DNA of 63,549 bases, the filler included, from Intoshia linei (lineage: Eukaryota > Animalia > Orthonectida): NCBI GenBank assembly GCA_001642005.1. It is 5 parts of 5 records of this genome, joined end to end, with 100 filler letters (N's around TTAATTAATTAA, not from the genome) between each part and the next. Parts side by side here need not be neighbours in the genome. Positions count along the whole stretch, not along the records: positions 32,999 to 56,437 come from LWCA01000562.1; 4 more parts are not named here. The stretch is one strand, 5' to 3'. A program made the position numbers and the translations under genes. The notes beneath the pieces are model-generated. The model was not told the DNA's origin. It worked only from the letters and a program-made list of their open reading frames with translations, and did not search any database. Positions 1 through 63,549 of the stretch are shown here, one piece after another; the stretch's first letter is position 1; the number at the start of each line of letters is the position of its first letter.

Positions 1-739
1 TCTTATCAACGTACATAAGTAGAAGTATTACAAATACCCAGTAAAATATGATTTTGGTGGTACTAAGGCAAATGGAAAAAGAGTATTAATAAAGTATATA
101 TGAGGAATAAATGCTCAAGAATACCAGAGAATCCTTAGAAAAGCAAACGAATAACATTTTTGGATGGATTGAACAAACAGCAAAGACAACCCGTTCCATT
201 TATAAGGGGTAATCGTATAAAAAATTAAAAGATTGACCGGTACAAAGTCCAGTTTTAAACATTATTGGAGACATGTGTAAAATTTGAAAGATATGGTTTG
301 TAAGCTACATCCAGTCAACTTAGAAGAACTATGGAGATATATACACGGCGAATGGGACCGCATAACTCTAAAAACTATTTAAGGGTTGTATGTCTCATTG
401 CCCAGAAGAATTGTATCAGTGATTAAATATAAATGATGGAATACTAAATATTAGTAATTTTATATATATTTATCTAATATTCTCATTTAATTAACATAAT
501 TAATTGTATTATTTTATAGGTGCTTAAGACTTATGTCGCTCGGAATTTTGCAATTTTAATTAAAAAGACCTATATTTCATTAATTATTAAATTTTTTTTA
601 TATTTTTTGCTTTTTTAGGGTTGATAAATATTTTTTCTTGACCATACACTAAATATGATATAAGAAAATATATTAAATCATGAACCAGGAGTTTTTAAAT
701 TAATTACAATGGAGTGCTTAAGACTTATGTCGGGCACTG
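1..739 (+). mobile_element. Tc1/mariner element, right end with decayed transposase C-terminus
   Basis: Broken frames read ...INAQEYQRIL...PVQSPVLNII...HPVNLEELWRYIHGEWDRITLKTI*GLYVSLPRRIVSVIK..NTKY*, resembling the Tc1 C-terminus including the WPxxSPDLN-like motif. The element ends CACTG (735-739) followed by TA (740-741). A 19-bp direct repeat GTGCTTAAGACTTATGTCG occurs at 520-538 and 714-732. Confidence 0.85.
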
Positions 740-1416
740 TAATATTTTCAACCAGGGGGCGAAATAATTATTACGGGACCAAACTCATATAATGTATTTA
801 AATGTGAATTCGCTTTACTACTTTATCTAAACTTTAATATACTTAAAAAATTCGCTTAACGAGATTTAAGTAAATAATTATAAAATCTATCGTCTGAGAT
901 ATTTATAAAAAAATATTTTTTTTGTTTATACTATACATTTGTATCAAAACTAAAACTAGGTTGAGTTTAACTAAAGGTTGTCATTTATATCTAAAATCAC
1001 TCAGGGACGTGGGAGCCAGCAATAGGTTTGGTCAGATAGAAATTGTAGAGCAGTGGCGGCAAATGTTTGCATCTCGTGGGCCACTTTTTTATACTAATTA
1101 TTAAAAAATTATATGGGCCCGTTTTTGAAAATTTACACATGACAGATTTCAATTTTCACTGAAGAGAAACGTTTGTAGTATATTCAACAAAATAAAATCC
1201 GGGACGATCTGAAAATTCCGTATTAAAATGATTATCATGAGCCAATACTATAATTATAATTATAGTTGAAAATGTTAAAAACAGTGTTTTAAAGTTGAAA
1301 AATAGATAATTTACATATTTACTCAAAGGCCACCATAATAATTATGTGATGCACTGGTTGTCGAGTCATATAAATTTTTTTTTAAATATAAACATTTATC
1401 AATTAATTGGTTAATC

Positions 1417-1747
1417 CAGGGGTGTCAACCTTATGATGGTAACGTGCCGAATGGTAAATTTTGATAATTTAGCGGGTCGGATGCGTTAAAAATTTAGCGT
1501 TTATCTTACCACGCGGGTATTGATTATATATTTATTTTATATTTGCTCTTTACTCATAATTCACCCATTCTATAAAAACTTTCCTATCATATTAAAGAAG
1601 TTTTACATCAAATAATAATGAACCTTGATAATTAAATAAGTACTACTACTGTTATTAAAATGACAATTGATTATAAAAAATATAAAATTTATAAATATAG
1701 ATAAATTTTTAAAAAAAATTAAGCGGACCGTAGGTAGCCCACCCTTG
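1417..1747. mobile_element. hAT-type MITE
   Basis: Termini CAGGGGTGTCAA...CCCACCCTTG, flanked by an 8-bp near-duplication GGTTAATC / GTTTAATC. Confidence 0.65.
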
Positions 1748-1958
1748 GTTTAATCGATCATTTATTGACTAAAAATTAAAAATAACAGTTGGAAATCGCA
1801 TTAGTCATCATAATAAAAACACAAGTTTTCCAACATTGTCTATTAATAGATTAAAATAGTAAGACCTCATGATTGTAGACCGGGAAATACACCTATAGCC
1901 CACTCCTGCAACCACTGTATAGCATAAATTTTGAAATTAATAAATTTTGATTTTCTAG

Positions 1959-2286
1959 GATGTATTCGAACAAAAACCAGTTCACCGAAAAGTGGTTAGT
2001 ACAAGACAAGATCCAAATATTGCGTATACCTCATTTCAGGAAAGAAAAATTTTTTGTTCGTGTAATAATTTAAATTTGTTTCAAAAACGGTTTTGATGGA
2101 TCCCTTCAAATTTAAAAAATATATTAAACCTAAGTTTCAAAGTGGACCTTTTATAATTGAAATAATTTAGGTGAAAGAGGCGATTTATACTTGAATATTA
2201 CCCCTATGAATGCTGAAGAAACGAAACGATGTGAATGCGGTCACTGGTTCAAATTGGTTGTCAAAGACTTACCTTATTATGAATGA
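1959..2286 (+). CDS. COX5B: Cytochrome c oxidase subunit 5B, last two exons (1959-2061, 2171-2286); 5' exons not identified
   Basis: Spliced: DVFEQKPVHRKVVSTRQDPNIAYTSFQERKIFCSCERGDLYLNITPMNAEETKRCECGHWFKLVVKDLPYYE*. It has the CxC...CxCG zinc motif and the KRCECGHWFKLV signature of invertebrate COX5B, with a GT-AG intron. Confidence 0.85.
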
Positions 2287-2488
2287 TTGGAAAATACATT
2301 TCTTAAAAATAACATTTAATTTATACAAACAATCAATCAGGGATTTTTATTTTATTGAATTTATCCATAAAGCTCAAAAAGTTTTCTAAAAATGGCAATA
2401 TATAAATAAATCCAAATTAGAAATACCCTTCATTTTCCCTATTCGATTGATATAATCAAAGCTTTTCTAAATAAAAAAATATTAATTT

Positions 2489-4603
2489 TCAAAAAAATGA
2501 TACGTTTTCACCATCTGAAATGGGAGTGGAAAATTGCTTCGAACTAATTCCAGATTCTTTGGTAGTTTCAAATTTAAAATTAGAATCTATAGAATATTTT
2601 TTATATTGATTCGGTGTTGATTTTCTAAAACCGTCAAAATGGGAGGGAGAAGTGTTGAATACATCATTAGTGATTTTTTTCTTATTTCGTACTTTGGAAT
2701 AGCAGTGACCAGTGAAACAGTAATAGTTTTTCATTTCATAGATTTTTTTATTATAGCTTTTGGTTGCCATATTATGTTTATTTTTAAGTTTTTCTACCAT
2801 TTCTATGCACGTAGTTTTCATCATTTCCAATTTTTTCCGAATTTCTGCTTTCATTCTAATGGTTTTGTTTTGCAAGTGTTCATTTTCTTGTTTCAAATTA
2901 TTGATAATATTGGATTGTTGATAAAAGACGCTTATTTGGTTTTCATCACTTTCAGTGGATTTAGTGTCCAATTGCAATTCGAGGTTTTTATTTATGTCAC
3001 ACAGATCCAAATAGTCCTTTTTTACTTGCAAGAGTTCTAAAGAATTAGTTTTATGTTTTTGAATAACGCGTCCATTTGCAGAATTTTCTAATAAAACCAT
3101 ATTCAACTTATAGCCAATGACTCTTATCGCTTTTGTATTAAACATATTGGTGGTAGTAAAATCTTGTTTAAATTTTAAGAGCCAAATTTTTATTTCTCCA
3201 AAAAGGGATTTTATATTTGATAAAACATTGAAAATTTCTATTGTGTATTTTTGAGAATTTGTACTGTCCTTGTTAACAAAACTCTGAAAGCACTCTTCAA
3301 ATTCTTGACGACTTTCAAATGACCCGATTTTGGTTTTAATTTCATCTAAAATTACTTTTTGGGTGTATACAATTATTTTCAAGTCATCCAAAGCACTAAC
3401 TTTTTCATTTAACGTAGTTTTAGTTTTGTTTAGTTGATTTATTAGTTTATTGCTGTACAAATGTTTCTTCCTTAATTGTTCACAAAGGTTGGAGTAGTCG
3501 TTGTTCATTTTATCTGAAAATGGCGTAGAAAAGGCAAAAGGTAGGTTTGTATTCTCTGAATTGAAAGAATCGTCAAAATCAAGAGTATTAATATCAGTAG
3601 TAGCAAATTGTTCGTGGATTTTCAATTGTCTATTTAATTCATCAACTTGTTCAATTAAGGCTTGGTTTTTTTTCACTACAATGTTGTACGATTCTTTGGT
3701 ATTTTTCAAATCATATTTAAGCATTTCCACGTTGTCGGGTATGCTGTTTTCAATCATTGTCTGATATTTATCTTGGGTTTGCTTAATCACTAAAGAAAGT
3801 CTGTCCACCGTTTCAATTCTTTCCAAGTTGCTTTGTTCTAGTCTCTTATTAAGAAGTCTAATTTTATTATATTGATCATCGTTCTTTTCCAATAATTCTT
3901 TGTTTATATGATCCAATTCTTGTTTTTTGTTTTTCCAATTATTTACATCCATTTCACATTGACCTCTCAATGCATCAATTTCAATTAAATGTTGTGTTCG
4001 TATCTTTTCTAATGTATCAGTAGACTGTAAACTATTTACATATTCATTTAAATTCACTAGCGCCTTTTCCTTGTCACAAATCTTTTTTTTTAATAGAGCT
4101 TCCGTAGATTCCAAATGACATTGTTTCAACATTAATTGTTCATTATTATGTTGAACTGTCTCGTATTTTGTCTTGTAATTATCTGAACTCTGTTTAAATT
4201 GTTTCACTTTTTGTAATAATTCATTTTTTTCATCGTTTAATAAATTAATTTGATGGTTGGACAGTCTATCGTTTTGTTCAGATTCTGATTTCAGCTTTTC
4301 TAAATGTTCCAAGGTCTCGTTCAGTTGTCTACTTCGTGATTCACAAAGCAATTTTAATGCGTCTACTTCTTTTGTTGTATATGCACCCGGTTTGGTCATT
4401 TCAATTTGATTGAAATTTAATTGTTTGTTTTCTTGGTCAGAATCTGACTCTTCTGACAAACTCGACAAGTCGTGCTCCAAAGCGTAATCAATTTCTTTAT
4501 GCATTTCTACATCATCATTAACTGCATCAATTTCATCTTGCTTATCGTAGTCTTCAATATCAATGTCTATTGATGTTTCTGTTGGATTATCAATGTTATC
4601 CAT
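2489..4603 (-). CDS. CEP152: Centrosomal coiled-coil protein, CEP152/asterless-like (~704 aa from ATG at 4603)
   Basis: Acidic N-terminus (EDYD...HDLSS) resembles the CEP152 Plk4-binding region. Coiled-coil motifs resemble CEP152: ESRSRQL..RLSNHQI..DEK, LEKIRTQH, LERIETVDRLS..IKQTQ, NQALIEQVDEL. One long uninterrupted ORF. Confidence 0.7.
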   Translation of the reverse strand: MDNIDNPTETSIDIDIEDYDKQDEIDAVNDDVEMHKEIDYALEHDLSSLSEESDSDQENKQLNFNQIEMTKPGAYTTKEVDALKLLCESRSRQLNETLEHLEKLKSESEQNDRLSNHQINLLNDEKNELLQKVKQFKQSSDNYKTKYETVQHNNEQLMLKQCHLESTEALLKKKICDKEKALVNLNEYVNSLQSTDTLEKIRTQHLIEIDALRGQCEMDVNNWKNKKQELDHINKELLEKNDDQYNKIRLLNKRLEQSNLERIETVDRLSLVIKQTQDKYQTMIENSIPDNVEMLKYDLKNTKESYNIVVKKNQALIEQVDELNRQLKIHEQFATTDINTLDFDDSFNSENTNLPFAFSTPFSDKMNNDYSNLCEQLRKKHLYSNKLINQLNKTKTTLNEKVSALDDLKIIVYTQKVILDEIKTKIGSFESRQEFEECFQSFVNKDSTNSQKYTIEIFNVLSNIKSLFGEIKIWLLKFKQDFTTTNMFNTKAIRVIGYKLNMVLLENSANGRVIQKHKTNSLELLQVKKDYLDLCDINKNLELQLDTKSTESDENQISVFYQQSNIINNLKQENEHLQNKTIRMKAEIRKKLEMMKTTCIEMVEKLKNKHNMATKSYNKKIYEMKNYYCFTGHCYSKVRNKKKITNDVFNTSPSHFDGFRKSTPNQYKKYSIDSNFKFETTKESGISSKQFSTPISDGENVSFF

Positions 4604-5397
4604 CTGTGTTGGATTTATCAAATTAAATCTATGGAATCACATAAACATTCCCGGTTAAAATTTCTTTGAATCTAACTATTTTTTGTGGTCGTCTCGGTAA
4701 TTAATTTTTTTATTCATATCTTGAATTAAGATTCTCGATGTATATTTCAATAAAGTACCAGTTATGAGAAAATGTGCCCAGTATTGCGAAACCTTAAAAT
4801 TTATTTCTGTAGTGTAGTTACTCAAATGACAATATTGTTTTCAAACGTATTAAATCATACTTTTAAGGCAGTGTTTCTCAATCTTTTTTACTACGATTAT
4901 GAGTTATTACTAGGATTATAAAATTTCAAAAAATCGCGGCACCTAAAGCATGATCAAAAATTTTTTTTCAAATGTCGCATATATAAAACAATTTGATTTT
5001 TAATTAAAAAATTAATAACACACGGAATTTAGCCGGTAAAACCAGTTTCCTCCCTCACACAACGAAGAAGCATCCAAGCCCGTGAGAGATAAATTTTTAG
5101 TTAAATATCATTATAAAGAGGTAAGTAACTTATTTCAAGAGTGTTGGACCAGTAAAAACCCACCTTCTTTACAATATTTCTCAAAGCTAATCTGAATTAT
5201 TATTACTTTTTAACATCATTTTTCAGGTTCCCATACTCACAACGTATAATACTTTTATTAAAACTTATTTGATTTAAATTTGAGAAATGATGTTGTTTCA
5301 TTGCATTCAACAGTAATTTAGAAAAACTTTAAATTCAAAAATATCGCATTTATATTTTACGGAACCTTTATTAAATTTCGCGGAACACGGGTTGAGN

Positions 5398-6070
5398 AGA
5401 ACTAGGTGGAATAGCACGTTTTATATGATAGAGCGATTTTTGAAACTAAAAAACTCCATTCCGAATGCTCTGCGAGCAGTACTTTCAACAGAAGCTATAT
5501 CTAACGATGAATAGAAAACACTTGATTTGTTATATGAAACTCTTCGTCCAGTAGAAATGATTTTGAAGGTAATTTGTCGAGAAGATGCAGATTTACTTAC
5601 AGTAGAAACCTCATTAGAATTTCTCTTAAATAAACTGAGGATTGTGAACAATCCTTTGGCTTTAAAGCTTTATCAAAGCCTTGTACATCGTTATAATATG
5701 AGAAGAAATGTTGAAACGATGACTCTTGCGTTATTTACACAATCTAAGAAAGTTTAAGGATGAGTAAAGCTCAAGAACTTTTGTTTTTCCAACAAAACAA
5801 GTTTTAAATAAGTATGATGAACAAGTATATAGCAGATTATTTCCTGGACATAACGAGCGGAGCACAACAGAGTTAAGTAAAGAAACTGAAAATGAAGGAA
5901 ATTTGCGCCAAGACACAAATATTGCCTCTATTTCCGATACCAATAATGAACTTATGCGAGAATATACTAAGGCAATTAAGAAATTGAATGAAGAGACTAA
6001 GATAGACACAAGTGAATTTGAAATCTCCAAATAATTCAAATATTTTGAAGCAACTTAGAGCCTCTAAGTA
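5398..6070 (+). pseudogene. hAT transposase fragment
   Basis: Begins TRWNSTFYMIERFLKLK (hAT/ZBED TRWNS motif), then LYETLRPVEMILKVICRED...; frameshifts and stops present. Confidence 0.8.
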
Positions 6071-6565
6071 TGCCACTATTATACTATTATTTATACTTGT
6101 ATGTTTATTATCAAACTGAACTTGAGTTATTATTCATACATATATATATATATATATTTTATTGCCTAATCAAAAATTTCATACTCGTACATTGAAAAAT
6201 ACATTCATTTAATTATGTTTCACACGTACCTCCGTCAAATTTGTATAACTATTATCCAAAATTTTCATGACTTGTGTATAAACATTATTTATATCTTTCT
6301 CAATATGTAAGTTTTTATCTAGATTTTCCATTACTTCATGTGATATCTAAACACAAATCAAAATGTATACAAAAATACAAAATAACAGTATTACATTCAA
6401 AATATCAATAAAATAACTTAATTCAACCTTAATAGGATTTGGGAATTTTCAAAAATTTAAAATGTGAAATTAATGATTATTAACTTGTTTAAAAATTTTT
6501 TATTTTTTAACCAACTTTCGCATAAATTTTCTATTGCATTCTGATAATATAATTTTAAATTTACC

Positions 6566-7378
6566 TCTCCAATTAGACCATTAAAATTTTGATCAAATAA
6601 GTCCATTATGGGAGCAAATTTTAGGGACGGTTCATATTGAATGTATGGAGCAGCAAATTGAAGAACCTGAAAAATGAATAAAATAAAAAGAAAAAAATAA
6701 CAATACTAGTAAAATTTTCTAAAAAATAACAGCTAATTATTAGCTATACTAAGTTAATCCAGTTTTCCAGTCAACTTACAAAAAAATGTCAATCCCAAAT
6801 TAACACCTTCCTGGAAAAAAGTTTTTACTATTTATTTTTTTCAATAATTATAATTGATGGTCCTAAATTTAAAAAAAGATTAGTCTGACACAGTTTATTC
6901 CATTTGATTTACATTAAACGTCTAATATATTTAATAAAGTGTATACATATATCATAGTTTCTCACTCGGGGGGTCGCCGCCGTTAGGGGGTCGCAAACTT
7001 TTATAAATTATTTGATTGTATAGTTTTATTTTTTGTGAGGTATATTCATTTGAATGAATGTAGGAAGAATTCTTATTTTGTAACTGGAAAACGTCGCATC
7101 TCTTCAGCGTTAGCTAATTTTATACAAAATACATAACAGAAAAGCCATTTATAATTAATTCTAATTACTATTAATTAATATTTAAAAATTACTTCATACT
7201 TATTATCTTGATCAGTCAAAAAATTATTTGAATTCAAATTATTAGAGAAACTAAAATTAAATTCATATCAAAAAGAAACAATTAACCTAAATTCATAGTC
7301 ATCATTAATTTTTTCTAGTTTTTGCAGTTTCATTTCCTTTTCATTTATTCTATGTAACGTATCAGTCTTTAATTTAAC
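6566..7378 (-). CDS. Orphan exons of an unidentified gene on the inserted contig
   Basis: AG/GT-bounded open segments: VKLKTDTLHRINEKEMKLQKLEKINDDYEF (~7287-7378) and VLQFAAPYIQYEPSLKFAPIMDLFDQNFNGLIGE (~6566-6667). No family recognised. Confidence 0.35.
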
Positions 7379-7482
7379 CTAAAAAATTATATTTGCAATA
7401 ATCAGTAATTAATACACAGTGTGTATTACACACAATACTCATTGTTATAAACAAGGGTAATCGTCATCTTAGGTTAGGAAAT

Positions 7483-7692
7483 AGTAACGTTGAAGATTTG
7501 TTATAATTAAGTTAACAATCTAAATTATATATGATATATTAGAGATATTAAAGGTTTACTGGAAGTTGTTTTGTTATTTCTATTAATACGTTACTCCTCC
7601 CTGTTAAGATTTTTAAAAAGATTTGTGTTGTAATCTTTTAAAAATGGGGGTGGACCATTATGCATTATATTATTACTATATTATATATTTAT
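7483..7692 (-). mobile_element. Second copy of the Gypsy 3' LTR (7483-7595) with PPT and 3' UTR
   Basis: Near-identical to 8408-8620. LTR is bounded by AGTAACGT...ACGTTACT, with polypurine tract AGGGAGG adjacent on the minus strand. The outer flank differs from the 8408 copy. Confidence 0.7.
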
Positions 7693-8407
7693 NTTTAGAA
7701 AAACTTTAAATTCAAAAATATCGCATTTATATTTTACGGAACCTTTATTAAATTTCGCGGAACACGGGTTGAGAACCACTGTTTTAAGGTTATCTTTTAA
7801 ATATATTTTATTCCTATTAGCATGATGGATTGCTTAGTATTATGACAATACAGTTATAGTTATACAGTGCCGGGTATCGATTCAATTTTGATAAAATCTG
7901 GCCTAATTTTTTCAAGTAAAAAAAATTTTTGAATATTGTAACTATTTTGTGTATTAAATTTAAAATTGCAAGGCAAGAACTTTGGATGGGTGTCTAGGGA
8001 CATATGACTTCGTATGAAGAAGTTGTTCCTAAACTTGTTTCATATTACATTTTCATTTATAGTGAATCATTATAATTAATTTTATTTTCATAACATTTGT
8101 CTATAAGCTAAATTAGAGAATTTCGTGGTGCTTTTTTTTAATATATTAGATTGAGATTATAATTTAAAATTGTCATAAACAGTAAATACCGCTAATTTCT
8201 TTTTTAATGTGATTGTACATATTCAGTATCTGCTTTCGATGAGTAAAAAGTATTTTGTATTAATAATTAACTGAATCAGCACTTTAAAAACATTTCGGGT
8301 TAATTTTACCAAATTGTAATAAATATAAAAATTATAATAACAAAGTTGTATTCAAGTTATTTTAAACTTTTTAAAAATAAGGATTTGAGATGAAAAAAAT
8401 TCGAAGG

Positions 8408-10035
8408 AGTAACGTTGATGAAGATTTATTATATTTAAGTTAACAATCTATATTATATATGATATATTAGAGATATTAAAGGTTTACTGGAAGTTGTTTT
8501 GTTATTTCTATTAATACGTTACTCCTCCCTGTTAAGATTTTTAAAAAGATTTGTGTTGTAATCTTTTAAAAATGGGGGTGGACCATTATGCATTATATTA
8601 TTACTATATTATATATTTATATATATTACTATATTATTATTATATTATTATTATTATTATACATTATTATTGCACCATTATGGTTTCATAATTCAATATA
8701 TTGAAATTTGTGATAGGTAAGGATATAGGAGATTTATAAACCATTTCATATGGCGTTTTGTTTGATTTTGATGTTTTTAATCTTCTTAAAGAAAACAATA
8801 TAAAGGGTATTTGTTGATCCCATTCCTCTTCATAGTCTATATTTATAACTATCAATTTATCGCGTAGTGTCTTATTGAGGCGTTCTACTAACCCGATACT
8901 TTGATGGTTATAGGGTTTACAAGCAGTTTTCTTAATTTGACATTTCTTACAAATTTCCTCAATTTATTTAGATTCGAATTGTGTACCATTATCTGTATGG
9001 ATTTGCTGAGGTATTCCATGAACACAGATTATATTATTTACTATTCCTTTTGCAATAGTTTCTGTATTTATATCCGTAATGGGAATGGCTTCTGGCCATG
9101 ACGAATAGTGATCTACCATTGACAATATATATTTATGTCCGATTTTTGTTGCTATTAGAGGTCCTAATTTATCACATTCCCACAATTCATTAAATTTTGT
9201 TGTTTGAATTTGTTTGAGCTCATTCTGGTGATGTATTCTCCCTGTTTTTGATACATTGCGTTACATAAAGTTTTACCCCTTTGTATATGTTAGGCCAATA
9301 CAGGTATTGTGATATACTATTTATTGTACCATTTATCCCAGGATGCACCGCTAGGTCTGAGTCATGGAAGCATTTTATTACATCTTTTATTTTAGACTTT
9401 GGAACTAATATCCGTTTTAGTCCTTTATTTTCATAAACTATTAAGTTATTATGTATTTGACATTTTTTTTCAATTCTTGACAATTTTAATCCAAGCTTTG
9501 ATATTTTCTCAATTGAAACTGATCAGTATCGTGAATTTTTGTGAAGTATACTGATTCCCATTCCTCTATTTTATCATTATTCTCAACGGAATCTACATCC
9601 CTCGATAATATATCTGCTATTATATTTGTTTTTCCTGGTATATATATTAAATCGAAATCAAATTCTTGTAATAGTTCAATATATCGTTGGACGTCAATAG
9701 AACTTGGAGATTTTGACAGATTTTAATGGGGCGTCTCTACCACGATTACGAACCTTCTGTGAGTTACATGTTTCACATTTGGTCACAAATTCCTTGATTA
9801 AGTTGACCATGTTGCGACTGTGCATTTCTTTACGCAGAATATGATACATTTTGTTCATCCCTGGATGACAGTAAAGCGGGTTCAAATGTAGTTGTTCGAT
9901 TTTTTTTCAATAATTCCTTTAGATACGATTGGCACTATATATCTTTTTCGTCGCAGATACAATTTGTTGTTTTGCACTGAAAGTCGTTTACTTAATTTGT
10001 TGAGATAATTTCCTTTTGAAATCTTCCTATCCGTC
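8408..10035 (-). mobile_element. Decayed Ty3/Gypsy LTR retrotransposon: RNase H end, integrase, PPT and 3' LTR (8408-8523)
   Basis: ELLQEFDFDLIYIPGKTNIIADILSR (RNase H end); HDSDLAVHPG...YW...VTQC (integrase H2C2); DKLGP...VDHYSSWPEA...HGIPQQIHTDNG (core); WDQQIPFILF...TPYEMVY. LTR is 116 bp with inverted ends. Confidence 0.9.
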
Positions 10036-10126
10036 NGTAAAAACCCACCTTCTTTACAATATTTCTCAAAGCTAATCTGAATTATTATTACTTTTTAACA
10101 TCATTTTTCAGGTTCCCATACTCACA

Positions 10127-10226
10127 NNNNNNNNNNNNNNNNNNNNNNNNNNNNNNNNNNNNNNNNNNNNTTAATTAATTAANNNNNNNNNNNNNNNNNN
10201 NNNNNNNNNNNNNNNNNNNNNNNNNN
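10127..10226. other. Scaffold gap with artificial TTAATTAATTAA linker (also ~32899-32998, ~56438-56537, ~59052-59151)
   Basis: An identical 12-mer sits in the middle of four equal N runs; it has stop codons in all frames on both strands. Confidence 0.95.
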
Positions 10227-10381
10227 AACTTTTTAATTTTGTTAAAAAAACGACATTACTTATGAAACGACCTAATATTTGAGACCTGAAATGCTTAGTG
10301 TGTTTTTACTTAATTGGATATAAATAATGTGTTATATATTTAAAATAGATTGTAAAATGTATAATCTAATTTGTAATTTAG

Positions 10382-11429
10382 CTGGTGCTGTGGGTAAGAG
10401 TGCTCTGACAATCCAACTTTTAAAAAACGAGTATATTTTACAACAAACGAGTAATATCAGAGTGGTCTCCAAATTAATATATTTTAAACTAGCTTATTTG
10501 TTATGTACTTGGTACAAATAGTATTTTAATAGCTCTGTCGAGGGTTATTAAAATTATTAAAATATTATAATAGTTATTGGTAGATCAAACTTGACAAATA
10601 AGTTTTTTGGCCCTTAATACCCTATTACATATATAAAATACATTATATATTGATTGATACGATATTTAGGTTTGTTGAAGAATATGACCCGACAATAGGT
10701 AAATATGAATCATTTTTAAAAGATAAAAATAAATTTTAGAAGATTCGTACCGTAAAGACGCAATAATAGACAATAAAGAATGCATATTAGACATTCTTGA
10801 TACTGCAGGCCAAGAAGAATACAGGTTATTCAAATAATAAATTGTATTAATATTGAATTTATATTTACAAATTAGTGCTATGAGAGACACATATATGCGA
10901 ACTGGTCAAGGATTTTTATGTGTATTTGCAGTTGATGATATTAAATCGTTTCAAGATATTTCTGATTTTCGAAATCAAGTAAATACAATTAAATGAGTAG
11001 GTCAGGGGTGTCAATCTATAAACCATGCAATTTAAATATCATTTCCATCGAATCAAATCTAAAAAAGTTGTCATCCCTGATTCACTACAACTTTTATAAT
11101 ATATTTAGATAGTTAGAGTTAAAGACACTGACGATGTGCCAATGATATGTACATTAAAAAAATTAAGTTTAATACAATGTACTAATATCCCATTTAGTAG
11201 TTGGCAACAAAATCGATCTAGAATCACGAAATATTGACAACGACAAAGGGGAAAAGTTGGCAGATTTATTTGGAATGAAATACATTCCTACTTCTGCAAA
11301 AACCGGTGAAAATGTTCATGAAGCTTTTTTTAATGTCGTTCGTGAAATACGCATACAAGTAACATTTTTCATCAAAAATTAAAATACATTCAAATTCTCT
11401 AGCGGTTCCCAAACTTTGAAACGCACTAA
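10382..11429 (+). CDS. RAS: Ras-family small GTPase (first exon missing, probably in the gap)
   Basis: Exons ~10382-10430, 10670-10698, 10740-10824, 10875-10978, 11110-11149, 11198-11358, 11403-11429. They give [91 protein letters not shown]. The effector loop is identical to canonical Ras. Confidence 0.92.
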
Positions 11430-11706
11430 TCACCATTTCATCAAATTTATTTTTACAAACTTTAAAAAATTAAGTGTTCAAATGTTTAACGTTTAAACCA
11501 TGAAAATACCTTTTTTAAAATTTTTCAAATACGCTAAAAATCCATATTGGGATTCTAAAAAAATTTTGGAAAGGTACCTGATTTTGGAAAGTTTGAAAAC
11601 ATTGATGTATATAATAAATACGTGATGTAGATTGCTGAAAAGAAAATGATGAAAAAAGGAAAATGTACAGTTGTATAAATACAATATATTATACAAATAA
11701 ATTTTT

Positions 11707-13860
11707 TTAACTTTCTAAACTCTTTCGTAAATGCTGTATTTGGTTATGATATTGCATAAATGTGTGTTCTGGTTTGTATTGTGACATATTTATGAGACAA
11801 GGTTTTTCTATTGGGTAATCAATGTTTCCTTCACAAAATTCAGAGCAAATTTCTGATAATAAATCAAAACATTCGGATAATGATGTGCCACAATCATATT
11901 GTAACTAAATAAAAATATACGCACCGTACAATAATTATTATGCTCGAGTCAAATACAAATTTCAAAAAGGGGGATTTTGTTTCTACCCCATGATGAAATC
12001 ATGAAGTAAATAGTTCTAATTATAAATTTTATTAATTCGTTGTAGTTTTAATTTAAATTTTAAAAAAATGATTTGAAATGACAATTTAAGAATAAAAAAT
12101 TGCGTAGCAATGAAAAAAAATCCGAAGGAATCAATTATATAGATTTCCACTCATATTTCTTCATTGGAAATGTATAGAAATTCAATAGACATTTTTTTTT
12201 AAATTGTAGGATCAATATTTACATTTTCAATTTTTATTTTAATCGAAACATTTGAAAAATATTAAAAATTATTTTTCACCGGGAATGCGTAGATTTTTGG
12301 GGTTAAAATTTTGTATTTATGTCAACTGGAATAAGCTGTATCAGAATAATTTTTTTTTAATTGTACGACCGTTAATTATTTCAAATTTTTTGTTTTACAG
12401 TTTATGTTAATAAAATAATTTTGAAACAAAAAAATAAATATTAAAGTGTTTTTTGACCATGAAGGCGTCACTTAATCAGATTAAAATTTTTTGTGTGTGT
12501 TAACTGGATATAACTGTATCATCCCAAATTTTTTAAAATTTTAGGGCTGTTTTCATTTTTAAAAAAAGGTAATCTCTCTTTTTGACCGTGAAAATTAACT
12601 TTTTTGAGGTTACCATTTATGATAATGCTTATGAATTTAAAAATCATCCCAGAATTTATGTAGTATACAATTATAAGATTTTCTTAATTTTTACAAAAAA
12701 GGGTATTTAGTGGTTTTGGCCGTGAAGATATAAGATTTTGAAATTGAAAATTATCATAATTTTGATGAATTTAAACTTTTTTATTAGAGTGTGTAATTTT
12801 ATAATTCTAGGACGATTTTAAATTTAAAAACAAAGGACAAGGGGGAGTTTTTAATCTTGAAAAACTCAATTTCTGAAATTGAAATTTGCGATGAAACATC
12901 ACTCTGAAAAACTGTTATAAGAATATGGAATTTGTAAAACTAGACTCCCCTTACTTTAATAAACTGGAACAAATAAATAAACAGACATACATTTTAACCA
13001 TTTTTCTTTATATATTTATTAATACATAAAGATCATATAATAAATGAGGTAATTTGTGTTTTTGACCGTGAAGGTGCACATTTTTGGGACTGTCAATTTT
13101 CAAAATAAATGGTTACACACATTTAGCAACTATTACTTTGCATAAATATGGATAATTTCACTAAAATGTAAAAATTAATCTAAAGTTTAGACTTTAAACA
13201 TGGGAGGGAGTTTATTGTTAAAAATAGAATATCAGAATGAATTAAATAATTAGAATTAAAACAACCTCTAGTAAAATGCCGCGAACTTTACAAGTTTTTC
13301 CAATAATAACAGTACCAATCCTAACTGTGAAATCATCTCGATATAAGGTAGACCCTTGTACAAACGAACTAGAACGGGGTAACGCCTCGAAGCACTGATT
13401 CAACTTTGTTTTCAAAAACTTGTCAAAATTAGAATTCATCAAAATTGGATTATGCATACCAGTATCATTTTCAACGACAGCACAAACAGAATTAGATAAA
13501 GCTGAGTGAAATATTTCGGTTATGAATGTATCTTTACCTTTAAATAAAATATAAAAATAAATCTCGGAAGCTATGCAAAATAAAAAAAAGTAATAAAATT
13601 GAACCCAATAATAATTTTACTAAAAATTACGAGTAAAACTTTGAAAATTGTCAATTGTTACAGAAAAAGTTCCACATACAGTATATCCAACTGTCATAAA
13701 CATGTTAATTAGTTTATCTATGCATTCAGACGGTTGTTTGTTTTTATCAATTTTATATCTAATGACTCTAAATATGTACAATTACGGAATAATTAAATAA
13801 TTATAATTTAATAATTGATAATTAACTATTTAAACACAATAATTACAAAGAAACTGTCAT
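11707..13860 (-). CDS. MED20: Mediator subunit 20 (4 exons: ~13860-13847, 13767-13632, 13538-13266, 11904-11707)
   Basis: MTVSLVIRY..CGTFSVTIDNF..EIFHS..NSNFD..GSTLYRDDFTVRIGTVIIG..RGILLE|LQYDCG..CFDLLSE..YKPEHTFMQY aligns with MED20 motifs (GTFxVD, DFxVKVGTV, RGIxVEVEY, YGPxDTMxQY). Confidence 0.85.
12030..12990 (-). mobile_element. Copy of the abundant Helitron-like non-autonomous repeat in a MED20 intron
   Basis: Reverse complement of blocks found at 31830-32620 and 43420-44000 (e.g. CACCGGGAATGCGTAGATTT, GAAGGCGTCACTT). Confidence 0.65.
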
Positions 13861-13993
13861 CGAAACAATTATAATGATACAACTTTTTCAAGTTATACAA
13901 ATGTCATGGCAAAATATAATTAAAATTGAATTTATAAATAAATGTTTATACTAGAATATAATTCTAAATTATTCATAGTTAAAATTTTTAAAA
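13861..13993. promoter_or_regulatory. Probable bidirectional promoter between MED20 and FIP1L1
   Basis: The two divergent ATGs (13860 minus, 13994 plus) are only 133 bp apart. Confidence 0.6.
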
Positions 13994-16900
13994 ATGACGG
14001 ACATTGAAAATCCTATTGAAAATATAAAGGAAAATGAAACTGAAATGCAAGTGGAAACTATTACCGAAAAAAAAGATGTAGAGTACACAGGTGAAAAAAT
14101 AGTTGAAGCAGCAGACAACATGAGTGATGATGAATTTGAAGTCACAATGGAAGCCGATAACGTGAAAGAGATTGAAAAACCAGATGAAGAATTGCCAGAA
14201 ATACCTGAAAACGAAACTGTGAATGTCACATATGAACCAAAGCTTCACAATATACCAATGTACGATTATGATTTAACTACAGCAGAATATTTCGAAGACA
14301 AACCTTGGAGTAAACCTGGAGCTGATATAACAGATTATTTTAATTATGGATTCACTGAAGATACGTGGGCTAAATATTGTGAAAAACAGAGAACTTTGCG
14401 CATTGAAAATCAACCTCTAGGCTCTTTTAATAAACCCAAAACAATGAATAGCAAAAACTACAACGGAAATATTGCTGTAATAGGAAATAACGAATCTCGT
14501 CGAAATATGAATAATTTCCAAAACCCAATGATGAATCCTACTGTAAGAATGATGTCTGCTATGCCAATGGGAATGCTTCCTCCTACTGCTGGTATATTAC
14601 ATTACTATATCATTTCATTTTTATTTTAGCTATGATGAATATGCGAATGATGAATCCACAAATGATGAAAAATCCAATGAGGTCATTTTAAATTATTGTT
14701 ACATGCTTGAGGTTTTTTTTATTTTTTAATTTAGAATCAAGGATGATGATTATAAATCACATCGCTCTAGAGATGACAGAGATAGAGACCGTGATAGGGA
14801 TCGTGACAGAGACAGAGATTATGACCGGTAATTTTAAAATTGGTATCTATTTGTTACTTGATTTTATTATTTTTCAACATACTCTTTTTGGCTTCTCGCC
14901 GCGTTTATTAAAATGTTACTGACAAATCAATAATGTTCATAAAAATTTGTGGCGTCAAACTACGCTCGCTGTTTTTTAAGAACTACATTGAATTGAATTG
15001 ATTCATGTCATATTTATTTTCACCATTGAGTCAATTTAATTCTATGTAATTGGGCAAAACCATATGACTCTGACCAAAAAAAACGTGAAATCATTTATCG
15101 GTTGTAAAATTTAAATAAATATTATTTTAATTTAAAATATATATATAAACTATGGAATATTTGTTTGTGTGTGTGTTACTGTTTATTTCAATAACTACCA
15201 GTTTAGAATTTGATAAAGTCCACATTTCAATTACAGTTTTTTCCGGGGTGTTAGCAAAATAAATTTTAACCTCCCAAACTCACATCTTACGGGTCAAAAA
15301 GCCCAATTGTCCTTTTTTTAAAAATCAAACCAGTTGGAGAATTTAAAAAAATATATATGCTCTTACAGATTTTAAAATTATCATAAATTTAAAAAAAATA
15401 TATCTTCAGGGCCAAAACCACAAATTACTCTTCTTTTTTTAATAAAAACAGCCCTAGAATTTCAAAAAATTTACAGGTGGTACAGTTGTATCCTGTTAGT
15501 CTGAATAAGTGACGCCTTCATGGTTAAAAAAGCATTTTAGTTTTCATGCTTTTTTCCCGAAATATTTTATTAACAAAAAATGTGAAATAATTAACGATCC
15601 GAAAATTAAAAAAAAGAAGATTATTCTAATAGAGCTTAGTGCAGTTGATATAGATACAAAAGTTTAACGCGAGAAATCTACGCATTCACAATGAAAAATT
15701 TTTAATATATTATCAACTAATATTTTTCAAATATTTCGATTAAAATATAAATAGTGATCTTACAATTTCACAAAAAAATATGCATTGAATGTCTACACAT
15801 TTCCAATAAAGAAATATGGGTGAAAATCTATATAATTCATTCCTTCGCAATTTTTAAATTTTAAATTCTCATTTTCAAAATATTTTGAATACAAATTTAA
15901 ATAGAAACAACAACGAAACTAAAAGTCATTAACTTTGTTAATATCATTTTTATATTTATTACTATTCTTTGCAATATTGATAAATTCGCCTGAATTATGT
16001 TTATAAAGTGAAGATTTTATTAATTATTGATACATAATTGGTATTTTTAAGTATTTATTAGATTGAAAATGACAAAATAAGTTTTTATAATTTTATTTTT
16101 TCATGAATTTATGCTTTATATCACAATTTTTAGGATTGACTGTTTTTATTTTATTTTTAATATTGTACACTCCGTCCACTAATTTTAAATTGACATTTTT
16201 AACAACATGACATTATTAAATAGTTTCATTATTAATAAAGAAATATTTTTGAAAATTGACATGCAGTATAAGCACGTCACAATGTTGCAACCATCAAAAA
16301 GTATTTTTGAAAAAACCAAAATAAAAAGGTTATTAATAAAATATTTAAAATAACAATAAATAACGTGTCCACAATTATAACAACACTAAGTTTTAATATT
16401 ATAATTACTACATAAATTACATAATAATTGTTTTCAATAGCAATGACTATAGTCAATTCGCTACCCTCCTATCTTTAATATTTCGATTGCACGATTTGGA
16501 CTGAGTTTATCAGTTTAATAACCGTTGCATCAGCGATTGTCCGCCATGTACTTATTATCGCTATTCGTAGTTCGCATAGATTACTATATTGTTTATTTCC
16601 AGCATAGAGTTGTATGGTCAAGATACCCATACGTTTTAAATGGGGTTGATATTTGGAGACAGAGCAGGCATTTATGATCGTCATTTTTATTCTATCAGAG
16701 AGTCTAGGCTTAGCACCAGCTCTTTTTCTTCCATCGTCATATTTTTGGGTATTACTTAAAAATGATAGAACAATATAGAATGATCTATTTGTTGAAAAAT
16801 TACGTTTTAAACGAGCAGCTATTTTTTTATAAGACCTGCGCTTTTGATTGTACACCACAAGCAGAATACAGAAGGGCTGTTAGAGGAGAAACCATCCTGG

Positions 16901-18829
16901 CATATGTATGCAACCTTTGTATACAAGTAGTTTAAGAACCAATAGAACTAATTGATGACACTGCAAATGATGAAGTGAGTATTACTATTGCGATATTTCT
17001 ATAAGTAATTTTTAATAGCAATTAACCTTTAAAAAATCAGAATATGAAATGCCAGAAAATTTAACAGAAGAATCTATGGATGAAGAAGCAATGGCCGATG
17101 CAGCATCTCTACAACAGCCCAATTTTTAAATTATTGCCGGGTCATCACAGCGAGGCAAAGATAAGCTGATCGATTCGAACGGCTATAGTTTCAATATAAA
17201 GGTTGAACGTGGAGCAACAACCTACTGGCAATGCATCAGTAGGTCGAAAACGGTTAACTGTCGGACAACAGTTATACAAAAACATGGCAATTTTAAAAGA
17301 GGAAGTCAACCACATATACACCCAGCACTGTCAGGACAAGAAAATGTACATATTGTAAAAAAACAATAAAAGAGCGGGCAAAAGAAAAGATTTTTCAATT
17401 GGCAGCAGAAATTGCTAGGCAGGTTGTCGTAAACCATATAAATGAAGCACCAGCCCCTTACAAGGTTACACACAATGTTATAAATCTTATTTATGAAAAC
17501 TATTTCCTTTGAGTAGGCCGATGTTTTTCAAAATTTAGGCTTAGCGAATGGTACCACCGTTTTTAGAATTTTTTTCTCATCCTGTATAACCCTGTATTTT
17601 TGTTCTTAGAAAAAAGTTAACACCCTACTGTATATACAATTCGTCCAATAATTATAACAACACTATCATTTTGTTAATAACAATTATATTTGTAGATCAA
17701 AATTTATGAAAATTGGCATGTTGGACATGCACAATATAAGGTTGTCATATTAAAAAAAATAATTGAAAAAAAACACAATTAACCAAAGTTTTTTTAACAA
17801 AAACGTTAAAAATACAAAAACACGAGTGTCTATAAATTATAACAACACAACTGTTTATTAATTATAATGACTATATATGCTACATGAATATTTCTTTCAA
17901 TAATTAATTGACTTTCCTCACTCTTTTAATACTTCGATTGCACGATTTTTTACAGAATCTGATAGTTTCAAAAACGTTTCATCCAAAATGTTTTCCCATG
18001 AATCCTGTAAGGTTTTATTGAATTTAATTTGAAGTTCACCATTGGCAGAGCTAGCTGCTGTTTGTACGAAGTACATAACATTCAAGCTAGTATTATATAC
18101 AATATTCTCTCCAAAACCTTACAACTTTGCAAAATAATTGATATATTACTAAAAAAATATTAAAATGTAATTCTTCTACATTATTTTCAACCTGGACGGG
18201 GTATGGGTTATTTTATACGACACTTATACACATTTAAGAGTCATTATTCCATTTATATTTTAATTTAATATTTGTATGACGTTATTGAACCATTTATAAT
18301 TTACAGTTCTGTAGATGAAACTTTTAACTTGATACCCTATAAAATTCATAATATATTAATATTCAATTTTTTGCCAATTCACCAGCGACCTTAATATGTT
18401 CTTAAATATAACTCATTTAAAGTGTGATTCACTCAATTTAATATTTTAGAATATTAATTTACTAAATATTACATTAATATAAGTTTTAGTTTTGATGTAG
18501 GTGACGTTATTGTTATTTAGTATTATGTTTATGAACCAAATTTATTTGGAACATGTTTTGTATTTATATTTATCTAATTACTAATCTATATGTATAAATA
18601 TATAATTAATTAAATATTTAGTGATCACAGAAGAAGAGATAGGGACAGAAGTGTGGATCGATCAAGACACAGAAGGTTTGTTTACTTTTCTACCAATTTA
18701 ACATAACAATGAAATGTATTTATACTTGAATTTAGAAGAAGAGACGAAGATTCACGTAGATATGAATCAACAGATGGTGAACGTCATTCTAAAAGAAGTA
18801 GGCGAAGATATGATAGTCCAATAGAATAA
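13994..18829 (+). CDS. FIP1L1: Pre-mRNA 3'-end processing factor FIP1
   Basis: Fip1 motif [32 protein letters not shown]; Met/Pro-rich part; RD-repeat exon (~14734-14827). Terminal R/S-rich exons at ~18622-18675 and 18736-18829 follow a ~3.8-kb TE-filled intron. Confidence 0.9.
15140..16170 (+). mobile_element. Helitron-like repeat copy in the FIP1 intron
   Basis: Shares the TTTGTTTGTGTG..AATAACTACC start and internal blocks with the other copies. Confidence 0.65.
16330..16858 (-). pseudogene. Internally deleted Tc1/mariner transposase remnant (related piece ~17800-18010)
   Basis: HTH-like [21 protein letters not shown] is joined to the C-terminal [25 protein letters not shown]; the DDE core is missing. 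Confidence 0.6.
16860..17465 (+). pseudogene. Mutator-like (MULE) remnant with FLYWCH zinc finger
   Basis: [62 protein letters not shown] matches the FLYWCH pattern (SxRG..L..GY.F..W.C...C....H.H); stops present. Confidence 0.7.
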
Positions 18830-19063
18830 ATGTTATTTATAAACCAATTTTGTAAATGAATCAATAAATTTTTAATATATAAATTAAATTGTTATTAATC
18901 ATAAATGTTGTTATTTTTGTTTTAATTGTACCTGTTAATGGTGTCCAATCTGACAAAATATGTTCTTAATCTACTAATTACTAATTAAATTAGATACCTA
19001 GAAATATGAAACCAATGTTTTGATTGTTCCATTTAACATTGTCAAACAATTTCTATTCTAATT

Positions 19064-20431
19064 ATGAGTAAATTAAAAAAAGGTTACAGATTAAAAAGCG
19101 AATATTCTGGGCAAATTCATTCAGTCAATAAAGCTTATGATGTAAAATGCATGGTGAATAATGTTGTCAATTTTAGAAACTGCGAAAATGTAATTTCAAA
19201 GATTGAGAATGGTCAAAAAATGTATCTATTGAATTTGCATAAATTGTACATTAAAAGGAAAGAATTTTACAGACAAGTTGTGAAAAGGAGACAAAACAAT
19301 ATTTACAAAAATAAACTTGCACAATTTTCAAATATTCTAATAAATTTACCAGAAAAAATTATACATTCTCCTGAAAAGTCAAATATTTCCGTTTATAGTA
19401 AACATGAAGAAAACGAAAATGCATGCACACAGGTTAAAGTGAAAATTAATATTGACGAGGTGAAACCTAAAAAATTGGAATGTGAAGATTCTGAAAATGC
19501 AAAAGAATTGACATCCAACAGGGAGAGGTCCAATGCTATGAGTTGTTCTATCTTTGTTCGAAGTCTTAGACGCAGCACGATTAATGTACCTGCTTTAAAC
19601 ATCAAAAAACCTAAACGGAAAGTATTTTTGAATAATAAAGATGATCAAGAAAAGTCAAAATTGGAAAAAATGATTAAAGAAAAAGCATTTAGCCGTAAAA
19701 AAATGCTACAAAGATCTAAATCACGAGGTAAATTTAAGGGGGATTTTAAATTGCAAAAATTAATTCAAGAAATCAGATTATACCGTAAATATAATGATGC
19801 TAAACGACATGCCATATTAAACGCTGAAAAGCCCATAGTTTATCTTAGAAAACAACCTCAGTATGACGTGTCATTAGATGAAACCAGTAATTTTATATAT
19901 TATTTTTGATTTGAAATTTATCTTTATAGTTCATAATGCCTTAGCCAAACGCACAACTGTACAACAATCTAGTTGCCAGTTTAAACGAAAAGATTTTAAA
20001 ATTCCTACAAATTTTGATGCGTACAATTATGATAAAGCCAAACTTTTGGAAAAAGAAAGATTGAAAGATGGTCAATTCAAATTGAAAAATTTTTATGCCA
20101 AATACAAAGCACCTTTGTCTAAATTGGGTTTATCATATTTAGAATTAATTTCATTTTTCTACGCTTTTATATATTAACTTATATATAACTACTTATAGAT
20201 CAAATAAAACTTCGCAATAACGAATATTTAAAAGATAAGTTAAAACTGGAACCCAAAGACAATAAGAAATCTAAATTACCACAAATTATCAAGAAAAAGT
20301 CAATTTTATTTAAAGTGAGTGATGTGTTTCAAAGATATCAAACGAATAAATATTTTTCTGTGATCAAACCGGTTGACGCTACCTCTGCCCTATTTGCAAA
20401 TGCGAAACAAAGTCATTATTTAAGAGTTTAA
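19064..20431 (+). CDS. Unknown lysine/arginine-rich protein (3 exons: 19064-19886, 19931-20127, 20199-20431)
   Basis: Two short GT-AG introns join the 281-aa and 99-aa ORFs and a terminal exon (DQIKLRNNE...SHYLRV*) in frame. No family recognised. Confidence 0.65.
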
Positions 20432-21439
20432 TGTTTCTATTTTATTACTTTTTAATATATTAAATGTACCTACATTTATTAATTTCTTATTTTATGTTTT
20501 TCAAGATAGTGAGATTTTAATAAATTTATGTCGATAAACAATTTATGTGCTATATCTACAATGTAGATTCTACATTAATGTTATTAATGGTTTATTTGGT
20601 ATGTAATTTATTGATACTTGTGTAATACACAATGTATATCCTTTACTTATATAAAATTGAATATCTGTGTTACCGTTTATTTAAAAAATTGACGGTTGTA
20701 GAATTTAATTAACTCAATTTCTAATACAGTTTTTCCCACAACGTATTTATATTTAGTTTTCAGTTTCAGAATTTGAGTCCTTCAGGTTAAAAACTCAATT
20801 TGACTTTTTTTTTTAAAAATAAAATCAGTCCAAAAATTTAACAAAACATCCATTCTGGGACGCGTTTTAAAAACGTTGAAATTTTAATATTATTGTTGTA
20901 AATCTCAACTTCAGAAACGCATATATTCATGGTCAAAACCACAAATTACCCTTTGTTTTAAAAATAAAACATGTTCTAAAATTTTAGAATAGTTTTTAGA
21001 ATCATAAACATTATAATAAATGGCAACCTCATAAAAGTGCATTTTCACAACCAAAACCCCAAATTTACTTTTTAAAAAAGAAAATTTAAGAAATAAAAAT
21101 AGTCCTAAAACTTAAAAAAGTTACAGTTAACACAGTTATATCCAGTTAATACACACAAACAATTTAAATCTCATAAAGTAACGCCTTCATAGTAAAAAAA
21201 AGCACTTTGGTATTCATTTTTTTTTTATTATCAAATTATTTTATTAAAACAAAAAAAAACCACATGTACTTTTTTGGCAACACTGAAAAACGTACTTAAT
21301 TATTTAAATTAATTGTTTACACATGTTTTTCGATTTTTTAACAAAACGCACCCATTTTTCCAAAATTTTGCCCACACTCCTCCCGGAAAGAGGCTCGGTA
21401 TATTATATTCTGCAACGCTCGAAATGTTTGGTTACATTA

Positions 21440-22440
21440 AATTTTTCCAAAAAATATAGATAAAAATTGAACTTAGTGGTAAGTAAAATTGGACTTTTAT
21501 TTTGGATTGGATTAAGAAATTTTTTCATAAAGCTTTCTTAAAATCTTTGTATTTTCAAAAAAGATTGGAAAAAGAGTAATTTTCCCTTAAGTGTATGTAA
21601 AATTTAATTTTGTATTTGGGATTGGATTAAGTAAGGTTTTCAAAAAAATACTGAAAAAAGGGGATTGTTCCCTTAAGGGTTGATAAAATTGGATTTTTTT
21701 CGTTTTTGGGTTGGATTAATAAGTATTTTTTAAAAAAAAATTGTTAAAAAAATCTGTATTTTTCAAAATTATTGAAAAAATGGTAGTTTTTCTCTTAAAT
21801 GTTGGTAAAATTGGATTTTTTATTTTGGATTAGATAAAGTGGAGTTTTCAAAAAAATATTGAAAAAAGGGGATTGTTCCCTTAAGGGTTGATAAAATTGG
21901 ATTTTTTTCCTTTTTGGGTTGGATTAAGAGGTATTTTTTAAAAAAAAATTGTTAAATCTGTTATAATAATATAATAATTATAATAATAATATAATAATAA
22001 ATAAATTTGTTAAAAAAATCTGTTTTTCAAAATTATTGGAAAAAGGTAGTTTTCCCTTAAGTGTTGGTAAAATTGGATTTTTTATTTTTATATAAAGTTT
22101 TTTTCATAAAGTTTGGTAAATTTGGATTTTTTAAAAGTATATATAAATTTTTCAAAATAAAGTGAATTAGTCCTATGAAGTTTGGTAAAATTGATTATTT
22201 ACTTTGGGTTGTATTGAGAGAATTTTTCTCATTAGGTTTGGTAAAATCGGTTTTTTAGAAAAATATCGGATATAGTGAATTTTTAATTTTTTGAATAAGT
22301 GGAGTTTTTATAAAAATATTGAAAAAAGGAGACTTTCCCCTTAAAAGAGTCGGTACAATTGAATTTTTATTTTTGAGTTTGATGAAGAGATTTTTAACAT
22401 AAGGTTGGGTAAATTCTATATAAGTATAGTCTATACTTTT
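21440..22440. repeat. Degenerate ~100-bp-unit tandem repeat with a ~208-bp higher-order duplication and a TAA-rich microsatellite (~21961-22005)
   Basis: Recurrent TTCCCTTAAG..GTAAAATTGGATTTT..TTGGATTAAG units. GGGGATTGTTCCCTTAAGGGTTGATAAAATTGGATTTTTT occurs at ~21660 and ~21868. Confidence 0.8.
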
Positions 22441-23442
22441 TTTTATGTTGCCCATATATTATTATTTTTATTATTATTATATCCGTTATTTTTGATGTTT
22501 TTGTTAGGTTTTCAGTCTATTTTCTGCCTTAAAGCCAGCACAGTACATTCTTTTTCTTGATTATTGGTCATATTAAATGTTGCCTTTTTTTTGATAATAA
22601 TTCAACTCATAATGGGTTATAGGTAGTGTGTATGTTAGGGTGTTCAATTTTGTTATTATCTGAATAGTTTAAATTTTTTGTTTCATTATTTTTGATTGTA
22701 ATAAGGAAATGATAAAGTATTATTACCCTGTGATACTGATAACCTTTATATTTATAAATGTAATACATGTAAAAAATTTTATTTACAATCACAGCACAAT
22801 TTAAAACAATAAAAACAAGTTTTAAGCATTAGTTTACATGAATACATTACATAACTTGATTTACATTCATACTTCAAAATTTTTTCTATAATATTACTCA
22901 CCATTAAAAGTATATTATTTAAAATACAATCAATATATTTTTTCGAAACAAATACAAGTAATAATAACATTTAATATATTTACTATAATAATATTTAATA
23001 TTGGTCGTCGAAAATGAAATTTTAAATGTTTTGATTATATTATCATACATGTTAAACGTTACATTAAATACTATGTTTATCTCAATTTTTAATTCTTGTC
23101 ATTTAATATTTATTTACTTTTAGATGTTATATTAGCATTTTTTATAATGTAAAAGTCAGTACCACATAAATTAGTAAAAATACAAAATATTAAATTGATA
23201 ATTATCAATTATCAATATATTATAATATAGGAAATTTACTAATAGTGCCCTAAAAAGTACAAATTGATTTGAATTTATTCAAAAGAATTTGTATGACACA
23301 TTTTTTTATTTAATTAAAAGTTTATTATACAATATAGTTGTATATGATAGTATTAACGGATTTAAATCATGTCAAATATATCGATTGTTTATAATTTTTC
23401 AAATTTATAAAAATAAAGATTAAATTTGTAAATATTGTGAAA

Positions 23443-24611
23443 ATGAAAGAAAAAAATCATTATACTGTTCAAGACATTATTAATATTGTTCAACCAACAA
23501 ACGGTAAATATCATGTAACTGACAGAAAAAATAATTTATATTATACTTGCTTTTAATAGATTATCTATGTAAAATTTGCGACAATGTTTACAATTTGATA
23601 TTTACAAGATTTACTTTGCGAAATATTGATAATGATGACATTATAATTGATATTACATTGACCAAATTAAACAAAGAAAACGAAAAATATACAGAGCCTA
23701 TTAGCTATTCAACCATCAATACTGATTTATCTTGTACGTCTACCAATTTGATAGATTCCAATGTTAATGAAAATGATGATTATGAAGTAGATGATGGTAT
23801 TATTAATGTATCTAATTTATAATGCCATTCCAAGCCTTTTTTGTGTGAGACCCTTTGTAATGTTTTGTACCTTGGTGAAAATATTAAAAATTATTAAATC
23901 AGTAGATGATTACTATCTTGTGTAGTAATACAGACACTCAAGTAATAATGTCAAAAATATGAGAGAATAACAATCAACTCTGAGGTCGTAGTTTGTTCGC
24001 ATGTTATTAAGACTTTTATACAATACATACATGTATGTACCAAAAATAAAAATTTTTATTAATTTTAAATTGTTATTTACCCGTCCAAAATTTTATTTAC
24101 CAACGTTTGGATAGCTAATGTAAAAATGTGCTAGTCACTGATAATGTATACCTAATTTTAGATTCTAAAAATATTCGATTTGTTCGTTACTATTTTAAGC
24201 AAGAATTTATAGACTTAACAAACATTGGAGCAAGGTTTAAAAATCAAAAAGTCATTATAAAATATAACATGTAGTATTGAATTTAAAATTGGATCAAAGG
24301 AAATAAATTCCATGCGAATGATAGAAAAATTGTATTTCAAACAACACCATCTTAAAACATTTGATTTTGATTTTGGATATGTTATTCCAAATAGTACAAA
24401 CACGTGTGAAATTGTATATTCATTTCCTACAGTGTCTGATGAAATGAGTAAATTTAAACAATTTTTTTAACCTATAAATTGATTATCATAATTAAATTGT
24501 ATATTAGAAAAAGAAATGATCAATGAACCATGGGAAACTAAATCGGATGCTTTTTATTTTGTTAATAATCAATTAATTATGCACAACAAAGTCGAATATT
24601 CGTTTACATAG
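23443..24611 (+). CDS. UNC119: UNC-119 lipid-binding chaperone (5 exons)
   Basis: MKEKNHYTVQDII..DYLC..NVYNLIFTRFTLRNID..RFVRYYF..IGA..EFKIG..RMIEKLYF..LKTFDFDFGYVIPNSTNTCE..YSFP..MINEPWETKSDAFYFVNNQLIMHNKVEYSFT* follows the UNC119 consensus. Confidence 0.92.
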
Positions 24612-25013
24612 TTGTTTGTATTGAAAAAATTTTTATAATACATTTGTATAAATCGAAGGATGATATCAACATCTATCCTAATGTTGATGGTATCATAATA
24701 AATTAACCGATATAATGGAGGTTACCTTTATTAAAAAAATGTGAAAGTAACATTAAAATAATTTTTTTGAAATTTTATGATGAATATTTTCAATTTTACA
24801 TTTTTTAATTCAAAAATTTTAAAAAATATTGGTTGATCTTAACGTATATATTAAAATTTTAAGAAATTTTAAAATCGGTGCTTTGAACACTGATAAACTT
24901 AATTGAACAAGAATTACTGTGCTACACGCGTATAACGAAGGCTGGAAATTTTTTGTAAATTAGATGAATTTTTCTCATGGACAAATGCGATAACATGAAA
25001 TATTTATTAAATA

Positions 25014-25259
25014 TCAAGTCTTTTTTGAATTTTGTTCACGTTTTACTTTTTCAATTTCAGCTCGCAGTTGACTATGGAAGGTTTCTTCTACGTCGTCTTC
25101 GGTCCAATCAGCTCTAGAAGTCCAAACATCATAATCCAACTGCATGTTTACATTTTGACTGAAATTATCAATTTCAAATTCCTCAAATTCGTCATCTTCA
25201 TCCAAATTTCTTATAATGTCCATGTCTTCAGATTTTTCTTCAATTTCTATTTTACTCAT
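25014..25259 (-). CDS. SEM1: 26S proteasome subunit SEM1/DSS1 (intronless, ATG at 25259)
   Basis: LDEDDEFEEF...VW...W.EDDVEETFHSQLRAEIEK matches the DSS1/Sem1 signature. Confidence 0.9.
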   Translation of the reverse strand: MSKIEIEEKSEDMDIIRNLDEDDEFEEFEIDNFSQNVNMQLDYDVWTSRADWTEDDVEETFHSQLRAEIEKVKREQNSKKT

Positions 25260-25469
25260 TTCAAAATTATAATAAAAAGTTAAACTATATTGAAAAAACT
25301 TTATTATCGAAATTCGATAAAATACAAAAACTGTATATGGCAAACTTTATTAGATAATTTTTAGAGTTTTAGACTACATTTAGAGTTGAACCTACCATAC
25401 AGATACCCTCTTCGGGCTCGACAAAATATGTGTAAAATGAGTCCCAATTTTTCAAATTTGAAACCTTTA

Positions 25470-26135
25470 AAAAAATTCAAATCTATATAATTCATTCCTT
25501 CGCAATTTTTAAATTCCAAATTCTCATTTTCAAAATTTTTTTTAAAATTTAAATTAAAACTACAACAACGAATTACTAAAATTAATACAACTTTGTTATT
25601 ATCATTTTTATATTTATTACAATCATTTGCAATATTGGTAAAATTCACCTGAAATATGTTTACAAAATGCTGATTTCGTTAATTATTGATACATAATTGG
25701 TATTTTTAAGTATATATTAAATTGGTACTGACTATATTTTATCACATGGAAAATGACAAAATAGGTTTTTATAATTTTATTTTTTCTGGAATTTATGCTA
25801 TTTATGACAATTTTTGGATTGGACTGTTTTTACTTTATTTTTAATATGATACACACATTCTGTCTAATAAATTAAAAAAATGTGATAACAATTGTTTATA
25901 AAATTCTTTACGCAAATGTTAACAAAAAAAATTAAGATGGAATAATTCACTTTAAAGTAAAAAGTAATATAATATGACGGTTCCACCTGAAACAAGTTTG
26001 CAAACCACTCCTTTAAATAATTGATAATAGTGAATAGTAGGATTTTCAACTTCCATTAATTTTTTTGGTAGAATAAAAATGTGCCATCAGCAGAGCTAGG
26101 TGCTGTTTTTATATAGTACATAACAGTTAATCTAG
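25470..26135 (+). mobile_element. Helitron-like repeat, 3' portion
   Basis: Ends with hairpin GCTAGGTGCTGTTT..GTAC..AACAG and CTAG followed by T (~26135). Confidence 0.65.
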
Positions 26136-26755
26136 TTGTAATATAATTGAAAAAATTGAAATTGCGATTAAAAATTAGATATATTAAGTAAAAACGCTAC
26201 ACATTGATCAATTCTTTTTTAAATAAATTAATGTTGGTATCATGATCCACTTACATTGTATAAATTGCATAATTGTATAAACTGCATAAATTTCATAAAA
26301 TTTCAATAAATAACTACTATTGTAGAAAATGTTCTAAAAATTTTCTTTACTATATGTATATCTCAATTCCAAACAGATATTTCATATATTATATTATTTT
26401 ATATCCTATAGATATGCACTATTATTGCAAAATAGAAATGAAAAATCCAGACAATAGATTCAACGTCCCACATTCATTACAATATTATTTTAAAAATTGT
26501 AAACAGTAATGACACACATATTCTTTTGTTTTATACTAAACATGCTTACATTCAATATAATCAATTTTAAAATGAAACTCTGATAAAATGGTGGAGAACC
26601 ATTTCAGTTTGGAGACTATTACTCCAGGTTTTTAATTAATTTTTTTAAATTAATTTTATGATTTTAAAATTTAAAACTGTTTCTTGGGCGGGCATATTAA
26701 CCACATAAAGTGATAGACGGAATGAATTTGTTAATTACGTGAAATGTGATTTTAG

Positions 26756-27293
26756 GTTACCGATAAATCCTTGAGCAAAAAATTTTCAAAAGGTTAAACT
26801 AGTGTACGAATATTCGTTTATCCCTCGAATTTTGTAAAAATTCATAATCAGTATAGTTAATGTAATTAATTCTTCTAGGGCTGATAGCATCATTTACATT
26901 TTTTCTTATCATTACAATATACCAGATTATGCGTTTAATTTTTGTGTGTCACAAGGCGACTACTATATCGAAAATAGAAAAAAGGTATTTTTTTGTACAC
27001 TTAAAAATTTTTTGTACGTGTTTTAAAGACTGAACAATGTTCAGTGAACATTGATCTTATACAAAAATGTTTATATATTTTATAGACAACATGCTTACAT
27101 TGTTAATAAAAATGACAATCCAAATATATTTTCAAAGCCTAAAGACCATGATAATAGTCCAACTGGCGAAATGGTAAGTCAACCAATTCTATTACAAAAT
27201 ACAGTCAAAAATCAATTGGATGGTTCAGTAATGACCGAGGAAGGTTTCACAGATAATGAAACTTCCTTTCAAAATGATGAACATGATTTTTAA
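26756..27293 (+). CDS. 3' exons of an unidentified single-pass membrane protein
   Basis: GT-AG exons give VTDKSLSKKFSK|GLIASFTFFLIITIYQIMRLIFVCHK..|QHAYIVNK...NDEHDF*, a hydrophobic segment followed by a polar tail. The 5' end is unresolved. Confidence 0.4.
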
Positions 27294-27639
27294 ATATAAA
27301 ATATTTATCTAAACATATACAATAAATAGTTAATTATCATTAATTATCAGTACATTTTGGATTAATTAATATATACTGAGTATCAGTAGATATTAACAAT
27401 TATAATTGTATTACACAGTGTATTCTAATATACTCAGTGTTACCAAAAATAGCTGACACAATTCTTTCATTTAAGCATTACCCATAGGTGTTACTTCATT
27501 TTATTGTTATAACTTTCTTTTAGTACATATAAAAAAATTTCAGATTGATTACGGAAAAAGCTTACTCATTGATTAATGATCAAATAACAGTGAAAATCTG
27601 AGGTTTAAGAAATGTGGTTGATAAATATTTATTTTTACA

Positions 27640-30512
27640 TCATTTGGATATAACCCTTGCCAGTACATCCGATTCTCTGAAAATGTAGTGTTCCTAAATT
27701 TTGAATATATATTTAATTATTATAATCCTAAAATTCCGACCCGTGGCAAATTTTTAAATGTTATCATTGATATATTATTTTTCTAAATTTTGTGATTTAA
27801 ATTACTAGCTTGACTGTTTTGTACTTCGTACAAACAGTGGCTAGTTCTGCTGAGGGCATAATTTTTTAATACTACCAAAAAAAGAAATAAAATACTAAAA
27901 GGCTACTATTTGCTTTTACCAATCCTTTAAATCAGCCATTCTTAACGGGGTCCATGAAAATTATATACATTTTCAGTAACATAAAGGCTCAGAAATAATA
28001 ATATAAAACGTGAAAATAATGTAAAAATAAATTCTTTGGTATTAAATAAAATTACTTACAAGTGTAAAAACTTATTGGGAAACCTCCATTGTTCTATTTT
28101 AATAGCATCGTTTTATTTCATTATTTTATTAAAATGTATGACCGAGCCAAGTTTCTAGTCATAAAAAAAAGCTTTAAATTTCAAATTGAAAATGGGACAA
28201 AAAATCAGTCAATATTAATGATATAATGAAGCATCAACCAAGGGATATAAAATATTAATTCTTCACAGGAAGGATAGATAATATAGACTTTTTATTGATC
28301 TGATAAAATATGTAGTAAATAATTAATAATGTACTGTAAACAATACCTGAAAAACATGTTCGATTTTGGAAACATTGACGGGTTAAAGGCTAATATTAAT
28401 AGTTCATCAAGTTTATCACCTCGCAAAAATAGAGTACTCCATGTCTTTTAAGCATCATGCGTTTCACCCAAATGTAATGATTCATTGAAAATTATCATTA
28501 TTATTAATTTTTTTGGGGGTCCACAGCGAAAAAGGGTTGAGAATGCCTGCTTTAAAGGAGTGTTCCAAAGCTTTTTTCACTATGGACTGGTCATTTCACA
28601 TTAAACTGAAGTCAAAGAGAATTATTAACACTTAATTTTATTTTGTTAACATTTGTGTAAAAACTTTAAAAAACAATGTGGTGGTGTTATTTTTGTAATT
28701 GAAGTTGAAAAATTTAAAAATAAATGATTTACATACTTACTCAAAAGACCACCAAAATTGTTATGTGGACCACTGGATGCCGACCCTGCTCTAGAGCGAC
28801 ATAATCATCGATTTTACTAATTTATCATATTATTGATTATTTCAATAAATTTTTGTGGGGTTCTTTACACGGGAAATTTTTTCACCCAATTTTTAAAGAA
28901 TTTGAAGAAACATTTTGGGTCTAAAATTTGGTTGGGTTTTTAAGATATTATTTTTTTTTTACGCCAAATTTTAAAGATTTTTATGATAATTTTTCGACCA
29001 AAATTTAGGAAGGACATTTTTTTTCATCCAATTTTTAAAGAACTTAAAGATAATTTTGGGTCCAAAATTTGGTTGGGTTTTTAAGGTATTTTTTATTTTT
29101 TTTACCCTAAATTTTAAAGATTTTTATGATAATTTTTTGACCAAAATTTAGGAGGGAACATTTTTTTCACTTAAATTAGTGAAATTGAAATTTTTAACAT
29201 GTGTTAACTGGAAAAAACTATTAAATTATAGGACTTAGTTTTTTTCATTTTTTAAAAATGGGTAATTTGGAGTATTCGCTGTGAATATATAAGTTTTGAA
29301 AATTAAAATTGATGATAATGTTTATGATTTCAAAATCAGTCTCAGAATTTAAGTTTTGTAGCATTTTTATTGACTTCTTTATTTTAAAATAAAATGATAA
29401 TTAAATAAAATGTGGTTTTTACCCTAAAAGACTCAATTTTTGAAAATAAAATTTCCGATAAAACCTCACTCTCGAAAAAGTATGTTAAAAATTAGTGTTT
29501 ATAAAATTGTAAGCCTCTTATTTTCTTAAATAACCTGGAACAAACAGACAAATATAAATTTTTAGCTTAATTACTTTCATTAAGATAAGGATAGGAAAAT
29601 AAATTATGTAAACTATAGTGATTTATGATAGTGATAGAGATTATAGTGGTTCGCGATAATTGTATAGTAAATTATCGGTCCACGATGAAGAAAGTGTGGT
29701 AACTCCGGTTCAATCAAAAAATGATCAAAATAAAATTTTACGTCCTATCATTACTATTATGACGCTACCATGTCATTTAAAAAAAATTACAATTTTTAAC
29801 ATTAAAATTACCCCATCAGTTAATAAAACCTTGATACCATCACACTTTAGCAACAATACTTCATCGTCAACATTTATAGTCATTTTGATAAAAGATCCAT
29901 CCTAAAATTTTATTTTTAATTTATTATAAAATTTAAATAATTTATTATAGATATTTGATGGTTATTTGACGATAAGGGTTTAATCCTTTTGATTTCTTAT
30001 ATACTGGTTAATTCGAGAAAATTCATTTCTAGCAAATCACGCATATTTTTTGTCACAAACAAGATTCAAACTTATTTTGCAGATAAAATGAAAATGATTC
30101 AGTTGAAAAATTTCGGATCAAATATTATCGCTAACATTTTGTTCATTTATGCAAATTACCTAGTGAAAACAAAATTCGAGAATTTAAAAATATGTTGGAT
30201 CCATTCTATATTATTTATTAATATATTTAAAATCTTTATTTAATTTTTTTTCTACGTATTTAAAATTTGATAATTGTAAAAAGTTTCATTTCCTGATTCT
30301 GAACTATCACTCACTATCGGTAATTTAGTAGCTTAAATATATTAAAAAACTTCATTTCTCATGCCATTTCCAGTTTCAACAACTTTTGCACGCATCACTT
30401 TTCCTTGTGCTGGTGGAGGGATAATGATACCACTAGTGGTATTGATTGAATGATTAACATTTTTGACCAAAAATCGGTCAAACATTGGTATACAACGTCT
30501 CTTTACAAGTGG
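27640..30512 (-). CDS. HSPE1: 10 kDa chaperonin Hsp10 (exons 30512-30351, 29901-29812, 27693-27640; start exon not found)
   Basis: PLVKRRCIPMFDRFLVK..TTSGIIIP..AQGKVMRAKVVETGNG..|DGSFIKMTINVDDEVLL..DGIKV..|EHYIFRESDVLARVISK* matches GroES/Hsp10; phase-0 GT-AG introns. Confidence 0.9.
27933..28549. mobile_element. hAT-type MITE nested inside a Helitron-like copy (in an HSPE1 intron)
   Basis: Termini CAGCCATTCTTAAC...GTTGAGAATGCCTG with 8-bp TSD CTTTAAAT/CTTTAAAG. Helitron-family sequence resumes on both sides. Confidence 0.7.
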
Positions 30513-31125
30513 CTAAATTGAAATGTGAATATTTACTTCTTTTACTAATATTATAATTTAATTTTATAAAAAAAAAATTGTAAAATTTTTTTTGTTAACT
30601 ATAAATTAAATTCTATCATAATATACAGAAAATTATTTCAAATCTTGATGTAAATAAAAAAAATAATAATTTAACAGCCAAAAATTATTCGGAAACGTAC
30701 CTATATAAAATATCTGTATCTCAAATTAAAAATATTTATAAATTTGAATAAAAGAAGCTTTTACTGACATATAGTAATTATATCAATAATTGTTAATATT
30801 ACAAAAATAATTAAGAAAAAATGAAACTAAAATTGTTGAAGAATTGTTGTAGAAGGTTGTAAAATTAATATCTATGATTAAATTAATATGGCGTATAAAC
30901 GCATTTTAACAATATTAACTTCACATATTGTTAGAATATTTTCCGTTATATTTGGATAATCCATTCAACAATGCAAATGAATATTATACTCAATTTACTA
31001 AAAGTTTACAGAATAGTGCAAATTGTGCGCCGCAATTAAAAAATATTTGTTTAAAAATTTAAAGAAAATAGTGTATCGAAAATGTCCGAGATTCAGGATT
31101 ATTGAACTAAATCCAAATAAACGTA

Positions 31126-31425
31126 CTATATTGTTACCGAAGGATTAATAGGTGTACTTTGGTTATTACAAGCCATAATAATAGGAAACTTTGTGTCCAA
31201 TCTTTGATCGTTATCTCGACTAGTTCTATTTAAATTAATATCATTAGAATGTTGAGAACTTTTTGACAGGTTAAGTCGATGTATCCTGCTTTTCAAGTGT
31301 CGGCTTAAATCATGTCGGTGTTTTCTGTAGGTTCTTTTGCAATATATACATTCCACCAACTTATTCGGTAACGGAATGAATCCTTTAATATCGAGCCATT
31401 TTTGTAAACTATTAGTTGCCTTCAT
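31126..31425 (-). CDS. Short zinc-finger ORF (BED/CGGBP-like), possibly a hAT transposase N-terminus
   Basis: VECIYCKRTYRKHRHDLSRHLKSRIH gives a CxxC...HxxSxxH pattern; ATG-initiated, 99 aa. Confidence 0.5.
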   Translation of the reverse strand: MKATNSLQKWLDIKGFIPLPNKLVECIYCKRTYRKHRHDLSRHLKSRIHRLNLSKSSQHSNDINLNRTSRDNDQRLDTKFPIIMACNNQSTPINPSVTI

Positions 31426-31821
31426 CTTTTCAAAAAATAAATTAGCGTAAAATGTGTATGCGTATTACTACAACAACAATTATCAAATATACGCGTATTC
31501 AGGCAACATAAATTTTAAATTGTGCAACAGAAACTGCGTGATACGCAACAAGTCGGGTAAAATATTAGGGTATTTATATAATTCCAATGATTATAAATTA
31601 TAAATGTGTACACTAGGGCTGTTTAAAAAAAAATTAGCACATGGGCAGAGGGTATGCTTTAATATGTAAAAAATAATATGCCGTTATTAAAAATTTTCAA
31701 TTCTCAAAAAACATTAAGCGGAATTCAATTAATAACTTTAAAATACTATATAATAAGTGATGTTTATTTTTAAACATTTAGTCGGTAACTAGCGTAATAT
31801 TATAATTCATTTGGTTACATA

Positions 31822-32620
31822 ATAACTTATATAAAATGCGACGCGATTTTTGTTTGTGTGTTTTACTTTATTGAAATAACTAGCACTCTTAGAATTTTTT
31901 AAAGACCACATTTCAATTACAGTTTTTTCTGGGACGTATAATAAGATCAATTTCAACCTCACAATTTCACATCTTAAGGGTCAAAAACCCCTGTTGTCCC
32001 TCTTTTTGAAAAGCAAACAAATTGGAGAATTTAAAAAAATATATACGCTGATGCGGATTTTAAAATCATAACATTTTCATAAATTTAAATTTAAAAAAAT
32101 TATATCTTTATGGCCAAAACCCCAAATTCCCTTCCTTTTTTTGAAAACAGCCCTAGAATTTCAAAAAATTTCAATCCGATTAAGTGACGACTTCACGGTC
32201 AAAAAAGCATTTTAGTATTCATATATTTTTTTTCAAAATATTTCATTAAAACAAAAAATGTAAAATAATTAACGGTCCGAAGATTAAAAAAGATTATTCT
32301 GATAGAGCTTATTCCAGTTAATATAAATACAAAATTTTAACCCCAGAAATCTACGCATTTCCGGTGAAAAATAATTTTTAATATATTATCAAGCAATATT
32401 TTTCAAATATTTCGATTAAAACCAAAAATTGAAAATGTAAATATTGATCCTACAATTTCAAAAAAAAATGTGCATTGTACGTCTACACATTTCAAATAAA
32501 GACATATAGGTGAAAATGTATATAATTCATTCCTTCGGATTTTTTTTTATTACTACGCAATTTTTCAATCTCAAATTTTCATTTTCAAAACATTTTGTTT
32601 AAAATTTAAATTAAAAATAT
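31822..32620 (+). mobile_element. Helitron-like repeat copy (5' part)
   Basis: Starts AACTTATATAAAATGCGACGCGATTTTTGTTTGTGTG, as in the 61379 and 43410 copies. Confidence 0.7.
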
Positions 32621-32998
32621 AGTATGAAACTTTTGAAACCATAGTTAAGTTGACAATTACAAATTTTCACTGTTGATAACTCTGTCACTTCATTGGCAAC
32701 TAAGATGTACTGTTTAAAAATTATCTTTATTATAATAACAAAATGTTATACAGTCAGACAATAGATATTAACATTTTAATCATACATTTTTGTAAACCAA
32801 AACAAAAATTTTTTTTAAAATATACACAACATAAAATTTGTTTTAAATATACATTTTATAATCTATGGGGGTATGAGGGGGCAACAGAAGAAAAGCTCNN
32901 NNNNNNNNNNNNNNNNNNNNNNNNNNNNNNNNNNNNNNNNNNTTAATTAATTAANNNNNNNNNNNNNNNNNNNNNNNNNNNNNNNNNNNNNNNNNNNN

Positions 32999-33510
32999 GG
33001 TTTATCTATCCAAATTTTTTGTTATTTGTGCATACTGTTATGAATACTGAAAGAGCTAATGGTTAAATGGAAAAAAATTACATGCAACCAGCCAGTCTAC
33101 GTTTAGAAACGGATTTTCATTTAATAAATGTTACCAGACTAAGTCTGGGGATCCGTCTACAGCGTTTGTGAATATAATTTACAATATGGTTTCTTGTATT
33201 GATATATTTTGTAATAATGATGTTAACGGATTAATGTTAATGGGCGATGACAGTTTACTGATTCTAAAAAATACCCTCAACGATCCATTTCTTATTACAA
33301 GAACATTTTATATCCAATTCAATTTGACAGTTAAGTTGTTGGAACCTGCGCATGCATATTTTTGTGGCAATTACCTCATATATGTAAACAATATCTATAG
33401 ATTTTTGCCAGATCCATTGAAAAGAATAGAGAAACTTAGAGATTCGTATATTATTTTATGAAATGATCGGTAAATATGATATTGAAAAAGTCGTGTGGGT
33501 ACTTAGGAAA
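32999..33510 (+). pseudogene. Endogenous viral element: alpha-like (virga/nege-like) RNA-dependent RNA polymerase fragment
   Basis: ELMVKWKK[frameshift]LHATSQSTFRNGFSFNKCYQTKSGDPSTAFVNII (motif B), LMGDDSLL (motif C), FNLTVKLL..AYFCGNYLI..FLPDPLKRIEKL. This parallels tobamovirus-type YQRKSGD..T..GN / GDDSL / FCG.Y / DPLK.I.KLG. Confidence 0.88.
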
Positions 33511-34491
33511 TAGACGTTTCATTTTAAAAATATCCTAAAATACGGGATATTCTAGTGGTAATATTTTTTTAACATCATAATTGTTAATATCATCCATATC
33601 AGACGTCAAAAAGTTAGATAAACCCACATGGATTGATGTCATCGTAAAGTTATTTTTGCAAGATTCGTTAGATAAATTTGGATTTTTTTAACAAATCTTC
33701 CAAATGCTTTTGCATTGTTTTAGTATTTACTAAATTCTAATTATTTTTGTAATATTTTTTATAAATAATTTATTGAAAATTGAATCTGTAAATTGTAATC
33801 AATAATTTAAATTCAAGTTGAAAAATAAGATGAAAATAATGTAAACTTAATAAAAATTGGAGGGTGACTAACAATTTTTTTAAGAGAAAATACGCCATAA
33901 AATAATTTTCGAATATGATCTCAAAATTAACACACCATTTGCTTTAGTGGCCATCACTGCGTTATATCGATATATCATCAAGATTTACACTATCGAAAAT
34001 GTCGCACACTATTATAATTTGACATAGATTTTAAAACTCTCGGTTCCAATCTTAGAAATTAGTTTCATAGCTTTTCTCCATTAAAAACACAATAATTTGT
34101 TAATAAATTAATAATACTAACCCTGACTGATTTTTTGGAGACACCGTGACGTAAAATTTACTACGTTGTATGTTTTTACATATGAAACAGCCGCCCACGC
34201 AAAGCTATCTACTTTTTACACTGTAATGACATGCTAAATCAATATAAATTTAAACGTCACTTTGCAGCTGATATAAGGACATCAAATGGTTCGTCAATAA
34301 AAAAGATGTATGGGAATCCTGGTTTAGTTCATTACATACAAACTAAAAAGTATCTTTAAAGTTTAAACTAACTATACTTCAGTGTAAATATTTGCCAAAT
34401 TATCCAATAGTATATAAAAATTGCAGTTTATTATATGTACAATAGTGAAAATTCATTAATCCACGTTTAGTTTAGTCTGAGAATATAAAAA

Positions 34492-52214
<17,723 letters not shown>

Positions 52215-52254
52215 ACCACAATAGAAAAAAATTATACATATTTATTAATAAATA

Positions 52255-53871
<1,617 letters not shown>

Positions 53872-55120
53872 GTTTAAAAATTTAAGTAGCTAATTTTGTA
53901 ATTATTTTCATTCTATCATGTTTATTTAGTTGTTATAGTGTTTTTAATCTTAACTACTGTAATACTAAGACTTCTGTTAGTAGCAACAATTTTTATCGAA
54001 ACTACGTAGTATACTGTAATACAATAACTGTTACAGTTGTATAAAATTGTATAATTTCAAATGTAAACGTAACATCGGAAGAAGGAAATTTTTACATAAA
54101 GGGCTTGAAATTGTATTTTTTATTAAATTTTATTAATGATGGGATAAAAGTCGGATTTTTATCTATATTTTAAATAATTTAATTTTCGCGTACCATTAAA
54201 GCGATATTACTGACTGTAAACAACATTAAAAATTTTTGATAAAAAACGTAATAAATTGACTTGTAATTAGTAAATTAATTTCTTAAAAATTATTTCGCGG
54301 AATTGCATTTGGAAAACGCTGACATGTAATATTACCTTTTATTAAAAATGTCCTAAAATTTTATAAAACATTAATTATCCGATAGTTTTTAAAATTATAA
54401 GCATTATCATAAATCACAACCACAAAAAAATCATGACAAATTTTTTTATAAAATTCTTTACACAAATATTAAAAGAATAAAATTAATTGGAAATAATTCA
54501 CTTTAAATTAAAAAGTAATGTGAAATGACCGGTCCATGGTGAAACAAGTTTGGTAACTACTTCTTTAAATGATTGGTAATAGTGAATACTAGCATTTTTA
54601 GGTAAGATTTTAATGAATTTATTTTTTTGTAGTACTAAAAAATTTCACCCTCTGCAGAGATAGGTGCTATTTGTACCAAGTACATAACAGTCAAATAATT
54701 TTGAAAAAATTAATTTAATAATTACAAGTCAGGTTATGTCGTATTAAGTTTTTTAATGTTGCCTAGTAATATCGATTTAATGGTCCGAGATAAATTTTTT
54801 AATTTATTACCGGCCCGCCGTGAAAAAAGTGTGGGAACCCCTGGGTTAGAACTAAGTACTCAAAAAAAAAAATTTTTCTTCATGGTTGTAAAATTTTGGT
54901 TTATTATTTTGTGGTTGGATTAAGAATTTTTTTTGTAAGGTTTGATATAATCGAATTTTTAAATAATGTACTTTATTCAAATAAACTAATGTTTTAATTT
55001 TGCTAGTAATGCCTAGTAACCAGAAATGCGGGTAACACCCTTGCTCATGGATGATTCAATTTAAAAAAGATACATATAATTATAGATTATACATTGCATG
55101 ATTAACGTTTAATATAACAA

Positions 55121-56031
55121 CTATTGATTATTTATCATCTGTTCTTCTTGAACCTTAGTTTGTTCAAATTTCATTTCTTCACTCTATAAAATAAAAACTG
55201 ACCTGGATCATGATAAAAATAAAACCTGTTGAAGTTGTTGTTTAAGTTCATTATTTTCTTCTGTGAGAGCTTCATTTTTTAGTCTCAATTCAGCATTTTC
55301 ACTTTTGAGTGATTCAACGTCTGAAGTTTCAGGGAAAACACCAGAACAAAGTTGACGTCGAAAATATCTAATATTAACCGTAAGATTTAATTCATTTTTA
55401 TTACATTGTATAAAAACGTTAAAAATTGTAGTTATCAAATTTTTATTCATGGATTGATAATATTTGATAAAATTAAAAATTAATTAAAAATTAAAAAAAA
55501 ATTTTAAAAACTAAAATAAAAAGTTTATCGTTTTTAATCCAATTTTGAAATCCAGATGAAAACATTTTGTAATTTCACTACTTTATCTAAAAATATCAAA
55601 AAAGGAAGGAAATAAAAAACTTTCTAAACATGATTCGTCATTAGTTATTTAGTTATATTTATTTAATTATCCAACACACGTTTAAAATTAATTATTTATT
55701 TTATGTGTTAGTTTAATTAGCCAAAATATTGACTTTTAAACCATTGATTATAATTAACAACAAATATAATTATAGTTGACAAAAAAATCCAATAAAATAA
55801 TTCAAATTGAAAAATTACTCTAATGGGTTTTCAGGTTTCTCTGGTTCTTCATATAATCCTACGAGAACTAAATATGAATAAATGTAAAATTAAATAACCT
55901 AACCTTGAGTTAAATTGTTTAAAATTCCAGAATTATCTAGATATTTTTTAAATTCTTCATGTTTAGAATCTGCAGGCTATTAAAATGATGAAAAAATAAT
56001 AATTTAAAAAAAATACTCTATAACTCGACAT
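55121..56031 (-). CDS. MYCBP: c-Myc-binding protein (AMY-1), 5 exons
   Basis: MSSYR|PADSKHEEFKKYLDNSGILNNLTQ|VLVGLYEEPEKPENPLE|YFRRQL...ESLKSENAELRLKNEALTEENNELKQQLQQ|SEEM...* matches MYCBP. Confidence 0.9.
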
Positions 56032-56668
56032 TTTATTCAAATTTCAATGCAATAACTAAGATAATATACAAATAATTATACTGCTAAGGAAATAAACAAT
56101 TCATATAATACGTACGAGTATCAAAGTGATTTACAATTCACATAATCAAACTTAGAGGGTATATCGAAATAAACAATCAAAATTTCGATACAAACAACAT
56201 TGGAATGTAGTGTTGGTGACCCGATAAAGTCATAATTGACGAATCTAAATAACATTACTACACAACATATTACTATACATTTTAAATATAGTACTATCTA
56301 ATCATATGGATTCATTTTGAACATCTGAAAGCAGAGATTAACATGAGTGGTGGTTTTTATTTGTTTATACACTATATGTACACTAGGGTGGACATAATTT
56401 CAATATTTATGAATTTCTGATAGGACAAGATCCAAAANNNNNNNNNNNNNNNNNNNNNNNNNNNNNNNNNNNNNNNNNNNNTTAATTAATTAANNNNNNN
56501 NNNNNNNNNNNNNNNNNNNNNNNNNNNNNNNNNNNNNTTCTAGTAAATTCTAGCCACAATTGTATATATAATATGTATAATAATAATTTAAGTATAAAAT
56601 TTTAAACACAAGTTAATTCTAATATTTAATTTTAACTTAAAAGAACATTTTTAAATTATTGGAAATGT

Positions 56669-57645
56669 GTGCTAATCTCATGTCAGAGTTATAAATACGA
56701 GTTAATTATTAGTAATACAAGCTATCGTCAATTCAAAACATTAAAAGTATCAGATAAATTTTTGATAATATTTCATCATGTATTTGCATATCATACAATA
56801 TTATTAATATCTATTAATTGTTACATTGAATTTACTTTTGATAATGGTGACTTTTTTAAACATTTAGGATTTACTAAAAATCAGTGCATATCTAATTTTG
56901 AAACATTTTATGAATTGGGAATATCGTCAATTAGAGTTTTCAGTAGATCAATGTTTTTAGAGTTATATATTAATTATGATGGATTAACATGGATAAAGCC
57001 AATTAATGAATTGACGCACACTATGTCCACCATAAAGCTATACACTTCTACAAATTGCAATATTTTTTACGCGTTAAGTGAAACAACTCTTTGGTTATCA
57101 TTTGATGGTATGAGATCTTTCCACTTTGTAATAGATGATATTTTTATCAGTAAAATTGTTCAATATAAAAAGGAAATTTCCAGAAACTATAATATTAAGA
57201 CAAACAAAAATAAATTCACAACATTTATATTTTCTGTACACAAAATTCAACGTTGTTTAATTAAAAGTTTTCAATATAGGATGAGGAATGTTAATAGACT
57301 TGTAATATTTACTTATGTTTCAGATAAAAATGTATATATAGTCGAAAATGCACATTTGAAAATAGAAAAAAGTGAACAAGTACAATGTTCAAGCAACGCC
57401 TTTTATGCTTACCAAATTACAGTAGATGTACAAGTCATTATTGCGTTGGTGACAGTGCCCCTAATCAAACTAAAAAACATATATGTTTGAATGGAAGAAT
57501 GCAAAAAATAGATTTGGCAGGCTACAATTTAATATTCACTCCCAGTTACTACGAAAAATATTGTTGGCCAAAATATTTTCATGTTGCATCCAACATTACT
57601 CGTGATGATATTAAAAGACGAAATCAATCAATTATTTCAGGGTAG
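56669..57645 (+). CDS. Unknown protein fragment (frameshifted or partly spliced) with Asp-box-like motifs
   Basis: A 273-aa ORF overlaps an 86-aa ORF in another frame. Motifs TFDNGDFF, NYDGLTW, SFDGMRSF. Confidence 0.4.
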
Positions 57646-59379
57646 AAGCAATTTTTAAAGATTCTTATTCTCTTAAAGTTATGAAATTGTCGAAATGTAT
57701 GAAATAAATTGTTTTTTCCAGTATTTAACACATTAGAGAACATTACTGTTTAGCGTAAAAAACAAATTAATAAACCCAACATTTTGAGATTCATACATTG
57801 TGTATGTAATTGTACATTCAAATATAGATTTACATTTTCGAAAAACTAAATTTTGTTTAAAAAGTTGTAATTTTAAAAAATAATAAGTGGCCATTTATAA
57901 TTTATTGAAAAATTATGAAATAAATTAATTTGATTTTTATATCGGTTGATTCTTTGATTTTTATAAACTAGAATGTTTTCATGAAAAGTTGAAATTCTGG
58001 GAAATTTTGGATGTTTTAAATAATTAACAAGTTTTGCAACGTTTAAATTGTTACACATGTAATTTTGTTAAAAATTTGACTTTTATATTTGTTTGATTTC
58101 ATTTATTGAATGTTTTGTAGTGTTAACTTTGGCGATATAGTGTTTAGAGATAATTTTCAATTTTTCCTTCATATTTTGAAATTAAGTAAAATTTTATAAT
58201 GGGTAATACGTTTGGATACATTGGATAATTGGACATGAAATCCCGTCTCAATAGATTCATTTCATTTGCATTCATTTTTTCAGGGTATTTTTTAGTATGA
58301 AATGAGATTTCAATTTCTGGTAAACTATAAAAAGATTTTTGACTAAAACTCATACTTGAATCTGTTGAGTTTTAGGACGAATTACCACGTATAGTTGATA
58401 GTTGACTATTTCTATTGGTATTATTGCAAATTGATCTATTATCAGAGCAACTCTCTGATTCAATGTCACAGTTTTTTAATTTAGGGTATTTTCCATAATG
58501 ATTTGCTCCCACTTGGCTAGTATTTTAAATGAAAAAAGTAATAGAATTTTAAAAACCATAAATTTTTTCATTGTTTAGAAAATAATAAACATTATCATAA
58601 ATGGCAACCTGAAATAAGTGCATTGTCACGATCAAAACCACAGATTACCTTTTTTTAAAAATGAAACTAGTCCCAGTATTTAAAAATTTAAAAAAAAATT
58701 ACAATTAATACAGTCATATGCTATTAACACACACAAAAAAATTCAATCTGACAAAGTGCCGCCTTCACGGTCAAAAAAGCACTTTAAGTTTAATTTTTTT
58801 TAAACTATTTCGAAACTATTTTATTAATACAAAAATTTAAAATAATTAACGGTCCACCAATTAAAAGAAATAATTATTCTAATACAACTTATTCCAATTG
58901 ATATAGCGACAAAATTTCAACCTCATAAATCTACGCATTCCCGGTGAAAATAACTTAATATATTATCAACCAATATTTTTTAAATTTTTGGATTAAAATT
59001 AACCCATTAGTGACCGATGACTACATATGTAGTCATCCATGTTTCATATTGNNNNNNNNNNNNNNNNNNNNNNNNNNNNNNNNNNNNNNNNNNNNTTAAT
59101 TAATTAANNNNNNNNNNNNNNNNNNNNNNNNNNNNNNNNNNNNNNNNNNNNACACTTTTAGTGCTAATTGCCCTTGATTCTTTGATGGGTGTGACACCCT
59201 AGTGTTTACACCAGACAATATTTTTTAAACTTATTCAATTATAAATTCTAATTAAAACTACACAATATATGATGTTTAGTAGTGAAATAGCTATATACAT
59301 GTCTAGTGCATAATTTTCACTTTACAATATGAGTTTGGCAGAATGCATGAACTCGAAGAGTGAATGCATTCAACACACG

Positions 59380-60090
59380 AGTTTTGTCTATTTGTTTTGC
59401 ATTTGGTTATATCTATTAGTGGCACGAATTCTGGCCAACCCGTATAATGATCCACTATGTTAATTATATATTGATATCCGTTAATGAAAATTGAAAATGG
59501 TCCCAATATATCGACCTGCCTTCTGACTTGTACATATAAGACTAGAAATATAAATATCGAATAAGATTGTAAATTTTAGTTACGCCGGCGTGACAATATA
59601 AGTCAGATCGATAATAATGGGTGATAATATTTAATCTGTCTGACATGGCTATGACTGGCAGTAATTTGTTGGGTCTTGAATAATTGAGGAGTTTATTTTT
59701 AGCCTTTAATTTCTTTTCATATCTATAATATTTATTTGATAATTAATTTATTATTTAGTAATATATTTTTACGGCTTCGATACAATCTGTATCTTTTGAT
59801 TGGCCATGTTTCCAATTGATTACGTCAGCATTTTGTACAATAGCGTTAGTAAATTCAGGACGTGATAATATATCGGCTGTGTCGTTTAAATGACCGGGCA
59901 CGTAGTTAATTGTAAAATCAAATTGTTCCAATCTTTCGATCAACGAAATTGACGGTTTGTACGGTTTTTAGATTGTCGAATGTGGACGACGGGGTTGTGA
60001 TCGGTTATTACAGTGAAATGACGACCATAAAGATAGTATTTAAACTTTTCGATAGCCCAGACGATTGCCAAAAGTTCTTTATCTATTTTT
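59380..60090 (-). mobile_element. Ty3/Gypsy pol remnant (RNase H + partial integrase)
   Basis: [29 protein letters not shown]; IERLEQFDFTINYVPGHLNDTADILSR; DILGPF..YIINIVDHYTGWPEFVPL. Confidence 0.88.
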
Positions 60091-60359
60091 ATCTATATCT
60101 ATCTAAACATTAAAAAATAAGTTTGGACGTTTATATGGCTATTTTGGTAATGGTACTCTCTTTATACTCGTCACCTCAAAAATGTTGTACTAATGTATTA
60201 CATTTTAAACTTTTAGTTATTGAAATAAACGATAACACATGTTGTGTTACACAACATACAGACAAACAAAAATATTTATATAAGTTAGGAATCCTAACTT
60301 AGGATTATAATGCAATATAATGTATTATATATATAATACATTGTATACAATTTATTAAC

Positions 60360-60738
60360 TTTCAATCTAATTTGAATCAAAATCAAATTTTTAACACAAT
60401 GGGCCACTGTTTTACTGCGCCGTACACTACATTCGATTATTTAGCCGATTAAATATACAATTTAGTATTAATTTAAATTTAGAGTTATGTGCAGTTCAAA
60501 AAATATACACCAAGAAAGGATGTCCTGCTTGTCTCCCACATCTTAAAAATCATNTTTCAATCTAATTTGAATCAAAATTAAATTCAGGCCACTGTTTTAC
60601 TGCGCCGTACACTACATTCGATTATTTAGCCGATTAAATATACAATTTAGTATTAATTTAAATTTAGAGGTATGTGCAGTTCAAAAAGTATACACCAAGA
60701 AAGGGTGTTCTGCTTGTCTCCCACATCTTAAAGATCAT
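60360..60738. repeat. ~190-bp direct duplication joined at n60554 (probable uncollapsed alleles)
   Basis: 60360-60553 is approximately 60555-60738, with a few substitutions and one indel, separated by a single n. Confidence 0.8.
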
Positions 60739-61378
60739 TGTCTACCGGCCCTCATTTCAGTAACGATTATTATAATCATATTAGTTCCCACTTTAATATA
60801 CATAATTGTATACTTAACTGTGATATATGACGCTGGAACGAGTATTTAGGTTCAGAAAAGATCCAAAAGGTATCTGGAATATAATAGAAAAAATTATTAA
60901 TTAATAAATGGAAGAAAAGATAATGTAGTTTAGATGGACAAAACAATGATATCATGAATTTTTTTAAATAAAATTTACATTAGTATTATACAAATTACTG
61001 TTCATACAATAACATGTAATATGCGTAAAAATTAATTTTATTATCAATGTATACTTTGTGGCAATAAAATAAATTAAATTCTAATAAAATACAATCACGC
61101 TACGTGATTGTAATTACGTCACATAAATTAAATCTATTTTATTGCTAAAATTCTAAGCCAAATATTAAAGCCATATTTAAGTTGTTCACTTTACAAATCA
61201 ATAAAATTTGAAATTTATGAATTTTAAGCTTTAAATATTAATGTTATTTAACATTTCAAAAGTAAAATTTTTTTCTTTCAATTTTGAAAATCAGCATAGT
61301 CTCGTAAGAATTAACATAATTTTGACGATAATTTTAATTTAAATATAAATCCATTGGTATGAGTATTTAATTAGTTTA

Positions 61379-62275
61379 TCCTAACTTATATAAAATGCGA
61401 CGCGATTTTTGCCAAACTTTTAAAAGGGATTTTTAGAAAATTTTTTTTGAACCAAACTTTCAAGAGGGTTTTTAAGATTTTTTTTGAACCAAACTTTTCA
61501 GGCGGATTTTAAGAAAATTGTTTTTGAAACAAACTTTTAAATGGGATTTTTAAAAAAAGGCCAAAAGTATAGACACATTTTTAACATCAATCATTTTTAT
61601 ATTACAAATTTTTGCAATAATGGTAAAATTAATTATTCAATTAATTATTGATACACAATTGGTATTTTTAAGTATTTATTAAATTGGTTCTGAATATTTA
61701 TCATTACATTGAAAATGACCAAATAGGTTTTTATAATTTTATTTTTTTTGGAATTTATGCTATTTATGACAATTTTTTAATGAGTGTTTTTACTTTATTG
61801 TTAAGATTATACAACTCATTCTGTCTAATAAATTATTTCTTTAATTTTATTTTTTCTGGAATTTATGCTATTTATGACAATTTTTAGGATTGGACGTTTT
61901 TACTTTACTTTTAATATTATACACACATTTTGTCTAATAAAATTGGACTGTTTTTACTTTATTTTTAATATTATACACACATTCTGTCTAATAAAATTAA
62001 AAATGGGATAATAATTGTTTTGAAAATTCTTTACGCAAATGTTAAAAAAAATTAAGATGGAATAATTCAGTTTAAAGTAAAAAGTAATGTGATATGACGG
62101 TTCCACACAACAACCTGAAACAAATTTTGGAACCACTCCTTTAAAGGATTGATAATAGTTAATGGTAGGATTTTTAAGTTAGATTTTCAACGTGAATTTA
62201 TTTTTTTGGTATAATAAAAATTTCCCTCGGCAAAGCTAGGTGTTGTTTGTACATACTACAAAACAGCCAAGCTAG
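61379..62275 (+). mobile_element. Non-autonomous Helitron-like element with both termini
   Basis: Host A | TCCTAACTTATATAAAATGCG ... hairpin (GCTAGGTGTTGTTTGTAC..TACAAAACAGCCAA) GCTAG | T. These are TC...CTAG ends at an AT site with no TSD. Confidence 0.78.
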
Positions 62276-63549
62276 TTAAAATATAATAAGGCTTTAAAAT
62301 TATTGCTTAGATTGCATATTTTTAAAAATGATTTTGCTCGCTATATACAGCCTCGAATACAGCTCACTGTTTTAGAACAATTTTATAGCTCAGAGAAAAC
62401 GTTAAATACTGATTGATAATATATTAAATTTTAACATCAAAAGTACACACTACCACCCGATGAGCAATTTTCACTCAATAACACTTCACAGCTCTTTAAA
62501 AAACCATCGGGGCAACGCCTCTAAAGATTTGAACATTTTATCGCGCATCGTAACTAATATTTATATTTTTATCTTTACATTGTAAAGTATACATTGTGTT
62601 ATTATAGATACAATACATTCAAATACATTTATGTTTGTATACTATTGTAAATCATACATAAACTTTTTTGAAATTTAAAACATGAAAATAATCCTGATAT
62701 TAATATCTTTGGTTTCAGTATTATTGCAGGCGCAAGGTAGTCATTACTTTGCATGGTTTATATATTATAACTTGATTGATACTTTAATAATTAACTGTTT
62801 AGTAATTTCGCACTAACAATAGGAGTCTGACTATAGCGGATTATTTCAATTTAACATTTTTCGGATGCAAATATTATCAAAATGATAAGTTATATTTCAG
62901 TTGATCATTAACTTTGAAAGTCAGAAATTTCCAATTAATCATTTATAAACAGAATAAATCAATTACATGGTTAGATTTACATGTAATTGGACAGAAACCC
63001 AGCTTCGGTATTTTGAATTCATTTTTTTGAAATTTAAGTAATAATACTTATGATATCAGAATAAGCCGTTAATCGAATTCGCGTTAAAGTTACACGGAAA
63101 TTGCGGAAAGATTGATTTTTAAGTTTATTCTATAATTTTTAAAAAAAATTTTGGGTTTTTCCTACTCCAAGTGTATATCTTTTAATGTATATAATAAAAT
63201 ATATTTAATTTATGACACGTAATTACAATCACGTCGCATGATTGTATTTTATTAAAATATAATTTATTTTATTGTTGGCACAAAGTAAACATTGATAATA
63301 AAATTAATTTTTATGCATCTTACATGTTATTGTATGAGCAGTAATTTGTTCAAAATTTATATTGATACCGCCTTATTATGGTTTGTATACAAACCAATGT
63401 AAATTTATGAGTGTAATTTTTGCATCTATACAAACTAATATAAATTTATGAGTGTAGTTTTTGGCATCTATACATGCAATTGTCTCGTAAGGGTGAATAG
63501 AGCCTTAATATTAATGTTTCTATAATAATTTTGTAATATCCTAAAAATA

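What the first reader, a model, noticed from the sequence alone, without database searches (positions are those of the whole stretch)
32999..33510. Fossil RNA-virus polymerase (alpha-like supergroup) integrated in an animal genome
Seen: RdRp motif B (YQTKSGDPSTAFVN), motif C (MGDDSLL), FN..VK, YFCGNY and PDPLKRIEKL, in the order and spacing known for Martellivirales (Virgaviridae/nege-like) RdRP_2. Upstream, one extra A in an A-run breaks a W..LH motif, and stops follow the core. Known: these viruses have no DNA stage, so DNA copies arise through retroelement reverse transcription. Inference: this is a degenerate endogenous viral element recording infection by a probably undescribed virus lineage of this host, and a possible small-RNA template. 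It abuts a scaffold gap, so more of the viral genome may be hidden there.
Basis: partly seen in the sequence, partly recalled or inferred. Interest (0 to 1): 0.9.

Follow-up and report, generated by a model that had tools for sequence, protein, structure and literature searches.

The report
RNA-virus fossil in orthonectid worm genome
A broken 455-base piece of an RNA virus's copying enzyme sits beside ordinary genes of the tiny parasitic worm Intoshia linei; it is likely one of several decaying copies left by past infections with an unclassified group of invertebrate viruses, a known kind of fossil in an animal group whose viruses are barely studied.

Summary
Confirmed: 33060-33458 encodes RdRP_2 motifs B-E (Pfam E 9.6e-24). 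Three corrections. (1) The element ends at about 33453; the stops after it lie in non-viral flank. (2) It is not Virgaviridae or nege-like: trees place it (99-100% support) in an unclassified Martellivirales clade with Stellipti viruses 1/3 and Wenling and Shenzhen toga-like viruses, and AU tests reject both named groups. (3) The 'gap' is a fixed 100-nt spacer with stops in all six frames, at the end of a 23,439-nt record. That record carries Intoshia linei Tip60 and a FAK-like gene, so the host is an orthonectid. A DNA run holds a second copy (97% identical, differences fit neutral drift) whose contig runs 512 nt further upstream. An annotated I. linei protein (OAF65857.1, 52% identical over 63 aa) is a more distant RdRp piece, fused in its gene model to a Gag-like segment. 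Best reading: a decaying, duplicated non-retroviral endogenous viral element, likely made by retrotransposon reverse transcription. The right junction rests on the assembly alone; small-RNA use is untested. A 2019 paper already noted a viral-family RdRP in this proteome in one sentence. New member of a known kind; interest 0.42.

The parts
32999..33453 (+). Endogenous viral element: fragment of a Martellivirales RdRp gene, cut on the left by the end of the record and on the right by a junction with non-viral DNA
   Evidence: Pfam RdRP_2; profile matches 33060-33443 and 33072-33437; second copy in run X1 matches 32999-33453 and then leaves
32999..33070 (+). Upstream piece in another frame than the core, ending in the W of the W...H motif; one in-frame stop at 33041
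   Evidence: +5.2 bits on the clade profile, 15 of 500 shuffles reach it; weaker on the broad profile
33071..33077 (+). A-run where the reading frame breaks
   Evidence: sequence; frame comparison
33132..33173 (+). RdRp motif B
   Evidence: alignment A1
33240..33260 (+). RdRp motif C (GDD at 33243-33251)
   Evidence: GDD invariant in A1
33318..33437 (+). FN..VK, FCG and DP.KR.EKL motifs (motif D/E region and start of the thumb; motif labels recalled)
   Evidence: aligned with alphavirus nsP4 7f0s_A, E 2.8e-4
33453..33461 (+). Right junction (about 33453/33454) and first stop codon (33459-33461), which lies on the non-viral side
   Evidence: X1 record 1 leaves the window sequence after 33453; no RdRp score beyond
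33454..33860 (.). Non-viral flank with dispersed-repeat character; no credible Pfam hit in six frames
   Evidence: diverged related contigs in X1 (33468-33700, 31 other letters, 16 gaps; 33685-33799); only two below-cut-off Pfam hits
32899..32998 (.). Synthetic 100-nt spacer (44 N, a palindromic 12-mer with stops in all six frames, 44 N); marks the end of a record, not shown to be a scaffold gap
   Evidence: identical spacers at 10127, 56438, 59052; segment 32999-56437 is 23,439 nt, the length of the public record that carries P0156
34471..48222 (+).
   Evidence: spliced contig with GT..AG joints; open reading frame across four exons; tyrosine-kinase Pfam hit at 44306, E 2.3e-4, under the cut-off
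52258..55976 (-). Host Tip60/KAT5 gene that identifies the record as Intoshia linei
   Evidence: MOZ_SAS E 1.2e-73; best hit P0156 I. linei 96%, next hit 71%; exon pieces up to 96-100% identical

Best explanation
This is a truncated, frame-broken piece of an RNA-virus polymerase gene on a record with Intoshia linei genes, most likely a non-retroviral endogenous viral element that a retrotransposon's reverse transcriptase copied into the germ line and that was later duplicated and left to decay. Shown: RdRP_2 identity; membership of an unclassified Martellivirales clade; truncation at about 33453; a frame break and a stop upstream; a second copy about 3% diverged; a third, far more distant RdRp piece annotated in the same species. 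Inferred: a (+)RNA virus of this clade replicated in the orthonectid; its RNA was reverse-transcribed by an LTR retrotransposon through template switching, as shown for mosquito cells (PMC6797480); the DNA copy was duplicated within the genome; this copy cannot make a polymerase (motif A lies off the record, most of the thumb is missing) and drifts neutrally. The distant piece points to a second, related virus.
For: Identity. Placement: clade of 11 of 52 rows at 100/99 and 8 of 30 rows at 99/98 under a mixture model; 10 of 11 clade proteins share a W...H-to-motif-B spacing of 21 against 22 in 70 of 72 IMG/VR RdRps. DNA, not live virus: the copy has a frame break and a stop; it lies on one record with spliced host genes; run X1, guessed by the tool to be DNA, holds a related 1,941-nt contig. 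Duplication, not allele: 13 substitutions and 2 one-base gaps in 455 nt, against 2, 0 and 0 differences in the 1,392-, 480- and 347-nt flank contigs of the same run. Neutral drift: 3 of the 10 differences that fall in the core are synonymous; neutral expectation 0.28, and dN/dS of 0.1 is rejected at P 0.001. Truncation: five full-length clade proteins run 175-224 aa from the start of motif B, the window 109, and motif A lies 49 aa before motif B while the record holds 44 codons. Recurrence and retroelement link: P0019 (OAF65857.1, I. linei, record of 11,959 nt) is 52% identical over 63 aa, and all 10 listed structural neighbours of its residues 1-66 are clusters of Gag or retroelement proteins, TM 0.78-0.88; gypsy-type integrase remnants lie elsewhere in the window.
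Against: The join between the element and the FAK-side flank rests on the assembly alone, 455 nt from a record end and next to repeat-like DNA. X1 may be the sample from which the window was assembled, so it is not independent support. No LTR, target-site duplication or poly(A) was found at this locus, so the retrotransposon step is inferred from the other locus and from literature. The Gag likeness of P0019 is under the Atlas score bar in every row, Pfam finds nothing there, and P0019 is an automatic gene model that could join unlinked pieces. WINDOW plus P0019 as sisters is not well supported (88/25, 87/79, 78). The trees rest on 126-128 columns. The neutrality test uses 10 sites. Whether the virus infected the orthonectid or the animal it parasitises cannot be told.
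Confidence: 0.82

Rival explanations
1. The element is a real endogenous viral copy in this genome, but its position next to the FAK-like gene is an assembly join through the neighbouring repeat at a record end.
For: It lies at the record end beside repeat-like DNA; the X1 contig with the related copy continues into other sequence after 33453.
Against: The window copy differs from the X1 copy at 15 places in 455 nt while unique flank is nearly identical, which fits a separate locus better than a misplaced piece of the same one.
Confidence: 0.1
2. The copies are kept as templates for antiviral small RNAs (piRNA-like memory), as in Aedes mosquitoes; neutral-looking protein decay would not contradict this.
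For: Several copies and two divergent RdRp pieces in a compact genome; Gag-like neighbour of P0019; precedent in PMC6797480 (passages).
Against: The locus lies among ordinary single genes, with no retroelement ORF on its own record; I found no passage showing Piwi or Argonaute in this species.
Confidence: 0.12
3. The sequence comes from contaminating DNA of the animal that the orthonectid parasitises, or from a live RNA virus, and was joined to the record by error.
For: Orthonectids are parasites taken out of host tissue (recalled), so host DNA can be carried over; the element has 31% GC at all three codon positions, unlike a host exon (42/35/21%).
Against: A live virus cannot carry a frame break and a stop in its polymerase; the related X1 contig is not at low depth (19.3 against 6-12 for unique-looking flank contigs; the tool warns that depth is no copy number); a second related RdRp piece lies on another, 11,959-nt I. 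linei record.
Confidence: 0.05

Closest known systems
[quoted passage not shown]
   Same: One well-supported clade with the window; RdRP_2 at the end of a 2,400-2,700-aa replicase with an SF1 helicase (for P0002, P0003, P0005); QT.SGD motif B and 21-residue W...H spacing.
   Different: Only 36-43% identical over about 120 aa; those are intact exogenous genomes, this is a 455-nt broken DNA fragment; no helicase, methyltransferase or capsid piece was found in the window.
Intoshia linei hypothetical protein OAF65857.1 (P0019; UniRef name 'RdRp catalytic domain-containing protein')
   Same: Same species, same clade, nearest row in every tree that holds it; 52-53% identical over motifs B-C.
   Different: Another record (11,959 nt); ends just after motif C; fused in its gene model to a Gag-like segment; too distant to be a recent duplicate.
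[quoted passage not shown]
   Same: Fragmentary, frame-broken, duplicated RNA-virus gene in an animal genome; Martellivirales EVEs are known in arthropods (PMC12548735, passage); LTR-retrotransposon recombination is the shown route in Aedes cells (PMC6797480, passages).
   Different: Host is an orthonectid, not an arthropod; the source clade is not virga- or nege-like; no piRNA-cluster context or small RNAs shown.
Virgaviridae (tobamovirus-like) and nege/kita-like viruses
   Same: Same Pfam family, motif order and B-to-GDD spacing.
   Different: AU tests reject grouping with the tobamo-like rows (p 0.0031) and with the Negev / Tomato fruit blotch / Hubei virga-like 11 / Ceratitis negev-like rows (p 0.0026).

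Membership tests
Martellivirales RdRp (Pfam RdRP_2, PF00978) | Profile match above the curated cut-off | tested here: met
   84.5 bits against 27
Martellivirales RdRp (Pfam RdRP_2, PF00978) | Motifs B, C (GDD) and the downstream FCG / DP.K motifs in canonical order and spacing | tested here: met
   B-to-GDD 37 as in 66 of 72 homologues; B-to-DP.K 93, within the 88-98 seen in 62 of 63 measurable homologues
Martellivirales RdRp (Pfam RdRP_2, PF00978) | Motif A | tested here: inconclusive
   Expected 49 aa before motif B; the record starts 44 codons before it
Martellivirales RdRp (Pfam RdRP_2, PF00978) | Linked methyltransferase and SF1 helicase | tested here: inconclusive
   None in the window, as expected for a fragment; the whole genome is not held
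Virgaviridae (tobamovirus-like) | RdRp groups with tobamo-like RdRps | tested here: not met
   AU p 0.0031. The five rows carry no names; two of them (L015, L044) were checked and have a 30K-type movement protein downstream
Nege/kita-like viruses | RdRp groups with Negev virus, blunerviruses and insect virga/nege-like viruses | tested here: not met
   AU p 0.0026; names
Stellipti/Wenling/Shenzhen toga-like clade (unclassified) | Supported monophyly with the named viruses | tested here: met
   100/99, 99/98, 99; the clade was seen in the tree, not named beforehand
Non-retroviral endogenous viral element | RNA-virus gene present as DNA on a record with host genes | tested here: met
Non-retroviral endogenous viral element | Disabling changes and neutral divergence | tested here: met
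   frame break, stop, truncation, 3 of 10 synonymous
Non-retroviral endogenous viral element | Virus-host junction shown by reads or PCR | tested here: inconclusive
   only assembled contigs could be laid; see Tried and rejected
Non-retroviral endogenous viral element | Adjacent retroelement or target-site duplication | tested here: inconclusive
   none at this locus, whose left end is missing; Gag-like lead at P0019
piRNA-producing EVE | Antisense small RNAs bound to Piwi proteins | not testable with these tools
   no raw small-RNA reads offered

The most novel reading that the evidence does not exclude
Orthonectids, among the most reduced of all animals, have hosted their own lineage of toga-like Martellivirales: at least two distinct viruses, each other's nearest known relatives, were captured through Gag-bearing LTR retrotransposons and amplified in the Intoshia genome, giving the first placed fossil record of the viruses of this group and sequences with which to look for the living ones.
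Probability: 0.4. Interest if true: 0.6.

Novelty: new member of a known kind. Interest (0 to 1): 0.42.

Why it matters
Non-retroviral EVEs are common and well described in arthropods, so the kind is not surprising. What is useful is the host and the placement. It extends an unclassified clade of invertebrate Martellivirales (polyclad flatworm, mite-associated and other metagenomic viruses) to Orthonectida, shows more than one integration in a compact parasite genome, and flags an annotated I. linei 'gene' (OAF65857.1) as a likely Gag-plus-virus chimera rather than a host gene. It makes one question directly testable: whether this parasite shares viruses with the animal it lives in or carries its own. 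Prior art lowers the novelty: PMC6396948 states in one sentence that the I. linei proteome holds an RdRP of a viral family, probably acquired from viruses; which family and which protein are shown only in a figure that I could not see, and its filter asked for a near-complete domain, so it may be a different gene from P0019. I found no paper that describes this locus or places an orthonectid EVE (searches; supplements); the library lacks most subscription journals.

Tried and rejected
No whole genome is held, so no genome-wide search for helicase, methyltransferase or capsid EVEs was possible. Word-index protein searches found no relative, neither 'longer' (112 candidates, none passed) nor 'near' (2 candidates); pattern scans found none in viral contigs (34 stretches) or metagenome contigs (83 stretches); these are sensitivity limits, since phmmer later gave 285 hits at E <= 0.001. 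Sequencing runs: no RNA holder listed. X2 and X3 hold small shares (0.11, 0.07) and show contigs with GT..AG joints over the host gene. A depth-3 X2 piece over about 32999-33155, sharing 3 listed differences with the X1 copy, appeared but not, so I draw nothing from it on a third copy or on transcription. No listed contig carries the window's own letters across 33454-33858 or bridges the junction; the tool states that a hole proves nothing. X4 and X5 showed nothing over the element apart from one 21-nt chance match in X4. The first tree, with IMG/VR rows only, left the window on a long unplaced branch (2.87) and did not finish its careful search; it was superseded once closer relatives were found. 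A single-sequence AlphaFold model had mean pLDDT 45 and was not used. The Atlas feature search gave RdRp clusters at 0.89-0.94 but ranked RdRP_1 first; Pfam and the trees outweigh it. Reading the upstream part in the same frame as the core was considered and scored no better than leaving it out. No terminal repeat or target-site duplication stood out among 13 direct families and the 25 listed of 73 inverted pairs. Earlier notes of this scan held nothing on this genome or sequence. Rows left out: 48 of 120 loci were dropped before the profile (4 lacked the motif in frame, the rest were redundant or under 180 aa); the trees use hand-picked subsets (52, 30, 30 rows, each including one added row, P0276) of the 168-row tree; 30 of the 150 listed hits were looked up for names. 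The synonymy count uses the 10 of 12 listed substitutions that fall in the core frame (13 are counted in table 8).

Full report
1. The observation. Pfam RdRP_2 matches at E 9.6e-24, 84.5 bits against a cut-off of 27, over profile positions 257-371 of 440. The one solved structure found at E <= 1 is an alphavirus nsP4 (7f0s_A, E 2.8e-4). Their profile hits the window only at 33060-33443 (100.6 bits). The ORF scores 110.7 bits where the best of 1000 shuffles scores 2.7. The B-to-GDD spacing of 37 is that of 66 of 72 homologues.

2. Boundaries and breaks. Left: the record begins 44 codons before motif B, while motif A lies 49 residues before motif B in five full-length relatives, so motif A falls just off the record. 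The first 72 nt read best in another frame than the core: +5.2 bits on a clade profile, reached by 15 of 500 shuffles, and +2.2 bits on the broad profile, where the best of 300 shuffles did better. That frame has a stop at 33041. The frame break in the A-run near 33071-33077 is therefore modestly supported; it is helped by the finding that 10 of 11 clade proteins have a W...H-to-motif-B spacing of 21, against 22 in 70 of 72 IMG/VR RdRps. Right: relatives run 175-224 residues from the start of motif B, the window 109. No frame after 33453 adds score on either profile, six-frame Pfam scans of 33453-33862 give only two hits below cut-off, and the related contig of run X1 leaves the window sequence after 33453.

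3. The 'gap' and the host. The gap is 44 N, a palindromic 12-mer with stops in all six frames, and 44 N; the same spacer occurs four times. The piece between two spacers, 32999-56437, is 23,439 nt. The best hit of the Tip60 ORF on this piece is an Intoshia linei protein, P0156 (96% against 71% for the next hit), whose public record is 23,439 nt long; its exons map back at up to 96-100%. So the spacer marks a record end, nothing shows that the left neighbour is linked, and the host is the orthonectid I. linei (orthonectids are simplified worm-like parasites placed near or in Annelida; PMC12249979, search listing only). A spliced FAK-like gene starts about 1 kb downstream on the same strand.

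4. More than one copy. Of 5 runs listed, X1 holds 0.64 of the sampled words and may be the sample behind the assembly. Its record 1 (1,941 nt, depth 19.3) matches 32999-33453 with 13 substitutions and 2 one-base gaps, and runs 512 nt further upstream and 976 nt further downstream into sequence not in the window. Flank contigs of the same run differ from the window at 2 of 1,392, 0 of 480 and 0 of 347 nt, so 3% is not allelic. Of the 10 listed substitutions within the core, 3 are synonymous; the neutral expectation is 0.28, and dN/dS of 0.1 gives P 0.001, of 0.2 P 0.02. That fits duplication after integration and drift better than two captures of circulating strains. What the extra bases of record 1 encode was not examined. 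No listed contig bridges the right junction, so the exact locus rests on the assembly.

5. Which virus. phmmer over 1.84 billion representatives gave 285 hits at E <= 0.001, 17 at 1e-10 and none at 1e-30. The best are Stellipti virus 3 (42%), an unnamed Logan protein (39%) and, fourth, Shenzhen toga-like virus / Dermatophagoides pteronyssinus virus 4 (44%); P0002, P0003 and P0005 are replicases with an SF1 helicase and a terminal RdRP_2. In a 168-row quick tree the window falls in a 10-row clade at SH-aLRT 99; careful trees on subsets give 100/99 (52 rows) and 99/98 under a mixture model (30 rows). The clade also holds Stellipti virus 1 and Wenling toga-like virus. The supplement of PMC9241645 lists Stellipti virus 1 from Stylochus ellipticus as Martellivirales, family unassigned, best hit Wenling toga-like virus (rows seen; main-text passages). 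AU tests reject grouping the window with the tobamo-like rows (p 0.0031; two of five rows checked for a movement protein) or with the nege/kita rows that include Negev virus, Tomato fruit blotch virus and Hubei virga-like virus 11 (p 0.0026). Flatworm viruses (Psilosi, Polynigra, Dicrocoelium) lie in the sister group (97/88, 91/86).

6. A second, distant piece in the same species. P0019 is I. linei hypothetical protein OAF65857.1 on an 11,959-nt record. Residues 68-139 match RdRP_2 (E 8.3e-10) and are 52% identical to the window over 63 aa, with motifs B and C kept. It is the window's nearest row in every tree that holds it, but the pairing is not well supported (88/25, 87/79, 78). Its first 66 residues have no Pfam hit; all 10 listed structural neighbours in the Atlas are Gag or retroelement clusters at TM 0.78-0.88, each under the score bar. 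This is a lead for retrotransposon capture, not proof.

7. How it most likely arose. Shown: identity, clade, truncation, breaks, a second near copy, a distant third piece. From established knowledge: Martellivirales have no DNA stage (recalled), and in Aedes cells viral RNA is copied into DNA by recombination with LTR retrotransposons during reverse transcription and can integrate (PMC6797480, passages). Inferred: a virus of this clade replicated in the orthonectid, was captured that way, was duplicated, and decayed; a second related virus was captured separately. This copy cannot make a polymerase. A small-RNA role is possible but has no support here; I found no passage on Piwi, Argonaute or Dicer in this species (PMC6543705, passages; search). 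Confidence 0.82; rivals: misplaced by assembly 0.10, contamination 0.05, and, as an overlay, small-RNA template 0.12.

8. Novelty. The kind is known: Martellivirales EVEs occur in arthropods (PMC12548735, abstract and passages), and this scan has noted RdRp relics in other genomes (unchecked notes). For this species, PMC6396948 says in one sentence that I. linei has an RdRP of a viral family, probably from viruses (section 13 and passages; 7 supplementary files without the name; Fig 1A not visible). The two supplements of PMC12548735 do not mention Intoshia or this accession. PMC11097642 and PMC13524379 name Orthonectida only in taxon lists (passages); the supplements of PMC11097642 were not read and could hold virus reads from this group. 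Nine searches found no description of this locus or placement of an orthonectid EVE; most subscription journals are not covered. Verdict: a new member of a known kind, in an unusual host and from an unclassified clade. Interest 0.42.

Noticed in passing
P0019 (OAF65857.1), residues 1-66: The annotated Intoshia linei protein looks like a chimera of an LTR-retrotransposon Gag piece and a viral RdRp piece; all 10 listed structural neighbours are Gag or retroelement clusters, each under the score bar.
   Followed up: partly
run X1 record 1, laid on window 32999-33453: A 1,941-nt contig at depth 19.3 (flank contigs 6-12) holds a second copy and runs 512 nt upstream and 976 nt downstream into sequence not in the window; it may stand for more than one locus.
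   Followed up: partly
window 10127-10226, 32899-32998, 56438-56537, 59052-59151: Four identical 100-nt spacers with a six-frame-stop palindrome split the window into five pieces; neighbours across them need not be linked.
   Followed up: yes
window 8667-9522 (-): Broken LTR-retrotransposon integrase (Integrase_H2C2 E 4e-15, rve E 4e-11); a further integrase-like ORF by eye at 59303-59575 had no Pfam hit.
   Followed up: no
window 35213-35629 and 34833-35630: Two alternative first joints into the exon at about 35630 of the FAK-like gene in runs X3 and X2, suggesting alternative first exons.
   Followed up: no
window 35809-36043, 1068-1363, 28702-28788: A very high-copy short dispersed repeat in an intron of the FAK-like gene (summed depth above 2000 in X1); other MITE-like families recur at 12036-12690, 15109-16173, 31809-32619, 43393-44203.
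   Followed up: no
P0047 (ENA, 2,429 aa, contig 27,767 nt): A clade member on a contig far longer than the 7.7-9.2 kb contigs of P0003 and P0276, with 326 aa after the DP.KR motif; it could be another endogenous copy in some other organism.
   Followed up: no
P0008 (JGI/IMG, 1,026 aa): A related RdRP_2 protein with a NADAR domain fused at its C-terminus (E 1.8e-23).
   Followed up: no
window 5152-5241 = 10037-10126 and 5317-5396 = 7694-7773: Exact 90- and 80-nt duplicates beside single-N positions, likely overlap artefacts of the assembly.
   Followed up: no
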